In this document: piece by piece, positions 1 through 64,000 of the stretch
How the letters are laid out: each line of letters opens with the position of its first letter
Numbering within the stretch: position 1 is the stretch's first letter
From: Candidatus Woesearchaeota archaeon
Lineage (GTDB): Archaea; Nanobdellota; Nanobdellia; Woesearchaeales; JAZDKJ01
NCBI GenBank assembly: GCA_043803105.1
Contig: JAZDKJ010000012.1
Span: 118,150-182,149 of the forward strand
Direction of reading: 5' to 3'
Length of the DNA stretch: 64,000 nucleotides
Translations under genes and position numbers: made by a program
The notes under the pieces: model-generated
What the model was told of the DNA's origin: nothing
Seen by the model: the letters and a program-made list of their open reading frames with translations, nothing else
Database searches by the model: none

Positions 1-191
1 AACTCATGGAACAGGCCGGTCCAGTCCAGAAGATTGGCAAGGTTTACTGTCAGTTGATTGGCATTGATTTGAAAAAAGCAAGAGAACTTCTGAAACTCAC
101 TTGTACAAGAAGCCACATTCCCGAGCCCGTCCGTGTTGCTCACATGATTGCCTCAGGAATCACAGAGGGTCAAAGCAGGGGCAGGGCCTAA
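1..191 (+). CDS. DUF99/UPF0215 family (endonuclease V-like) protein, 5'-truncated by window edge
   Basis: C-terminal 'HIPEPVRVAHMIASGI' matches the archaeal DUF99 C-terminal motif. Confidence 0.7.
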   Translation, partial: LMEQAGPVQKIGKVYCQLIGIDLKKARELLKLTCTRSHIPEPVRVAHMIASGITEGQSRGRA

Positions 192-213
192 CGGGTATTG
201 AATGTGATTTAAC

Positions 214-603
214 TCACTTCTCTTTTGTGTACTTTAACACAAGTCCATCTGCATTAAATGTCTTGTTCGGACATTGCACGTTCGTTGTTAAATTTGGGTA
301 CAGATGGTCCCATATGCTTTTTGCGCTTATCTCCTTTGCTGCGATGTATTCAAGGTGTACCTTGTCTCCGTCGTGCAGTTCATTTGTGCCTGCCAATACA
401 AATTTGGGCCGTCCAGGTATTGAGTCTATGGCAATCAGTGCTACATCCACCTGCCTGCTCTGGCCAGAACTGTCATTGCAGCTAAATTTTTGAAATTCTT
501 GTATGTACACTGTTCCGGTTACGGTCTTTGTGTAGTCCTTTTGCTCGCAGCCAATAACGGCAAAATAGGCACCCACTATGATTGTCATTAGAGTCTTTTT
601 CAT
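214..603 (-). CDS. Hypothetical secreted or lipoprotein
   Basis: 129-aa ORF; MKK, hydrophobic stretch, then 'VIGC' lipobox-like motif. Confidence 0.65.
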   Translation of the reverse strand: MKKTLMTIIVGAYFAVIGCEQKDYTKTVTGTVYIQEFQKFSCNDSSGQSRQVDVALIAIDSIPGRPKFVLAGTNELHDGDKVHLEYIAAKEISAKSIWDHLYPNLTTNVQCPNKTFNADGLVLKYTKEK

Positions 604-682
604 TTACCAGGTAAGAAATCAACCCACCCTAAAATAGTTTGCCCCGCAACCTTTTTATAAGGTGATTTGACTGCCTCCGGGA

Positions 683-1309
683 ATGCAAGACTGTGTTTTT
701 TGTGGCCCAAGGCCAGACCTTGAAATGTATCTCGCTAAAGGTAATTTATTTTACACCATTCCCAAAGGCCAGATATGTGCAGGCCATACTTTGATGGTGA
801 CAACAGAACATCTGAAGTGTTATGCCAGCCTTGATGTTTCAGCAGAAAATGAATACTATGAACGCAAGCAAAACCTTAGCGATATTCTCACAAGGCATTT
901 TGGGAATCTTTTTATGATAGAGTATGGGGTTTGGGGCCAGACTGTGAAGCATGCGCACAAACATTTTATTCCCCTTGAAGGCCCTAAACACAAGGTTGAG
1001 AGCGTTTTTGAGGAAATGGTTTCACCGGGAAACATCCTGGCAGAAGTGGCTGACCGTGCCAGGTTGCGTCATGTCTTTGGGCAGGAAAAAGGTTATGTCT
1101 GGCTTGAAGAGCATGGTGTATCCCGTATTATTCACACTCTGGGTATTCCTGATGACCGCACCTGCAAGCACTTGCTTTACCGCCATTTTTTCGCAGTTGT
1201 TAAGGGGGTCGGAGTCCTTACCTGGGGCAAGATGACTGAAGAACAGAAACGGGAGGACGAAAACAATCGTGAAGAAACCAGGAAAGTTTTAATGTCTGTA
1301 AAACTCTAA
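683..1309 (+). CDS. HIT-family nucleotide hydrolase
   Basis: N-terminal 'DCVFC', 'GHTLMV' and histidine triad 'QTVKHAHKHFIP'. Confidence 0.75.
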   Translation: MQDCVFCGPRPDLEMYLAKGNLFYTIPKGQICAGHTLMVTTEHLKCYASLDVSAENEYYERKQNLSDILTRHFGNLFMIEYGVWGQTVKHAHKHFIPLEGPKHKVESVFEEMVSPGNILAEVADRARLRHVFGQEKGYVWLEEHGVSRIIHTLGIPDDRTCKHLLYRHFFAVVKGVGVLTWGKMTEEQKREDENNREETRKVLMSVKL

Positions 1310-1332
1310 TTCTCGTTTGTGCTTGGCTAAAC

Positions 1333-3090
1333 TCAACTATAATACAATTTACCTTCTCTCTTTTGTTCCTGGTCTTTCTGCGAGCCTAGCTTGTTTACCC
1401 TCGGCCTGCGGCTTTCCATGTCTCGCCTCATGCTTATTCCCAAGCTGGTAAGAAATTGGTTCATTCCCTCTTCCATCCTGAAAGGTCCTTCTACCCTTCC
1501 TTGTATTGCCGGAATTCCGTCAAATACCAGCAGATTCTCTGACAGGTAATCAATGAACAACAGGTCATGGTCAACAACCAAGGCTGATTTGCCTTTTTGC
1601 TCAACCATTGCTTGTATTACCCTTGCCACAATAAGCCTTTGCTCCACGTCCAGGTATGCTGATGGCTCATCCAGAAGATACAGGTCCGCTTCCTGTGATA
1701 GGCATAGTGCTATTGATACCCTCTGCAGTTCTCCGCCTGATAGGTCCTTTACTCTTGAGAGCATCAGGTACTTTAGCTCTAGCGGCCTTATCAACTGTAT
1801 TTCATATTTTTCTGCAGCCTCACCCAAAACTGTTGCTACCAATTCTTTGCTATCATTGCTGAGATACTGAGGTTTGTACGCAACCTTAACGCCCTCTTCT
1901 ATTTTGCCGCTTTCAGGCTCACTCAATTTTGCCAGCATTTTGACAAACGATGTTTTTCCTATCCCGTTTGCTCCGAGCACCCCTGTTACCTCATGCTTGT
2001 GCAGTTCTCCCTTCTCTGCCTCAAGTAGGAAGCTTCCCAGTTTCTGTCTTACGCCTTCCCATCTTGTGAGCACCTCTTTTTTTGTGGATTTTGTTGGTGG
2101 CTTTTCGTCAAATTTTATTGCCCCGTCCCTGAACCTTACATTTTCATCTCTAAGGTAACCTTCCAGGTATGTGTTTATTCCCGCCTTAGTAGTCTTTGGC
2201 ATTGAGACTATTCCATATGCCCCTGGTTTTCCGTACATCAAGTGCACAAGGTCAGTCATGTAATCAAGTATTATAAGGTCGTGCTCAACAACCATTACAG
2301 CTGTGTTCTCGTCAGCAAGCTTTCTTATGAATGATGAAACCTTTATCCTTTGCTTTATATCAAGGTATGATGTTGGCTCATCAAAGAAATACACATTGGC
2401 TTTCTTTAATACAGCTGCAGCGATTGCCAGCCTTTGCAATTCTCCCCCGGAAATGTCCTTTACATTATGGTCAAGTACTTTGTCTATCTCAAGCTCTTTT
2501 GCAACCTCAAGCATTTTTTGCTTCTCATCTGCCTTTGCAAGAAGTTCTCTCACTGTTCCAGTTTGTGTTTTTGCTATTAAGTCAACCTGCTGCAGTTTGT
2601 AGCTTATCCTTACCTCTTTGTCTCTTACCTTTTCAAAGAAGTTGTGTGCCTCGCTGCCCTTAAAATATTCTATTAGCTCTTTGTGCTCTGCCTCTTTGTT
2701 TATCTTCCCCAGGTTTGGCTTGATTAATCCGGAAAGTATCTTCAGGCATGTTGATTTTCCTATCCCGTTTCTTCCGACTATTCCTACCACTTTGCCGAAG
2801 ATGGGTATTGGCAGGTTGAATAGGTGAAATCCATTCTCTCCATATTTGTATATTGGCGGCTTGTCAAGCTCTTGAGGCAGGTTGATTATCGATATTGCAT
2901 CGTACGGGCATCTGTTTGCGCATATCCCGCATCCTGTGCATAGCGCTTCGTCTATCCTTGCCTTTTCTTCCACCTTTGTTATGCATTCCTTTCCTGTCCT
3001 GTTTACTGGGCAGAGCTTTATGCAAAGGTCCCCGCACCCCAATGGGTTGCATCTGCTCTTCTGGATTACGGCTATGCGTGTCATGCTCAT
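1333..3090 (-). CDS. ABCE1/RLI ribosome-recycling ATPase
   Basis: N-terminal Fe-S Cys motifs (CTGCGICANRCP); two ABC domains (GRNGIGKS, GANGIGKT, LSGGELQR); C-terminal 'RPRVNKLGSQKD'. Confidence 0.97.
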   Translation of the reverse strand: MSMTRIAVIQKSRCNPLGCGDLCIKLCPVNRTGKECITKVEEKARIDEALCTGCGICANRCPYDAISIINLPQELDKPPIYKYGENGFHLFNLPIPIFGKVVGIVGRNGIGKSTCLKILSGLIKPNLGKINKEAEHKELIEYFKGSEAHNFFEKVRDKEVRISYKLQQVDLIAKTQTGTVRELLAKADEKQKMLEVAKELEIDKVLDHNVKDISGGELQRLAIAAAVLKKANVYFFDEPTSYLDIKQRIKVSSFIRKLADENTAVMVVEHDLIILDYMTDLVHLMYGKPGAYGIVSMPKTTKAGINTYLEGYLRDENVRFRDGAIKFDEKPPTKSTKKEVLTRWEGVRQKLGSFLLEAEKGELHKHEVTGVLGANGIGKTSFVKMLAKLSEPESGKIEEGVKVAYKPQYLSNDSKELVATVLGEAAEKYEIQLIRPLELKYLMLSRVKDLSGGELQRVSIALCLSQEADLYLLDEPSAYLDVEQRLIVARVIQAMVEQKGKSALVVDHDLLFIDYLSENLLVFDGIPAIQGRVEGPFRMEEGMNQFLTSLGISMRRDMESRRPRVNKLGSQKDQEQKREGKLYYS

Positions 3091-3121
3091 TAGAAGGATA
3101 AGAGTCTATAAAAAGCTTGTT

Positions 3122-4123
3122 TTAATGCATTGCAAGAAGGTGCATTGCATGTGCCCAACCCAAAGGGCAGTTGTCATTGTAAAGGTTTGAGTTGCCATAG
3201 TAGAGTTCTGGAAGCTCTCCCTTTGCGTTCATGGCCTCTGTGGTTTTTCTCATGTAGAAAGCGTATTTGTTTGGCATGTTTAGCTTTTTGTATATTGATG
3301 CCAGCCAAGGGAACCCGAAAGTCCATTCTGCTTCACCCTTTGCATTGTAGTAAAGGTCTCCATGGTATCTTATTACCCCCTTGTTTCTCACAAGCTGTTC
3401 TTCCACATTTTTGAGTATCTGCTCTGCCTGTTCTTTGGTTACGACGTTATAAGGGAAGATAAGCGATAGTTGCGCAAGGTCAACTGATTTTGTTGGTGAT
3501 TCTCTTGGCAGCAATTGATTCATTGCCTCTCTTCCTTTGTCTATAAGCTCTTGAGGCACTGCAACAATGAACTTGATTTTTTCTAGTCCTGCAACGCACG
3601 CTCCTATGCTTGATGCATGCAGTTCAGGTCCCTCTTCCCACATTCCGTGGTCTGGGTCATGCCAGTATTCTATGCTTTGCAGGTAATCAACAAGTTTCTT
3701 CAAAACTAGTTTGTCGTGCTCGTCTCGAATTACAGCAATTCCTCTTTGCTCCAGTTCTCCTACCTTGAACAGGAATGCTCCTATTGCGTCGTTTTGCTTG
3801 TTTCCCCATTCATCATAGAATTCATCAAATGTAATCGGGTGGTATCTTGCGTGTATATACTGGTAAGCGAACCTTGGTTTGTCTTTTATTGCCCAGTCTA
3901 TCTTGTATTCATGCCTTCTAAATATATCGAGCAGAGCCTGGAATGTCTTCACAGCTTTCTTTATAGAAAATGTCTCCATTCCCATCGCTGTGTAGACATT
4001 GTCCCTTATCCATGCTACATTGTAGCCTGTTGTGCAGTCCTTTCGTGACGCTGAAAAGAGCCCTGTCGGGTACTGCAGTGACTCAATGACCTTGACTGAA
4101 TTCTCTCGATAAGATAGGATTAT
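3122..4123 (-). CDS. Glycoside hydrolase family 15 (glucoamylase / phosphorylase-kinase-alpha-like) protein
   Basis: 'DHGMWEE', 'HASSIG', 'EAEWTFGF', 'ELPELY', 'PLGWAHA'. The frame stays open upstream of ATG 3985 and encodes 'QYPTGLFSAS...AWIRDNVY'; start inferred at ATA 4123 or ATC 4120. Confidence 0.8.
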   Translation of the reverse strand: MILSYRENSVKVIESLQYPTGLFSASRKDCTTGYNVAWIRDNVYTAMGMETFSIKKAVKTFQALLDIFRRHEYKIDWAIKDKPRFAYQYIHARYHPITFDEFYDEWGNKQNDAIGAFLFKVGELEQRGIAVIRDEHDKLVLKKLVDYLQSIEYWHDPDHGMWEEGPELHASSIGACVAGLEKIKFIVAVPQELIDKGREAMNQLLPRESPTKSVDLAQLSLIFPYNVVTKEQAEQILKNVEEQLVRNKGVIRYHGDLYYNAKGEAEWTFGFPWLASIYKKLNMPNKYAFYMRKTTEAMNAKGELPELYYGNSNLYNDNCPLGWAHAMHLLAMH

Positions 4124-4274
4124 TCCACCCCCAAATTTATCGATTTATGTTGCTATTTAACAGTAATAACTAATATATAAACCTTCCGCTTTTGTTATGC
4201 CTAATAAGTGGTGATAAATCAAGCAACAACCTCTTTGACAAGTTTTTTATTCTCGCTCATATGATAAACCATTT

Positions 4275-4523
4275 ATGAACTACTTATCCGTCCTGGCGCT
4301 TTGCGCACTTGCGCTTGGTGGTGTTTTTCTTCTCGGCAAGGGCTTGACCGGCATGACTGTCTCAGAAACCTGCTGCTTTCCCCCTAATTGTGCAGAGCAA
4401 AACCTCTGTGACTCTGCCAAACTTAACTTAGAAAATCCTTCTACTGTCGATTCTTCAGGAGTATACCTGGGCCTTATTCTAATCTTGCTGTCAATTCTAT
4501 TTTATAGGTTGTTCAAGAATTGA
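4275..4523 (+). CDS. Small two-TM membrane protein with Cys-rich loop
   Basis: TM, 'GLTGMTV', 'TCCFPPNC...LC', TM with basic tail. Confidence 0.7.
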   Translation: MNYLSVLALCALALGGVFLLGKGLTGMTVSETCCFPPNCAEQNLCDSAKLNLENPSTVDSSGVYLGLILILLSILFYRLFKN

Positions 4524-5430
4524 AGACTAAGGCAGCTGCTCCAAGCATTCCTGCTGAGTCAGAAATCTCATGCCTGACAATCTTCAGGTTCCGAGTGAGC
4601 ATTGGTAACGCATATTTCTTTGTTTCCCTTTCAAGCCTCTTATAAACAGGATCAGGAAGCTTGCTCACTCCTCCGCCGAGGACTATGATCTCCGGGTTTA
4701 ATACCATAACAAGCGTTGATAATCCAATTCCAAGGTAGTGTATTGCATCATTAATCGCCTGTTTTGCAGCCTTTTCCTTTGATGCATATATTTCCTTTAC
4801 GCCTGCATTCCTAATTTTTCCGCCCAGCTGAAAGTACCTTCTGGTTATGTTCTTGCCTGATGCTAGCATTTCAAGGCATCCACGCTGCCCGCATCCACAG
4901 ACAACCCCCTTCGTTATTGTTGGGTCTATAACCATATGTCCAAACTCCCCTGCTCCTCCTATTGCGCCAGAGTATACTCTTCTGTTGATTATTATTCCTC
5001 CGCCTATTCCAGTCCCCCATATGACTCCTATTGATATTTTCTTTTTCCTTGCTGCTCCAAATGTTGCCTCAGCCAATGCAAAGCATTTTGCGTCATTCAT
5101 AGCATCAGCCTTTAGCCCTGCTGCTTTCTCCAATTCTTTGCTGAGGTGCAATCCATTCAGGCAAGTTAGTGTTCCGCCTCCCCAGATAATTAAGCCAGTA
5201 TCATCGATTAGCCCTGGCAAAGAGACACCAACTCCATCAACCTGTGTTCCTTGAAGTTTTGCCTCGTCCTTAAGGTCTCTTATGACTGAGACAAGATTAG
5301 AAATTACCTGTTTTTTCCCTTTTTGTGGTTCTGTTGCAGTCCTTCTTGAGGTGATGAACTTGCCGTTCGCGTCTATGATGGCACCCTCAATCTTGGTGCC
5401 TCCCATATCTATTCCGATTGCATACTTCAT
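4513..5430 (-). CDS. ROK-family sugar kinase (glucokinase-like)
   Basis: 'GIDMGGTKI', 'NDAKCFALAE', 'GTGIGGG', 'GEFGH', 'CGCGQRGCLE'. Confidence 0.92.
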   Translation of the reverse strand: MKYAIGIDMGGTKIEGAIIDANGKFITSRRTATEPQKGKKQVISNLVSVIRDLKDEAKLQGTQVDGVGVSLPGLIDDTGLIIWGGGTLTCLNGLHLSKELEKAAGLKADAMNDAKCFALAEATFGAARKKKISIGVIWGTGIGGGIIINRRVYSGAIGGAGEFGHMVIDPTITKGVVCGCGQRGCLEMLASGKNITRRYFQLGGKIRNAGVKEIYASKEKAAKQAINDAIHYLGIGLSTLVMVLNPEIIVLGGGVSKLPDPVYKRLERETKKYALPMLTRNLKIVRHEISDSAGMLGAAALVFNS

Positions 5431-5503
5431 ACCTGCTCCTCAACAAAAGCTGTTTATTAATCTTTTGAAAATGTTTAAATATCAAGACAGAACATTGCTT
5501 GTT

Positions 5504-5659
5504 ATGAAATGCGAAATCTGCAAGAAAACCATCGAGGAAACCTTTCTGAAGAAGGTCGTAGGTAGTTATCTCAAGGATAAGAAAGGAAAGAAGCACCTGA
5601 TCTGCCCTGACTGCCAGAAGAAATATCCGAAGAAGGAAGACATTCTTACGCGGCTCTAG
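5504..5659 (+). CDS. Small zinc-finger protein (51 aa)
   Basis: MKCEIC...ICPDCQ (two CxxC); ATG 5504 follows a TTTAAATA box near 5474. Confidence 0.7.
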   Translation: MKCEICKKTIEETFLKKVVGSYLKDKKGKKHLICPDCQKKYPKKEDILTRL

Positions 5660-5699
5660 CCGCATATTATAAATACCAAAATCAATTAACCCTTCTAAT

Positions 5700-5772
5700 G
5701 CCTCTGTAGCACAGTAGCTACTGCGTCTGCCTCGTAAGCAGAAGATCGGGAGTGCAACTCTCCCCAGAGGCT
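5700..5772 (+). tRNA. tRNA-Thr(CGU), no intron, CCA not encoded
   Basis: Acceptor GCCTCTG/CAGAGGC; anticodon arm TCTGC-CTCGTAA-GCAGA; T arm GGGAG-TGCAACT-CTCCC; TTATAAAT box near 5667. Confidence 0.92.
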
Positions 5773-5827
5773 TTTCAGGTTTTGTTTGGATGTTTTTCCC
5801 AGGTTTTTGCATATTGCAAAAAGCTGG
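5772..5827 (-). repeat. Hairpin element related to the tRNA-Phe T-loop intron
   Basis: Reverse complement CCAGCTTTTTGC-AATAT-GCAAAAACCTGGGAAAAA...AACAAAACCTGAAAA resembles 63397-63489. Confidence 0.7.
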
Positions 5828-5971
5828 TTGGGAGCGCACATCTCCCCAAGGGCTTTGTTTCGATGTACTCTCATTTTAGTTCAATTTTTTCCCTATCCGC
5901 AATATGTTGTATCTGTATAGTGATAACAAAGGAAACATTTATATACTTGTTCTGCTTGGATTTATCATAGG

Positions 5972-6487
5972 ATGAAAGTCAAAAAATCAATTGAAAATGG
6001 CCTTGAAAAGGCCTCCGAATGGCAAATAGCAACTGCAGGTATCCTTGCTTTGCGGGGCAGGTCTTTTGCGAACAGAGTCAAGAGAAACTTGGTAAAGAAT
6101 GACAAACTTGATTACTGGACTGAGGTTGCCTTGAACAGGTGGTATGTGCCTATTGACAAGATTCCCAGGGAAGACAGGATTTTCTACCACCCACCTACAA
6201 TAAATCGAATCATACAAGGAAATCTCCTCCCTTCCATGAGACATGGCTCTGGCATGGGTGAATACAAGCACATTGCGTTGATTCTTAAAGGTTTTAAGGA
6301 TGTTCCTTTGGAGGAAATCGCCAGCACCAGAACGTACTTCGAGGATGGCTGTAGCGATTACTCAAGTACAATGGTTAGCGCAGATTTCCTTTTCTATCTT
6401 GTGCGCTCAAAAGAAGAAGAAAACATCCTTATGAACGCAAAAAAACCAGTGTACTTCTTGGGGCCAGAGATTAAATACAAAAGTTAG
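5972..6487 (+). CDS. Hypothetical protein
   Basis: 171-aa ORF after 'GAAACATTTATATA' BRE/TATA; no motif recognised. Confidence 0.6.
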   Translation: MKVKKSIENGLEKASEWQIATAGILALRGRSFANRVKRNLVKNDKLDYWTEVALNRWYVPIDKIPREDRIFYHPPTINRIIQGNLLPSMRHGSGMGEYKHIALILKGFKDVPLEEIASTRTYFEDGCSDYSSTMVSADFLFYLVRSKEEENILMNAKKPVYFLGPEIKYKS

Positions 6488-6571
6488 TCAATCGTAAATA
6501 AGATTTTCTTCTCCATATGCCAATCATTTCACCACACAAATCTTTATATTTGCCGAGGATACTTCATCTTC

Positions 6572-7417
6572 ATGGACCTTGAATTGCACATGCATCCCTT
6601 TAACAATCTGCTTGAGGATATAGTGCATGCCATGGACTCAAGGAAGATTGGTATATTGGCTGTTGAATCACTCGATGCTTCGATTTTTCCAAGGGTTCGG
6701 GCTGCAGCAAAAAGCCTTTATTCCAATTTAATAATTGATGATGCCGGGGTAAAGCTTCCCTCAGGAAAGACTATCTGGAATGGAAGAGAATACAGTACCA
6801 GTGAAGGATTTCACTTGCTTACCATTGGATATTCGCTTGATACCAGACCTTATACTGAGATAAGGAGGATTATAGATATTAGCTTGAAGCACAATGCACA
6901 GGTAATCCTCGACCACGGTTTTGTCGACAATAATCTTACAAGGACTGCAGGTCACATTTCCAGAGAGTCTGAATTTGAGTTGAACGATCTCTGCAAAGAA
7001 TATCGCAAAGAAATAGCGTTGGAATGGAATGCTTATTGCAAGCCATGGATGAGGGCCAGCCTCTTGCTCATTTTGAATGCGCTCGGCCACAAGACACGAT
7101 ATTATGATGTGAACAAGAAGGTTGTAGAATTATCTAAGAGCATAAACAATTTTTATGGCCCGACACAAACTAAGCTTCTTCCCATCCTTACCGGAACAGA
7201 CTTACATGCTATACAAAGAAAAATGCTTGAACTCATGGGAACTGCTAGGGTTAAGGCTGATGTGCAGGGAGAAAGCCCTTCAGAAATTTTGGCCTCTTTT
7301 AAGGAGCTGGTGCGTGCAGGTAAATACGAAAATACTTATGACTATGTTGGTTTTGTTCACCTTTTGGAAGCCTTTTGCCTACCGAAATTGTTCTTTAAGG
7401 ACTATCAAGGTTTATAA
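6572..7417 (+). CDS. PHP-fold-like metallo-hydrolase (hypothetical)
   Basis: 'LELHMH', 'GREY...FHLL', 'ILDHG', 'LEWNA', 'GTDLH'; paralog of 26627-27598. Confidence 0.65.
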   Translation: MDLELHMHPFNNLLEDIVHAMDSRKIGILAVESLDASIFPRVRAAAKSLYSNLIIDDAGVKLPSGKTIWNGREYSTSEGFHLLTIGYSLDTRPYTEIRRIIDISLKHNAQVILDHGFVDNNLTRTAGHISRESEFELNDLCKEYRKEIALEWNAYCKPWMRASLLLILNALGHKTRYYDVNKKVVELSKSINNFYGPTQTKLLPILTGTDLHAIQRKMLELMGTARVKADVQGESPSEILASFKELVRAGKYENTYDYVGFVHLLEAFCLPKLFFKDYQGL

Positions 7418-7460
7418 AGAATACATACCCTTTTTAAATCCCAATAGCTTACTGCCGCTC

Positions 7461-10238
7461 ATGCAACGAGAGTTCAAGTACTATCCAGAGGATTTCAAGC
7501 CCTTGCCAGTCAAGGTCCTGCACATGGATCTAGTGTTTCATGTTTTTGATGATCATACTAATGTCTCTTCTGACTTAAAGTTGTTTTCCTTAAAGGATTT
7601 GAGGGAACTTAGGCTTGATGCCTCAGACCTGAAAATTCTTAGGGTGTCCTGCGACAAGGCAGATCTGACTTTTGAAGTCAAGCCTAAGGACAATAAGCTT
7701 CTATTGAATTTCAAAAATGTTCTTAAGAAAGGTAAAGAATTTGTTATTCATATCGAATCAGTCTGCAGGCCAACCAAAAACATTCTGGAAGGCCTCTATT
7801 ACGATGTCACACCGCAAGGTGCGCCTCCGACAATGATAACCCAATGCCAGCAGTGGGGTTTCCAAAGAATTGTTCCTTGCTTTGATGACAACACAGCAAA
7901 ATGCACTTACATTACCAAGATTATCGCAGACAAGCGCTACACCCACTTGATAAGCAACGGTGATATATTAGTCCCGAGAAAGACCATTGGTAACCGGTCC
8001 GAGATAGTATATGCGAATACAAGGACTCCTATGGCACCTTACCTGTTTTTTCTCGGTGTCGGCACTTATGATGCATTTTCTCGTGAATTTGAGTACCCTG
8101 ACAGCTCAAGGTTCATGCTTGAGTTGCTGGTTTTTCCTGGTTCAAGCAAAGCCTCTGCCAATCAAGCCCTTGACATTCTAGTTCACAGCATTAACTGGAT
8201 TCATGTCTACACAGGTCCAGAATGCTGGAAGGATTTGGAGCAAAGAGATAAATTGTTCAAGCTTATCATGGAAAGAGAACAGTTGAAAACCAAAGGTACT
8301 GACCTGACTAAGATTAGGGAAGAGATTAAGGTTATGGCTTCGAAGTTATCATTGGGCTACAAATACACTGTTACAGTATATCGTGAAATTGCGATGCAGA
8401 ACACCAATTTTGGTGGCATGGAGAACGTGGGCAACACCACAATTACTGGTAACAGGATAATGCCTTCTGAGCACGCTACAGATCCTGCACTGGAGTACAT
8501 GATACGTGTCAAGGTCCATGAGTTTTATCATAATATCAATGGTTCTGAGGTCACATCAAAGACCCCTTTTGAGTTCTGGCTCAACGAAGCTGTCACTGTA
8601 TTTGTTGACCAGGCATATCACGAATTCGTTATGGGCAAGGATTACGCAAGATTGTATGATGTCCTAAGGCTTATTGATCCGACAGCAGGTACTTTCGAAG
8701 AGGATTCTGGCACCCTGTCCATGCCTATAAAAGCCTCAGCCTTCAACAGCCCCAACGAACTTGTCTCTAATGTTGTGTACAGCAAAGCACCTGAGTTTGT
8801 TAGGATGATTAAGCTGATAGTGGGAGAAAAAAACTTCTACGCAGGCCTTGACCTTTACCATAAGCGCTTTATGCACTCCAACGCAACTAGCGACGATTGG
8901 ATTGCTGCCATGGAAGAAGCATCCGGTTTCAAGCTAAAGCAGATGGCTGACTCTTGGCTCACTCAGATTGGTTATCCTAAGGTCTTTGCCAGTCTGAAAA
9001 GCAAAGCTGATACTCTGCAAATTAGCCTTCGCCAGGAAGGTTATTCTAAGATGCCTTGGCAGTTCCCCTTTGATGTTGCAGTCCTTGATGACAAAGGCAA
9101 TACTTGTTGTTCACAAGTCAGATGGGTCAAGAATAAAACTGATAATCTTGTCTTAAAGGGTGTTCCCAAAAACCCTATCGTTTCTATGCATCGAGGCTTC
9201 TCCTTTTACGGCAAGCTTTTTGCAGATCTGCCAATCCAGGACCTCTATATCCAGGCAAGGCTTGATTCAGATATCCTGGCAAAATACATGGCCTTCTACA
9301 AGCTTGCCGACATGCAGAAAATGAGATTGCTAAAAGGTATGGATCTGGACCAGGACTTTGTGGACTTGTATTTCTCATTGTTGGTTTCTGCTGTTGAAAA
9401 AAATGAAGGCAGCCTTTCCCTCAGTATTTCCCCTTCTGTTGATGATGATTCAATGTCTTGCATGTATGAAGAACTTTATAAGGCAAGGCAAAAGATTCTC
9501 TTTGCAGTTGCCAAAAAGAACCAAAAAAAGCTCCTGCATTTTTACGTCGCTCTTGCCAAAAAGAGTTTTGAGGGTGATTTTGTCGAAAAGAACTCTCAAT
9601 ATATGAGATGTCGCCAGTTGAAAAACCTCTGCCTTATGCTTCTCTCAAAGCTTGACACCCAGAAAACTCAGGAGCTTGCAAAGAAGCAGTTTGAGGCCGC
9701 GAAAAACGCCACAGACCGCTATGCGGCATTTGCCTTGTACCTGAACTCTTCTGTTCAAGGCAAACTTTCATTTCTAAGAAGTTTTGAGACGCTCGCTGTC
9801 AAGCACCCAGTCTCTTACGAGATCTTCCTCTCCATAGTCGGTGGTCTCGAATGCGCCGACGCACTTGAACTCATCAAGGTTGTTGAAGCATCTCCTTTTT
9901 TCCATATTGAGGAGGTGAACCATTCCCGCTCTCTCTATCTGAGCTTTGCTTACAATCGAAGAAAGTCTTTGCAGACCTCAGATGGCCTTGAGTTTCTAAA
10001 AGCATCCATAATAAAGTTGTCCAAAGTCAACGAGTATGTTTCCACAGCAATGCTCAAGGTCTTTTCCAGGATTGACTTGATGCAGCCTAACTACCAGCCT
10101 GCATTGGTTGCAGCATTATTAGAAATTAAGGAAAATCTTGTTGAGTCAGAACTGCCCAGTCTTTACAACAGTGTCAGAAGGATTCTCTCAAATTCAAAAA
10201 TCGCAATGAAGGCTTATAATGATAACAAAAGCCAGTAA
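7461..10238 (+). CDS. pepN: M1 family aminopeptidase N
   Basis: 'LEGLY', 'TQCQQWGFQRI', 'GGMEN', HEFYH followed by 'WLNEA', 'VYSKAPE'; start moved to ATG 7461 to avoid overlap. Confidence 0.92.
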   Translation: MQREFKYYPEDFKPLPVKVLHMDLVFHVFDDHTNVSSDLKLFSLKDLRELRLDASDLKILRVSCDKADLTFEVKPKDNKLLLNFKNVLKKGKEFVIHIESVCRPTKNILEGLYYDVTPQGAPPTMITQCQQWGFQRIVPCFDDNTAKCTYITKIIADKRYTHLISNGDILVPRKTIGNRSEIVYANTRTPMAPYLFFLGVGTYDAFSREFEYPDSSRFMLELLVFPGSSKASANQALDILVHSINWIHVYTGPECWKDLEQRDKLFKLIMEREQLKTKGTDLTKIREEIKVMASKLSLGYKYTVTVYREIAMQNTNFGGMENVGNTTITGNRIMPSEHATDPALEYMIRVKVHEFYHNINGSEVTSKTPFEFWLNEAVTVFVDQAYHEFVMGKDYARLYDVLRLIDPTAGTFEEDSGTLSMPIKASAFNSPNELVSNVVYSKAPEFVRMIKLIVGEKNFYAGLDLYHKRFMHSNATSDDWIAAMEEASGFKLKQMADSWLTQIGYPKVFASLKSKADTLQISLRQEGYSKMPWQFPFDVAVLDDKGNTCCSQVRWVKNKTDNLVLKGVPKNPIVSMHRGFSFYGKLFADLPIQDLYIQARLDSDILAKYMAFYKLADMQKMRLLKGMDLDQDFVDLYFSLLVSAVEKNEGSLSLSISPSVDDDSMSCMYEELYKARQKILFAVAKKNQKKLLHFYVALAKKSFEGDFVEKNSQYMRCRQLKNLCLMLLSKLDTQKTQELAKKQFEAAKNATDRYAAFALYLNSSVQGKLSFLRSFETLAVKHPVSYEIFLSIVGGLECADALELIKVVEASPFFHIEEVNHSRSLYLSFAYNRRKSLQTSDGLEFLKASIIKLSKVNEYVSTAMLKVFSRIDLMQPNYQPALVAALLEIKENLVESELPSLYNSVRRILSNSKIAMKAYNDNKSQ

Positions 10239-10269
10239 TGTTTAAAAGTTGCCTTGAGTTCTTATTAGT

Positions 10270-11241
10270 ATGCAGGATTTGATCTCCCAAGCCAATAAGG
10301 TTTACCTGGACAATTTTTCCAATGATACCTACTTTGAGCGCGCCATTTTCTTCAGCTGGTATTGCTCTACTCATGATTGTAAGTTCTGCTACATGTCCAC
10401 CCAGGATGTTGAAAAGAATGCCCGAAGGACGATTCAATCTCTCTTGGCTGAAGTCATCTTGTGCAAGGCCTGCGGTTGGCAAATAGGTTTTGTGTCAGGA
10501 GGGCACGATGCGTATACAACTGTTGAGTTTGAGTCAGTCCTAGGACAACTATCATCTGTCTCTGAAGAAAAGCTTTGGATTAATGTCGGCGCCCTGAACA
10601 AGGTAGAACTCTCGCGATTTCTTCCATACGCCAAAGGTGTCGTAGCCTCAATTGAAACCATTAATCCGAGTGTCCACGATCTTGTCTGCCCCTCAAAACC
10701 AATCGCCCCCTTTGAGCTGATGTTAGAAGCTGCAAGTTCCCTAGGCCTAAAAAAGGCGATGACCATCATCCTTGGAATTGGCGAGAGCATGCATGATTTC
10801 CCATTGTTGGAAAAATTCATCAGCAAGCATGATGTTGACAAGATTCATTTCTACATTCTGAATCCTCAAAAAGGCACTTTTTTTGAGAATGCAAAAAGGC
10901 CTTCTGCAGAATATCAGGCTGAATGGATTGCGAGAACCCGGATCGCTTTTCCAACTATTGACATCCAGGCAGGTATCTGGCTTGATTGCGTGGACAGGGT
11001 TGAATTACTGCTTAAAGCTGGTGCAAATTCAATCAGCAAGTTTCCTGCCATAAGATATTTTGGTTCAATTGAAGCAAAAAAGCTGGAAGATTGTGCACAA
11101 AAAGCTGGAAGAAAGTTTATTGGATCTCTTGTTCATATGCCAGATGAAGATTTCTCCTCTCTCCTTAAGAGAGTTATGCCCAATTTGTTGGAAGCCACCC
11201 GCTCCAAATTGGATATGTATCTTCGTCAGATGGGAAAATAA
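10270..11241 (+). CDS. Radical SAM protein, biotin-synthase-like archaeal family
   Basis: 'WYCSTHDCKFCYM' (CX4CX2C), 'FVSGG', 'LNPQKGT', 'AGANSISKFP'. Confidence 0.8.
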   Translation: MQDLISQANKVYLDNFSNDTYFERAIFFSWYCSTHDCKFCYMSTQDVEKNARRTIQSLLAEVILCKACGWQIGFVSGGHDAYTTVEFESVLGQLSSVSEEKLWINVGALNKVELSRFLPYAKGVVASIETINPSVHDLVCPSKPIAPFELMLEAASSLGLKKAMTIILGIGESMHDFPLLEKFISKHDVDKIHFYILNPQKGTFFENAKRPSAEYQAEWIARTRIAFPTIDIQAGIWLDCVDRVELLLKAGANSISKFPAIRYFGSIEAKKLEDCAQKAGRKFIGSLVHMPDEDFSSLLKRVMPNLLEATRSKLDMYLRQMGK

Positions 11242-11395
11242 CTTTGCCTCTGTGTATTCTTTTCCTGCGAGAAGATACTTAAAGTCAGGTCTTATAGCGA
11301 ATCTCTTTAATTATTGAACAATTGTGAGATTCGCTAGAATAGCAAATTGCATGCCAAAAAGTTCCATTATTTATACGATTTGCTATTAGAAATTC

Positions 11396-12607
11396 TCATT
11401 CATACCTTAGCGAATCCACTGGTTTCTGCTTTGATGCTTGATAGGCTGGAAGAAGTCCTGATAAAGTTCCTACAATGAAGGAAAATGCAAGAGCACCTAC
11501 TATCAAATACCATGGGAAATACGCTTGCAGCAACTTTGATTGTAATGCTGCCGTCGCAACAAGTTGCACGAGGCTTGAAAAGCCCATTCCCAAAAGTACT
11601 CCAATAGCTCCGCCAACCAAACCCAAGATGCCAGACTCAATTAAGAATATTAGCAGTATATCTCTGTTTTGTGCTCCTACAGCTTTTAGGATTCCTATCT
11701 CCTTTGTTCTTTCGAGCACTGCCGTGTACATTGTGTTCATTATTCCGATTGCTCCGACTAAAAGACTTATCAAGGCTATTCCAACAAGTACTCCCTGGAC
11801 AATATTTAGCAATGTGTTGAATGCTGCCATCAGCTCTTCTGCTGTCTGTATTTCAAAATCCTCATTGCCTTCTTTCAGGTTTCTCTCTCTTCTGAGCGCA
11901 CGCTCAATCCTGTCTACCATCACGAGCGGCTCCTCTCCAGGCGAAATCTTTACGTATAGAACACTATATTCAGTACCTCTCAGGTTGTATAGCTCTTTTA
12001 GTGTTTCGAGTGGCATATATACATTTGTATCATCAGAAGGATTGCCAATTATTTCGTAGAATCCTATCACCTGAAACTCCACCTCATTTATTTTGACCTT
12101 GTTTCCAACTTTTAGGTTTTTGTCAAAGATATTCTGGTCAAGAAAGTAATGTCCGAGCACAACTTTGTATTTGTCTCCTGGCTTGATGTTTCTGCCATGC
12201 TCTATTTTATAAGACATGAGCTCATCAATAAGCTTTCTGCTGTTGTCTGTGGGCATTCCTGCAACAACAAAGAATTTGAGCTCATTGTTGAACTCCATTT
12301 GTATTGGTTTGATTGTCATTCCAGCTGCATCAGCTACTCCTGGGACTCCTTTTATGGTGTTAATATCCTTGTCTGATAAAATGACTTTGCTTGTGCCTGG
12401 ACCAAACCCTCCTTTTGGTTGTATTATTATCTTGTCTCTTCCAATCTTTGCAAATTCATCGTTGATATACTTCTGTAATCCCTGGCCAAGGCTGACTAGT
12501 GCCACTACTGCAGCTATTCCAATGAATATGCCTATCATGGTCAGCCAGCTGCGTAGTCGTCTTCTTGTAATATTTCTGATTCCGATTACGAAATAGTCAT
12601 AAATCAT
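11396..12607 (-). CDS. MacB/FtsX-type ABC transporter permease
   Basis: 'RSWLTMIGIFIGIAAVV', 'GIMNTMYTAVLERTKEIGILKAVGA', 'PVDSLRYE'. Confidence 0.93.
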   Translation of the reverse strand: MIYDYFVIGIRNITRRRLRSWLTMIGIFIGIAAVVALVSLGQGLQKYINDEFAKIGRDKIIIQPKGGFGPGTSKVILSDKDINTIKGVPGVADAAGMTIKPIQMEFNNELKFFVVAGMPTDNSRKLIDELMSYKIEHGRNIKPGDKYKVVLGHYFLDQNIFDKNLKVGNKVKINEVEFQVIGFYEIIGNPSDDTNVYMPLETLKELYNLRGTEYSVLYVKISPGEEPLVMVDRIERALRRERNLKEGNEDFEIQTAEELMAAFNTLLNIVQGVLVGIALISLLVGAIGIMNTMYTAVLERTKEIGILKAVGAQNRDILLIFLIESGILGLVGGAIGVLLGMGFSSLVQLVATAALQSKLLQAYFPWYLIVGALAFSFIVGTLSGLLPAYQASKQKPVDSLRYE

Positions 12608-13818
12608 TTTCTTAGTGCATCAACAGGGTGTAATTTTGCTGCCTGCGATGCTGGCAATGTTCCTGCAGCAGTTCCGACAACAAACGAAAATGCCAAAGCT
12701 CCAATTATTAGCCATGGTGAGTATTCTGCTTTGAGCACTCCGCTTCCGAGCATCCATCCCATAACCATAACAATAATCTGGGAAAGAAAGATTCCAAGGA
12801 TTACCCCTATCATTCCGCCAAGCATCCCGATAAGACCTGATTCAATGAAGAACAATTGGAACACTTGGCTGTTCTTTGCTCCTACAGATTTCATTATGCC
12901 AATTTCTTTTCTTCGTTCAAGTACAGCCGTGTACATCGTGTTCATGATTCCCACTCCCCCAACAACTATACTGATAAAGGCTATGCCAACAAGGAACCAC
13001 TGTGCATAGCTCAAGATGCTCTCAAGAGATTGCACTGATTGGGTTGGGGTCTGGACTGTAAAATCCTCTTTTCCCTTCTTGACATTTCTTGATGTTCGGA
13101 GAGTTTTCTTGACATCTTCAGATATTTTATCAATATTCAGGGACTGGTCGACCTGCACAGCCATAATATCAATTTCATCACCTATCGATAAAGTGTCTCT
13201 TAAGACCTTGTCATTCATAAGGACTAGCTGCCCTCCACCAAATGTTCCCAACTTCTTAAGGATTCCAACAATTTCGAATTGTTGTCCATTAATTAGTACC
13301 TTGTCTCCTGCAGCCAAATATTTGGAGAATATTTTTTTTGTTGCATAATCATAGCCAACCAATATTTTGTTTTTGTCATTTACTGAGAGCAGCCTTCCTG
13401 AGGCAAGCTCCAGATGCATGGATTGGACAACCAAATCCCTTGATTTGTCAGTTGGGATATCACTTAAGTAGGCAAATATTTTTTTTCCTCTGTATTCCAT
13501 AGTTGAGACCCTGATAAGTCTCTCTGCAACCATCCTTACGCCAGTAACCCTCCTAATTGCCTCTGCATCACGCTCAGTCAGTGGAGTCACCACTCCGCTT
13601 CCTGGTGGACCGAATTGTATTCCTGAAGCTTGCACTACCAGTTTGTCGCTTCCAGCGCTTGAAAACTGTGAGAGTACTGCCCCTTTTAGTCCTGCTCCAA
13701 GTGATATCAGGCTTACAACTGCAGCTATTCCGATGAATATGCCTATCATTGTGAGCCATGAGCGAATCTTCCTGTTTCTCAGGCTCTTGAAGGCTAGGCT
13801 AAAGTAGTCTAGGAGCAT
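12604..13818 (-). CDS. MacB/FtsX-type ABC transporter permease (paralog)
   Basis: Same motifs: 'GIMNTMYTAVLERRKEIGIMKSVGA', 'PVDALRK'. Confidence 0.93.
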   Translation of the reverse strand: MLLDYFSLAFKSLRNRKIRSWLTMIGIFIGIAAVVSLISLGAGLKGAVLSQFSSAGSDKLVVQASGIQFGPPGSGVVTPLTERDAEAIRRVTGVRMVAERLIRVSTMEYRGKKIFAYLSDIPTDKSRDLVVQSMHLELASGRLLSVNDKNKILVGYDYATKKIFSKYLAAGDKVLINGQQFEIVGILKKLGTFGGGQLVLMNDKVLRDTLSIGDEIDIMAVQVDQSLNIDKISEDVKKTLRTSRNVKKGKEDFTVQTPTQSVQSLESILSYAQWFLVGIAFISIVVGGVGIMNTMYTAVLERRKEIGIMKSVGAKNSQVFQLFFIESGLIGMLGGMIGVILGIFLSQIIVMVMGWMLGSGVLKAEYSPWLIIGALAFSFVVGTAAGTLPASQAAKLHPVDALRK

Positions 13819-13819
13819 T

Positions 13820-15109
13820 CTACTTCTTCTTTCTCTTCTTGAAGAACCTGTATGCGACGAGTCCTGCCACCACTATTACGACCACGAAGATGATGCCTAT
13901 AGTGTTGCTGCCTTGGCTAAGTCCAAGCTTTTCTGCTTGCTCTCCAGTGTATGTCTTTAGCTCCAGGTTGTAGTTTTGGGTGTACTTCTTGTTGTTTGCA
14001 TCCCTGAATTCTATGGTTATCGGCAGGAGTACCTTGTCTTTTACTCCCTTGTTCAAGAAAAGGTCAAACTCCCCTGTTGCATAGTCATCCGAGTCTATGT
14101 TTCCAAGGTATGATACATCAGATGAAAGCACGTCAAAGTCGTTTGTTTTTCTTAGTTGGATGGTCACAAACTTGACCCCCATGCTTCCCTTGTTGATGAA
14201 TTTTATTGTAACCTTTCCTTTGGTGTTTGGCTGGTATATGGTTGAGCTGTCTATGCCTACCACAACATCAGGTTCCTCGCCAACCTTCAGGCTAAAAACA
14301 TTCGTGACAGTGTAGTTTTTTCCCAACTGGTCTGAGAAGCCTAGCACTATTGGCACCTTGTATACCCCTGCCTTTGTATCAGGGTCTGCTATGAGTTCGA
14401 ATGCGAGGTTTGCGCTCTCTCCTATGTCTATGCGAAGCAGTATCTTTTCGTTTGTCGAGCCTATTGGAGAGAAAGGGAGTTCTTCAAAACTCACTGAAGT
14501 GGCTGTCTGTACCTGCTTGATAAGTTGCAGGGTTGCCTTGATGTTCTTGAAATATCCATCTGCCATGTTTTTTAGCCTTATGCTGATGCTTGCCGTCTCC
14601 CCTGGGCCTATCATCTCTGGTATTGATGTTACTGATTCTATTGCAAGGATTGGGTTGCTGCTCTGAATCCTCACCTGGAACGGGTCTAGTGTCCTCCATG
14701 TCTCTCCGTTGTTGACAGAATACCTTACCCTTATCTGGCTGTTTCCCTGTACTGCGCTCTTGTCTATTCTCAGCCTGTAGTGTATCACGTATGCGTTCAC
14801 ACCTATTTGCCTCGCCTCTACCGTGCCTAGGGTTCTTGTTGCATTGTCTCCAGGGTCTAGCGAGAAAGGGAACTCTGGCAGTATCTCGAAAACCACTGCC
14901 TTTGCCTGTTCTGTTCCCACATTTTCAAGCTTAAAGCGGACGTCAACATATCCCCCTGGTTCTGCAGGGTCTGGGTCCTGGTTCACAAAAGTTGCTTGTT
15001 GGCTTGTCGCTGTTGATCCCACGCCTATGTTTGAGTCTGTCAGTTGTGCGCTTACGTATACAGTGCAGGCCAATAGCATAATTACAATAATCCATATTGT
15101 GTTCCTCAT
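13820..15109 (-). CDS. COG1361-type S-layer / Ig-fold surface protein
   Basis: Signal peptide, 'QDPDPAEPG' and repeated beta-sandwich segments, C-terminal TM plus 'KKRKKK'; typical position in archaeal MacB operons. Confidence 0.8.
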   Translation of the reverse strand: MRNTIWIIVIMLLACTVYVSAQLTDSNIGVGSTATSQQATFVNQDPDPAEPGGYVDVRFKLENVGTEQAKAVVFEILPEFPFSLDPGDNATRTLGTVEARQIGVNAYVIHYRLRIDKSAVQGNSQIRVRYSVNNGETWRTLDPFQVRIQSSNPILAIESVTSIPEMIGPGETASISIRLKNMADGYFKNIKATLQLIKQVQTATSVSFEELPFSPIGSTNEKILLRIDIGESANLAFELIADPDTKAGVYKVPIVLGFSDQLGKNYTVTNVFSLKVGEEPDVVVGIDSSTIYQPNTKGKVTIKFINKGSMGVKFVTIQLRKTNDFDVLSSDVSYLGNIDSDDYATGEFDLFLNKGVKDKVLLPITIEFRDANNKKYTQNYNLELKTYTGEQAEKLGLSQGSNTIGIIFVVVIVVAGLVAYRFFKKRKKK

Positions 15110-15111
15110 GT

Positions 15112-15801
15112 TTATCCTCCTAGGCTCTTTACAGCCTCTCCGTCTTTCAGGTAAATGATCCTGTCAGCGTATTTGGTTTTGGTTGGATCGTGCGAGACCA
15201 TCACGATTGTTTTTCCCTCTTTGTTGAGCTTTTTCAGGAAGTCCATTACCACTATTCCTGTTTTTGAGTCAAGGTTTCCTGTTGGCTCGTCTGCCAGTAT
15301 CACCTCAGGGTCATTGCATAATGCCCTTGCAATCGCAACCCTCTGCTGTTGCCCCCCTGATAGTTCTGTTGGTTTGTGGTTCATTCTATCTGAGAGCTCC
15401 ACCATTTCCAGCAATTGTTTTGCCTTCTCTGTCCTTTTATCTTTCTGTGTGCCCTGGAATATCATAGGTAACATTACATTTTCTAATGCTGTTAGCGTGT
15501 TTATCAGGTTGAATGTTTGGAAGATGAATCCGATTTTCCTCCCTCTTATTTGGGCAAGGCTGCTTTCTGTTAGGTGCGAGATGTTTTTTCCTTCAAGGTA
15601 GATTGTCCCCTTGGTTGGCACATCAAGGCATCCTACCATGTTCATTGCTGTTGATTTCCCTGAACCGCTAGGACCAAGTATTGCAACAAATTCTCCTTTT
15701 TTTATGTCCAGGCTAAGTCCCTGTAGCGCGTTAACCTCCACCTGCCCGATTAGGTATATTTTCCAGACGTCCTCCAGTTTGATTATTGATTCCTTGCTCA
15801 T
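15112..15801 (-). CDS. ABC transporter ATP-binding protein (MacB/LolD type)
   Basis: GPSGSGKST, LSGGQQQRVAIARAL, ADEPTGNLD. Confidence 0.95.
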   Translation of the reverse strand: MSKESIIKLEDVWKIYLIGQVEVNALQGLSLDIKKGEFVAILGPSGSGKSTAMNMVGCLDVPTKGTIYLEGKNISHLTESSLAQIRGRKIGFIFQTFNLINTLTALENVMLPMIFQGTQKDKRTEKAKQLLEMVELSDRMNHKPTELSGGQQQRVAIARALCNDPEVILADEPTGNLDSKTGIVVMDFLKKLNKEGKTIVMVSHDPTKTKYADRIIYLKDGEAVKSLGG

Positions 15802-16304
15802 TTCATCTGCCTCAATTCCCTTACCGCCTTTCTTAGTATTATCTTGATGTGTTCCTTGTGTTGATTAATCCTGTTATTCTTGTAGAGTTCGTACAGGGTT
15901 ATCCTCAAGTCATTGATCTCGCAGCTCACCTCGCTTAGCGGTACCTTGCCATTCTTCGCATGCTCAAGCATTTCCACAGTGAAGCTCATATCCTTGCTGC
16001 CGTGAAAAGAGCCCAGAACTTTCAGGCCTTCTATTATCTTGTCAACGAACTCGTTTCTTTTCGTAGACAATAAGTTATAGAATTTTCTGCCCTTTGCGGT
16101 TATGCTGTAGACTTTCTTCCTTCCACTCCTTTTTACTGTTAAATAATCCTGCCTGAGCAGATCCTCGAGCAATGGATAGATGCTTCCCGAGCTTGGTTTC
16201 CAGCTGCCAGTCTGCTCCTGTATGCTTTTTATTAGCGAGTATCCTGACATTGCCTGCTCTGATAGCGTCTTTAGCACAATGCATCTTAATTGTCCGGTTA
16301 TCAT
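15798..16304 (-). CDS. PadR-family transcriptional regulator
   Basis: 'MSGYSLIKSI', 'WKPSSGSIYPLL', 'RKKVYSITAKG'. Confidence 0.9.
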   Translation of the reverse strand: MITGQLRCIVLKTLSEQAMSGYSLIKSIQEQTGSWKPSSGSIYPLLEDLLRQDYLTVKRSGRKKVYSITAKGRKFYNLLSTKRNEFVDKIIEGLKVLGSFHGSKDMSFTVEMLEHAKNGKVPLSEVSCEINDLRITLYELYKNNRINQHKEHIKIILRKAVRELRQMK

Positions 16305-16313
16305 TGTCCTTGA

Positions 16314-16343
16314 TATGTCTTATCCGATATATCGCTTCCGATA
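16314..16343. promoter_or_regulatory. Putative PadR operator (tandem palindromes)
   Basis: TATCG-CTTC-CGATA (16330-16343) plus imperfect copy TATGTC-TTATC-CGATA, just upstream of the padR start. Confidence 0.55.
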
Positions 16344-16420
16344 CGCTTTTTAAAACTTTGCTATTTCTGCTACATAAGGGCCTTCTAATTCCATAAAGCA
16401 TTTAAATCAGGAAATAATCC

Positions 16421-17023
16421 ATGGTCGTGATGGCAAACCGGCTGTGGAAAAGACTGAAGGCGAAGAAGCAATTGTGGTTGAGCCTTTTCATAGCAGTAAT
16501 CATGGTCTTTTCAGCCTTTGGTGTCATCTTTTACGGTTTTGCTGATTCATCTGACATTTATCGCTACAATGGTTATAAGTTTACTCCTACAACTACCGGG
16601 TTGTTGGTAAAGGTCCAAGGCAAGCAATTTGTGGTGGGTTCACTGCCGCAGGACCTTGTCTCAATAAACCTTAGCACTGCAGTTGCCAATCAACTTAGGC
16701 AGGTAAAAATGTTGTACCTTACCTATGATCCAAATTCAACCTCTGTGCAGGACATTGCTGCTGTAGAGTTCCAGTTGAAATCTGACCTCGCCAACCTGGG
16801 GATTTATGCAGCCCCTGCGTTTACAAAGACAAATGAGTTCAATCTGCCTGTCATCACTTGCTTGAACGCAACCCAATTTGTTCCAGTAATTGAGTTTCGT
16901 GATGCAAATAAGACTTCTGCAGCCTTCGATAATGGCTGCATTGTGCTCAATGCCGCTTATCTTGATGATTTCTCGCGGTTGAAGGACCGTCTTTTATTGG
17001 GTATGCTTGGTGTGATGAACTAA
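16421..17023 (+). CDS. Membrane-anchored hypothetical protein
   Basis: N-terminal TM; 'YNGYKF', 'YLTYDP', 'PVITC', 'GCIVLN', 'DRLL'; paralog of next gene. Confidence 0.75.
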   Translation: MVVMANRLWKRLKAKKQLWLSLFIAVIMVFSAFGVIFYGFADSSDIYRYNGYKFTPTTTGLLVKVQGKQFVVGSLPQDLVSINLSTAVANQLRQVKMLYLTYDPNSTSVQDIAAVEFQLKSDLANLGIYAAPAFTKTNEFNLPVITCLNATQFVPVIEFRDANKTSAAFDNGCIVLNAAYLDDFSRLKDRLLLGMLGVMN

Positions 17024-17024
17024 A

Positions 17025-17699
17025 ATGGATGCTGAAGAAAGACCTGAGGAAAAAAAGGGTGGCAAGACTTTCCTTATTGCCCTGGCTATAATTATTGTGG
17101 TAGTGGCTGTGCTTCTGCTGGCTATAAAGCAATTCAGGCCGCAGCCGAAGACCTTAGACCAGATGCTTGATGATACTCTTAATGGAAAGTTTGGGCCTGA
17201 CAACTACCTGTACAACAATTATGCCTTTGTCAGGTCTAACGGTTTGTGGGTCACTCGCTGGCAGAAGAATGGAAATATCTACACCATTCCCTTAAGGTTT
17301 GGTCCTCTTGAGCTTGAGAACCTGACAATTGTTGGTGACCTTGATAAGCGCTTTGACCCGAAGAACTTATACATAACCTTTGATCCGACTGCCGAGCCCC
17401 TTGGCTATGTTGCTTTGGGTGCTGCAGAACTTAGTATCAATCTTGCGACAGCGCTTGATACTGCTCCCATTGCTGCCTGCATTAAGAATGAGACAGTTGC
17501 CTGTGCTACGCGCCCTATCGTCTCATGTCAGGACAATGACAAGGCAGTTATTTTCATTAGGGAGTCGAATGAGACTGCAGTCATCCTGAATGGCAACTGC
17601 ATAGTCATCCAAGGTGAGGGCATGAATCTTTTAAAGGCTGTAGATAGAGTTCTTTACATCTGGTATGGTATAATGCCGCGCGGTATTATACCTCAGTAA
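17025..17699 (+). CDS. Membrane-anchored hypothetical protein (paralog of previous)
   Basis: N-terminal TM; 'YNNYAF', 'YITFDP', 'PIVSC', 'NCIVIQ', 'DRVL'. Confidence 0.75.
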   Translation: MDAEERPEEKKGGKTFLIALAIIIVVVAVLLLAIKQFRPQPKTLDQMLDDTLNGKFGPDNYLYNNYAFVRSNGLWVTRWQKNGNIYTIPLRFGPLELENLTIVGDLDKRFDPKNLYITFDPTAEPLGYVALGAAELSINLATALDTAPIAACIKNETVACATRPIVSCQDNDKAVIFIRESNETAVILNGNCIVIQGEGMNLLKAVDRVLYIWYGIMPRGIIPQ

Positions 17700-18042
17700 T
17701 TCCTTGTTCTCCTGCAATCGCAAACCTGATTCCGAGGCCCAGCCTTATTAGGGCAGCGATGATTGCTGTGTGCTCTTTTCCAGTACCCGAGATAATGTTT
17801 ACTGCCACCTCAAAGTCTGTTATCTTTCCTTGAAGTTTTGCCTGTATCTCTTCCACCAGCATTCCTATTTCCTTGTTGAAGTCCACAGTTATGATTTCCG
17901 TATTTTGCCCTTTTTCGAATTTGCCAGATCCGAATTCGTTTGTTATGATGTACACCTTGTCCCAGTTCTCTTGCTTAATCAGTCTATAGACGTGAACCCA
18001 GGTGCCTTGTCCAGTTGACACGCAAGCTATTAGTGATGTCAT
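17686..18042 (-). CDS. Small Rossmann-like hypothetical protein (possibly CARF-like)
   Basis: 'LIACVSTGQGT', 'DKVYIIT', 'VAVNIISGTGKEH' alpha/beta pattern. Confidence 0.65.
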   Translation of the reverse strand: MTSLIACVSTGQGTWVHVYRLIKQENWDKVYIITNEFGSGKFEKGQNTEIITVDFNKEIGMLVEEIQAKLQGKITDFEVAVNIISGTGKEHTAIIAALIRLGLGIRFAIAGEQGITEV

Positions 18043-18093
18043 ATCTTAACCAAATAAAATCCCATATATATACTTTTGTAAACATTTAAAAAT

Positions 18094-18684
18094 ATGCGCG
18101 CTTTCTATCCTATCATGTTCTTCACAATCCACGAGATGTTTGATATTATTGTCATGAGCCTGGCTGTTGGCTTTATCTTCTCAGACCTCGCTAGCCGCTT
18201 CAAGCCTCAAAAAGATCCTCTGCTGGATCTTTCTAAGGGTTACTTGAACTGGGATGACCTCAAGTTTTCTGTGTTGGCAACGGCTCCAGCTGTTCTTTTT
18301 CATGAATTGTCCCATAAGTTTCTTGCCCTTGGCTATGGAATGCAGGCAACCTTTAATGCTGCTTATGGATGGCTTGGTCTAGGTGTAATATTGAAGCTCT
18401 TGAAGTTTCCATTCATATTTTTTGTTCCAGCCTATATTTCCATCTCAGGCAATGGTACTCCCCTTCAGCATGCCTTGATTGCTGTTGCCGGTCCTGCAAT
18501 GAATGGTTTTTTGTGGCTCTTATCTTTCTTGTTCTTGAAATCAAGGACTTTCAAGAGGAAATATGATGGCCTGCTTTTTTTGACAGGTAAAATTAATATG
18601 TTCCTGTTCATCTTTAACCTGCTGCCGATTCCAGGATTTGACGGCTTCACATTTTATACTCGACTGTTTGCTGCATTTTCCTGA
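18094..18684 (+). CDS. M50 family site-2 intramembrane metalloprotease
   Basis: HELSH, 'AVAGP', 'NLLPIPGFDG'. Confidence 0.9.
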   Translation: MRAFYPIMFFTIHEMFDIIVMSLAVGFIFSDLASRFKPQKDPLLDLSKGYLNWDDLKFSVLATAPAVLFHELSHKFLALGYGMQATFNAAYGWLGLGVILKLLKFPFIFFVPAYISISGNGTPLQHALIAVAGPAMNGFLWLLSFLFLKSRTFKRKYDGLLFLTGKINMFLFIFNLLPIPGFDGFTFYTRLFAAFS

Positions 18685-19832
18685 TGCTACCTGACTACAA
18701 GGGCGGAAGTATTGTTAACCTGATGAGTTCGATCTCTCGTGCATTGGGCGCTAGATCTTCCTATCAGCCGTTGAAAGGCCTGCCCCCTAAAGAGCTCACT
18801 GGATTTAGGAACATTGTGCTAATTGTTGTTGATGGTTTAGGTTATGAATACCTTGCTTCAATTGGCAGGAAGACAGTGCTCGCAAGTTACCTTAGAGGTC
18901 ATATAACGACAGTTTTCCCAGCCACCACCACTGCTGCCATCACTACTTTTGCCACCGGCCTTGCGCCTCAGGAACATGGTTTGACTGGTTGGTTCATGCA
19001 TGCAAAGGAACTTGGCACAGTTATTATCCCGTTGCAGTTTAGTCCTCGACTCGGCCCAGTGAGCCTCTCTTCTTTTGGAGTGGACCCAAAAATATTTTTT
19101 GATCAAAAACCAATTTTCCCGCGCCTTAAGGCAGATTCCTACGTAATCACGACAATGGGAATTGATTCTACTGATTATAACACTGCATTGTTTGGTCATC
19201 CCAAAAAGTTGCTGTATAATTCTCTGCCGAATTTTTTCTCACAGATAAGCCGCGCAGTCCATTTGAGTAACCGTAGAAAGTTTGTCTATGCGTATTGGCC
19301 GGATTTTGACCTTATCTGTCATGCAAAGGGCACTAAGAGCCGGGAGTTAAAGGATCACCTCTTTTATTTCGACCGGCAGTTTGCGCTCTTTCTGCGTTCG
19401 ATGAAAGACTCCTTGGTTATTGTTACAGCTGATCATGGCATGATTGATGTCCCGAGCAAAAACCTTTTGCAGCTCAGAGACCACCCTAAGCTTCAGGAAA
19501 CCTTGACCCTTCCTTTGTGCGGTGAGGCCAGGTGTCCCTTCTGTTATGTTCACCCGCATAAGGCCAGGCAATTTGAGAGATATGTGAGGACAAAGCTTGC
19601 TAGGTTTTGCAGCTTACATAAGAGTTCTGAGCTTGTTGCAAAGCAAGTCTTTGGCATCCGAAAGCCCCATCCTAAGCTTTACGATCGGATTGGTGATTAT
19701 GTGCTGTTGATGAAGGATGGTTTTGCCCTGAAAGATTCCCTCCTGTCAAGAAAGAGGTATTCACATCCAGGAAGGCACGGGGGTGTAAGCAGCCACGAGA
19801 TGCTTGTGCCTCTGATAGTGGTTAAGAAATAG
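18684..19832 (+). CDS. Alkaline-phosphatase superfamily nucleotide pyrophosphatase/phosphodiesterase
   Basis: 'VVDGLG', 'FPATT', 'DLICH', 'VTADHG', 'GRHGG'. Confidence 0.88.
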   Translation: MLPDYKGGSIVNLMSSISRALGARSSYQPLKGLPPKELTGFRNIVLIVVDGLGYEYLASIGRKTVLASYLRGHITTVFPATTTAAITTFATGLAPQEHGLTGWFMHAKELGTVIIPLQFSPRLGPVSLSSFGVDPKIFFDQKPIFPRLKADSYVITTMGIDSTDYNTALFGHPKKLLYNSLPNFFSQISRAVHLSNRRKFVYAYWPDFDLICHAKGTKSRELKDHLFYFDRQFALFLRSMKDSLVIVTADHGMIDVPSKNLLQLRDHPKLQETLTLPLCGEARCPFCYVHPHKARQFERYVRTKLARFCSLHKSSELVAKQVFGIRKPHPKLYDRIGDYVLLMKDGFALKDSLLSRKRYSHPGRHGGVSSHEMLVPLIVVKK

Positions 19833-20780
19833 CTATTGCTCTTGGCTTGACGCGTCCTGTGCTACCGTCAATAGTTCAATTATTTGGGTTTCAGTCATGT
19901 TGGTGAATTCGTATACCTCTTCTTCGCTCATTTTCCAGAGTTTCTTCCACCCAGTGTCTGTGCTAAGGAAATCCACTTGATTGGCTCCTTGTTTTATTGC
20001 GTTCTTGATATGCTCTAAGGTCATCAGTTTGCCTATATTGGACGCTGCTATGTTGTTTCCACCCATAAGGACATTGTAGTTGCTGTTGTATAGCACTGCA
20101 ACCTCTACCGCTTCCACGATTCCGTTTGCCTCAATACTGAGCATATGCAGTTCTCCTCTTTCCTTTGCAGTGTTTACAAGCCTTCTGAATCCGTCGATAA
20201 ATAGTTTTTCCGCAAAGAAGGATTCGTCTCCGAACCTTAGCTTGTTTAGCTCAGCCATCCTTTCATAATCGCTCAGCCTGTTGTGATGAATCTGGTAGCC
20301 TTGCCTATGCAGTTGTTCCATGTCCCTCCTAAGGTTCTTCCTGTGCTTGCTCGAAAACGCTGCAAGGTATCCTTCCAGGGAATGGCCGCACTTATCGAGT
20401 TCTATGAAATATCTGCTGTCAGATTGTTTCATCTCTGCATGCTTCGCCTCTGTGCCTTCGATGTATGACAGGCAGGTCCTTTCCGGAATCTCATTCAAGA
20501 ACAATGGAATATTCGCTTTGTCTTTCACAAAGAACTTGTTTCTCTCGGTGAAATAGCCGCCGAAGAATTCGAACCAGTTCTCATTGATCACTCTCCATAA
20601 GGGTAGTATTCCCTCAATCTCCATACCCTCCCTTCCGACTATGAAGTATGGCTCATAGTGTTTCTCATCAAACAGGCAGCACCTATACTCCCATTTGTCG
20701 AAAAGTGTCTCTGCTGCCGAGTTCTCTTCCCAGAGTTTTCTGCACTCTTCGATGTCCTTAATAATAGAAAATGTTATCAT
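19833..20780 (-). CDS. GNAT-family acetyltransferase (CelD/BcsL-like)
   Basis: 'YLAAFSSKHRKNLRR', 'NIGKLM', 'VDFL...WKKLW'. Confidence 0.75.
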   Translation of the reverse strand: MITFSIIKDIEECRKLWEENSAAETLFDKWEYRCCLFDEKHYEPYFIVGREGMEIEGILPLWRVINENWFEFFGGYFTERNKFFVKDKANIPLFLNEIPERTCLSYIEGTEAKHAEMKQSDSRYFIELDKCGHSLEGYLAAFSSKHRKNLRRDMEQLHRQGYQIHHNRLSDYERMAELNKLRFGDESFFAEKLFIDGFRRLVNTAKERGELHMLSIEANGIVEAVEVAVLYNSNYNVLMGGNNIAASNIGKLMTLEHIKNAIKQGANQVDFLSTDTGWKKLWKMSEEEVYEFTNMTETQIIELLTVAQDASSQEQ

Positions 20781-20878
20781 TGAGTTAAGCTCGTTGATTG
20801 CGCCTCATTTAAAAAGTTATGCAATCAACAATGTTGCTACAAATTTTTTTTGGCCCATAAATTTATATATCGCCTCAA

Positions 20879-22510
20879 TTGTTCGAAATCGTGCACCAAA
20901 CAAAATATGTTGTTGTGACAGGCGGGGTTATTTCTGGTCTTGGCAAGGGCATTTGCGCTGCTTCGATTGCCTCCTTGCTTCAAGCGCAGGGTTTGGCTGT
21001 ATCTGTTGTGAAGATTGATCCCTATATTAATCTCGACGCCGGGACAATGCGGCCCACTGAGCACGGCGAGGTTTTTGTCACAGATGATGGCGGTGAGACT
21101 GATCAGGACTTGGGAAACTATGAGCGCTTCCTTGACAAGTCGTTCACAAAGCTGCATAACATAACTACCGGCCAGGTTTATGAGTCTGTCATTCACAGGG
21201 AAAGGAACCTTGAGTATAACGGCAAGTGCGTTGAGGTGATTCCTCATATTCCGCTTGAGGTCCAATCGCGTATCAAGGAGTTGGCTTCAAAGGATAAGGC
21301 TGATGTTATGATGATTGAGGTTGGCGGAACTATTGGTGATTATCAAAGTGTTTTATTTCTGGAGGCCATGCGCGAGATGAAGCGTGAGAGCAACAACATG
21401 GTTTTTGTCCATGTTGTTTACCTTCCTATTCCTTCAAATATTGGTGAGATGAAGACAAAGCCTGCACAGCATTCTGTCCGAGACCTTATGGCTTCCGGAA
21501 TTCAGCCTGATTTCATCGTTGGCAGGTCTGAGAAACCTATTGACGAGATAAGGAAGGACAAGCTTGCCTTGTTTTGCAATGTGAAAAAAGCAGACATTGT
21601 TTCCTCGCCAGATGTTGACTCTATCTATAGGGTGCCCCTTGTTTTTGAAGCGCAGGGTTTCACGAAAAATCTTCTTGCGAAGCTTGGCCTTCCATACAAA
21701 CCCAATAAGCTTGGCATCTGGCCCAATCTATCTCATAAGATTGCTGATGCGAAGGAAATCGTAAAGATTGGTATTGTGGGCAAGTACTTCGATATCGGTG
21801 ACTTTGTGCTTGAGGACTCCTACATCTCTGTTATTGAATCAATCAGGCATGCTTGTTTTTCCTGTGGCGCCAAGCCGCAGATCTGCTGGATCGACTCCAA
21901 GGCTCTTGAGTCTGGCACCTCTTCGCTTTCTGGCTTTGATGCCATTATTGTTCCTGGAGGCTTTGGCAGTTCTGGTGTAGAAGGTAAGATTAATGCCATC
22001 CGCTTTTGTCGTGAGCAAAAAATTCCTTTCCTTGGCCTCTGCTATGGTCTTCAGCTTGCAGTAGTTGAGTTTGCGCGTAATGTTTGTGGTTTAAAGGATG
22101 CCCATACCACTGAGATAAATCCGAAAACCAAGCATCCTGTTGTCGCCATTCTGCCAGACCAAGTCAAGCATATTCAATCCTCAAATTATGGCGGCACCAT
22201 GCGGCTCGGCGCGTTTCCTGCAAAATTAAAAAAAGGCTCTCTTGTTCATTCTCTTTACAAGTCTGATCTTGTCTCAGAGCGTCACAGGCATCGTTATGAG
22301 GTAAATCCTGATTATGTTGTGGCTCTAGAAAAGCAGGGCCTTGTTTTTTCGGGAACCTCTCCTGACCATAGGTTGATGGAATTCCTCGAACTTCCCAATC
22401 ATCCCTTCTTTGTTGCCACCCAGGCGCATCCTGAGTTCAAGTCAAGGCCGATGCGTCCGAGCCCATGCTTTTTTGGCTTGATTAAGGCTGCTTTAGCGAG
22501 GAAAACGTAA
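20879..22510 (+). CDS. pyrG: CTP synthase
   Basis: 'VTGGVISGLGKG', 'EHGEVFVTDDGGETDQDLGNYERF', 'GLCYGLQ', 'ERHRHRYE', 'QAHPEF'; exact start uncertain (TTG 20879 or GTG 20891). Confidence 0.97.
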   Translation: MFEIVHQTKYVVVTGGVISGLGKGICAASIASLLQAQGLAVSVVKIDPYINLDAGTMRPTEHGEVFVTDDGGETDQDLGNYERFLDKSFTKLHNITTGQVYESVIHRERNLEYNGKCVEVIPHIPLEVQSRIKELASKDKADVMMIEVGGTIGDYQSVLFLEAMREMKRESNNMVFVHVVYLPIPSNIGEMKTKPAQHSVRDLMASGIQPDFIVGRSEKPIDEIRKDKLALFCNVKKADIVSSPDVDSIYRVPLVFEAQGFTKNLLAKLGLPYKPNKLGIWPNLSHKIADAKEIVKIGIVGKYFDIGDFVLEDSYISVIESIRHACFSCGAKPQICWIDSKALESGTSSLSGFDAIIVPGGFGSSGVEGKINAIRFCREQKIPFLGLCYGLQLAVVEFARNVCGLKDAHTTEINPKTKHPVVAILPDQVKHIQSSNYGGTMRLGAFPAKLKKGSLVHSLYKSDLVSERHRHRYEVNPDYVVALEKQGLVFSGTSPDHRLMEFLELPNHPFFVATQAHPEFKSRPMRPSPCFFGLIKAALARKT

Positions 22511-22550
22511 ATCCGTAACCTTTATTAATTAACCACTGTTTCAGCCACCT

Positions 22551-23489
22551 ATGGTTGAGGAATCAAAGGAACGGCACCCTTTTTTAACAAAAGTTGAGCG
22601 CTTCTTTGACAAGAACTACAAGAGACTTGTGATTATTACTCAGGTTATGTTGGTTCTGGCTATTCTTCAGATTGGTTTCCAGGTTGTTCACACCGGTGAT
22701 TTCATCAACAAGGGTATAAGCCTGAAGGGAGGAGTGACTCTTACTTTTGCTGATAACCAGAATATTGATACGAACGCTTTACTCAGAAGTTTGAAGCAGT
22801 CGTTTCCCAATAATGATATTAATGTTAGGACCCTCTCCCAGGCAGGCCAGCCTTCCGGAATTGTTGTTGAGGCAGATTTTAGTATAAATGATAAGGCTTC
22901 TGTTGACAAGATACTTGGTTTGGTTCAGCAATTCTATGGCAAGGAGCTAAAAGACTACAGCGTTGAAAATATTAGCTCTTCTCTCTCCACCGGTTTCTTC
23001 TCCCAGGTTGTTTTTGCCCTTATCTTGGCTTTCATTTTCATGGGTATTGTTGTTGTTGTGACCTTCCGCACAGCTGTTCCAAGCTTTGCTGTCATCCTCT
23101 GCGGTTTTTCTGATATTATTGAGACCATAGCTGTTGTAAACCTGACTGGCATGAAGCTTGGCACCGCCTCCATTGCAGCTTTCCTTATGCTCATTGGTTA
23201 TTCTGTAGATACTGATATTCTTCTTACTACAAAGGTCATAAAGCAAAAAGGCGGCGCAGTGATCGATCGTGTTTGGCGCGCCACAAAGACAGGTCTAACA
23301 ATGACAATGACAACCGTTGGCGCAGTTCTTGTCGGCCTGTTTTTCACCCAATCAGATTCAATCAGGCAAATCATGATAATAATCATTATAGGTCTCGTAA
23401 TTGACATGTTCAACACCTGGATCCAGAACGTAGCAATCCTGCGCTGGTACGAGGAAAGGAAGGAGAACAAGCATGAATCCAAAGTTTAG
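22551..23489 (+). CDS. secF: Protein translocase subunit SecF
   Basis: 'KGISLKGG', 'LMLIGYSVDTDILLT', multiple TMs. Confidence 0.92.
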   Translation: MVEESKERHPFLTKVERFFDKNYKRLVIITQVMLVLAILQIGFQVVHTGDFINKGISLKGGVTLTFADNQNIDTNALLRSLKQSFPNNDINVRTLSQAGQPSGIVVEADFSINDKASVDKILGLVQQFYGKELKDYSVENISSSLSTGFFSQVVFALILAFIFMGIVVVVTFRTAVPSFAVILCGFSDIIETIAVVNLTGMKLGTASIAAFLMLIGYSVDTDILLTTKVIKQKGGAVIDRVWRATKTGLTMTMTTVGAVLVGLFFTQSDSIRQIMIIIIIGLVIDMFNTWIQNVAILRWYEERKENKHESKV

Positions 23490-25227
23490 GAAGCTTTTCA
23501 CCAACGTGAGGGTTATCATTCTAGTCGCATTCCTCTTGTTTGCAATTATTGCCATTCATCCTTCTCCAAATGTCAAGGGTGTTGCGATAAGGACAGTTAC
23601 TTACAACAGTTCTGCGAATCTGGCAGGGATGGTTAATCCTAAGCCAAACACTGCTCCACTGAGCAGGGAGCGCATTCTTTCAGTGAACGGTATCGAGGTC
23701 AACACTGTTGCTGATTACTTCAATAAGATTGCCCTGCTTCAGCCAGGCCAGCTTGTTGATATTGTTACAACCAAAGGCTCTTACAGTCTTGTTGTCAAGG
23801 AGAATACAAAGATTATCACTTTGAATTCTACTGTTCCGAAGGTTATCAAAGAGATATATTTGGTGAATGAGACTGTTGGCAATGTTACCAAAGAGGTTAA
23901 CAAGACAGTGTCAAGGACTGTTCAGGTTCCTAAGACTGAAGTTGTCTCTCTAGGTTCTCAGGACCTCGGTCTTAAGGTCTATCAGGCCCCTACCACAAAC
24001 ATCAGAAAAGGTCTAGATCTTCAGGGAGGCACTCGAGTTCTTCTTGAGCCTGCAGAGAGGCTTTCATCTGACCAGCTTAGCATACTCCTGGCCAATATGG
24101 AGCAGCGCTTAAACGTTTTCGGCCTGAGCGATATAACTATCAGGGCTGCTGACGATCTCTCCGGAAAGCAGTTTATTATTGTTGAGATTGCCGGCGCTAA
24201 CGAAGAAGAGGTAAAGGATCTCCTTGCAAAGCAGGGCAAGTTTGAGGCAAAGATTGGCAACCAGACTGTGTTCAGCGGTGGCTCAAGGGATATCACTTAT
24301 GTTTGCCGGTCTTCTGATTGTGCTGGTATTGACCCTCAGACAGGATGCGGTCCTGTGCAGACTGGTTATGCCTGCAGTTTCCGTTTCTCTATTGCGTTGA
24401 AGCCTGAGGCTGCACAGCGTCAGGCAGATATCACCTCAAAGCTTAAGGTTGTCGCGCGCGACCAGTCCGGTCAAGCCCTCTCAAAAGACAACCAGTACCT
24501 TAATGAGACCATCGATCTTTTCCTGGACAATCAGAAAGTTGACACCCTAAACATTGGTGCTGACCTGAAGGGTAGGGCAGTCACAGATATTGCCATTTCA
24601 GGCAGCGGCGTTGGGGCCACCCAACAGGAAGCATTGCAGAACAGCCTTGATAACATGAAGAGGCTTCAGACTATCATAGTTACAGGAAGCCTTCCTGTCA
24701 AGCTTAACATTGTCAAGACAGATTCCCTCTCTGCAGTCTTAGGTGAGCAGTTCATCAAGAACTCCTTGCTGGTTGGTGTTCTTGCTATCTTCGCAGTTGC
24801 CCTGGTTATCTTTATTCGCTACCACAAATTTTCTGTTTCCATCCCGATACTTATTTTCATGTTTTCCGAGATAACCTTGCTGCTTGGTTTTGCAGCCCTC
24901 ATCGGCTGGAACCTTGATCTTGCTGCCATCGCAGGCATTATCATCTCAATTGGCAGTGGTGTTGACCACGCTGTTATCATCACTGACGAGCTATTTGCCG
25001 GTGAGCTAGGCTCCCAGTCCACCAATTGGCGTCAGAGAATCAAGAATGCATTTTTCATAGTATTTTCTTCCTACGCAACCGTCGTGGTTGCCATGATTCC
25101 GCTTTACTATGCAGGAGCTGGGATGCTGAAGGGTTTTGCGATTACGACAATAATGGGTCTAAGCTTCGGTGTGTTTGTTACAAGGCCAGCCTTTGCAGCC
25201 TTGGTTGAGATTTTTTTAAAAGAGTAG
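23473..25227 (+). CDS. secD: Protein translocase subunit SecD (with PDZ-like insert)
   Basis: 'KGLDLQGG', 'RLNVFGL', 'GSLPV', 'IGSGVDHAVIITDE', 'LKGFA'. Confidence 0.93.
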   Translation: MNPKFRKLFTNVRVIILVAFLLFAIIAIHPSPNVKGVAIRTVTYNSSANLAGMVNPKPNTAPLSRERILSVNGIEVNTVADYFNKIALLQPGQLVDIVTTKGSYSLVVKENTKIITLNSTVPKVIKEIYLVNETVGNVTKEVNKTVSRTVQVPKTEVVSLGSQDLGLKVYQAPTTNIRKGLDLQGGTRVLLEPAERLSSDQLSILLANMEQRLNVFGLSDITIRAADDLSGKQFIIVEIAGANEEEVKDLLAKQGKFEAKIGNQTVFSGGSRDITYVCRSSDCAGIDPQTGCGPVQTGYACSFRFSIALKPEAAQRQADITSKLKVVARDQSGQALSKDNQYLNETIDLFLDNQKVDTLNIGADLKGRAVTDIAISGSGVGATQQEALQNSLDNMKRLQTIIVTGSLPVKLNIVKTDSLSAVLGEQFIKNSLLVGVLAIFAVALVIFIRYHKFSVSIPILIFMFSEITLLLGFAALIGWNLDLAAIAGIIISIGSGVDHAVIITDELFAGELGSQSTNWRQRIKNAFFIVFSSYATVVVAMIPLYYAGAGMLKGFAITTIMGLSFGVFVTRPAFAALVEIFLKE

Positions 25228-25237
25228 GTGACAAAAA

Positions 25238-25606
25238 TTGGCTAAGTGGTGGGCTTTTGCCTTGATGTTTCTTTGCACTTTGTTTACCTCTTTTGCCCAA
25301 TTATTTTATAAGAAGGGTGCCTTGGCTCTCTCACCAAGCGTTGAAGGCATTTTGTTCAATACGTTTCTCTTGATTGGCATTTGCCTTTATGTTGTGGGTG
25401 CTTTCCTTATGCTTGCTGCCCTGCGCGGTGGTGAGCTTTCTGTGCTTTATCCTATTATTGCAACGAGTTTTATTTGGGTTAGTTTGATCTCTGCTTTTTT
25501 CCTTGGCGAGTCTATGAATATCTTGAAATGGTTTGGTGTCGCCTCAATAATTTTTGGCATCAGCCTTATTGGGTTTGGAAGTGGAGGTGCTGCTAATGCC
25601 AGCTGA
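25238..25606 (+). CDS. EamA/DMT (ArnE-like) 4-TM transporter subunit
   Basis: 'ALRGGELSVLYPI', four TMs; GGTGA SD-like site before TTG. Confidence 0.8.
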   Translation: MAKWWAFALMFLCTLFTSFAQLFYKKGALALSPSVEGILFNTFLLIGICLYVVGAFLMLAALRGGELSVLYPIIATSFIWVSLISAFFLGESMNILKWFGVASIIFGISLIGFGSGGAANAS

Positions 25607-25949
25607 GCCCTGGGCTATCGGTTTGGTGTTGCTTGCGACAATTGTAGGTGCCTTTGGTCCTGTCTTTATGAAAAAGGCTTCAGGCAGGATGAAGTTTTCT
25701 CTCAAGTCTCTGCTGACCAACCATTACCTTATTCTTGGCTTCCTTCTCTATGGATTATCCACTGTCCTTTTTGTGCCTGCGCTTAAGGGCGGTGATCTCT
25801 CTGTAATCTACCCCATCGTTTCAGTTACTTACGTTTGGGTCAGCCTCCTCTCCATACATTATCTTAAGGAGAAGATGAGCGTCTGGAAATGGGCTGGCAT
25901 TTTTTTTGTCTTGTTAGGGGTTGTCCTGATAACCTTGGGGCGTGCCTGA
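25596..25949 (+). CDS. EamA/DMT (ArnE-like) 4-TM transporter subunit
   Basis: 'ALKGGDLSVIYPI'; GGAGGTG SD before ATG 25596. Confidence 0.8.
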   Translation: MPAEPWAIGLVLLATIVGAFGPVFMKKASGRMKFSLKSLLTNHYLILGFLLYGLSTVLFVPALKGGDLSVIYPIVSVTYVWVSLLSIHYLKEKMSVWKWAGIFFVLLGVVLITLGRA

Positions 25950-25950
25950 T

Positions 25951-26625
25951 ATGAAGCGCTTTGTGATATCTCTTGGTGGCTCGCTGATAGTGCCCTCAAA
26001 TATTGATGTTGCTTTTCTGCGTGCATTTAGAGTTCTCATTGTAAGCTTTATCAAGAGAGGCTATGCTTTTGTTATTGTCTGCGGCGGTGGTAAGGTCTGT
26101 CGTGACTACCAGGCTGCTGCGCGAAAGATCACCAAGGTCACAGGAGTTGACCTTGATTGGGTGGGCATTTCTTCCACACTTCTTAATGCCGAGCTTGTGC
26201 GCTCGATTTTTGGCAAGATTGCTTTCAGTCATGCGATTCTTAACCCTGAAAAGCGTCTGCTAACCGACAAGAAGCTGGTTGTGGCAGGCGGTTTTGAGCC
26301 TGGCTGGTCCTCAGACATGGACTCTGTGCTTTTTGCAGAGCAGTTTAAGGCTGATACAATAATCAATCTGTCAAATATTGACTATGTCTATGACAAGGAC
26401 CCTAACAAAGACAAGAACGCTAGGCCACTGGAAAGGCTTTCTTGGCAAGAGTTTACTAAGATATTTGGGAGAAGGTGGACCCCTGGGCTGAACTCTCCCT
26501 TTGATCCAATTGCAGCCCTTAAGGCAAGGCAGCTGAAGCTAAAGGCAGTTATCATGGGTTCTGACTTGAAAAACCTAAAAGGTTATCTTGATGGCAAGCC
26601 TTTCAAGGGCACAATTATAGAATAG
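25951..26625 (+). CDS. pyrH: UMP kinase
   Basis: 'VISLGGS', 'VCGGG', 'PGWSSD', 'YDKDP', 'PFDPIA', 'GTII'. Confidence 0.93.
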   Translation: MKRFVISLGGSLIVPSNIDVAFLRAFRVLIVSFIKRGYAFVIVCGGGKVCRDYQAAARKITKVTGVDLDWVGISSTLLNAELVRSIFGKIAFSHAILNPEKRLLTDKKLVVAGGFEPGWSSDMDSVLFAEQFKADTIINLSNIDYVYDKDPNKDKNARPLERLSWQEFTKIFGRRWTPGLNSPFDPIAALKARQLKLKAVIMGSDLKNLKGYLDGKPFKGTIIE

Positions 26626-26626
26626 G

Positions 26627-27598
26627 CTAAACCTCTGTTCCCTTGCCGCGAAATTCCTTGCGTTTTTGAGAATCCTCAAGTAAGGGTCTGACATACATGT
26701 TATAGGCATAAGGCACGCCGAAGTTCGCTGCGAAGTGCCAAAGCGATACAGTCTTGTATGTGTTCCTATGCTTGCCGGCAAAAATCTGTTCCTTGAGCGA
26801 ATTGATTATCTGTTGGCCTGAGCTTGTGTCAACATGAGCCTCTATCCCTGCTCTGCCAATTGCGTCCAAGGCCTCTACGCTTCTGGCATGTATATCAGTT
26901 CCAGCCACGAGTGGCACATTGTAACCTGCATTCTGCAACTTCAAACTTAGCTTGTAGGCCTTGTCGTTGATGTCTCCATCAAGAAGCAGCTGTCTTAGCC
27001 AACCAATGCAATACCCATTCCACTCCAATGCTATTCTGTCCTTGTATTCTCGGCATATTTGGATTAGCTCTTTCTCCTTTTCCTTTGTAATTTCTCTTCC
27101 AAAGTTTTTTACATTAGCATATGAGTGGCTGATTTTAACCAGCGCATTGTCCTTCAGTGCTCTGTCGATTATTTCCCTAGAATCCTTCCTGAACAGTCCT
27201 CTATCTGACCCTATTATAAGGAGATGGAAATAATCACAACTCTGTACTTCAGTAGCTCGTAGTATAAAGAAATCCCTGCCGTCCTTTTCGATTCTTATTG
27301 CAATCCTATCAGAGTCTACCCTGTATTTTCTTATCTTCTTGGTCTGTTGCTGCAGTTTATTATAGATTCTCCCGTTTAGGCGTTCTAAAGCGATAATGTC
27401 AATATCATTCCTGTCCATCGCATCTACAACCTGCTCCAGACTGAAACCTTTGTAGTAAAGGTGACAATGGTCTTCCACAAGCTTTGAGCCAGGTCCTAAA
27501 ATTCGTTTCTGAGGTCCTATCGTTTCTGGAATGCTTAAAAGTGTTAGACCTACACCAGAGGCAATGGCTGCCTGCAAGAAGTTTCGCCTATTAATCAT
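26627..27598 (-). CDS. PHP-fold-like protein with twin-arginine signal
   Basis: 'NRRNFLQ' plus hydrophobic region; 'DHCH', 'ATEV...FHLL', 'ISHS', 'LEWNG', 'GTDIH'. Confidence 0.7.
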   Translation of the reverse strand: MINRRNFLQAAIASGVGLTLLSIPETIGPQKRILGPGSKLVEDHCHLYYKGFSLEQVVDAMDRNDIDIIALERLNGRIYNKLQQQTKKIRKYRVDSDRIAIRIEKDGRDFFILRATEVQSCDYFHLLIIGSDRGLFRKDSREIIDRALKDNALVKISHSYANVKNFGREITKEKEKELIQICREYKDRIALEWNGYCIGWLRQLLLDGDINDKAYKLSLKLQNAGYNVPLVAGTDIHARSVEALDAIGRAGIEAHVDTSSGQQIINSLKEQIFAGKHRNTYKTVSLWHFAANFGVPYAYNMYVRPLLEDSQKRKEFRGKGTEV

Positions 27599-27638
27599 AT
27601 GCTTAAGGAAGTCCAATTATGAAATATAAAGGTAACTG

Positions 27639-28535
27639 TTAGAACTGCACCTGGCTTTCAGCCATCTTTTCAAGCTTCTTAAACTCAAGGTCTACATGCT
27701 CCTGGACTTCTTTTATCTCATCTTGGCTCATATGCTTGAATCTTGCCTGCATCTTTAGGAATTCCTCTACTGGTTTTTGTTGTGCTGGCTTTTTTGTGAA
27801 CTTGAGGAATCCGTCCTCAATCTCGTAAAGCGGATTAATGTTTGTGTTGAATGCAGTCTTAGCTACCTCAATTGTTGTATTCGAAGGAAATGCCCATCCT
27901 ACCGGGCATGGAGTGTACACTTGTATGTAGGCAGGTCCTTTTTTTGCGAGGCCCTTCTGCACCTTTGCAATGAAGTCCTGCGGGAATGCTATGTTTGCAG
28001 TAGCCACATATACCCTGTGTGCCGCCATGATTATAGGCATGTTCTTGCTGTATCCTTGGTTTCCGTGCACCTTGGCCCCTGCTGGTGTTGTTGTTGTGGC
28101 AGCATATTTGGGTGTTGCACCACTTCTTTGTATTCCTGTGTTCATATACGCGTTGTTGTCATAGCATATGTAGCAAAAGTCATGCCCCCTCTCTGCAGCG
28201 CCAGATAATGCCTGCAGCCCAATGTCAAAGGTGCCTCCGTCCCCTGCCAAAACAAGCACATTGGTGTCCTTATTGTTCTTCTTGAGGCTTGTTTCTATTC
28301 CAGCCGCTACAGCTGCAGCATTCTCGAATGCCACATGTATCCACGGCACCCTCCAGCTTGTCTCCGGGTAAGGTGTGGACACTACTTCCATGCATCCTGT
28401 TGCATGAATCACTATGGTGTTTGCTCCTGCCGCTTTAAGTGCCATTCTGACTGCTATTGCCGGCCCACATCCTGCACATGCCCGATGTCCTGGCGCGAAA
28501 AGCTCAATTGTTGGTATGTTGTTGATTATTTCCAT
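27639..28535 (-). CDS. porB: Pyruvate:ferredoxin oxidoreductase beta subunit
   Basis: 'GHRACAGCG', TPP motif 'GDGG...YDNNAYMNTG', 'PCPVGW'. Confidence 0.95.
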   Translation of the reverse strand: MEIINNIPTIELFAPGHRACAGCGPAIAVRMALKAAGANTIVIHATGCMEVVSTPYPETSWRVPWIHVAFENAAAVAAGIETSLKKNNKDTNVLVLAGDGGTFDIGLQALSGAAERGHDFCYICYDNNAYMNTGIQRSGATPKYAATTTTPAGAKVHGNQGYSKNMPIIMAAHRVYVATANIAFPQDFIAKVQKGLAKKGPAYIQVYTPCPVGWAFPSNTTIEVAKTAFNTNINPLYEIEDGFLKFTKKPAQQKPVEEFLKMQARFKHMSQDEIKEVQEHVDLEFKKLEKMAESQVQF

Positions 28536-28814
28536 CTATTTTTCTCCTACCAGCTTGAGCTTGCTCTCAAGTGTCCTTAACTTTGTTTTGTGTTCGTTTT
28601 TTAGCCTGTCGCTGATTAGGTTGTTGCCCCATGTGTCATGTCCTGACCCGTAAAAGTTCATTCTGATCATTGCCTTTTTCCCGCATTCGCAGTGTGTTAC
28701 CTTGTAGAGTACTTCTCTGTGGTGCATGGTGTTCCATTGCCTTTGGTCCATGCTCCTGCCGCAGTATAGGCATGTCTCTTTTTGGTGTTTCTCTCTTGCT
28801 AGGTGTTCTTTCAT
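28536..28814 (-). CDS. Small zinc-ribbon hypothetical protein inside por operon
   Basis: CLYC...CEC...GSGHD; ATGA overlap with porA stop. Confidence 0.7.
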   Translation of the reverse strand: MKEHLAREKHQKETCLYCGRSMDQRQWNTMHHREVLYKVTHCECGKKAMIRMNFYGSGHDTWGNNLISDRLKNEHKTKLRTLESKLKLVGEK

Positions 28815-29944
28815 TGCATCCACTGTGTTGTTCTCTGCTTCTCTAGCTGTCCTGCCAGTTTTTTTATGTCTTGGATAGTTATGTCCTTGCCTCCAAGGCC
28901 CATTACATATCCGTTGATGATTATTTTGGATTTCTGGAGTGTGCTTCTTACGTCTGTTAGGAGTGCTCCCTCGAATCCAAGTGATATGTCTCTGTCGATG
29001 ACTGCTATTGCGTTCATTTTTTTTGTTGCCTTGATTATTTCGTTCCGTGGGAACGGTCTATATGACTTGATCTTGATTAGTCCTATCTTTTTCCCTTTCT
29101 TTCTTAGCTCGTCAATCGCGACCTTGGCCGTTCCGCATGCTGTTCCCATTGCCACTATTGCCTGCTTTGCATCCTCGGTCCTGTAGGTTTCTATTAGCCC
29201 GTTGCCGTAGCTCCTGCCAAATCTTGTCTGAAACTCCGTGTTTGCTATGGAGATTATGCTGAGCGCTTCAGTCATTGCCTCCTGCTGTTGTTCCTTGAAA
29301 TGCATAAAACTATCAGGGAACCCTATAGGTCCCATTGTGATTGGCTTTTTGGGGTCAAGAAAGTACCTGGGCTTGTACGTTGGCAGGAATCCGTCCACTT
29401 TCTGCTGTGCAGGTATGTCTACCGGTTCAAATACATGCGTTAGTGTGAATCCATCCAGGCAGATCATGACTGGTAGCAGGACTTTTTCTGCAATCTTATA
29501 TGCCATTATTGTGCTGTCAAGTGCTTCCTGCCCGCTCTCAACATAAAGTTGTATCCACCCTGAATCCCTGCTTGATATGCTATCCTGCTGATCGTTCCAG
29601 ATGTTTATTGGTGCTGAGAGTGTTCTGTTTGCTACAGCCATTACTATTGGCATCCTCATTCCTGATGCTATGAAAAGGACCTCATGCATCAAGGCCAAGC
29701 CTTGTGATGCTGTTGCTGTGAATGTCCTTGAACCTGCTGCCTGTGCACCTATACATGCGCTAATTGCTGAGTGTTCTGATTCTGTGTCTATCATGAGTGC
29801 GTCCATCTCGCCGTCGTTGATGTAGTCCGCGAGCCTTTCCACCATGTGTGTTTGTGGGGTTATAGGATACATTGGTATTACATCAGGCCTGCAAAGCTTC
29901 ACTGCCTGTGCCACTGCCTCTGATGCCTCCAGTACCTTTCTCAT
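28811..29944 (-). CDS. porA: Pyruvate:ferredoxin oxidoreductase alpha subunit
   Basis: 'YPITPQT', 'ESEHSA', 'TATASQGL'; ATG 29944 after GGAGAGGT. Confidence 0.95.
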   Translation of the reverse strand: MRKVLEASEAVAQAVKLCRPDVIPMYPITPQTHMVERLADYINDGEMDALMIDTESEHSAISACIGAQAAGSRTFTATASQGLALMHEVLFIASGMRMPIVMAVANRTLSAPINIWNDQQDSISSRDSGWIQLYVESGQEALDSTIMAYKIAEKVLLPVMICLDGFTLTHVFEPVDIPAQQKVDGFLPTYKPRYFLDPKKPITMGPIGFPDSFMHFKEQQQEAMTEALSIISIANTEFQTRFGRSYGNGLIETYRTEDAKQAIVAMGTACGTAKVAIDELRKKGKKIGLIKIKSYRPFPRNEIIKATKKMNAIAVIDRDISLGFEGALLTDVRSTLQKSKIIINGYVMGLGGKDITIQDIKKLAGQLEKQRTTQWMQ

Positions 29945-30243
29945 TTGACCTCTCCTTTTAGCCAGCTCTCGCAAGCGCTGTTTGCCGATGTTCTTATCAT
30001 TTCTATGCATGGTGTTCCATAGGAATGGATTTTCTCGACTTCATATGATACCTTGCTGAATTTTTTTTCGATGGTCTTCGCGAATAATGCATATTCTGTC
30101 TTGCTTTCTATCTTTCCTTTCCAGGTATACATCGAGCTTATGGGAAAAAAGTTTGCGCACGCTATTAGTTTCTTCCTAAGAAGCCACCTGCTTATTTTTT
30201 TTGCTTCTGTTTTGTTCTTGCACGTGATATATACCATTATCAT
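29941..30243 (-). CDS. cutA: Divalent-cation tolerance protein CutA
   Basis: 'VYITC', 'LIACAN', 'SMYTWKG', 'HSYGTPC'. Confidence 0.9.
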   Translation of the reverse strand: MIMVYITCKNKTEAKKISRWLLRKKLIACANFFPISSMYTWKGKIESKTEYALFAKTIEKKFSKVSYEVEKIHSYGTPCIEMIRTSANSACESWLKGEVK

Positions 30244-30491
30244 TTTTCCTCTTTGACCATTGTGATTGCCTTCACTGGGCATTCTGTTGAGCAAATTCCG
30301 CATCCCTTGCAATAGTCATAATTTACCTCAATGTTCTCGCTTATCGCATTTTCAGGGCAGAACTGCCAGCATATGTGGCATTTGGTGCATTTTGACATAT
30401 CCCAGACAGGCCTCATCGTTCTCCATCCGCCAGTCTTTGTTTTGGCAGTGCTTCCAGGCTCTGTTATTATTGCTCCAGTGTTGTATTTCAT
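30240..30491 (-). CDS. porD: Pyruvate:ferredoxin oxidoreductase delta (ferredoxin) subunit
   Basis: 'KTGGWRTMRP', CTKCHICWQFCP, CKGCGICSTECP. Confidence 0.93.
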   Translation of the reverse strand: MKYNTGAIITEPGSTAKTKTGGWRTMRPVWDMSKCTKCHICWQFCPENAISENIEVNYDYCKGCGICSTECPVKAITMVKEEK

Positions 30492-31036
30492 TTTGACCTG
30501 TTGCATACTGCCCTTATTGCCTTCTTGTTTAATTCCGCAAGCTCTGCTCCTTTTTTCCTCAATATGGTTTCGTCGATTGCTTTTTCGAGGCTTCCGAGGC
30601 TGACAGCCTTTGTGATTGCAGCGAATGCTCCTAGCATTGCAGTGTTCACTATTGGCTTCTTGAATATCTCCATGGCACAGCTTGTCGCATCGACTGCGTG
30701 CACCTCAAATTCGCCCTTTATCTTCAGCTCTTTTGGGCTCCTGTTGCTGTTCACAATTAATATTCCGTCCCTCTTCAGGCCGTCTGTGACATTGACGCAT
30801 TCAACCAATGATGCGTCAAGCACAAGCACAACGTCAGGGTTGTATATTTGGCTTCTCAGGTTGATATGCTCATCCGAGATTCTTGCGAACGCCTGCACAG
30901 GCGCCCCTGTTCTCTCCACTCCAAACATTGGGAAAGTCTGGCTTTCCTTACCGTCGTAGAAAGCTGCTATTGCAAGAATTTGTCCTGTCGTCACTGCGCC
31001 TTGGCCACCTCTGCCATGGATTCTTATCTCAATCAT
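30488..31036 (-). CDS. porG: Pyruvate:ferredoxin oxidoreductase gamma subunit
   Basis: 'EIRIHGRGGQGAVT', 'FGVERTGAP', 'NTAMLGA'. Confidence 0.95.
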   Translation of the reverse strand: MIEIRIHGRGGQGAVTTGQILAIAAFYDGKESQTFPMFGVERTGAPVQAFARISDEHINLRSQIYNPDVVLVLDASLVECVNVTDGLKRDGILIVNSNRSPKELKIKGEFEVHAVDATSCAMEIFKKPIVNTAMLGAFAAITKAVSLGSLEKAIDETILRKKGAELAELNKKAIRAVCNRSK

Positions 31037-31247
31037 CAAGAATCAATAAAAAACGGGCTTTTAAAAAGCTTTCTGTGGTAGTTAAACAATTGCAGAGTGG
31101 TATCAAACGCGTTTTTGTCATCATTAGCCTGTTGCCCTCCTCAGCCTTTGGATTATAAGCAATGTCAAAAGCGGTACACCAATGGCACAAGGAATGCACT
31201 AGTTCCAAAAGCGAAATTTTTTAAGTAGGCTCCTCTTTTTCTTCGTC

Positions 31248-32111
31248 ATGTCATATTACTTGTTTGCAAACATATTGGGCAATCATGTATTCGATGAGTC
31301 CGTAAATCTGGTTGCCTCAGGAGACACTGCAAGATACAATTGCCTGCTACCTAGTCTAGAGATGCAAAAGAAGTTCCTTGCACATTTCAAGAATCCTGTT
31401 TTTTTCCCTGTATTCCATGAAAAGAATATGCTACTGACAAGGCAAGCACTGAAAGATGCTGTCGGTCCAGACTCATTCATTATTCAGGCAACAAGTGCAA
31501 TTGAAGAGCTTGACAAGCATGCCAACGGCCTTGTCAAAAGGCTTCGTGAATGGTACGAACTTTACAACCCTGAGCTGTCGCGCGAGATTCCTGACAATCT
31601 TGCATTTGTTCAGCAGGTCTGTCTAAGCCCGCCAAAGCCTAAAGACTCTGCAGGTGCAGACTTAACCGACAAAGATCTTTCTCCCATTGTTGACCTTGCC
31701 AAATCTTGCCAAGAGCTATTTACACTTCGCCAAAGCTATGAAGCTTATCTTGAATCCATCCTAAAAAATTCTGCTCCGAACCTTCTTTCAATCACTGGCG
31801 CGCTTATCGGTGCAAAGTTGATCTGCCGGGCTGGTTCGCTAAAGCATCTCTCAGAGATTCCTGCTTCCACAGTACAACTGCTTGGGGCAGAGAAAGCCCT
31901 ATTTCGCCATATGAGGACTGGTGCAAGGCCTCCAAAGTATGGTATACTCTACCAGCACCAGCTTATTCAACGCGCAGGCAAGCAGATGCAGGGCAAGGCA
32001 GCACGGCTTTTAGCAGATAAGATTTCGATTGCAGCAAAGGTTGATTACTTCAAAGGCGAGTTTGTTGGGGACAAGCTCTTCAAAGACATCGAGAAAAAGA
32101 TGAAAAAATGA
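31248..32111 (+). CDS. nop5: Nop5 (Nop56/58) box C/D RNP protein
   Basis: 'RLREWYELYNPEL', 'APNL', 'PASTVQLLGAEKALF', 'PPKYG'. Confidence 0.93.
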   Translation: MSYYLFANILGNHVFDESVNLVASGDTARYNCLLPSLEMQKKFLAHFKNPVFFPVFHEKNMLLTRQALKDAVGPDSFIIQATSAIEELDKHANGLVKRLREWYELYNPELSREIPDNLAFVQQVCLSPPKPKDSAGADLTDKDLSPIVDLAKSCQELFTLRQSYEAYLESILKNSAPNLLSITGALIGAKLICRAGSLKHLSEIPASTVQLLGAEKALFRHMRTGARPPKYGILYQHQLIQRAGKQMQGKAARLLADKISIAAKVDYFKGEFVGDKLFKDIEKKMKK

Positions 32112-32773
32112 TCACTCAATCAAAAATCTTTGAGGTTTTTGAGGACAAGAAATTAAGGAGGCTTTATACAAAGAACCTTGTTCCTGGTTCCACTGTCTAT
32201 GCCGAAAGGCTTGTTGTCAAGGATACTGTTGAATACAGGGAATGGGATCCTGCCAGAAGCAAGCTTGCAGCCACAATCTTAAAGGGTAGCCTGAACATCA
32301 GCTTAAGGAAAGATGATGTTGTGCTTTATCTGGGCGCTGCCTCCGGTACTACAGTATCCCACGTCTCTGACATTGTCGGCACGAAAGGCTTTGTCTTTGC
32401 CATAGATTTTGCTCCCAGGGTTGTCCGGGACCTTTATTTTTTGTGCATGAAAAGGAACAATATTGCTCCTATTCTTGCAGATGCAAACAATCCAGAGTCT
32501 TACCTTGCCCGGGTATGCCAGGTTGATGTCCTCTACCAAGACATTGCCCAGAAGAACCAGCTAGAAATTTTCTTTAAGAACGTTGACCTCTTCCTTAAGC
32601 CCGGGGGTTATGCTCTTTTGGCTCTGAAAGCAAGGAGTATTGACGTTACAAAGAAGCCCAAGGATATCTTCTCAGAAGTCAAGGCTAGACTCTCCAAGAG
32701 CCTTACCGTCATTGATTATCGAGAGCTTGCTCCTTTTCAATTGGATCATTGCTTCTTTATCTGCAAGAAGTAG
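32108..32773 (+). CDS. flpA: Fibrillarin-like 2'-O-methyltransferase
   Basis: 'YREWDPARSKLAA', 'YLGAASGTTVSH', 'YQDIAQ', 'KARSID'. Confidence 0.96.
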   Translation: MITQSKIFEVFEDKKLRRLYTKNLVPGSTVYAERLVVKDTVEYREWDPARSKLAATILKGSLNISLRKDDVVLYLGAASGTTVSHVSDIVGTKGFVFAIDFAPRVVRDLYFLCMKRNNIAPILADANNPESYLARVCQVDVLYQDIAQKNQLEIFFKNVDLFLKPGGYALLALKARSIDVTKKPKDIFSEVKARLSKSLTVIDYRELAPFQLDHCFFICKK

Positions 32774-34297
32774 CTACTTTTTGCCAAATTTTGCTATGCT
32801 ATTGATTAGTTGTCTCGCCCTGTCTGTATCCAATGGAAGGTTCTGATTCAGCCTTTCAAGCAAGTAAGGTCTCTTCTTGTACAGAGAAACAACAAGCCTT
32901 CCTGCCCAGTCTTTGCCATGAAAATGTTCGAGTGTTTGGTAATAGTCTGGCATCATCTCTTGTGGTGTCCATCCCCCTTGTGCTAATCTAACCTCTGATA
33001 GCGTGTAACAGCATCGCTTGTGGTCATAAGTGATTTTTGGCTCGTAGAGTTCCTGATATGGATTTTTGCTCTCTACAGGTTTGTGATCTCTTCTTTCATT
33101 AGCAAATATGTCTGGCTTGTACTTTGGCAGAGTCTGTCTCTCAAGTGCCAGCGGAGGTAGCCCATTAAAAGCAAGGATCCTCATTGAATGCCCTGGGTCG
33201 CCTTTGTCGACATAATCCATTGCAACTACTTCATTTTCTGTCCCTTCTTTTTCATATGCCAGGGCCTTGAATTCATATTGTCTTGAAAGGCTGTCCCGCA
33301 GGTCACTAAACCAATGTCTAAATGGGCTCCAAAGTTGGTTTGTTGCGTCCCATATCCACTCTCTCTGCACTACCTCAAAACCTGCTTTCCCTGAGTTTAT
33401 TAGGCTCTTGGTGATTGGGTCATATATCACTTCAAGTCGTTTTACCTTCTTGTTTATTGTTGCCTTATTTTGGCCTTGTTGCGAGAAGTAAGCCAGAACC
33501 GCGCTTACCATTAGGTTAGAGAGTCTTGGTTGTTGACCTTTCCTTATCACTTTGTAGTCTGCACTGGTTGCCTGAGCCTCTAACGGGTGGAATGGAAGCC
33601 ATATTCTTACCCCTCGTCTTGACATAACCTCTTCAAGGTTCTTGACATTTTGAGGTGAATACCTTGCGTAATAAAGCAATGACGCAATGTCAGGGTCTAC
33701 GTAGCCTGCGTGTGAATAACCAAACTTCTCTTGGATGCTCTTGAACTCTTTGCAGTCACAGCCCACATCAGATAGTCTTTCCTTGCTTGTCTCAAAAGGT
33801 CCTGCAATATGCACTTCATGGAATTTGCCTCTTATCCCGTGTGAGGAATCTCTGCCAATTGCCCTGCCCTTTGCTCTTACAGAACCACTTAGCCAGATCT
33901 CGCCCTGATAAGGCACTTGAACTTTGTGAAAGACTTTGTCCCCGCCCTCTCTCCAAAGATTCTTGTTGCCATATCTTCTCGAGATCCAGTAAATGACCTG
34001 TGCCTCTAATTGCTCAGGCTTAAGGCTCGATAGCTTCACCTTTTGTCCTTCTGATTCTACATAGACATCATGGAAAATTGGTGAGAATACTTTTTCCTCT
34101 TTCTCAAACCTTAGCCACTCTTCCAGATTTTCTCTTCGTACAGCTGTTCTTGATGCCCTCCATCTCCCCAAAAAGAAAGAGAAAGGGTCAACAAGCGTTT
34201 TGTTTTCTCCATTGTACAGCGCAAGAACTACATTTATTGCCCTAAATGGTACGTATTTATCATTTCTTTCAAGCCCCTGCATATACTGGGAATACAT
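32774..34297 (-). CDS. Hypothetical protein (507 aa), degenerate SWIM-like CxC
   Basis: Long ORF; 'GCDCKEF...VDPDIASLL'. Confidence 0.7.
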   Translation of the reverse strand: MYSQYMQGLERNDKYVPFRAINVVLALYNGENKTLVDPFSFFLGRWRASRTAVRRENLEEWLRFEKEEKVFSPIFHDVYVESEGQKVKLSSLKPEQLEAQVIYWISRRYGNKNLWREGGDKVFHKVQVPYQGEIWLSGSVRAKGRAIGRDSSHGIRGKFHEVHIAGPFETSKERLSDVGCDCKEFKSIQEKFGYSHAGYVDPDIASLLYYARYSPQNVKNLEEVMSRRGVRIWLPFHPLEAQATSADYKVIRKGQQPRLSNLMVSAVLAYFSQQGQNKATINKKVKRLEVIYDPITKSLINSGKAGFEVVQREWIWDATNQLWSPFRHWFSDLRDSLSRQYEFKALAYEKEGTENEVVAMDYVDKGDPGHSMRILAFNGLPPLALERQTLPKYKPDIFANERRDHKPVESKNPYQELYEPKITYDHKRCCYTLSEVRLAQGGWTPQEMMPDYYQTLEHFHGKDWAGRLVVSLYKKRPYLLERLNQNLPLDTDRARQLINSIAKFGKK

Positions 34298-34413
34298 TTT
34301 CAGGTCTTAAAGCTTTTCCTCTTGCCTTGTGCAAACCTTTAAAAATCAACAGCAAATTAATCCTCTGTGTCTGGCCGCGTATTTGTTGCTAAGTTTCCTT
34401 CATCGGTGTTTTC

Positions 34414-35004
34414 ATGTTTGACACGATAAAAACAGCATACAAGAAAGATCCTGCCTTAACGAAAGGCATTACAGCCCTAGAGGTTATTCTCTATCAAGGT
34501 GTTCATGCAATCTGGATGCATCGTCTTGCTCATGCGCTTTACAGGCTAAGAATTCCTTTTATTCCAAGGTTGATTTCTCAGATTAACAGGTTCATCACAG
34601 GCATTGAGATTCATCCCGGGGCAAGGATAGGCAAGCGTTTCTTTATTGATCACGGCATGGGTATTGTCATTGGCGAGACCACAGAGATTCGAGATGATGT
34701 TATGATGTATCATGGTGTAACACTTGGCGGCCATGGTTGGTGGACTGACAAGAAAGGCGCAAAAAGGCATCCGACGATTAATAGTAATGTGACTCTTGGG
34801 GTTGGCTGCAAGGTTCTTGGCCCAATTACTGTGGGAGAAAACTCAAAGATTGGCGCTGATGCAATTGTTTTAGACGATGTTCCTCCAAATTCCACTGTTG
34901 TCTCAGAGGTTGGCAAGTATATAGTTAGGGATGGTGTGAAGATGAGGAAGATAGAGCCAGTGACTGTTCCAGAGGATGAATGGTTCAAGAAGGCAAAACA
35001 ATAA
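34414..35004 (+). CDS. cysE: Serine O-acetyltransferase
   Basis: 'DPA', '[12 protein letters not shown]', 'FIDHGMG', 'GVTLGG', 'KRHPT'. Confidence 0.93.
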
Positions 35005-35030
35005 AAACAGCTGCCACTTAACCTGATAAA

Positions 35031-36395
35031 ATGGAACTCAGATTACACAACACCCTTGGAAACAAGATAGAACCATTTGTGCCAATTAAAAAGGGTATTG
35101 TTAGCATGTATTCATGCGGACCAACCGTTTATTGGTACCAGCATATCGGAAACCTTAGGTCCTACATTTTCTCAGATATTCTCAGAAGGGTGCTGTTGTA
35201 CAACGGTTTCAATGTTTTACATGTCATGAACATAACAGACGTTGGTCATCTCACCTCTGACGCTGATGAGGGTGAAGACAAGATTGAGAAGGCCGCCCAA
35301 AAGGAAGGCAAGAAGGCAGAAGAGATAGCGCAACATTATTGGACAGTCTTTAAGGATGATTGCAGCAAACTCAATATTATCGAGCCTAGCGTCTGGTGCA
35401 AGGCAACCCAGCACATCAAGGAGCAGATTGCCTTGATTCAAAAACTGGAGGCAAAAGGCTACACCTACAGGACTGATGACGGGATTTATTTTGACACTTC
35501 AAAATTCAAGGACTATGGTAAGTTAGCCAGGTTAAAAATTGAAGGTCTTGAAGCTGGCAAAAGGGTTGATTTGAAGGACAAGAAAAACATCACAGATTTT
35601 GCGCTATGGAAATTTTCCGAAGAGCCTGGCAAAAGGCAGCAGGAGTGGCCCAGCCCTTGGGGGATTGGTTTTCCTGGCTGGCACATTGAGTGTTCTGCAA
35701 TGTCCATGAGGTATTTGGGTGAGACGTTTGACATCCATACCGGCGGCATTGACCATATTCCTGTTCATCATACGAATGAGATTGCCCAGTCTGAGGCTGC
35801 AACCGGAAAAAAGTTTGTTAATTATTGGTTGCATGGTGCTTTCCTGACTTTCAAGGGTGAAAAGGTAAGCAAGAGCAAGGGTGGCCTTTATACAATATCA
35901 GAGCTTGAAGCCTTGGGCTTCCAGCCACTTGATTACAGGTATTTCGCTTTCACAGCCCATTATCGGATGCCTCTTGAATTCTCTATTGAAAACCTTCAAA
36001 ATGCAAAAAATTCCTATACAAGGTTGAAGAATATAGTCGCTGAATTGACTGATGATAAGGAACTGAACAGGGAATACCTCAGCGAATTTGAAAAAGAGAT
36101 AAATGAAGACCTCAACATGCCCAATGCTATGGCTGTATTATGGAGACTATTAAGGGATCCAGACGCAAAAGGCAAACTCAATGCTGTAAGAGAAATGGAT
36201 AAGGTTTTTGGCCTTGACTTGCTGAGAAAAGAAGAAGTGACCATGCCCGATGATGTTAAGGATTTGGTGGAACAGCGGGAAAAGGTAAGGAAAAATAAGG
36301 ACTTTGCAGCTGCTGACAGGATTCGTGAAGAAATTAAGAAAAAAGGATTTCTGCTTGATGATACAAAGGATGGTGTCAGGTTAAAGAAGATTTGA
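35031..36395 (+). CDS. cysS: Cysteinyl-tRNA synthetase
   Basis: 'YSCGPTVY', HIGN, '[10 protein letters not shown]', 'DIHTGG', KVSKS. Confidence 0.97.
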
Positions 36396-36475
36396 ATCAC
36401 ATAGCCAACTGCCGGGACATTACTTTGCATTAAATCAGCGCAGGAAAGATTCCTATAAAACTTATAAGGCTTTAG

Positions 36476-38893
36476 TTAGAAAGAGATCTCAGTCTCAAAT
36501 TCATCTTTTGCGTTCTTGTCAAGTTCCTTGTACACTATGTCTTCTGCTACTGTTGCGCCTTTTATATCTCCTATGATTTTCTCAAACTCTTCTTTCTTTA
36601 GTTTAGCCCTTATCACTAGCTTTGTTATCGGCTTTTTGAGGCTGTAACTCTTTTCTGATTTTGCCTTTCTTGTCATTCCGACTATATCGACTGCAAGGTC
36701 CCCAATCTGCTCTGCCTTGTCGTTGATCAGGTTGTCATTATATACAGGCCATCCTGATATGTGTATGCTCTTTTTTTTCTCTTTGTCTGCATAGTGCATC
36801 TGGTAGATCTCTTCTGTGATATGTGGCATTATGGGTGCAATGAGTTTTATTATTGTAAGTGCTACGTTATAGAGAGTGTATTGTGCTGACCTTCTTGCCT
36901 CTTCCCCTCTTTGCTCCTTGTTGTACAACCGGTCTTTGCATATCTCCAGGTAGTTGTCGCAGAATTGGTGCCAGAAGAATTTCTCTACCTCCTGTTTTGT
37001 TGTAGAGTACTCATAATCCCGAAATCCTTCGTTGCATCTCTTGATTAGCCTGTTCATTTTTGAGATTATCCATTTGTCCATTGCTTCAAGCTCAGGCTTT
37101 TTGCCATCATAGTCTTCTAGGTTCATTATTGTGAACTTGCTCGCATTCCATAGCTTCACTACCATCCTTCTGCCTGATACCAGCTCTTTTTCCACAAAGG
37201 GTACATCATCCCCCAGCTTTGTTGAGGCTGCCCAGAATCTTAGGCAGTCTGCTCCGTATTTCTCGATTACCTCCATCGGCTCGACTATGTTACCTTTGCT
37301 CTTGCTCATCTTTTCTCCCTTGGCATCCATCACATATCCGTTAATCATTACATCTTTCCAAGGAAGCTGGCCTTCGTGCAACAGGCTCTTAACAACTGTG
37401 TTGAATAGCCAGAATGTTATTATGTCATGTCCGTTGCTACGCAAAGACATCGGGAAGACTCGCTTGAAAAGTTTTTCATCTTCCTTCCATCGTGCTGCTA
37501 TGAACGGTGTTAGGCTTGATGTTGCCCAAGTGTCCATTACATCTTTTTCTGGCTCAAATTCCCTGGAGCCACACTTGCATTCTTTTTTTGGCTTCTGTTC
37601 CATTGGGTCGACCGGCAGCTCTTCTTCCTCTGCCATCATTATCTCGTTGCATTTCTTGCAATACCATACTGGGAAAGGCACACCAAAAAATCTTTGTCTT
37701 GATATGCACCAGTCCCACTGCAAACCCTTTATCCAGTTGTCGTATCTCACCTTCATGTGTACAGGTCGCCAGTTGAGCTTTGCCCCTTCCTCTATAAAGT
37801 AATCTTTGAGGTCCAGGTATTTTATGAACCATTGTTTTGTTGTGAGGAACTCCACTTCTATGCCGCATCTTTCGTGAACATTCACCATATGCTTTATCGG
37901 CGTTTGCGTCAAGAGCAGTTTTTCATCCTTTAGGTCCTCTATGATGAGCTTTCTTGCAGTCTTTAGGCTTTGCCCTTCGTACTTTCCTGCAAGCTTGTTC
38001 ATTTTTCCGTCTTTTGTTATCGCGACTTTTTCAGGCAGGTTGTGCTTCATATACCATTCCATGTCTGTAACATCGCCAAATGTGCAGCACATTACTATTC
38101 CTGTTCCTTTTTCCCTGTCGACTTTTTCGTCCTCAAGTATTGGGACCTCATAATTGAATAACGGAACTAATGCTTTCTTGCCTTTGAGATGCTTGTACCT
38201 GTCATCTTCAGGATGGTAGAATATTGCGACGCAAGCCGGTAATAGTTCTGGCCTTGTGGTCGCTATTATCAAATCTTGGCCTGCAACCTTGAACACAACA
38301 TCATTAAAAAAGCTTGAAAGTTCCTTGTCCTGGAGTTCTACTTGTGCTATTGCTGTCTGGCATTCAGGGCACCACATTGTTGGTGCTTCCTTTAGGTATT
38401 CCCTTCCTTTCTTGTAAAGCTCAATGAAGCTTAATTGTGATATCCTTTGAACCCTTTTATCAATTGTCCTGTAGTTTATGCTCCAATCTGGGCTGATGCC
38501 TAATGAGCTCCATTGCTCCTTTAGTTCTTTTTCAGCCTCTTCTGTTTCTTTGAGGCATAGCTCTATGAATTCCTGCCTTTTCATGCTTGTAGCCTTGACA
38601 TTACGCTTTTTCTCCACAAATCTTTCTGTTGCGAGGCCATTGTCATCAAGGCCGAAAGGGTAGAATATGTTTTTTCCCTGCATCCTGTGAAATCTCATTA
38701 TGTAGTCTGCCTGCGAGTACGCTAATGCATGTCCTATGTGCATCTTTCCAGAAACAGTTGGCGGTGGAGTGTCGCAGCTGTAGATCTCTTTCTTGCTTGC
38801 CGGGTCGAATTTGTTTATCCCTTCCTCTTCCCAGTACCTCTGCCATTTCCTCTCAGCGTCCTTGAAATCATACTCTTTAGGCAGCTCTTTCAT
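36476..38893 (-). CDS. valS: Valyl-tRNA synthetase (archaeal type)
   Basis: 'DTPPPTVSG', HIGH, 'TTRPELL', 'WCISRQR', KMSKS. Confidence 0.96.
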   Translation of the reverse strand: MKELPKEYDFKDAERKWQRYWEEEGINKFDPASKKEIYSCDTPPPTVSGKMHIGHALAYSQADYIMRFHRMQGKNIFYPFGLDDNGLATERFVEKKRNVKATSMKRQEFIELCLKETEEAEKELKEQWSSLGISPDWSINYRTIDKRVQRISQLSFIELYKKGREYLKEAPTMWCPECQTAIAQVELQDKELSSFFNDVVFKVAGQDLIIATTRPELLPACVAIFYHPEDDRYKHLKGKKALVPLFNYEVPILEDEKVDREKGTGIVMCCTFGDVTDMEWYMKHNLPEKVAITKDGKMNKLAGKYEGQSLKTARKLIIEDLKDEKLLLTQTPIKHMVNVHERCGIEVEFLTTKQWFIKYLDLKDYFIEEGAKLNWRPVHMKVRYDNWIKGLQWDWCISRQRFFGVPFPVWYCKKCNEIMMAEEEELPVDPMEQKPKKECKCGSREFEPEKDVMDTWATSSLTPFIAARWKEDEKLFKRVFPMSLRSNGHDIITFWLFNTVVKSLLHEGQLPWKDVMINGYVMDAKGEKMSKSKGNIVEPMEVIEKYGADCLRFWAASTKLGDDVPFVEKELVSGRRMVVKLWNASKFTIMNLEDYDGKKPELEAMDKWIISKMNRLIKRCNEGFRDYEYSTTKQEVEKFFWHQFCDNYLEICKDRLYNKEQRGEEARRSAQYTLYNVALTIIKLIAPIMPHITEEIYQMHYADKEKKKSIHISGWPVYNDNLINDKAEQIGDLAVDIVGMTRKAKSEKSYSLKKPITKLVIRAKLKKEEFEKIIGDIKGATVAEDIVYKELDKNAKDEFETEISF

Positions 38894-38997
38894 GCTCGCA
38901 ATGTGTTCCCTGAGACTATTTAAATCTTTAGGAATGGACTTTAGTGTAACTTCTAGGACAAACCTTTTTAAGCACCATTTTGTATTCCAGCTTGAAA

Positions 38998-40485
38998 ATG
39001 CTTGAGCAAATCCTTTATCACAGCACCAATCGCAACCTCTCTTTGGAGCAACTGAAAGTTATCAAGGATATTGATCCAAACATTAAGGGTGCGTTCAAGG
39101 ACTTAGTCACTTTCAAAGACACGATTTTGTGGGGTCAATCCCCGGATACAGGACTTTTTAATCCTGTACGCTTGCCAACTATCTCCCTAGAAGAGATTTC
39201 CTCACTCAAAGGGAAGCCACCCTCTGACACAGGTTATTTGATACTGAGAAAATTCTTAACAGAAGAAGAGATGCCTGATGCTGTTCTTCGTAAGTTGTGC
39301 AAGGAGGCTTTCAATTTTGAATATCCTCTTGAGCATCTTGAAGATCGCAAGTTTCTGCTGATGCACACTAAAAGCCCTACTGGCGACTTCAAGAATACTG
39401 GAGCCCGGGCAAACGCAAGGTTTTTGTCATATTTTATGGAGCCTGGCATGATTTACATTAGGAACACTATCACTTCAGGCGATACAGGTGGTGCTGTTGG
39501 CCTTGCTGATTATCTGATTCGTCACTTGATATCTGTCATTTGGTATCCCAAAGATTACATAAGCAAGGTACAGAAGTATATTATTGACAGGATTGGGGGA
39601 AATGTATATGCACTGGCTGTGGAGGGTGTTGACTTCACCCCTATACAAGACCAGATTGGCAAGGCACTCTTGGCAGATTCTGACTTGAGACAAGAGTTGT
39701 TGGAGATGAAGGTTGGACTTACCTCAGGTAACTCGATCAATTGGGGTAGGGTCTTGCCGCAACTTATTCACTTTGTTCACGCTTACGCGCAATTGGCAAG
39801 TCCTGTTGGTGAGCCTGCGATTTTTTCAACACCTCTTGGCAATATGGGTCATGGCTTGGCAGGAGATATTGCGCGCCGTATGGGCCTTCCAATTTTCTCG
39901 GTGTGGCCGACCAACGAGAATGATCCATTTCCAAGGTATCTGCAAACAGGCGTCTACAAGCCGTTAACTGCAGAGCAGGTTAACCTGAAATGCAAGTCCA
40001 ATTCAATGATTGTGAAAAACCCAAGCAATGCGGCAAGGCTGTTTGATTTTGAAGGTGGCAATGTTGACAAGGATGGCAGGGTGAATGGATATCCTTCCTT
40101 GCCAGGCATACAGAAACACATTTATTCTGCTAAGGTGATGATGGGTGAAGAAGATGAGGCAATAAAATATGTCTTCAAGCAGTATGGAATCCATATTGAC
40201 CCGCACGGTGCTTGTGCATTCCACGGGTTTATGGATTTTGCCAACAAGGAGAAACTTGCAAAGGATATGCTTTCTATCATTCAGGTAACTGCACATCCTT
40301 ACAAGTATGAAGACCACGTCCGAGAACTGACTGGCGAAGCTCCTAAGAAGCCCGAGCAGTTCGAATGGTTTGATAATAGACCTGAAAGCTGCAAGATAAT
40401 GCCGTTTGATTATGCTGTGGCCCGGCAATTCATTCTTGACCTTGCCTATAAGCAGAGGCAAATAGAGAATCGTCTTCATGCATAA
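38998..40485 (+). CDS. thrC: Threonine synthase-like PLP enzyme (divergent)
   Basis: 'YHSTN', 'SPTGDFK', 'TSGDTG', 'NSINWGR', 'TNEND', 'IDPHGA', 'TAHPYK'. Confidence 0.8.
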   Translation: MLEQILYHSTNRNLSLEQLKVIKDIDPNIKGAFKDLVTFKDTILWGQSPDTGLFNPVRLPTISLEEISSLKGKPPSDTGYLILRKFLTEEEMPDAVLRKLCKEAFNFEYPLEHLEDRKFLLMHTKSPTGDFKNTGARANARFLSYFMEPGMIYIRNTITSGDTGGAVGLADYLIRHLISVIWYPKDYISKVQKYIIDRIGGNVYALAVEGVDFTPIQDQIGKALLADSDLRQELLEMKVGLTSGNSINWGRVLPQLIHFVHAYAQLASPVGEPAIFSTPLGNMGHGLAGDIARRMGLPIFSVWPTNENDPFPRYLQTGVYKPLTAEQVNLKCKSNSMIVKNPSNAARLFDFEGGNVDKDGRVNGYPSLPGIQKHIYSAKVMMGEEDEAIKYVFKQYGIHIDPHGACAFHGFMDFANKEKLAKDMLSIIQVTAHPYKYEDHVRELTGEAPKKPEQFEWFDNRPESCKIMPFDYAVARQFILDLAYKQRQIENRLHA

Positions 40486-40517
40486 TCTTTTATAGTCTCA
40501 GGACATTTTGTCTTCTC

Positions 40518-40838
40518 ATGAACATACAGAAGTTTGAGGATCATTATAAGGTAAAGAGCGAGTCCTCAAATCGTTGGTATGAGGTCTTTCCTGACCGTCC
40601 TTTCTGCACCTGCCCTAGTTTCATCTTCTACTCAACCAAGAAAGGCGGTGTCTGCAAACACATCAAAGCAGTCCAGGAGCAGACCTTAAAGGTCGATCCT
40701 GGCGTTGTGGATTATGTAAGGCAAAAAGGTGAGGTTGACAGTCTGCAACTCATTGAGAAGTTTGGCGAGGAAAAGGTCAATGCCTGCATAGCGAGCGGTG
40801 AGCTGTTAGAATCAAAAGGAAGGATTAAACTACTCTGA
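40518..40838 (+). CDS. SWIM zinc-finger protein
   Basis: 'CTCPSF...VCKHIKAV'. Confidence 0.85.
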   Translation: MNIQKFEDHYKVKSESSNRWYEVFPDRPFCTCPSFIFYSTKKGGVCKHIKAVQEQTLKVDPGVVDYVRQKGEVDSLQLIEKFGEEKVNACIASGELLESKGRIKLL

Positions 40839-40873
40839 ATCGTAATAATTCATCTCTAATCTCGGATTTATTT

Positions 40874-41284
40874 TCATGTGTTTTTCCCATAAAAATTTAT
40901 CATAAAAGTGTATTCAGTCCGTCCAATCTTATTGCCTCTAACATTCCTACATTCACTGGATTCATACTCCGCATGAGATATTTCATAAGCATGTGTACAC
41001 AAGCAGTCTACACTAAGTGCCTTTGGCTCCATCCCTTCCTTTCTCATTTCTCTGATTCTGTTTACTAGGCTTAGGAAAAGGCTATCACCATATCCAAATA
41101 TGAAGGGCAAAGGTTCTTCAGTACACAACCCCCACATTCTCTTATCAAATACAGAACCTAGATACACTCTGCCAATTGCATCTTGTGTTGTTATAAGTTT
41201 AAGATTTATTCTGTTTCGTCTCTCGTATAAGCTATTAACTGTTCTAAGGCTGGTTCTAAATTTCTCGAATTCTTTATCATTCAA
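40874..41284 (-). CDS. Hypothetical protein (paralog of 41281-41667)
   Basis: TTG 41284 overlaps upstream TGA; shares 'KEF', 'TT...GxVYLG', 'INFYG'. Confidence 0.65.
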   Translation of the reverse strand: MNDKEFEKFRTSLRTVNSLYERRNRINLKLITTQDAIGRVYLGSVFDKRMWGLCTEEPLPFIFGYGDSLFLSLVNRIREMRKEGMEPKALSVDCLCTHAYEISHAEYESSECRNVRGNKIGRTEYTFMINFYGKNT

Positions 41285-41667
41285 TTTATTCTTCCTCCGT
41301 AGAAATTGATGTTGTAAGCGTACCAGTGAATAAAATCGGCCCAATTGCCCGCTTCCTTGAATTCCAGACTGAATTTGGTTGGATTCTGTCCTTCTGTTCT
41401 CAAGTCTGCAATAGCGTCTCCAATCTTTCGAAATATGCTACCACCTTTGTAATCATCCACCAATGCGTCTGTGAAATCCCTGTAAGGATGATCATACATA
41501 TCTCTAAGTCTAAACTCAACTACATCCATGATTCCACCAAGGTAAACCATTCCTCTGGCCCCCTCTGTTGTGACCAGTTCAATGTCCACCTTCTTCCAAT
41601 CAAGATGGTTCCACCGGTCCATTTCTCTTATTTCTTTTCGCAAAATGCCAAATTCCTTAGGGTTCAT
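41281..41667 (-). CDS. Hypothetical protein
   Basis: 128-aa ORF with ATGA overlap to upstream gene; paralog of downstream gene. Confidence 0.7.
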   Translation of the reverse strand: MNPKEFGILRKEIREMDRWNHLDWKKVDIELVTTEGARGMVYLGGIMDVVEFRLRDMYDHPYRDFTDALVDDYKGGSIFRKIGDAIADLRTEGQNPTKFSLEFKEAGNWADFIHWYAYNINFYGGRIN

Positions 41668-42338
41668 TTTCCTTTTCCTTTCTCTTCTTGCTTTTTATCA
41701 TCTAATTTTCCAAAGTTAAAGTCCACCTTTAAGTATAGTAACCTGTTGTCCTTGTTGTGCACGTCTATTCCATAGTGTCCGATAATGCAGATATTTTTGG
41801 TTATGGAATACATTGCAAATGGGCCAATATAGTCAAATCCTGTTCTATCTTTGTAAGCGTATTTTCCCAGGTCCCAGGCTCCAAAACTTAGTTTGTTTGT
41901 CAAGTCAACCATGAGGTAAGGATTGTAGCTAATGTGCTCCTTGCTCTTTTTATCTAATCCAAAATATTGGTTTGCCTTAAGCCCAAGATGCAAAAACTTT
42001 GCTATTCTCTGGTCTGCTTCGAATGCAGCTCCCAGATGCACAGTATCTTTGAGGTCAGTTTTTACGTCTGCATAAATTATTAGCTTTAGGTCCTTCTCCT
42101 GAATATATTTGCCAATATCAGTTCCTACAAGGAACTCAAGGTCGCCGGCTTGCTTGTTTCCTGTCTTGTTGTAGCTCTGCTTGAGCTTGACTCTTAACCC
42201 AGCCTCCTTATCATCATAAGTGACCTGCGGAATTCCTGAGAAAGTGGTTTCTGCAAGCACATGTGATGTATTATAGAGTGTACAAAGCAATCCTACCCTT
42301 CCCACGAATCTTCCCAATTTTCGTTTTACGTTAAGCAT
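41664..42338 (-). CDS. Secreted protein with beta-barrel-like strand pattern
   Basis: Signal-like N-terminus ending VLA|E; alternating amphipathic strands ending 'LYLKVDFNF'. Confidence 0.65.
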   Translation of the reverse strand: MLNVKRKLGRFVGRVGLLCTLYNTSHVLAETTFSGIPQVTYDDKEAGLRVKLKQSYNKTGNKQAGDLEFLVGTDIGKYIQEKDLKLIIYADVKTDLKDTVHLGAAFEADQRIAKFLHLGLKANQYFGLDKKSKEHISYNPYLMVDLTNKLSFGAWDLGKYAYKDRTGFDYIGPFAMYSITKNICIIGHYGIDVHNKDNRLLYLKVDFNFGKLDDKKQEEKGKGK

Positions 42339-42348
42339 TTATTATCAC

Positions 42349-42360
42349 TACTATATAGTA
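42349..42360. promoter_or_regulatory. Palindromic operator TACT-ATAT-AGTA in divergent TrmB promoter
   Basis: Perfect 12-bp palindrome next to 'CAAACCTATAAATA'. Confidence 0.55.
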
Positions 42361-42403
42361 ATAGCAAACCTATAAATATTGTTGCAACCTCCTTAGTAGG
42401 TTA

Positions 42404-43153
42404 ATGGACATAAAATTTGCTTTGCAGGAATTTGGGCTCACTGAAAAAGAGATCAGAGTGTACGTAAAGCTCCTCGAATTAGGCTCAGCCACCTCAGGAG
42501 AATTGATGAAGGTCCTAAGCCTTTACAGTAAGACTGCCTATGAGATTCTAGACCGGCTGATTGAGAAAGGTCTTGTGAGCTATGTTGTCTCTTCCAACAT
42601 CAAGCACTTTGAAGCTGCAACGCCTGAAAAGTTCCTGGACATCCTTTCTGAGGAAGAATCTAAACTGAAAAGAAGGGAAGCTTCCATTAAGGACATAATA
42701 CCGGCTTTGTTATCTCAAAGAAAGCTTGGACGCGACCCACAGGAAGCGACAATCTACAAAGGAAAGAACGGGTTAAAGTCAGTTTTCGATGATGTCCTGA
42801 AAGGAAGAGGCGAGGTGTTGGTTTTTGGTGCTGGTGGTAAGTTCAAAGCCACTTTAGGCTCTTATTCAGATTTGTGGCATAAAAAAAGAGCGAAGCTGGG
42901 AATACCCCTAAGGGTCCTTTGGAACGAAAACCTCAGAAGCAGAACAGATTATCTTAAACAGTTTGGTTTGATCAGTGTAAGATTTCTTCCCAAGGAATTT
43001 GACAACCCTGCACCTGCCTTAATTTATCGTGACAAGGTGGCAATCATGATATGGAGTGAAACACCTATCATCACTTTGCTGAGAAGCAAAGAAGTAGCAA
43101 ACACATTTAGAAGTTATTTTGATACCATTTGGCGTAAGATTGCAAAGATTTAG
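42404..43153 (+). CDS. TrmB-family transcriptional regulator
   Basis: 'FGLTEKEIRVYVKLL', 'YEILDRLIEKGLV', 'IYKGKNGLK', 'IYRDKVAI', 'FRSYFDTIW'. Confidence 0.88.
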   Translation: MDIKFALQEFGLTEKEIRVYVKLLELGSATSGELMKVLSLYSKTAYEILDRLIEKGLVSYVVSSNIKHFEAATPEKFLDILSEEESKLKRREASIKDIIPALLSQRKLGRDPQEATIYKGKNGLKSVFDDVLKGRGEVLVFGAGGKFKATLGSYSDLWHKKRAKLGIPLRVLWNENLRSRTDYLKQFGLISVRFLPKEFDNPAPALIYRDKVAIMIWSETPIITLLRSKEVANTFRSYFDTIWRKIAKI

Positions 43154-43617
43154 TTGATTTCAAACCCAATCTCAAGTTCTTTCTTTGCTTCTCGAAATCT
43201 TGTCTTTCTTATACTAAGCACACCTATTTCTCCAGTCATCTTTGTGTGCTGCCCAATGCAGCAGTTTACATTCCAATCAGGTATATAGATTACTGTCAGG
43301 TTTCGTATGTGTGCAGGAACAGGAAACTTGTCATACATTGCATTCCCGAATCTTTGCTCTGCCTCTGTTCTTTCAAGTTTTAATGTTTGTATCTCGGCAT
43401 TCTCCCTGATTTTATCAGCTGCCAGCCCTTCTATCCTCGCATTCTCCTCTTCAGTTATATCCCTGTCAAACTCTACTGTGAGCCTTCCCATGTTTCCTTC
43501 CTGCCAGACTCCAGTAGTGATCGTTGCTCCGGTCACTTTCTGTACAGCACCTTTCAAAACGTGCAAAGCAGAGTCTATTTTTGGATTTATGATCATATTG
43601 TCAGTCAAGTAATCCAT
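43150..43617 (-). CDS. AlaX-S-like trans-editing protein
   Basis: 'SALHVLKGAV', 'DWNVNCCIGQHTKMTGEIG'; start may be 43596. Confidence 0.8.
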   Translation of the reverse strand: MDYLTDNMIINPKIDSALHVLKGAVQKVTGATITTGVWQEGNMGRLTVEFDRDITEEENARIEGLAADKIRENAEIQTLKLERTEAEQRFGNAMYDKFPVPAHIRNLTVIYIPDWNVNCCIGQHTKMTGEIGVLSIRKTRFREAKKELEIGFEIN

Positions 43618-43735
43618 AACATTTAAATAATTTGCCAGTCTACCATATGTTTATGGCTAGTAATCTTGATTTGGATTTATTCAATCGCACTAGTCAGAAG
43701 ATTTTTGGTTTTGGATATTTCTGCTATTTTTGGTA

Positions 43736-43795
43736 TTGAACAGGGCTGATTTTTAGAAGCCTTGGACAAACCGCTTCTAAAATTTCAGCCTTCAA
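43736..43795. repeat. Long imperfect inverted repeat
   Basis: GGCTGA-T-TTTTAGAAGC ... GCTTCTAAAA-TT-TCAGCC, extended by TTGAA/TTCAA. Confidence 0.65.
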
Positions 43796-43829
43796 CCATA
43801 ATAGTTGTATCCATAACCGGAGGACAAGA

Positions 43830-44135
43830 ATGGCAAAACACCATGGTGACACAAACAAAAAAGGTGTGGTAGACAGAAGGCTTCGCCCCATGTTGCAGTC
43901 TTTGGAGGAACTTCCAGAAGTTAAGAACTACAAAGTTCTCGGTAGCGGAGGTCATGGAAGCTCAAAACGCCAAATTATTGACATAAAGCCTGCATTCTAT
44001 GGGAATGTGCAGGTAGGCTACCTGGTAAGAGGCGGTTGCAATGGCAATGCAGCGACAATACAGGTTTTCCCAAATGGTCATTCAATGGAAGAGCTTTACA
44101 ACAGCTTAAGCAAACTTAAAGATAAATATAGCTAG
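43830..44135 (+). CDS. Hypothetical protein
   Basis: 101 aa, GGAGG SD upstream. Confidence 0.7.
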   Translation: MAKHHGDTNKKGVVDRRLRPMLQSLEELPEVKNYKVLGSGGHGSSKRQIIDIKPAFYGNVQVGYLVRGGCNGNAATIQVFPNGHSMEELYNSLSKLKDKYS

Positions 44136-44188
44136 ATTTCACATCAATTTAGCAAAAATTAAAATACCCTCCAAAGATACAAGGACTT

Positions 44189-44596
44189 ATGGATGAAAGA
44201 CCAAAGATTGGGGTAGGAGTTATTGTAAGGAAGGATGGTAAGGTGCTCATGGGCTTAAGAAAAAACAGCCATGGTGAAAGCACTTGGTGTTGTCCTGGCG
44301 GCCACCTCGAATTTGTAGAGTCAATTGAAGATTGTGCACGAAGAGAAGTGCTGGAAGAGACAGGCATCAAGATCAAGAACATCAAGTTCGGACCGTATAC
44401 CAATGACATTTTTGTTAAGGAGAAAAAGCATTATGTGACTCTTTGCGTTGTTAGTGATTATGATTCAGATGTGCTGAAGACTATGGAACCTGATAAATGC
44501 GAAAGGTGGGAATGGTTCTCTTGGGACAATTTACCCTCACCACTTTTTTTGCCAGAGAAAAACTGGCTGAAGCTCGGCTTTAATCCGTTCAAATGA
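44189..44596 (+). CDS. NUDIX hydrolase (NUDT15/MutT-like)
   Basis: Nudix box 'GGHLEFVESIEDCARREVLEETG'; 'EPDKCERWEW'. Confidence 0.92.
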   Translation: MDERPKIGVGVIVRKDGKVLMGLRKNSHGESTWCCPGGHLEFVESIEDCARREVLEETGIKIKNIKFGPYTNDIFVKEKKHYVTLCVVSDYDSDVLKTMEPDKCERWEWFSWDNLPSPLFLPEKNWLKLGFNPFK

Positions 44597-45357
44597 AACT
44601 CTCAATCAAGAACAGGAAGGGCCAGAAGATTGTGGTTCTTATCGATAAAGTCAAGAATCAAAGAGGTCTTGTCTTTGTAATGCATGGTCTTGGTGGCTTT
44701 AAGGAGCAACCCCATATTGTGGTTATGGCAGATGCATTCAAGGAAAATCTTTACACTGTGGTGCGTTTTGACACTACCAACACATTAGGGGAAAGTGACG
44801 GGAAATATGAAGACGCAACAGTAACAAATTACTTGGAAGATCTGGAGGATGTTATTGTCTGGTCAAATTCACAGGAGTGGTATGAGCAACCTTTTGTCCT
44901 GGCTGGCCACAGTCTCGGAGGCATTTGTACTGCTTTGTATGCGGAGGATCATCCTTCTCAAGTTAGGGCACTTGCTCCAATAAGCACTGTTGTTTCGGGA
45001 AAATTGAGTCTTCAAATAAAAGCAAAGGAAGAAATTGAAGACTGGGAACGAACCGGCTGGCAGATTAAACCTAGTGCTTCAAAACCTGGTACAGTCAAAC
45101 ATTTAAAATGGTCTCATATGATTGACAGAAACAAATATGACCTGCTGCCAAAGGCAGAAAAATTGACAATGCCTATCCTATTAATTGTTGGCGACAAGGA
45201 TGAAAGCACCCCGTTAGAACAGCAGAAGATTCTGTTTAACAAATTAAAGACCAGAAAAGAACTTCATATAATTAAGGATGCTCCTCATACCTACAAAGAA
45301 AAGGTGCACTTAGAACAGATAAAGTCAATTTTCGATGCCTGGATAAAGCAGCTCTAG
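44593..45357 (+). CDS. Alpha/beta hydrolase
   Basis: 'MHGLGG', GHSLG, 'GDKDEST', 'APHTY'. Confidence 0.9.
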   Translation: MKLSIKNRKGQKIVVLIDKVKNQRGLVFVMHGLGGFKEQPHIVVMADAFKENLYTVVRFDTTNTLGESDGKYEDATVTNYLEDLEDVIVWSNSQEWYEQPFVLAGHSLGGICTALYAEDHPSQVRALAPISTVVSGKLSLQIKAKEEIEDWERTGWQIKPSASKPGTVKHLKWSHMIDRNKYDLLPKAEKLTMPILLIVGDKDESTPLEQQKILFNKLKTRKELHIIKDAPHTYKEKVHLEQIKSIFDAWIKQL

Positions 45358-45429
45358 CTTCAGGAAAACCAATACATTTATATACAAAAATGGTTACTTC
45401 TCAGTAATAACAATCAAGGGGGAATAAAA

Positions 45430-45741
45430 ATGGTCACAGCACCCATTGTCGAAAAAAGAACAATCAAATCTTTCAACAAGTTAAAGTCAGACATACAGAA
45501 GGTATCAGTCTGGATTTCCTGGAACAGGAGAGAGCACGAATTGTTAAAGGAAAGGATTGCTGCATTAGAGGTGCAGCTCGAACTCTCAAAGTTCAAGTAT
45601 ATCGCTTCAACAACCTCAAAAAAGGTTCATAACCCTAATTGTGTGCACGTGAAGAAGATTTCTGGCGAGAACAGGCAGTATTTTGAGATCTTGACAGACG
45701 CAAGAAAGCTTGGCTACTCATTTTGTGAGTGCACTGCCTGA
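45430..45741 (+). CDS. Coiled-coil protein with Ada-like metal-binding domain
   Basis: 'YIASTTSKKVHNPNC...GYSFCEC'. Confidence 0.7.
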   Translation: MVTAPIVEKRTIKSFNKLKSDIQKVSVWISWNRREHELLKERIAALEVQLELSKFKYIASTTSKKVHNPNCVHVKKISGENRQYFEILTDARKLGYSFCECTA

Positions 45742-45748
45742 GGGTCTG

Positions 45749-46252
45749 ATGTATTGTGAGAATATTGAATTGGCCGCAAACTCAGTCAATCCCTTGCGGG
45801 TTATGAATCCTCTGGTAGATGTAATCAGTGCTGTCCAAATTCAACCTTCAACAGAGATTGGGCTTGACAGTGTCATTGACAGGCCTGAGATCATCAATCC
45901 CGAGCCCTCAATTGCCCTTACTACCGCCTATCTTGTACTTCTTGATGGTTACGCTGCAACCTTGCCTGCAGTTGAAAGGCCTAGCTGGATTAAGACTATG
46001 CTTGCAGTCAGAGATCGGTCTTTTGACACAATACCTTTGCATTTCAAGAACCGTTACCGGAGGTTAAAGTTCTTCGGTGATTGCCATGCTGGATTGACCT
46101 TCGCGGATTTGTTTGATAAGAGCTCCTCGGTTAAGAATGTAGCACACTTAGCCAACTGCTATCCTAGTTGGGATTATTACATTGTCACAGTCAAAAAGCC
46201 AGACGCAATGAAGTGTTTTATCCATTACTTTGAGCGTAATCAGCAAGTTTAA
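45749..46252 (+). CDS. Hypothetical protein
   Basis: ORF filling the gap before rfcL; no motif recognised. Confidence 0.55.
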   Translation: MYCENIELAANSVNPLRVMNPLVDVISAVQIQPSTEIGLDSVIDRPEIINPEPSIALTTAYLVLLDGYAATLPAVERPSWIKTMLAVRDRSFDTIPLHFKNRYRRLKFFGDCHAGLTFADLFDKSSSVKNVAHLANCYPSWDYYIVTVKKPDAMKCFIHYFERNQQV

Positions 46253-46272
46253 TATATCCTCGTTTCTTCTCT

Positions 46273-47487
46273 ATGATGATGATTCCCTGGACTGAAAAGT
46301 ATATGCCAAAGGCTGTAAAAGAAGTCTTGGGCCAGGATTCTGCTGTTCAATCCTTAAGGGATTTTGTCGCTAATTTCAAGAAGCAGAAAAAGAGGTCACT
46401 GCTTGTCTACGGTCCAAGCGGTGTTGGCAAGACTGCTGTTGTGCATGCCTTGGCAAAAGAATTAGGCCAAGAGATTCTTGAGGTCAATGCCTCTGACGTT
46501 AGGAATAGTGATGAGATAACTGCTGTTCTTGGTGGTGCTCTAAAACAACAGAGCCTTTTTTTCCGTGGAAAAATTCTGCTTGTCGATGAGATTGACGGTG
46601 TTTCAGGCATGCAGGACCGTGGTGGCCTTCAGACACTTGCAAAGCTTATTGATGATTCAGCCTTTCCAATAGTGCTTACTGCAAATAATCCCTGGGAGAG
46701 CAAGTTCAATGCGCTTCGCTCAAAATCGATCCTCGTCTCCTTCCAGCCATTGAATTATATGACCATCTTCACAATCCTGAAGTCTATTTGCAAGGCCGAA
46801 GGTATTAAGGCGGATGAGACTGCCTTGAAAACCTTGAGCAGACGTTCAAACGGTGATGCTCGTGCAGCCATAAACGACTTGCAGTCTTTGTCTGAACGCA
46901 CTAAAGAGCTTACTCAAGAAAAGGTTGATGAGCTTTCTGACAGGAACAGGACAGAAACCATGATGCAGGCATTGATGATTATTTTCAAGACCACCCAGGC
47001 AGAGATTGCCAGGCACGCCCTGGATAATGTTGACGAAGACTTGGACACCTCTTTTCTCTGGATTGATGCTAATCTTCCGAAAGAGTATACAAAAAGGCAA
47101 GACCTGGCCAGAGCCTATGAGTCTCTGTCAAAAGCAGACATTTTTCGCGGCCGAATTCGCAGGTGGCAGCACTGGGACTTCCTTGTTTATGTTAACACCC
47201 TGCTTACTGTCGGCATTTCAGTCGCAAAGGACGAGAAGTATCATAGTCTTGTCAGCTATTCCCCAACCACGAGGATTCTTAAGATCTGGCAGGCCAACAT
47301 GCGCTTCCAGAAGAGAAAGGCTATCGCAGAAAAGGTTGCAGAATTCACGCATTCTTCTAGAAAAGAGGTGCTTAAATCAACAATTCCTTATATGAAGGTC
47401 ATCTTCAAGAAAAACAAGGCCATGGCAAAAGAGATTTCTGAATCCCTTGACCTTAACCAAGAAGAGGTTGAGTGGTTAAGGAGTTAG
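46273..47487 (+). CDS. rfcL: Replication factor C large subunit
   Basis: 'PWTEKY', GPSGVGKT, 'EVNASDVR', 'LVDEID', 'GDARAAINDL'. Confidence 0.94.
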   Translation: MMMIPWTEKYMPKAVKEVLGQDSAVQSLRDFVANFKKQKKRSLLVYGPSGVGKTAVVHALAKELGQEILEVNASDVRNSDEITAVLGGALKQQSLFFRGKILLVDEIDGVSGMQDRGGLQTLAKLIDDSAFPIVLTANNPWESKFNALRSKSILVSFQPLNYMTIFTILKSICKAEGIKADETALKTLSRRSNGDARAAINDLQSLSERTKELTQEKVDELSDRNRTETMMQALMIIFKTTQAEIARHALDNVDEDLDTSFLWIDANLPKEYTKRQDLARAYESLSKADIFRGRIRRWQHWDFLVYVNTLLTVGISVAKDEKYHSLVSYSPTTRILKIWQANMRFQKRKAIAEKVAEFTHSSRKEVLKSTIPYMKVIFKKNKAMAKEISESLDLNQEEVEWLRS

Positions 47488-47490
47488 CAA

Positions 47491-48015
47491 ATGAAAGAAG
47501 AAACTCCACAAGGCCAGATTATTATTGTTGACAGGAAAGACAAGGTTATAGGATATAAACCACGGGATAGTGTAACGAAAGCTGATATTTATCGTGTAAG
47601 CGGTTTACATGTGACCGATAAGGCAAATGAAATCCTTTTGGCAAAGCGTTCGACTAAGAAAAGCCATGATCCAGGCATGTGGGGCACAGCTGTAGCAGGT
47701 ACGCTTGAGAAAGGTGAAACATACCGCTCAAACATAATCAAGGAGGCAAGAGAAGAGCTTGGTCTTAGGAACATTCATCCCAAGAAAATCTTCAAGGAAT
47801 ACCTCTCAGATAACTATCGCTTTTTCGTTCAATGGTACAGTTTGACAATCGACAAAAAAACGAGGATTACCTTGAATCCAGAAGAGGTCTCAAAGATACG
47901 GTGGTTATCACGAGAACAGTTGTTGAAGGATATCAAAAAACACCCTTCTGATTATACACCTTCTGTTAAGCGAATTGCCCTACGCCTGGCTAGCGACACA
48001 AGTTTTCGCACCTAA
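47491..48015 (+). CDS. NUDIX hydrolase (IPP-isomerase-like)
   Basis: 'LAKRS..K..DPGMW', 'AGTLEKGETY...EAREELG'. Confidence 0.85.
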   Translation: MKEETPQGQIIIVDRKDKVIGYKPRDSVTKADIYRVSGLHVTDKANEILLAKRSTKKSHDPGMWGTAVAGTLEKGETYRSNIIKEAREELGLRNIHPKKIFKEYLSDNYRFFVQWYSLTIDKKTRITLNPEEVSKIRWLSREQLLKDIKKHPSDYTPSVKRIALRLASDTSFRT

Positions 48016-48048
48016 AAGTTTAAATAACGCTTTCCATTATTGCTTCTC

Positions 48049-49575
48049 ATGACTATTTCCATTGATGATATGGCTGCCTTCTGCAAGAAGAAGGGTTTTG
48101 TGTTCTCAAACTCAGAGCTGTACGGTGGTATGGCAGGATTCTTCGACTATGGCCCGATCGGTGTGGAGATGAAAAACAACATCAAACGTGAGTGGTGGCT
48201 CACCCATGTCCAAAAGCGCGATGATATTGTTGGCATTGACGGCAGCATCATAACCCACCCTAAGGTGTGGGTCGCATCAGGCCATGTTGGCTCATTCCAG
48301 GACATAATGTTAAGCTGCATAAAGTGCAGCAACAAGGTCAGGGCAGATCTTTTCATTGAAGAACAGCTTAAGGTTTCTGCTGACGGATGGAAGATTGACC
48401 AGATTAATGAAGCAGTAAGAGAAAACAATCTGAAGTGCCCAAATTGTAAGACCCCTTTCAAGGATGCTTCGCAATTCAATCTTATGTTCAAGACCAACGT
48501 CGGCCCAAAACAGGATGAGTCCTCAATAGCTTACTTGCGGCCAGAGACTGCGCAGCTGATGTTTGTTGATTTTAAGCTTGTTGTTGACACTGCCCGCCTT
48601 AAGCTTCCGTTCGGTATTGCCCAGATCGGAAGGGCATTTAGAAACGAGATTTCTCCAAGGAACTTCTTGTTCCGTTGCAGGGAATTTGAGCAGATGGAAA
48701 TAGAGTATTTTATACATCCTGATGCTGGAAAAGATTGCCCTTTCCTGAAAGATGTGGATTACAAGCTTTGGGTATATTCTGCAGAAATGCAAAAGAATCA
48801 TGAAGACCCGAAACTGATGTCAGTAAAGGATGCTCTATCAAAGAAGATTATGAAAAGTCCCTGGCATGCCTTTTGGCTCATTCATGAGCATCAATGGTTT
48901 GTCTCCCTTGGTGTCAATCCTGATAATTTTAGGGTAAGACAGCACAACCGTGAGGAGCTCGCCCATTACTCTACTGATTGCTGGGATCTGGAATACAAGT
49001 TCCCTTTTGGTTACAAGGAGCTTGAAGGTATTGCCGACAGGTCTGACTATGACCTCCAGCAGCATATCAAACATTCTGGCAAGGACCTAAGCCTTTTTGA
49101 TGAAAAAACTGCTAAAAAGGTTGTGCCTCATGTTGTTGCAGAGCCTTCCTTGGGTGTTGACAGGACCTTCCTCACATTGATGTTTGATGCTTATACCTTT
49201 GACAAATCCAGAGATAATGTGGTGCTGAAGTTACATCCCAAGGTTGCGCCAGTCAAATTGGCAGTTTTCCCGCTTCTCTCGAACAAGCCAGAACTTGTAG
49301 AAAAAGCTAAGAAAATTCACAATGATTGCAAACAGGCCTTTCCCTGCTTCTTTGACCTCTCAGGCTCTGTTGGAAGGCGTTATGCTCGCCAGGACGAGCA
49401 AGGTACTCCCTGGTGTGCTACAATAGACTTCCAGACCTTGGAAGATGATACAGTCACTTTGCGCGACAGGGACACAACCAAACAAGTGAGGCTGAAGTCA
49501 TCTGAACTTGCTTCAGTCATCGCAAGGCTTCTAGAAGGAGAAATAGATTTTGAAAAAGCAGGCAATAAAGTTTAG
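48049..49575 (+). CDS. glyS: Glycyl-tRNA synthetase (dimeric type)
   Basis: 'DYGPIG', 'LRPETAQ', 'FRNEISPR', 'REFEQME', 'EPSLGVDR'. Confidence 0.96.
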   Translation: MTISIDDMAAFCKKKGFVFSNSELYGGMAGFFDYGPIGVEMKNNIKREWWLTHVQKRDDIVGIDGSIITHPKVWVASGHVGSFQDIMLSCIKCSNKVRADLFIEEQLKVSADGWKIDQINEAVRENNLKCPNCKTPFKDASQFNLMFKTNVGPKQDESSIAYLRPETAQLMFVDFKLVVDTARLKLPFGIAQIGRAFRNEISPRNFLFRCREFEQMEIEYFIHPDAGKDCPFLKDVDYKLWVYSAEMQKNHEDPKLMSVKDALSKKIMKSPWHAFWLIHEHQWFVSLGVNPDNFRVRQHNREELAHYSTDCWDLEYKFPFGYKELEGIADRSDYDLQQHIKHSGKDLSLFDEKTAKKVVPHVVAEPSLGVDRTFLTLMFDAYTFDKSRDNVVLKLHPKVAPVKLAVFPLLSNKPELVEKAKKIHNDCKQAFPCFFDLSGSVGRRYARQDEQGTPWCATIDFQTLEDDTVTLRDRDTTKQVRLKSSELASVIARLLEGEIDFEKAGNKV

Positions 49576-49760
49576 TGTGCAACCCCCCTAGCCTTTCCAC
49601 TGCCTCTGCACCTATTTCTCATGATTGTGTCATACATTGGGTCGTATCTTGAAAATTCTTTAAGTGGCTTGGAGAACTCTTTGGCATATTCCACAAGGTC
49701 CTCAATTGGCTTGTCCTTTACCTCAAGCAACTTGTCAAGTGTTCTAGGCCTTGTTACCAT
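49572..49760 (-). CDS. Small hypothetical protein (62 aa)
   Basis: Paralog of 49821-50000; TATA-like box near 49785. Confidence 0.7.
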   Translation of the reverse strand: MVTRPRTLDKLLEVKDKPIEDLVEYAKEFSKPLKEFSRYDPMYDTIMRNRCRGSGKARGVAH

Positions 49761-49820
49761 GGTATGTTCATTGCCCTGTTTTTATTATAAAGTTTGTTTG
49801 AACTGTTAAGCCTGCCATTT

Positions 49821-50000
49821 TCAGTGAAATACTCCTCTAGCGGCTCCGGCACCGCCTGTCCTGTTTCTCATAATCACATTGTACATTGGGCTGTAAGGCG
49901 AAAGCTCGTTTAATGGCTTGAGGAAGTCTGAGACATATCTCACGATATCTTCAACAGACTCCCTTTTCATCTTTTCAAAATATCGTTCGAGTGCGCTCAT
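49821..50000 (-). CDS. Small hypothetical protein (59 aa, absent from ORF track)
   Basis: MSALERYFEKMKRESVEDIVRYVSDFLKPLNELSPYSPMYNVIMRNRTGGAGAARGVFH; GGTGA SD; clear paralogy to 49572-49760. Confidence 0.75.
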   Translation of the reverse strand: MSALERYFEKMKRESVEDIVRYVSDFLKPLNELSPYSPMYNVIMRNRTGGAGAARGVFH

Positions 50001-50107
50001 TTATCTCACCATTAATTCTTAGTGGATATCAATATATTAGAATATTATTAGCTAATTTTTCATTTTTATGGCAAAATTTATATATTTATTACGATTTAGC
50101 GTAAAAT

Positions 50108-51130
50108 ATGACCATTTCTGAAGGCAGGTTTTCTGAGGAGCTTTCTGCCACCAAGATCAAGCTGGATCTGCAGGATAAGAAGATTCTCTCCCTGTTGTCC
50201 GAAAATTCAAGGAGGCCAATTACCGACCTGGCAAGAAGAGCAAGGCTTTCCGCAGATACAACCCGTTACCGAATACGCCGGCTAAGGAAGCTCGGCGTTA
50301 TCCAGCGTTATATCCCTATAGTGAACTTTAAGCGCCTTAATTATTATGTCTTCCATGTTTTTATGCTCCTTGATGAGAGTGACCGGGAAAAAAGGAATGC
50401 TTTGTTGTCAGACCTAAAAAATAATGACTCAGTGCTGTCAGTCATTGAATACAGCGATCGCTGGGACCTTGAGGTTACCATGCTTGCTCAAACCCTGGTT
50501 GAGTTTGACAAGTTTATGACTGGGCTTGCAACAAAATTTCGTGACATCATTCTTGAAAAGAACAAGCTTGAGACAATACGAAACTATAACATGATGCATT
50601 ATCCTCTGGAGCCATTTCAGGTTTCATCTAGGATTCCTAAGAGAAAGCCTATCTTGAAGGTTAAGGTTGATTCCCTGGATTTGAGGTTGCTGGTTGCACT
50701 GTCTGAGGACTCTTCCCGCTCAAACTATGACCTTGCACAACTGCTTTCTGTCTCTTCTGACACGATTGCCTACCGGATTAAGCGGCTCGTCTCATCTGGT
50801 GTGATAATAAAGTTCACTGTGCTTGTAAACCTCTCCCTCGCAAACTTGCACTGGCACACCTTTTGTCTCCAGGTCAAGGTTTTGGATTCTGACCATGACA
50901 GGAAATTCAAGGAGTACATTACGGGCTTTCCAAAGATCCTCAGGGCTTGCAAGACCCTCGGCGACTGGGACCTCTTGCTCTATATTGTTGCTGAAGATTC
51001 CAGGGAATTTCACGCAACAATAAAATCCATCAAGAATGAGTTCTCAGACATCATCAAGAACTATGAGACCTGGCTTGCTTACAAGGAGCATTGTTATTGT
51101 GCCTTCCCTAAGGTTATGCTGAGGTCGTGA
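50108..51130 (+). CDS. Tandem (duplicated) Lrp/AsnC transcriptional regulator
   Basis: Two HTH+RAM units: 'LDLQDKKILSLLSENSR...YRIRRL' and 'VDSLDLRLLVALSEDS...YRIKRL'. Confidence 0.88.
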   Translation: MTISEGRFSEELSATKIKLDLQDKKILSLLSENSRRPITDLARRARLSADTTRYRIRRLRKLGVIQRYIPIVNFKRLNYYVFHVFMLLDESDREKRNALLSDLKNNDSVLSVIEYSDRWDLEVTMLAQTLVEFDKFMTGLATKFRDIILEKNKLETIRNYNMMHYPLEPFQVSSRIPKRKPILKVKVDSLDLRLLVALSEDSSRSNYDLAQLLSVSSDTIAYRIKRLVSSGVIIKFTVLVNLSLANLHWHTFCLQVKVLDSDHDRKFKEYITGFPKILRACKTLGDWDLLLYIVAEDSREFHATIKSIKNEFSDIIKNYETWLAYKEHCYCAFPKVMLRS

Positions 51131-51175
51131 CCACGACGATATGTTTTTATACGAATATTGCTTTCTCCCTCTAAA

Positions 51176-51592
51176 ATGGAAGTCAAAGACCTTCAGGCAA
51201 GGCAGGGAAAGGTGGACATTACAGTTGATGTAGTCGATGTCTCACAGCCTAGGGAGTTCGATAAGTTCGGGAAAGTGGGCAAGGTTGCTTCAGCTACAGT
51301 TAAAGACAGCTCTGGCTCTATTCAGATGACTCTCTGGAATGAGGAAATTGACAAGGTCAAGCAAGGCTCCAAGATTCACATTGAGAATGGTTATGTCAAT
51401 GAGTACAAGGGTGAGCTTCAGCTCACTGCAGGCCGCTTCGGCAAGATTGAGGTAGTGCAGGAATCCAGCCACAAGGGTTCAGAGGCTGAATTGACTGAAG
51501 ACGAGAAGGAAGAGGCTGATATACTTTCAGACCTTCACAAGCACGAAGAGCCTGAAGAAGATATCGACATCGAAGAAGAGGACGTAAAATAA
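51176..51592 (+). CDS. Single OB-fold ssDNA-binding protein with acidic tail
   Basis: 'GKVASATVKDSSGSIQMTLWNEE', 'NGYVNEYKGELQL'; D/E-rich C-terminus. Confidence 0.88.
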   Translation: MEVKDLQARQGKVDITVDVVDVSQPREFDKFGKVGKVASATVKDSSGSIQMTLWNEEIDKVKQGSKIHIENGYVNEYKGELQLTAGRFGKIEVVQESSHKGSEAELTEDEKEEADILSDLHKHEEPEEDIDIEEEDVK

Positions 51593-51683
51593 CAACTAAC
51601 AAGTAGTAACAAAATCGAAAGATTTATAAAGTTGACAATTAGTTTCTACGTCGTGAAAACTGATATTTCTGAATTTTGGATGG

Positions 51684-51773
51684 TTGTCGTCTATGGCGCT
51701 TTCCGCCGTTCTCAAAAATCACAGATTTTTGGAACCCTAAAAACGCTTTGCGTTTTTTATGGAAACGCTACAA
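51684..51773. repeat. Branched hairpin element at left island boundary
   Basis: Outer GCG-C-TTTCC/GGAAACGC enclosing CAAAAATC-ACA-GATTTTTG and AAAAACGC-TTT-GCGTTTTT. Confidence 0.65.
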
Positions 51774-51993
51774 GCCCCAGATGACTGCTTTCAGATAGTT
51801 TCTGATATCTGGCAGATAAATATAGCAGGAAACTTGCTTTTCTTAGCACAATGCAGAATTCGACAAATTACGACTAAATTGTGATATCCTAATCTTCCGA
51901 TTAATGGTTTTATGTTTTCACCCCCAATCAAATCAACAGATATATAAATTAAGTAATTAAGTATATATTATATTCAATTTGGGAGGGATATTA

Positions 51994-54279
51994 ATGAAAA
52001 AATTTTTATCATTTATTCTGATGACAGTATTCGCACTGTCAATCGCGGGCATAGCATACGCTGAAGAAATCTGTCCAAAGCCACCTCAACTTTTTTGTGC
52101 TGAAGGACAAGTTGTAGGAATGTTTAAGGATGATAGTGGTTGTTTAATAACCATGTGTGTAGACAAGACAGAAAATACTGTTTATTGCTGGAATGATGCA
52201 ACATGTGTAAATGGCGCTACATGGATGAATGCTAATCGTTGTGCTGTTGATAGTGATTGTGTATGCGGTGGCATGGATTTAAACAGTGGTAAATGTTATG
52301 TGGGTAATAAGGAATATTATAATGTTAATGTTGATAAGACAAAAGACTGTTCAGATTATTGTAGGTTAGACGAAAGATTAGTTAAGTGTGTAAAAAATTG
52401 GTGTACATTAGTAAGTGCAACAGATACCACTGCTGATGCTAATTTATCACCCGCGACATGTGTTACTAATAAGAATGGTTCATGCTGCATTGGAAATGTT
52501 TGTAAGACGACTATTAATGGCTGCTCACAAGGGTTTATGACCAATTTCTTTGGATGTTCAGATACATGCACGCCAAAATTCGAATGTTTGTTAAACACTA
52601 CTAAAAATTGTATTATGGAAGGTTACCAGACACAAGATACGAATCCTGCTGTTAGTTGCTGTGAAGGACTTGTGCCGCGTACTAGTCCAGAATTAGTTGG
52701 CAGAGCAACTTGTGTAAAGTCGGGTACTGCTAGTGGAGACAAACCAATTGTTTCAGTTCAACCAACGATGACTCCCACTGCAACGCCCGGTGCTACTAGT
52801 GGAGAAAAACCGATTGTTTCAACTATAACTAGTGTTAATAATTGTCCAACACCAACAACACCTTTATGTACTGAAGGAAAAGTTCTCGGAGTATTCAAGA
52901 ACGATAATGGTTGTCCAATATTCAAGTGTGTAGACGTGTCAGCAAATAATCCTATGGTAACTGCCGCAGCATTTCCTGCAGTATGTTTTGATGAGAGCCT
53001 CAATAGACAAGTCTTAGAAATAAATAAGAGATTAGGAGAATTAAAAGATGACGCACAGATTGCTGAATTGAAAACAAAACTTGAGAATATTAATGCTGAA
53101 ATTTTACAGAAAAAAGATGAATGCGCGCAAAAGAAACAATACAAACAAGAGCAACAATACGCACAGGAGACAACAACGGCTCAGACGGCACCACGCGGTG
53201 TAGCAGTGGGTCAAGTATGTGAAGTTTCAGAAGACTTACGTGTAAAACAAGATGGTGTGTGGAAAGTCTATAAAGAAGCTATCGAAAATGGTGATGATGC
53301 TGCAATTGCTTTTGCAAAAACTGCTCTTGAAACTATACGAACAGAAATACAATCCGCACGTCAAGCATGCATGGACACTGTTGTTCCTGGACAAATAAAG
53401 AACGGAGGAGGACAAGGGAAGATTGTCGATTGTAAAATTCCGCAAGAACTCTACGATAAACTTGAAAACCTCTGGAAGAAAGCACGTGAAATTTCTGGAG
53501 ATGCAATAGCACCTGCCGATATAAAGGAACAGATTACGCAGGTAGAAGAAAAGATCCGCGCGGCAAAAGCAACATGTAATGCTGCAGTTATTACTTCAAC
53601 GACTAACTCGCAAGATCTTGCAGACGGATACAAGGAAAGAATTGCATCAGCAATTAGTTCTACAGATGGTCTTGAAGCAAAAATTCAATCATTAAAAGAA
53701 CTTCGAAAAGAAATTGATGAAACAATAAAGAACCTCATCAAAGAACAAAAGAAATTCAAGTTCAATGAATTCAAAGACCTTACTGATGATGTTACAATAA
53801 GCCCTGGCAGCGTAGAAATTGGCGATTCTAAAACAGAATCAAAGGATGTAGAAATCGAAACAGAAATCGAAGGAGATAATATTACTGTTTCAACATCAGA
53901 TGACTTTGTTCTTCTTGAAGATAGCGGATTAATTGTCGAAGCATCATCTGTTGACATTAGCAGCGACGGAATTACTGTTGATGGAACAACCCTTAAAGTT
54001 TCACCAAAAAAATTGCTTACAAGAAGTAAAGGACTTGAACAATACAAAGCAAATGCAAAGGTAAAGATTGAAAAAATCAAAGGAAAAGTCCAATACCGCG
54101 CAGAGTATCAATCACAGAAAAAATTATTCGGATTTATTTCTGTAACTGCAGACAATGCAGTAGAAGTTGATGCAGTGTCAGGAGAAGTCACTTCAAAAGA
54201 ATCGCCTTGGTGGAATGGCCTTGCAGCAGATGCTGCGCCGGTAAAAACAGAAGCCATAGCAGAAGTCGCAACGGGATAA
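51994..54279 (+). CDS. Large Cys-rich secreted/surface protein
   Basis: Signal peptide, repeated Cys modules, helical middle region, C-terminal 'KKLFGFISV...VDAVSGEV...PWW'. Confidence 0.85.
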   Translation: MKKFLSFILMTVFALSIAGIAYAEEICPKPPQLFCAEGQVVGMFKDDSGCLITMCVDKTENTVYCWNDATCVNGATWMNANRCAVDSDCVCGGMDLNSGKCYVGNKEYYNVNVDKTKDCSDYCRLDERLVKCVKNWCTLVSATDTTADANLSPATCVTNKNGSCCIGNVCKTTINGCSQGFMTNFFGCSDTCTPKFECLLNTTKNCIMEGYQTQDTNPAVSCCEGLVPRTSPELVGRATCVKSGTASGDKPIVSVQPTMTPTATPGATSGEKPIVSTITSVNNCPTPTTPLCTEGKVLGVFKNDNGCPIFKCVDVSANNPMVTAAAFPAVCFDESLNRQVLEINKRLGELKDDAQIAELKTKLENINAEILQKKDECAQKKQYKQEQQYAQETTTAQTAPRGVAVGQVCEVSEDLRVKQDGVWKVYKEAIENGDDAAIAFAKTALETIRTEIQSARQACMDTVVPGQIKNGGGQGKIVDCKIPQELYDKLENLWKKAREISGDAIAPADIKEQITQVEEKIRAAKATCNAAVITSTTNSQDLADGYKERIASAISSTDGLEAKIQSLKELRKEIDETIKNLIKEQKKFKFNEFKDLTDDVTISPGSVEIGDSKTESKDVEIETEIEGDNITVSTSDDFVLLEDSGLIVEASSVDISSDGITVDGTTLKVSPKKLLTRSKGLEQYKANAKVKIEKIKGKVQYRAEYQSQKKLFGFISVTADNAVEVDAVSGEVTSKESPWWNGLAADAAPVKTEAIAEVATG

Positions 54280-54296
54280 ATTCTTTTTATATTTTT

Positions 54297-55220
54297 TTAT
54301 TTCGTTGATGTATACTTGAAATTCACATCATGCTGTTCAGCAGGAAGTTGATACCCACCACATTCGAAGGGATAAGCAAGCACACCACTTGGAAAACTCG
54401 CATTAGGACTATAACATTTCCAATAAAAAAATGAACTTGGTTGTACCCAATGAAGATAGGGGTTTCCTTTTTTAACAGTAGGATTTTTTGATGTATTTGA
54501 TACTTTGAAGCAAAAGGAGGCAAAAGTGTGGGTGCCAACACTGCCGGCATATCCAATCAATTCTCCGCGTTTTACTGTAAATCCAATTAATGCTTTGCAT
54601 GCAGATGCTTTCCCTTGTTTTGTTATGTAATCATCAAATGCAAAGAAAAGATGTCCCTGAGCTTGGCTACTGTCATACAACTCTTCAGATTCACTACAAT
54701 CCGGATTTTGATAATGTCCAACTAACAGTGGCGAGCTGTATAAATGGTAAGTTTTCATAATCATACCTGGCCAATCAGGACTGGCAGACTCGAAGTATAA
54801 CACCATATCATTAAATGGGGTAATTTTTTGTCCGTCTACAATCTTATATTCGGCATTATTATTTTGAAAACCTACTAATACCATATCAATAGGTGCAAGT
54901 AAAGGTGTTCCATGCGCTAGTTCGAATTCTATTCCACATTTAGTGGGATAAGGCTTCGAATATTTACTACCAATTTTTGGGCCAAGCGTGATTATATTAG
55001 GGTCAGCATCGCCAGTATATGCTTCCGTATGCGTATTGATACCGACCATGCTGGATGGCGGTGAAGTAATCACTGATGCGCTCGTATTAGGTACTGGAAT
55101 AGGTGGAGAAGAAGAGGTTTTGTTGAATATTTTTCCAAAAATTTTACTCGGATTTACTGTATAAAAGATGCCAATAACAAATATGAAAATCAGTATTAAA
55201 ACTATAAATTTTCCTTTCAT
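54297..55220 (-). CDS. Membrane-anchored degenerate M23-peptidase-like protein
   Basis: TM, P/S/T linker, 'GIEFELAHGTPLLAPID', 'TYHL', 'VKRGELIGYAGSVG'. Confidence 0.65.
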   Translation of the reverse strand: MKGKFIVLILIFIFVIGIFYTVNPSKIFGKIFNKTSSSPPIPVPNTSASVITSPPSSMVGINTHTEAYTGDADPNIITLGPKIGSKYSKPYPTKCGIEFELAHGTPLLAPIDMVLVGFQNNNAEYKIVDGQKITPFNDMVLYFESASPDWPGMIMKTYHLYSSPLLVGHYQNPDCSESEELYDSSQAQGHLFFAFDDYITKQGKASACKALIGFTVKRGELIGYAGSVGTHTFASFCFKVSNTSKNPTVKKGNPYLHWVQPSSFFYWKCYSPNASFPSGVLAYPFECGGYQLPAEQHDVNFKYTSTK

Positions 55221-55414
55221 AATATCCAGTTTAATTTGCATGCTTATATTTTTTCTGATTTGGTTAAGTCTTATACGCCTCCACAAAATAGGAAACTCTG
55301 TGTTCTCGTCGTAAAAGTAAATTTATTGTATTAAACATCTATTTAGTGTAGTCTCTTTTATCTTGGATTCAGAAACTATTTTAGAGATGAATATATCTTA
55401 AAAAAATAAAAAAA

Positions 55415-55645
55415 GCGAGACTGTTACCTCGCGTGTTTTGTTTTCCACACCCTAAGTTTTCGCCTTAGGAAGTCTCAAAAACAAAGTTTTTGACGATGCT
55501 CAAGACGCGAGTCTTTACACGTAGTCAAGTGTAGCTACAGCGCACTTTCTAATCCACTATATCTGCCGTCAATAAACTGCAGATTCACTCCTTAGTGACC
55601 TTGTAGCGCTTTTTGGAAAATCAGCTATAACTACTGCTTAGTAGC
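55415..55645. repeat. Array of short hairpins at right island boundary
   Basis: GCGAG/CTCGC, CCTAAG/CTTAGG, TCAAAAAC/GTTTTTGA, AAGAC/GTCTT, TACAC/GTGTA, ATCTGC/GCAGAT, CACT/AGTG, CTACT/AGTAG. Confidence 0.6.
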
Positions 55646-55682
55646 GAAACATTTATATATTACTTCTTTTTCAAATATCCTT

Positions 55683-56357
55683 ATGGTAAACAAGTTTGCT
55701 GCTGTACTTGCTGACGTTTTTGGCACATTGACTCCTCCTGATTTCCCAAATAAGCTATTGGCAGACTTTTTTAAGAAAGGTGGCGATTTTGTTCATCCTG
55801 ATGACATCACTAATGCAGCTCTCTTGTTTAGGCTAGCCAAGGAATCCAACCTTTTTACACCCAAAGAAATATCTGACTACATAGCTCGAAAATTGGAGGC
55901 ACGGATAATTACCCCAGATTATCTGGAATTTATCGGTCACTCTAACATTGAAAGCTACAGAACCGGTACACTGAAAGGTGAAGTCTGTGATGATGTCCCG
56001 CCTGCTTTTCATTCCCTTCGAGACGCAGGCAAGGCCATCTACCTTTTCTCAAATAGCTTCGCCCCAGCCCTGCGTTTGCTCTTGAGGACCGCCACGCCTG
56101 AATATTTGGATTTGCTGGTTGATGACTACTTTGATACCTTGAAGACAGGACCCAAGGAGGACTCCAAAAGCTACTCACAGATTGCAAAATCAATAGGCCT
56201 TCCCCCAAGCACAATCCTGTACGTGGATGATAAGCTCGATGGTTTGGTTGCTGCAGAAATGGCTGGTATGCAGGTCGCACATATTTCAAGGCCAGGGGCC
56301 AAACCTGCTGGCATGCACAATTATCGCACCATAAACAATTTACTGGAAGTTTTATGA
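55683..56357 (+). CDS. HAD-superfamily phosphatase (enolase-phosphatase E1/MtnC-like)
   Basis: 'ADVFGT', 'YLFSN', 'GPKEDSKSYSQIA', 'LYVDD...AAEMAGM'. Confidence 0.8.
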   Translation: MVNKFAAVLADVFGTLTPPDFPNKLLADFFKKGGDFVHPDDITNAALLFRLAKESNLFTPKEISDYIARKLEARIITPDYLEFIGHSNIESYRTGTLKGEVCDDVPPAFHSLRDAGKAIYLFSNSFAPALRLLLRTATPEYLDLLVDDYFDTLKTGPKEDSKSYSQIAKSIGLPPSTILYVDDKLDGLVAAEMAGMQVAHISRPGAKPAGMHNYRTINNLLEVL

Positions 56358-56417
56358 GGGATTAATGTCTGATTTTTTTAGACAACATTTATATACAAAA
56401 TTTCATGTTGGCATAAT

Positions 56418-57482
56418 GTGAGCTACAAAAAAACCGCGTTGATTGCTAACCTTAGGAAAAAGCACTTCGAAAAGAATTGGGAAAACAATCTGACAATCCT
56501 TGCCGCAATCATCGGTTCTACAGGCTGTTTTCAAAGCATGAAGAAGATATTTGGCGTACAACTTCACTATGCCTTCATATTTCATCATAACCGCACCACA
56601 TCCTCTTACATTGACCAAAAAGACCTTAATATGTTTGGAAAGAGTCTCTACAACAAGGTCAAACGCAATTACAATCTCGTAAGGATTTGGTCAGACGCTT
56701 TGAAGCAATCGACTGATGATTTATCAGCTAAGCTAAACAAGGATCCAATACTTTATTTCTCGAATACAGAGTTCTTTGATCTCATCGAAGTAATGGACAA
56801 TCTGACAGCTTATCGGGTTGCAACAAAGCAGTTGATAAACCACATGCCGGAAGATGTTTTGAAAAAGCTTGGTCACTTTCTGGTTGATGCAAGAAAGTAT
56901 TGCGAGCATGTGTATTTTGAGACTGATAAGTTTCTTTACAGATTTGCATCTGAAATATCAAAAAGAGAGAATTATTCAGTTCAAGAGATCTTGAGTTTAA
57001 CTCATTTTGAACTTTATGAATACATCAAGAACGGAAAGTTGCCGTCTCACAATCTCCTAAAGGACAGAAATAATATTGGTGTTCTGTTAACTTCAAAGAG
57101 TCCGGTGTTGTTCACCAAGAGTGAAACTGGCGCTTTGCTTAACGCTTGGGAAAAGGTGGCAAATACAGGCACTTTGCATGGCCAAGTCGCATTTCCCGGG
57201 TTAGTTAGAGGCAACGCAAGGGTTATCACAGAGTATAAAGGCGCAGTGTTTGCCAAAGGCGATATCCTTGTTACAGGAATGACTGACCCCAACTATCTTT
57301 CCATAATGAAAAAGGCTGGAGCAATAGTGACTGACATGGGTGGCTTGCTCTGTCATGCCGCGATTGTAGCAAGAGAGATGAAAAAACCCTGTATTATAGG
57401 CACAAAGTACGCTACAAAAGTCTTAAAAGACGGTGATCTGGTTGAAGTTGACGCTTACAAAGGTGTTGTGAGGAAACTATGA
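56418..57482 (+). CDS. Helical domain + PEP-utilizing phospho-His swivel domain
   Basis: 'GQVAFPGLVRG', 'GDILVTGMTDP', 'TDMGGLLCHAAIVAREMKKPC'. Confidence 0.88.
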   Translation: MSYKKTALIANLRKKHFEKNWENNLTILAAIIGSTGCFQSMKKIFGVQLHYAFIFHHNRTTSSYIDQKDLNMFGKSLYNKVKRNYNLVRIWSDALKQSTDDLSAKLNKDPILYFSNTEFFDLIEVMDNLTAYRVATKQLINHMPEDVLKKLGHFLVDARKYCEHVYFETDKFLYRFASEISKRENYSVQEILSLTHFELYEYIKNGKLPSHNLLKDRNNIGVLLTSKSPVLFTKSETGALLNAWEKVANTGTLHGQVAFPGLVRGNARVITEYKGAVFAKGDILVTGMTDPNYLSIMKKAGAIVTDMGGLLCHAAIVAREMKKPCIIGTKYATKVLKDGDLVEVDAYKGVVRKL

Positions 57483-58918
57483 GTAAAGAAAAATGGGTTC
57501 TCGTTGTTTCCTTCAAGGTGGAGTTATTGTCAGAATTTTCCATAATTAAAGGACAAAGGGACTTTGGCAAGAAGGTTCTCCCCATATTTCCTTCTTATAG
57601 AAACTATCTATACATTGATAATGATATCTATAACGATGCCGTTGAATTCAAAAGAATCAAAGAATACCTCTTGGCAAATCCTGTTTTGCGCGTCGAGCAT
57701 GTCTACAACGTAATTCAGGAACAGTCTTCCAAATTCTTATCTGTGGCAACACGTTGCAACAAAGGTGTAACCACAACAACTCCGACTGACCAGCTTGCAG
57801 AGAGGATGCGGGTATTTCTCCAGGAATTTCAAAAAACCGCAAGCCTAATGGGGGTCCCCACATTAATTGATATCATTCTGTCTGAAGTTCTCTCAGCATA
57901 TCTGGAAAAGGATTTGAAAGAACAAGCAAGATTTGCGCTGGCTAGGCTGGCTGTCCCTTACAAAAGGCTAGGCTTATTCAAGGAGAAAATAGAATTAGCT
58001 CACATAGCTTTATCGGCAGCTGCTCATGGGCTAAATTCTCCGAAAGTCCAGTTGTTGACTACCAAGCATGCTCGCAACTATGGTTGGATTCACTCCACCT
58101 TTTTCCTGGGGTGCAGATACGGTAAGCATGAGATTGAAAAAGAGTTGAGGCAAATGATTCCTAATGCGAAAAGAGAAATAACGATGCTTCTACAAGGTCG
58201 GGCAAAGCAACTTTCCGAAGCACGGCTTACAAGATCTAAAATCACTAGCGTTGAAGGCAGGCAAATTGCCGGATTACTCACGAAAGCAGTATACTTTAGG
58301 ACTGCCCGCTTGGAAAGCCTAAACAAGGCATGTTATGAGGTTAGACCCCTCTTCAAGGAGGTTGCAAGACGTCTTGACCTAAGTTTCAATGAGCTGATTC
58401 ATCTGCTTCCTGATGAAATCTTGCGCTCTTTATCTGATGGTTCTGTTTCAAGGAAGGCCAGGATGGCAATTCGCATGAGGCAAAAAGCCTATGGAATAAT
58501 CTCTGATGCCAAGCACGAGGCAGTAGTTATTACCGGCCCCAAAATTGGCGAATGGAAAAAAAGGCTCGCCGTTGCCTCAAAATCCACTGATATCGTTAAG
58601 GGTATTCCTGCCTTTACAGGAATTGTTAGAGGCAAGGTAGTGGTAGTGAAAGACAGGACTGAGTTGTTCAAGGTAAAGAAAGGAAACATTGTGGTAATAC
58701 CATTGACCACCCCGGATTATATCATTGCAATGAAGAAAGCTGCTGGTGTTGTAACAGACTTGGGCGGTGTGACAAGTCATGCAGCAATTACGAGTAGGGA
58801 ACTGAAAATTCCTTGCATTGTTGGCACCTCAAATGCCACAAAGGTTTTAAAAGACGGTGATTATGTTGAGGTTGACGCCAATAAAGGCATTGTCAAAATC
58901 TTGAAAAGGTCAAAATGA
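57479..58918 (+). CDS. Helical domain + PEP-utilizing phospho-His swivel domain
   Basis: 'TDLGGVTSHAAITSRELKIPC'; 'YGWIH'; ATGA overlap. Confidence 0.88.
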   Translation: MSKEKWVLVVSFKVELLSEFSIIKGQRDFGKKVLPIFPSYRNYLYIDNDIYNDAVEFKRIKEYLLANPVLRVEHVYNVIQEQSSKFLSVATRCNKGVTTTTPTDQLAERMRVFLQEFQKTASLMGVPTLIDIILSEVLSAYLEKDLKEQARFALARLAVPYKRLGLFKEKIELAHIALSAAAHGLNSPKVQLLTTKHARNYGWIHSTFFLGCRYGKHEIEKELRQMIPNAKREITMLLQGRAKQLSEARLTRSKITSVEGRQIAGLLTKAVYFRTARLESLNKACYEVRPLFKEVARRLDLSFNELIHLLPDEILRSLSDGSVSRKARMAIRMRQKAYGIISDAKHEAVVITGPKIGEWKKRLAVASKSTDIVKGIPAFTGIVRGKVVVVKDRTELFKVKKGNIVVIPLTTPDYIIAMKKAAGVVTDLGGVTSHAAITSRELKIPCIVGTSNATKVLKDGDYVEVDANKGIVKILKRSK

Positions 58919-59862
58919 GTTTCATCAAGAAGTTTAAGCAGTTATCAAAGAAAGACACATCTATCGCCGGAGGCAAAGGTGCATCCCTGGGGGAGATGAC
59001 CAATGCCAAGATTCCTGTTCCTCCAGGCTTTGTTATCCTCTCCAGAGCCTTTGACAGTTTCATTGGAGATAACAGCCTTGCACCCGAAATCGAGGCAGCC
59101 CTTGACTCTGTGAACCATACAGATATTGAGACCGTTGAACGATGCTCAGAGACTGTTCAAGAGCTTATCTTGAAATCGAAAATCAAACAATCGATTGCTG
59201 CCGAGATAACCAACTCTTTCAAATCATTGAAGTCTAAGTACGTTGCAGTGCGCTCAAGCGCGACAGCAGAGGACTCATCAACTGCTGCCTGGGCAGGCCA
59301 ATTGCAAAGCTTCCTTTTTACAACTGAGAAGACTCTGCTTGATAATGTGAAGAGCTGTTGGGCCTCTTTATTCTCGCCCAGGGCAATCTTCTACAGGTTT
59401 GAAAAAGGATTGCACAAGCAAAAGATATCTGTTGCTGTTGTTGTCCAGAAGATGGTCAATAGCGAGGTCGCAGGAGTTGCTTTCTCAGTTCATCCAGTTA
59501 CAAAAGACAGGAACCAATTGATTATTGAGGCAGGCTTTGGTTTGGGTGAGGCTGTTGTCTCCGGACAGATTACCCCTGATAGTTATGTTGTGGATAAAGA
59601 GGATTTTGCTATCATAGAAAATAATGTTTCTGAGCAAGAAAGGCAGATTGTTGCTGCAAAATCCGGAGGAATAACCTGGAATAAGGTTCCTGCAATCAAC
59701 ACCAAGAAGCCAAAGCTTAACGATAAGCAAATAATCTCTCTCTCCAAGCTCGTTGTTTTGATTGAGAAGCATTACAAGTTTCCTGTTGACATCGAGTGGG
59801 CTCTGGAAAAAGGAAAGTTCTATATAACACAAAGTAGACCTATAACGACATTAGGAAAATGA
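58915..59862 (+). CDS. Stand-alone PPDK/PEP-synthase N-terminal ATP-grasp domain
   Basis: 'GGKGASLGEM', 'PVPPGF', 'AVRSSATAED', 'AGQ', 'VQKMV', 'GLGEAVVSG', 'DIEWA', 'QSRPITT' then stop. Confidence 0.93.
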   Translation: MSFIKKFKQLSKKDTSIAGGKGASLGEMTNAKIPVPPGFVILSRAFDSFIGDNSLAPEIEAALDSVNHTDIETVERCSETVQELILKSKIKQSIAAEITNSFKSLKSKYVAVRSSATAEDSSTAAWAGQLQSFLFTTEKTLLDNVKSCWASLFSPRAIFYRFEKGLHKQKISVAVVVQKMVNSEVAGVAFSVHPVTKDRNQLIIEAGFGLGEAVVSGQITPDSYVVDKEDFAIIENNVSEQERQIVAAKSGGITWNKVPAINTKKPKLNDKQIISLSKLVVLIEKHYKFPVDIEWALEKGKFYITQSRPITTLGK

Positions 59863-61784
59863 TAAAATATTTGCCTCAGGTCTCTGTTCTTTTTGTTGAA
59901 GATGACGAAAAAGTACGCAAAGCGCTCACAAATATTTTGATAAAAAATGGGGTTTATGTTCACTCTGTTGATAATCTCCAGGATGCTATCAATGTCCTGA
60001 GGCATTGCAAGGTGGATATCTTGGTGAGCGATGGTGTATTTCCAAAAAGAACTGGTTTGCCAGCCACTCGTAACTTCCCTCTCTTGGTGGATTTCCTTAA
60101 GTCAAGTTCAACCGAGATAATTGCTTGGTCAAACTCCACTTATGTCCATGAGTATTGCAAAAAGCACAGGATCAAGTCTTACAGCAAAATCCTGCTCACA
60201 AGAGAGCGTTTCAGGCAGAAGGGCAGGGAGTACATCAAAGTAAGGACCTTGGCTGCAGACGATATTGTAGAATTGATTAAGCAAAGGCTTTTAGCAAGGA
60301 CAAGGCTTGTTAAGCTAATTAGTGACTCTTGTTTTGAGGTATATGTCAAAGACCCAATCACAATCTTAGGTGCTTTCCTTTCCATGGATGCAAGAACAAC
60401 TAGGTTTAAGGAGACTGCAGGCATTAACTACGGACCAGCAATTAGCGAGATGAATAATGGCATTGTGAAAGCCCTTATTGACACCAAGAATGATGAGCGT
60501 ATAGCTGACAGGATTCTTTCTATGATTCTCAGGGAAGACTTCTTCCCCGTCATAAAGAAAGAGGTGAACAAGCGCGCAAGCAGGCTCCTGGATTTCTCAA
60601 GAAGGTTGCGGCAATTGACTCTCCACAATCACTCAAACAAAGAACTCGCGCAACTCTATATGAAGTTCTGCATCCTTTTGATGGATATGCGCGTTTATTC
60701 AAGCCTTCCAACTGCTATGGAGCACAGGGTGAACCTTTGGTCTAAACACCTTAAGGACATTCTTAGGTCAAAGGTAAAAGACAAAGAAGAACTGAACAAA
60801 TTGTTGAGCCTGCTGACAACCCCAGAAAATCTTTCTTACGTCAGGGAATTTGAAAGAAAACTAGTCTTGCTTGGTAAGGAAAAGCTTCTTGGAAAGGACA
60901 TATCAAGAAAGGTTGATTCGATTGCCAAGGATTATGCCTGGATTAACTATTCTTTTGAAGGCACTCCTATTGATGGCAAATTTGTAAGAGCGAAGATTAC
61001 CTCTCTATGCAGTACGCTTAGTCAATGCAATTCTCTGCTCAAGGAGTTTGATGAATATGGCAAGGAGATTACACAAAGAAAGGCTCTGGCAAAAAAGACT
61101 TATGGGCTTACTGATGACAAAATTGCCAAGGTGAATATTGGCGCTGATATCGTTTTTCTTAAATTCTTCAGGAAAGGTGTTTTTGCAGAGTCATATTACA
61201 GTGTGGAATTCCTGCTTAAGGAGATAGGCAAGAGGATTGGTGCTTCTACACAGCACGTAGCCAACATGCTCCCTCAGGAGGTTCTTGCAGCGCTGTTTCT
61301 TGGCAGATTTCCGAAAGAATTGGTTGATTATAGAATAAAATCAGGCGTCTTGTTTCATAGCAAAGATGGTTCTGTTGCCTTTGGCAGCTGGTTAAAACCT
61401 TTTTACAAGCATAGGATTGTAAGAACTGTGGAATCCACCAGCCTGCAAGGCCAGACTGCCTTTCCAGGCTTGGTGAAAGGCAAGGTTCGCATTGTGAACA
61501 TTGCGGCAGATATGAAAGGCTTTAGCAAAGGTGACATCCTTGTCTCAAGGTCAACAAATCCATCCCTCATTCCAGTCATGCACAAGTGTGCTGCTATAGT
61601 TACAGATATCGGTGGCCTGACATGCCATGCTGCCATAGTGGCAAGGGAGTTAAAGAAGCCTTGTGTTGTCGGAACCAAGAATGCCACAAAGGTCTTAAAG
61701 GATGGTGATTTTGTAGAGGTTGATGCAAACAAGGCAATCGTGATCATACTGAAGAAAAATGAAAAGAATGCCAAATTTCGCTAA
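59859..61784 (+). CDS. Receiver (REC) domain + helical domain + phospho-His swivel domain
   Basis: 'VLFVEDD', 'DILVSDG', 'IIAWS', 'SYSK'; C-terminal 'TDIGGLTCHAAIVARELKKPC'. Confidence 0.85.
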   Translation: MIKYLPQVSVLFVEDDEKVRKALTNILIKNGVYVHSVDNLQDAINVLRHCKVDILVSDGVFPKRTGLPATRNFPLLVDFLKSSSTEIIAWSNSTYVHEYCKKHRIKSYSKILLTRERFRQKGREYIKVRTLAADDIVELIKQRLLARTRLVKLISDSCFEVYVKDPITILGAFLSMDARTTRFKETAGINYGPAISEMNNGIVKALIDTKNDERIADRILSMILREDFFPVIKKEVNKRASRLLDFSRRLRQLTLHNHSNKELAQLYMKFCILLMDMRVYSSLPTAMEHRVNLWSKHLKDILRSKVKDKEELNKLLSLLTTPENLSYVREFERKLVLLGKEKLLGKDISRKVDSIAKDYAWINYSFEGTPIDGKFVRAKITSLCSTLSQCNSLLKEFDEYGKEITQRKALAKKTYGLTDDKIAKVNIGADIVFLKFFRKGVFAESYYSVEFLLKEIGKRIGASTQHVANMLPQEVLAALFLGRFPKELVDYRIKSGVLFHSKDGSVAFGSWLKPFYKHRIVRTVESTSLQGQTAFPGLVKGKVRIVNIAADMKGFSKGDILVSRSTNPSLIPVMHKCAAIVTDIGGLTCHAAIVARELKKPCVVGTKNATKVLKDGDFVEVDANKAIVIILKKNEKNAKFR

Positions 61785-63234
61785 GGTCAAGGCAGAGCTA
61801 CAGGATATTGACCCAGTTATCCAGAGTGCGAAGACTGCCATGACTTCCTGTGACATTGCTTTCGTTGGATACGCCCACTCTGATGTCTATGGCAAGTCTG
61901 TAGGTTCAGGTTATGCTTACCTTATTCCGAGGACTAACTTTCAATTCTATCAGATTAATCCCAAGAGCAATTTTGACAGGCTCTCAAGGCATGTTTACCA
62001 AGCTTACATGAAAGACTCAACCTTTGTTGCTTCAAAGCTTGCAAAGATGGAGGGCTTGAATGCCCGGCTGAAGAGATCTTGGCTGCTGATAAGAAAAAGC
62101 CCTGTTGTGACCTACAAGCTCTTTGATGAGCATGTTGAACTTTTTCGTGAATGGTGGAAGTATGCTTTGCTTGCAGAAGACAAGGGCAATATAATTGATG
62201 AATTGATAATCCCAAAGTTGGCAGCAGCGAAGCATATCTCTGTGCGTGATGCAACTGAGCTTGTTAAGATATGTACTCAGAAACCCTCTGTCTTCAGCCA
62301 AGAGCGCTCGGAGTTCCTAAACTTGTGCCTGTTGAAGCATTCGAGGGCTTCAGCCTTATTTGAGAAAAGATTGGCAGCCTACCTGAAGAATTATTTCTGG
62401 ATCAAGACTGATTTTTTTGAGTCTTTTCGCTATGATCAGCATGCAGTTGAGCAGGCTATTGAAAGAGAGCTAAAGAAATTCGGTGTTGATGAGCTTAAAG
62501 CTGAGCTAACACTTCTCAAGGAAAAACAGTTGGAGCAATTGCACAAACATTCCAGGATTAAATTGTCACAAAGCTCCAGAAAAGATATGGCTCTTGCTTC
62601 GCAGATAATCTCTTTTGTTGACAAGCGTAAGTCTGTCATGATGCAGAACTTCTTTTACTTTTTTCACATTTTGTCACGTGTTGCAAACCAAACCAAGATT
62701 TCCTGTATGGAAATCAAGTTGTACACTGTTGATGAACTGAAGGCTGTCCTTCGCACCGGAAGAAAATTGTCCAGTAGAGAGCTTTCCAGACGGAAGAAGG
62801 GTGTGTTTATTGTCTATGCCTTCAATAAGCCCGCAGTCCTTTTCACCGGCAAAGAGGCTCGCGAATTGTTCAGCATAATCTCCCATAGCATAAAAACAAG
62901 CTTTCTCCAAGGCCAAGTAGCAAGCACCGGAGGCAATGCTGCGGTTAAAGGCAGAGTGAAGATTATCCGTGATGCCAAAAACCAACCCTTCCCAAAAGAT
63001 GCGATTCTTGTTACCAGCATGACTAGGGTTGAATTCATTCCGTTGATGAGAAGGGCAAAGGCAGTCATAACCGATGAGGGTGGGCTTGCCTGTCATGCAG
63101 CGATTGTCTCTAGGGAGTTAGGTATTCCCTGTATAATCGGCGCCAAGAATGCAACAAGGCTGTTGAAAGACCAGGATCTTATAGAAATGAATATGGCAAC
63201 AGGCAGCATCAAGGTGCTTTCCGGTCCTAAATAG
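61759..63234 (+). CDS. Helical domain + PEP-utilizing phospho-His swivel domain
   Basis: 'YFWIK', 'ILVTSMTR', 'TDEGGLACHAAIVSRELGIPC'; start may be 61768. Confidence 0.88.
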   Translation: MKRMPNFAKVKAELQDIDPVIQSAKTAMTSCDIAFVGYAHSDVYGKSVGSGYAYLIPRTNFQFYQINPKSNFDRLSRHVYQAYMKDSTFVASKLAKMEGLNARLKRSWLLIRKSPVVTYKLFDEHVELFREWWKYALLAEDKGNIIDELIIPKLAAAKHISVRDATELVKICTQKPSVFSQERSEFLNLCLLKHSRASALFEKRLAAYLKNYFWIKTDFFESFRYDQHAVEQAIERELKKFGVDELKAELTLLKEKQLEQLHKHSRIKLSQSSRKDMALASQIISFVDKRKSVMMQNFFYFFHILSRVANQTKISCMEIKLYTVDELKAVLRTGRKLSSRELSRRKKGVFIVYAFNKPAVLFTGKEARELFSIISHSIKTSFLQGQVASTGGNAAVKGRVKIIRDAKNQPFPKDAILVTSMTRVEFIPLMRRAKAVITDEGGLACHAAIVSRELGIPCIIGAKNATRLLKDQDLIEMNMATGSIKVLSGPK

Positions 63235-63273
63235 GTTAAATTTTTAAAGCACTTTGCAATCCTCTAGCCTGAT

Positions 63274-63503
63274 GGGGACGTAGCTTAGCCTGGGAACAAA
63301 GGCTTAGCCGATGTCAGGACAAAGCACACGGCTGAAGACGGTATTATGACCCGTAAGGGAATGATTTGTTCGATACCGTGGTATCCGGGATTCAAACAGC
63401 TTTTTTTGCTTCGCAAAAAAACCTGGGAAAAAGCTTTTTTCCTCAACGGAAAAAAGAACGGTTTTGACAGAACAAAAGAAGCCTGAAAGTTCCCGCGTCC
63501 CCA
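63274..63503 (+). tRNA. tRNA-Phe(GAA) with three introns (63295-63320, 63338-63374, 63397-63489)
   Basis: Removing the introns gives a 74-nt cloverleaf: GGGGACG TA GCTT AGCCTGGGA AAGC A CACGG CTGAAGA CCGTG GTATC CGGGA TTCAAAT TCCCG CGTCCCC A. Confidence 0.88.
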
Positions 63504-63528
63504 TCTTTTTCTCTAAAACAAGTCGTAA

Positions 63529-63590
63529 ATGTAAAACATATATTACACATACGAAAAATTTATATACTAAATGTAAAATATATATGACAT
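63529..63590 (+). promoter_or_regulatory. Promoter with two imperfect palindromic operators flanking BRE/TATA
   Basis: ATGTAAAACATATATTACAC and ATGTAAAATATATATGACAT around CGAAAAATTTATATA. Confidence 0.6.
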
Positions 63591-63613
63591 TATGATTTTG
63601 GAGGTTGATTGAA

Positions 63614-64000
63614 ATGATTGGAAAGCCTGAATGGTTCACACGCAGAAAATACCTTGGCTGGGGTGTCTTCCCAAAGACCTGGCAGGGTTGGCTCTACATA
63701 GCAGTCTGTCTCTTGATATTTGCAGTTATTGAATTTTTGCCGTTAAGCGAAAATGCACGCTTAATCTCCCTTTTTGTCTTGATAGCGATCATCTGCGCCG
63801 ATATGATTGATGTAATGATCAGGATGAAGCATGATGAGCGCGACAGGCTTCACGAGGCTATTGCTGAGCGTAATTCAATGTGGGTTATGCTTGTAGTGCT
63901 TGCAATCGGTGTTGCCTACGAGTCAGCAAGAAGTGTAGTGCTTCAAAAGTTTACTGTTGACCCAGTTATAATCATTGCCTTGGTGATAGGTCTAGCTGTG
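63614..64000 (+). CDS. Conserved archaeal membrane protein, 3'-truncated by window edge
   Basis: GGAGG SD; MIGKPEWFTRRKYLGWG...PKTWQGW...DERDRLHEAIAERNS; open to window end. Confidence 0.8.
   Translation, partial: MIGKPEWFTRRKYLGWGVFPKTWQGWLYIAVCLLIFAVIEFLPLSENARLISLFVLIAIICADMIDVMIRMKHDERDRLHEAIAERNSMWVMLVVLAIGVAYESARSVVLQKFTVDPVIIIALVIGLAV

What the first reader, a model, noticed from the sequence alone, without database searches (positions are those of the whole stretch)
5772..5827. Antisense copy of the tRNA-Phe T-loop intron element sits directly 3' of tRNA-Thr
Seen: the reverse complement of 5772-5827 (CCAGCTTTTTGC-AATAT-GCAAAAACCTGGGAAAAA-CATCC-AAACAAAACCTGAAAA) aligns at both ends with the 93-nt intron at 63397-63489 (CAGCTTTTTTTGC-TTC-GCAAAAAAACCTGGGAAAAA-[extra hairpin]-AGAACAAAAGAAGCCTGAAAG). 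The T and A runs change length together (5/5 vs 7/7), which preserves the hairpin. One copy is inside a tRNA and spliced; the other abuts a tRNA in the opposite orientation, about 57 kb away. Inference: a small mobile hairpin element (REP/MITE-like or a mobile BHB intron) that targets tRNA loci, and a candidate source of non-canonical tRNA introns.
Basis: partly seen in the sequence, partly recalled or inferred. Interest (0 to 1): 0.75.

Follow-up and report, generated by a model that had tools for sequence, protein, structure and literature searches.

The report
Reversed mobile intron module behind tRNA-Thr
A 54-base hairpin element lying backwards just behind a threonine tRNA gene is a copy of a small module that elsewhere in the same tiny archaeon acts as a removable tRNA intron, and the duplicated piece of tRNA beside it suggests how such introns may spread as DNA.

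Summary
The reverse complement of 5773-5826 and the T-loop insert of tRNA-Phe (63397-63489) share a hairpin plus CCTGGGAAAA. A covariance model built only from metagenome copies scores them first and second in the window (51.5 and 43.4 bits; next 17.6).

They are not a lone pair:
- 14 model hits at E<0.01 in this genome.
- 13 of 151 genomes of the order.
- At least 117 metagenome stretches and 104 species-genome stretches. The latter are labelled Woesearchaeota, Nanoarchaeota, Micrarchaeota, Iainarchaeum and Undinarchaeota.

In sense orientation at tRNA position 59/60 the module forms the intron side of a bulge-helix-bulge splice motif. Its 3' NGAA pairs with T-loop UUCR and covaries with it.

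The focal copy is reversed and lies outside tRNA-Thr. It is followed by a decayed duplicate (21 of 27 bases) of the tRNA's T-arm and acceptor end, so it is a DNA-level insertion, not an intron. Flanking target duplications of variable length, in both orientations, recur across the family.

How the module moves is unknown. This scan has already noted the same phenomenon in this genome and on other DNA.

The parts
5700..5772 (+). Intact tRNA-Thr(CGT). T-arm is GGGAG-UGCAACU-CUCCC (5748-5764), acceptor 3' strand 5765-5771, discriminator 5772.
   Evidence: ARAGORN. Rfam RF00005 60.4 bits, full length.
5773..5826 (-). Focal element copy, read on the minus strand: CAGC-T5-GC-AATAT-GC-A5-CCTGGGAAAAA-CATCCAAACAAAACCTGAAA(AG). 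Its 3' end abuts, or overlaps by 1-2 bases, the tRNA-Thr 3' end.
   Evidence: R1 hit 5794-5825(-), 43.4 bits. 97% identical over 38 nt to the T-loop intron copy at G000:C6:403731.
5800..5826 (-). Hairpin of the focal copy: stem CAGCTTTTTGC / GCAAAAACCTG with one C-C mismatch, loop AATAT.
   Evidence: Folds. Family covariation. Matching run lengths.
5793..5803 (-). Conserved motif ACCTGGGAAAA.
   Evidence: Exact match. Part of the pattern found in at least 117 metagenome and 104 species-genome stretches.
5828..5854 (+). Decayed duplicate of tRNA-Thr positions about 47-73 (T-arm GGGAG-CGCACAT-CTCCC, acceptor-like CAAGGGC, T). It matches 5746-5772 at 21 of 27 bases.
   Evidence: compared by eye. 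In one search it and the tRNA's own end were the only two genome matches at up to 5 substitutions. No closer source in 150 other genomes of the order.
63274..63503 (+). tRNA-Phe(GAA) gene with three inserts. Exons: 63274 to about 63295, 63322-63338, 63376-63396, 63490-63503. D-loop insert about 63296-63321 (ends uncertain by 2 bases). Anticodon-loop insert 63339-63375.
   Evidence: Not found by ARAGORN or Rfam as it stands. After removing the three inserts in a script, ARAGORN calls tRNA-Phe(gaa) with a normal cloverleaf. It is the only Phe-like locus by blastn-short.
63397..63489 (+). T-loop (59/60) insert of tRNA-Phe, sense copy of the module. First hairpin plus CCTGGGAAAAA at 63397-63432, second hairpin at 63432-63453, 3' end ...AAGAAGCCUGAAAG.
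   Evidence: R1 hit 63398-63431, 51.5 bits. Second hairpin. Splice-motif geometry read: U54-U55-C56-A57 (63391-63394) pairs with UGAA (63484-63487); the bulges are AA|C and AG|U.

Best explanation
The stretch 5773-5826 (minus strand) is one copy of a small non-coding module found across DPANN archaea. The module is 5' (C)AGC, then a U-run hairpin and matching A-run, then CCUGGGAAAA, a variable middle, and a 3' end of A-run, CCUG, AAAG.

When the module lies in sense orientation between tRNA positions 59 and 60, it supplies the intron half of a bulge-helix-bulge motif. Its last NGAA pairs with T-loop U54-U55-C56-R57. Two 3-base bulges carry the cut sites, and the hairpin region gives the inner helix. 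The host's splicing endonuclease and RtcB ligase would then remove it, as inferred for tRNA-Phe at 63397-63489.

The focal copy is not an intron. It was put in as DNA, in reverse orientation, at the 3' end of tRNA-Thr(CGT). The event duplicated the tRNA's T-arm and acceptor 3' strand. That left an intact tRNA on one side and a spare copy (5828-5854) on the other, which has since decayed. At this site the element probably does nothing essential; at most its U-runs help end tRNA-Thr transcription.

Shown: family membership, hairpin and splice-helix covariation, both orientations, flanking duplications, and empty sites in relatives.

Inferred: that the tRNA-Phe insert is spliced, that insertion happened at the DNA level, and the way of insertion. 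My guess for the last is templated copying from an intron-bearing donor during repair or replication, not a dedicated transposase. The reasons are that the duplications vary from 11 to 30 or more bases and the junctions are imprecise.
For: Family membership: R1 was built without this genome and ranks the two window copies first and second. There are 14 hits at E<0.01 in the genome. I placed 13 of these 14 by eye in or against a tRNA or the 16S gene.

Hairpin: run lengths match in 52 of 55 cores. Stem covariation gave 0 of 500 shuffles as high.

Intron role:
- Removing the three inserts gives tRNA-Phe(GAA), and this is the only Phe-like locus.
- In metagenome copies, 32 of 74 have TTCR-A directly upstream. 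Of those 32, 25 have a 3' junction with a 4/4 central helix and a 5/5 T-stem. Controls gave 2 of 32 (reversed) and 3 of 32 (shuffled).
- Partners covary: TTCA with TGAA or TGGA 17 times, TTCG with CGAA or CGGA 8 times.
- Species genomes give TTCA-TGAA 9, TTCG-CGAA 5, TTCG-TGAA 1.
- The genome encodes EndA and RtcB.

DNA-level insertion:
- The focal copy is reversed and followed by a 21/27 duplicate of the tRNA end.
- tRNA-Ala(CGC) at C6:303770 is followed by two reversed copies, each followed by an exact duplicate of the tRNA end (26 nt and 15 nt).
- Direct repeats of 11 bases or more flank 13 of 74 metagenome copies, against 0 of 47 in a control region, and 23 of 82 species-genome copies. Some of these are at non-tRNA sites.
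- 6 of 74 copies lie beside or overlap a tRNA on the opposite strand.

Empty sites: 8 of 14 relatives' tRNA-Thr loci have no duplicate. The other 6 have different cassettes bounded by exact 12-22-nt copies of the tRNA's own end.

Patchy, multi-copy spread: 13 of 151 genomes of the order, with 1 to 14 copies each.
Against: - No RNA data exist, so splicing is not shown.
- No filled and empty pair at strain level was found, so no insertion event is directly seen.
- No mobilising enzyme is identified. RVT_1 gave 0 hits, and the single Y1 transposase has other hairpins.
- The duplicate at the focal site is 22% diverged, while the element's hairpin is identical to the copy at C6:403731. Simple neutral ageing of one insertion does not explain this. 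It needs selection on the element, gene conversion between copies, or a later replacement.
- The sense copies carry U-runs of 5-7, which should tend to stop archaeal transcription inside the tRNA gene. This rests on established knowledge of oligo-T termination and was not tested here.
- The splice motif at tRNA-Phe is 'relaxed' (an A-C mismatch next to the 5' bulge), and the minimum-free-energy fold draws an internal loop instead of the 4-bp central helix.
- The exact pattern was not found in the same-genus genome G001. That genome is only 84% complete in 240 contigs.
Confidence: 0.68

Rival explanations
1. The cassette is a scar of integrase-mediated integration into the tRNA gene. A larger integrative element brought its own copy of the tRNA 3' end (attL/attR), and its interior was later deleted. 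What remains is 54 bases between the tRNA and a partial duplicate, like a cis-mobilisable remnant.
For: - A partial duplicate of the tRNA 3' end lies at the far boundary.
- The genome has four tyrosine recombinase genes. Three large ones lie next to tRNA genes that also carry element copies: C7:31539, C6:520267 and C10:29288.
- Sugahara et al. 2012 proposed intron gain and tRNA fragments through an integrating element (PMC3293823, abstract only read).
Against: - There is no integrase or any credible ORF in or beside the focal cassette.
- The same module also lies inside T-loops as an intron, in the 16S gene, at tRNA 5' ends with 5' duplicates, and at non-tRNA sites with unrelated direct repeats.
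- It occurs in both orientations relative to the tRNA.
- Duplicate lengths vary widely.
Confidence: 0.12
2. The flank copies are by-products of intron-bearing tRNA genes and not of a free element. For example, partial gene conversion or illegitimate recombination with an intron-less or processed tRNA copy places a complete 3' end in front of an old T-loop intron.
For: - Sense-oriented flank copies have exactly the layout tRNA, whole module, then a duplicate starting at about position 58. Examples are G117:C149 and several.
- Some flank copies keep a few T-loop-like bases next to the hairpin end: CCGGAA at tRNA-Ala, AAC at the focal site (by eye).
Against: - This route does not give reversed copies such as the focal one, the two at tRNA-Ala, or L088.
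- It does not give 5' duplicates or non-tRNA sites.
- No CCA is seen at the junctions I looked at (by eye).
- No reverse transcriptase was found: 0 hits in a genome that is 96.5% complete.
Confidence: 0.1
3. The piece at 5828-5854 is the 3' half of a split tRNA, and the reversed element is its leader. The leader would pair with a sense copy trailing a 5' half elsewhere, allowing trans-splicing.
For: - The piece has a complete T-arm and acceptor 3' strand.
- A sense and an antisense copy of the element would pair over about 30 bases, as in the known split tRNAs of Nanoarchaeum (recalled).
Against: - The genome has no 5' half with the matching acceptor strand. All 7 hits to GCCCTTG[TA][AG]GC lack any D-arm (by eye).
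- The T-loop CGCACAT is degenerate.
- The piece is best explained as a copy of the neighbouring tRNA (21 of 27).
- At tRNA-Ala the equivalent pieces are exact copies of the adjacent intact tRNA.
Confidence: 0.03
4. The similarity is a chance match of low-complexity A/T runs, or the element is a generic terminator hairpin.
For: - Unrelated A/T-rich places in the window score 33-35, against 38 for the pair.
- The 11-mer with up to 1 mismatch is not enriched in the window: 5 matches against 2.3 expected, and 10 of 100 shuffles had at least 5.
- The plus strand after tRNA-Thr does carry T4-T5 runs.
Against: - The R1 scores.
- The exact 23-base specified pattern occurs in hundreds of archaeal stretches, while the reversed-pattern control gave 0 in 151 genomes.
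- The conserved CCTGGGAAAA, the position inside T-loops, and covariation with the T-loop.
Confidence: 0.02

Closest known systems
Non-canonical bulge-helix-bulge tRNA introns that appear to have 'transposed' between tRNA genes in Thermoproteales (Fujishima et al. 2010, seen only as summarised in Yoshihisa 2014, PMC4090602, passages read)
   Same: - Very similar insert sequences sit in tRNA genes of different identity.
- They are removable through a BHB motif.
- Gain is thought to occur at the DNA level, by an unknown mechanism.
   Different: - The lineage differs (DPANN phyla).
- A defined 5' hairpin plus CCUGGGAAAA module is conserved across phyla.
- The preferred site is the T-loop at 59/60, using pairing to the universal UUCR.
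- There are visible DNA footprints: reversed copies outside genes and variable target duplications. The passages I read do not describe these for Thermoproteales.
Integration of archaeal plasmids and viruses into tRNA genes with partial tRNA duplication, and the tRNA-disruption model from Caldiarchaeum (Sugahara et al. 2012, PMC3293823, abstract read)
   Same: A tRNA gene stays intact while a partial copy of its end lies beyond the inserted DNA. The idea that such events create introns and tRNA fragments is shared.
   Different: - The insert here is 54 bases with no recombinase or cargo.
- Both orientations occur.
- 5' as well as 3' duplicates occur.
- The same module is itself a spliceable intron.
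REP/REPIN elements with RAYT (Y1, HUH) transposases, and IS200/IS605 hairpin ends
   Same: Short hairpin-forming repeats, multi-copy and non-coding.
   Different: The one Y1 transposase gene in this genome is flanked by unrelated hairpins (CCGCACTTTAGTGCGG-type). The copies are mostly inside or against RNA genes. The long, variable target duplications are not a feature of that family (recalled).
Heavily interrupted tRNA genes of DPANN and Asgard archaea (Kaneta et al. 2018, PMC5829648, passages read; 2026 bioRxiv preprint 10.64898/2026.10.13.758758, abstract read)
   Same: - Many tRNA genes are missed by standard tools because of several non-canonical inserts.
- A single-domain EndA is present.
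- The preprint states that the route of intron arrival remains open.
   Different: In the parts I read, those papers do not describe this hairpin module or its extragenic copies with target duplications.

Membership tests
Archaeal BHB intron (tRNA-Phe copy, 63397-63489) | Interrupts an RNA gene whose exons join to a canonical mature sequence | tested here: met
   Removing the three inserts in a script gives ARAGORN tRNA-Phe(gaa) with a normal cloverleaf.
Archaeal BHB intron (tRNA-Phe copy, 63397-63489) | Two 3-base bulges separated by a 4-bp helix at the exon-intron junctions | tested here: met
   By inspection: UUCA (54-57) pairs with UGAA, and the bulges are AA|C and AG|U. An A-C mismatch makes the motif relaxed. 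Family level: 25 of 32 against 2 and 3 of 32 in controls, with covariation.
Archaeal BHB intron (tRNA-Phe copy, 63397-63489) | Splicing endonuclease and RNA ligase encoded by the host | tested here: met
   PF01974 at 96.8 bits in a 203-aa ORF. PF01139 RtcB at 550 bits.
Archaeal BHB intron (tRNA-Phe copy, 63397-63489) | Excision seen in RNA (spliced junction, circular intron) | not testable with these tools
   No RNA run was listed.
Archaeal BHB intron (focal copy, 5773-5826) | Lies inside an RNA gene, in the sense strand, with a BHB motif at its ends | tested here: not met
   It lies after position 73 of an intact tRNA-Thr and on the opposite strand. Neither strand's fold shows a BHB at its ends (by eye).
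'Transposed' tRNA introns (Thermoproteales type) | Near-identical inserts in tRNA genes of different identity | tested here: met
   Identical hairpin cores recur in different loci: GCAATATGC at four loci, CCATAGG at four, and GCTTCGC at two, in tRNA genes or beside them (by eye).
REP/REPIN-RAYT | A cognate Y1 (RAYT) gene flanked by the repeats | tested here: not met
   There is one Y1_Tnp gene. Its flanking hairpins are a different sequence.
MITE | Terminal inverted repeats and a target duplication of fixed short length | tested here: not met
   The ends CAGC... and ...CCTGAAAG are not inverted repeats. The duplications are 11 to 30 or more bases.
Integrative element at a tRNA gene (attL/attR) | Partial tRNA duplicate at the far boundary | tested here: met
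   21 of 27 at the focal site. Exact 26-nt and 15-nt duplicates at tRNA-Ala.
Integrative element at a tRNA gene (attL/attR) | Recombinase and cargo genes between the repeats | tested here: not met
   Only 54 bases lie between the tRNA and its duplicate. The ORFs listed there overlap the tRNA and look spurious. None of the 4 PF00589 hits is in the window.
Split tRNA gene | A partner half elsewhere whose acceptor strand and trailer are complementary | tested here: not met
   No tRNA-like 5' half with GCCCTTG was found in the 96.5%-complete genome.
Transcription terminator | Oligo-T tract placed to end the upstream transcript | tested here: inconclusive
   T4-T5 runs lie at 5772-5775, 5780-5783, 5793-5797 and 5804-5808. 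Relatives have a plain T-run directly after tRNA-Thr. No transcript ends are available.

The most novel reading that the evidence does not exclude
The module is a protein-less, self-contained 'portable splice site'. It spreads through DPANN genomes as DNA, by host repair or replication template switching, and duplicates a variable stretch of its target as it goes. It becomes a new intron whenever it lands in sense orientation in a T-loop, because its 3' NGAA pairs with the universal UUCR. That would make it the first case in which the arrival route of archaeal tRNA and rRNA introns can be read directly from genomes.
Probability: 0.3. Interest if true: 0.85.

Novelty: new variant of a known kind. 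Interest (0 to 1): 0.68.

Why it matters
How archaeal protein-spliced introns get into tRNA and rRNA genes is an open question. [quoted passage not shown] A 2026 preprint on Asgard archaea says the route of arrival remains open (abstract read).

This family offers both states side by side. The same module appears as a working-looking T-loop intron and as reversed or extragenic copies with target duplications. It does so in many genomes from several DPANN phyla. That makes the question testable by population genomics and by simple enzyme assays.

It also explains why standard tools find few tRNA genes in such genomes. Only 6 of the 15 Rfam tRNA matches in this genome pass the family's cut-off.

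My searches listed no paper describing this module. They cover only the held open-access library, and supplements were closed.

Tried and rejected
Split-tRNA reading: I searched the genome for a 5' half matching the 3' piece. None was tRNA-like.

Foreign source for the duplicate: pattern search with up to 3 mismatches in 151 genomes. It found only G000 itself and one ordinary tRNA T-arm.

REP/RAYT: the Y1 transposase neighbourhood has other hairpins.

Reverse transcriptase: 0 hits.

Viral vector: the exact pattern gave 0 stretches in viral contigs.

RNA evidence: no RNA holder was listed.

Reads: the one DNA run (share 0.07) was laid. Four short contigs covered only parts of 5446-5774 and none covered the cassette, so it says nothing about the cassette.

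Strain-level empty site: the search for related loci with the downstream 171-aa protein in metagenome contigs found no relative. The same-genus genome's contig ends before the tRNA-Thr position.

Search for other tRNA-Phe genes: a loose regex gave mostly chance hits and its output was cut. I replaced it with blastn-short of the in-silico spliced tRNA.

Script errors: the first hairpin regex missed most copies through a regex fault and was replaced. The 'no_hairpin' filter was too strict, so I did not use its counts. One search used no such filter. ARAGORN with long-intron settings gives some doubtful tRNA calls; I used it only for strand and adjacency.

Taxon labels were assigned by me by hand from the record titles. 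The 16 records titled 'Methanosarcinales' may be mislabelled bins, which I did not check.

This genome's own taxon name (Woesearchaeota) comes only from earlier scan notes. What I verified is an archaeal 16S gene.
Full report
**What is at the coordinates.** tRNA-Thr(CGT) occupies 5700-5772 on the + strand (ARAGORN; Rfam 60.4 bits). From 5773 to 5826 the minus strand reads CAGC-T5-GC-AATAT-GC-A5-CCTGGGAAAAA-CATCCAAACAAAACCTGAAA. This abuts the tRNA's last bases. The 93-nt stretch 63397-63489 starts CAGC-T7-GC-TTC-GC-A7-CCTGGGAAAAA and ends ...AACAAAAGAAGCCTGAAAG.

**Is it more than chance?** The pair scores 38 in a local alignment. For 2000 dinucleotide shuffles the mean was 18.7 and the maximum 37, and 0 of 2000 reached 38. 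Unrelated A/T-rich places in the window reach 33-35, however. The 11-mer with one mismatch allowed is not enriched in the window. So the pair alone is only moderately convincing.

The family settles the matter.
- The pattern CTTTTT-N5-16-AAAAACCTGGGAAAA occurs 7 times in this 1.56-Mb genome and in 4 of 150 other genomes of the order. The reversed-pattern control gave 0.
It hit 104 stretches of species-representative genomes.
- I built covariance model R1 from 49 metagenome copies only. In the window it ranks the tRNA-Phe copy first (51.5 bits) and the focal copy second (43.4 bits). The next score is 17.6.
- In the genome R1 finds 14 places at E<0.01.
- In the order it finds matches in 13 of 151 genomes at E<=0.001, with 1-14 copies each. 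It finds none in the same-genus genome, which is 84% complete in 240 contigs.

**The hairpin is real.** T-run and A-run lengths are equal in 52 of 55 distinct cores (21 at 5/5, 22 at 6/6, 9 at 7/7). None of 10000 permutations matched this. The three variable stem pairs change on both sides in 53 cells, 98.4% of cells are paired, and no shuffle or slid control comes near.

**What the sense copy does.** The tRNA-Phe gene is invisible to ARAGORN and Rfam as it stands. I removed three inserts in a script: a D-loop insert at about 63296-63321, an anticodon-loop insert at 63339-63375, and the T-loop insert at 63397-63489. ARAGORN then calls tRNA-Phe(GAA) with a normal cloverleaf. blastn-short finds no other Phe-like locus, so the inserts presumably must be removed for the cell to live. 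That step is inference.

The T-loop insert lies between positions 59 and 60. This is the T-arm equivalent of the canonical 37/38 site. Read against the standard bulge-helix-bulge geometry:
- The T-stem is the outer helix.
- U54-U55-C56-A57 pairs with the intron's UGAA.
- The bulges are AA|C and AG|U.
- The intron's 5' GCUUUUUUUG can pair with its 3' CAAAAGAAGC as the inner helix. An A-C mismatch sits next to the bulge. The fold prefers a neighbouring register.

The pairing of the intron end with the T-loop is supported by independent copies.
- Among 74 unique metagenome copies, 32 have TTCR-A directly upstream.
- Of these 32, 25 have a 3' junction with a 4/4 central helix and a 5/5 T-stem. Controls gave 2 (reversed) and 3 (shuffled).
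- TTCA goes with TGAA or TGGA 17 times, and TTCG with CGAA or CGGA 8 times.
- Species genomes give 9, 5 and one G-U case.
- In this genome I read nine T-loop inserts with this hairpin by eye. Six have 4/4 central pairs. One is a UCCA/UGGA double change.
- The shortest insert (36 nt, G000:C12:115067-115102) is just the hairpin plus CCUGGGAAAA. There GGAA itself is the strand facing UUCA.

This gives a reason for the conserved motif. CCUG closes the inner helix, GGAA or NGAA faces the universal T-loop, and AA or AG is the bulge. The host has one EndA (203-aa ORF) and RtcB. Kaneta et al. 2018 report that DPANN EndAs with an extra loop go with heavily disrupted tRNA genes (PMC5829648, passages read).

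**What the focal copy is.** It is on the wrong strand and outside the tRNA, so it cannot be an intron of tRNA-Thr. Neither strand folds into a splice motif at its ends.

Directly after it, 5828-5854 reads TT-GGGAG-CGCACAT-CTCCC-CAAGGGC-T. This matches the tRNA's own T-arm, acceptor strand and discriminator (5746-5772) at 21 of 27 positions.
- It and the tRNA's own end are the only two genome matches at up to 5 substitutions.
- No 5' tRNA half with the complementary acceptor strand exists in the assembly.
- No closer source was found in 150 other genomes of the order.

The same layout is cleaner elsewhere. tRNA-Ala(CGC) at G000:C6:303770 is followed by two reversed copies. Each is followed by an exact duplicate of the tRNA end, 26 nt and 15 nt. 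Other loci have a duplicate of the tRNA's first 14-25 bases, then a copy in either orientation, then the intact tRNA. One copy lies at a non-tRNA site between 19-nt direct repeats (G000:C5:47111).

Outside this genome:
- Direct repeats of 11 bases or more flank 13 of 74 metagenome copies, against 0 of 47 in a control region.
- They flank 23 of 82 species-genome copies. One has a repeat of about 50 bases covering a promoter and gene start.
- 6 of 74 copies lie next to or overlap a tRNA on the opposite strand. One of them (L088) has an exact 25-nt duplicate of the tRNA end, the same arrangement as the focal site.

In each case one intact copy of the gene end is kept.

**Empty sites.** In relatives, tRNA-Thr(CGT) often follows the same small zinc-ribbon gene.
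- Of 14 tRNA-Thr loci examined, 8 have no duplicate of either end within 300 nt. In most of these a plain T-run follows the tRNA.
- Three have a different short cassette ending in an exact 12-18-nt copy of the tRNA's 3' end.
- Four have a 14-22-nt copy of its 5' end upstream. One locus has both.

The element part of the query matched only within G000. So such cassettes come and go independently, and the focal one is not ancestral. These relatives are in other families, so this is not a strain-level filled and empty pair.

**How it might move.** This is inference.
- Both orientations, copies outside genes, and duplications argue for a DNA-level event rather than reverse splicing into RNA.
- No reverse transcriptase was found.
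- The duplications range from 11 to 30 or more bases. The junctions look imprecise: a few T-loop-like bases remain next to the hairpin end in some flank copies, by eye.
- The only Y1 transposase has different hairpins, and viral contigs lack the pattern.

I therefore favour templated copying from an intron-bearing donor during break repair or replication template switching at tRNA genes. A dedicated but unknown enzyme is the alternative.

Three large tyrosine recombinase genes lie beside tRNA genes that also carry copies. That keeps an integrase-scar reading alive at low odds.

One thing is not explained. The focal duplicate is 22% diverged, while the focal hairpin is identical to that of the T-loop intron at C6:403731 (97% over 38 nt).

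**Spread.** Record titles of the carriers name Woesearchaeota, Nanoarchaeota/Nanoarchaeia, Micrarchaeota, Iainarchaeum and Undinarchaeota, besides unspecified archaea. There are also 16 bins titled Methanosarcinales, which I did not check, and five bacterial records that look like chance matches in coding sequence (labels assigned by hand). T-loop intron contexts dominate in the Woese/Nano-labelled records. In Micrarchaeota and Iainarchaeum records the module lies mostly after tRNA ends, in anticodon loops, or reversed. A copy also opens a roughly 150-nt insert in this genome's 16S gene, after GGATTAGATAC.

**Comparison with what is known.** The closest concept is the 'large-scale intron transposition' inferred for Thermoproteales. 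It has an unknown mechanism and is presumed to act at the DNA level (Yoshihisa 2014, PMC4090602, passage read; the original paper was not read). Integration-linked tRNA disruption was proposed for Caldiarchaeum (PMC3293823, abstract read). A 2026 preprint on Asgard tRNA introns tested copying, mobile elements and reverse transcription, and concludes that the arrival route remains open (abstract read). My literature searches listed nothing on this module. They cover only the held library.

Earlier notes of this scan describe the same phenomenon in this genome (e1-731299, e1-1898730) and in many others. My reading was formed before I saw them, and it agrees with them.
- the explanation of the conserved motif through the T-loop pairing with covariation;
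- the spread across several DPANN phyla;
- the anatomy of this reversed copy.

**Verdict.** The focal element is a reversed, extragenic copy of a widespread intron module, with a decayed target duplication. It is a new variant of a known kind. How it moves, and whether splicing occurs, remain unproven.

Noticed in passing
window 63283-63321: The D-loop insert of tRNA-Phe repeats the D-arm string GCTTAGCC (63283-63290 and 63302-63309). This is another insert with a short copy of its target beside it. Its ends are uncertain by about 2 bases.
   Followed up: partly
G000:C8:150832-150990 and about 151090-151125 (L035:1033-1190 and about 1295-1330): The archaeal 16S gene (1598 nt against a 1478-position model) carries two inserts. 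One of about 150 nt, after GGATTAGATAC, starts with the same hairpin module. The other is about 35 nt, between ACTGAA and TTAAAGGAATTGG.
   Followed up: partly
window 5753-5759; G000:C6:303770-303841: The T-loops of tRNA-Thr (UGCAACU) and tRNA-Ala (UGCGACU) have G where U55 is nearly universal, and relatives share this for tRNA-Thr. Such loops could not pair with the module's NGAA. That may be why these two tRNAs carry flank copies instead of T-loop introns. This rests on two cases only.
   Followed up: no
G000:C6:10055-11377: The RtcB match (550 bits) is reported with one TAG inside the matched stretch. I did not look further.
   Followed up: no
G000:C7:31539-32033, C6:520267-520767, C10:29288-29785: Three large tyrosine recombinase genes (429-451-aa frames) each lie next to a tRNA gene that carries a copy of the hairpin module. 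They may be integrated elements at tRNA genes.
   Followed up: no
G000:C6:210287-210896: An IS200/IS605-type Y1 transposase gene is flanked by its own hairpins (CCGCACTTTAGTGCGG type), which are unrelated to the module.
   Followed up: yes
G000:C5:47070-47190: One copy of the module lies at the end of a protein-coding gene, not at a tRNA. It sits between 19-nt exact direct repeats (about 31 nt if imperfect matches are allowed).
   Followed up: partly
G000 whole genome: Only 6 of the 15 Rfam tRNA matches pass the family's cut-off in a genome that is 96.5% complete. Most tRNA genes carry one to three inserts at non-canonical positions.
   Followed up: partly
L195 (Undinarchaeales-labelled record): A unit of 5' tRNA fragment plus module is repeated twice in tandem in front of the intact tRNA. 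So the process can act repeatedly at one site, as at tRNA-Ala in this genome.
   Followed up: no
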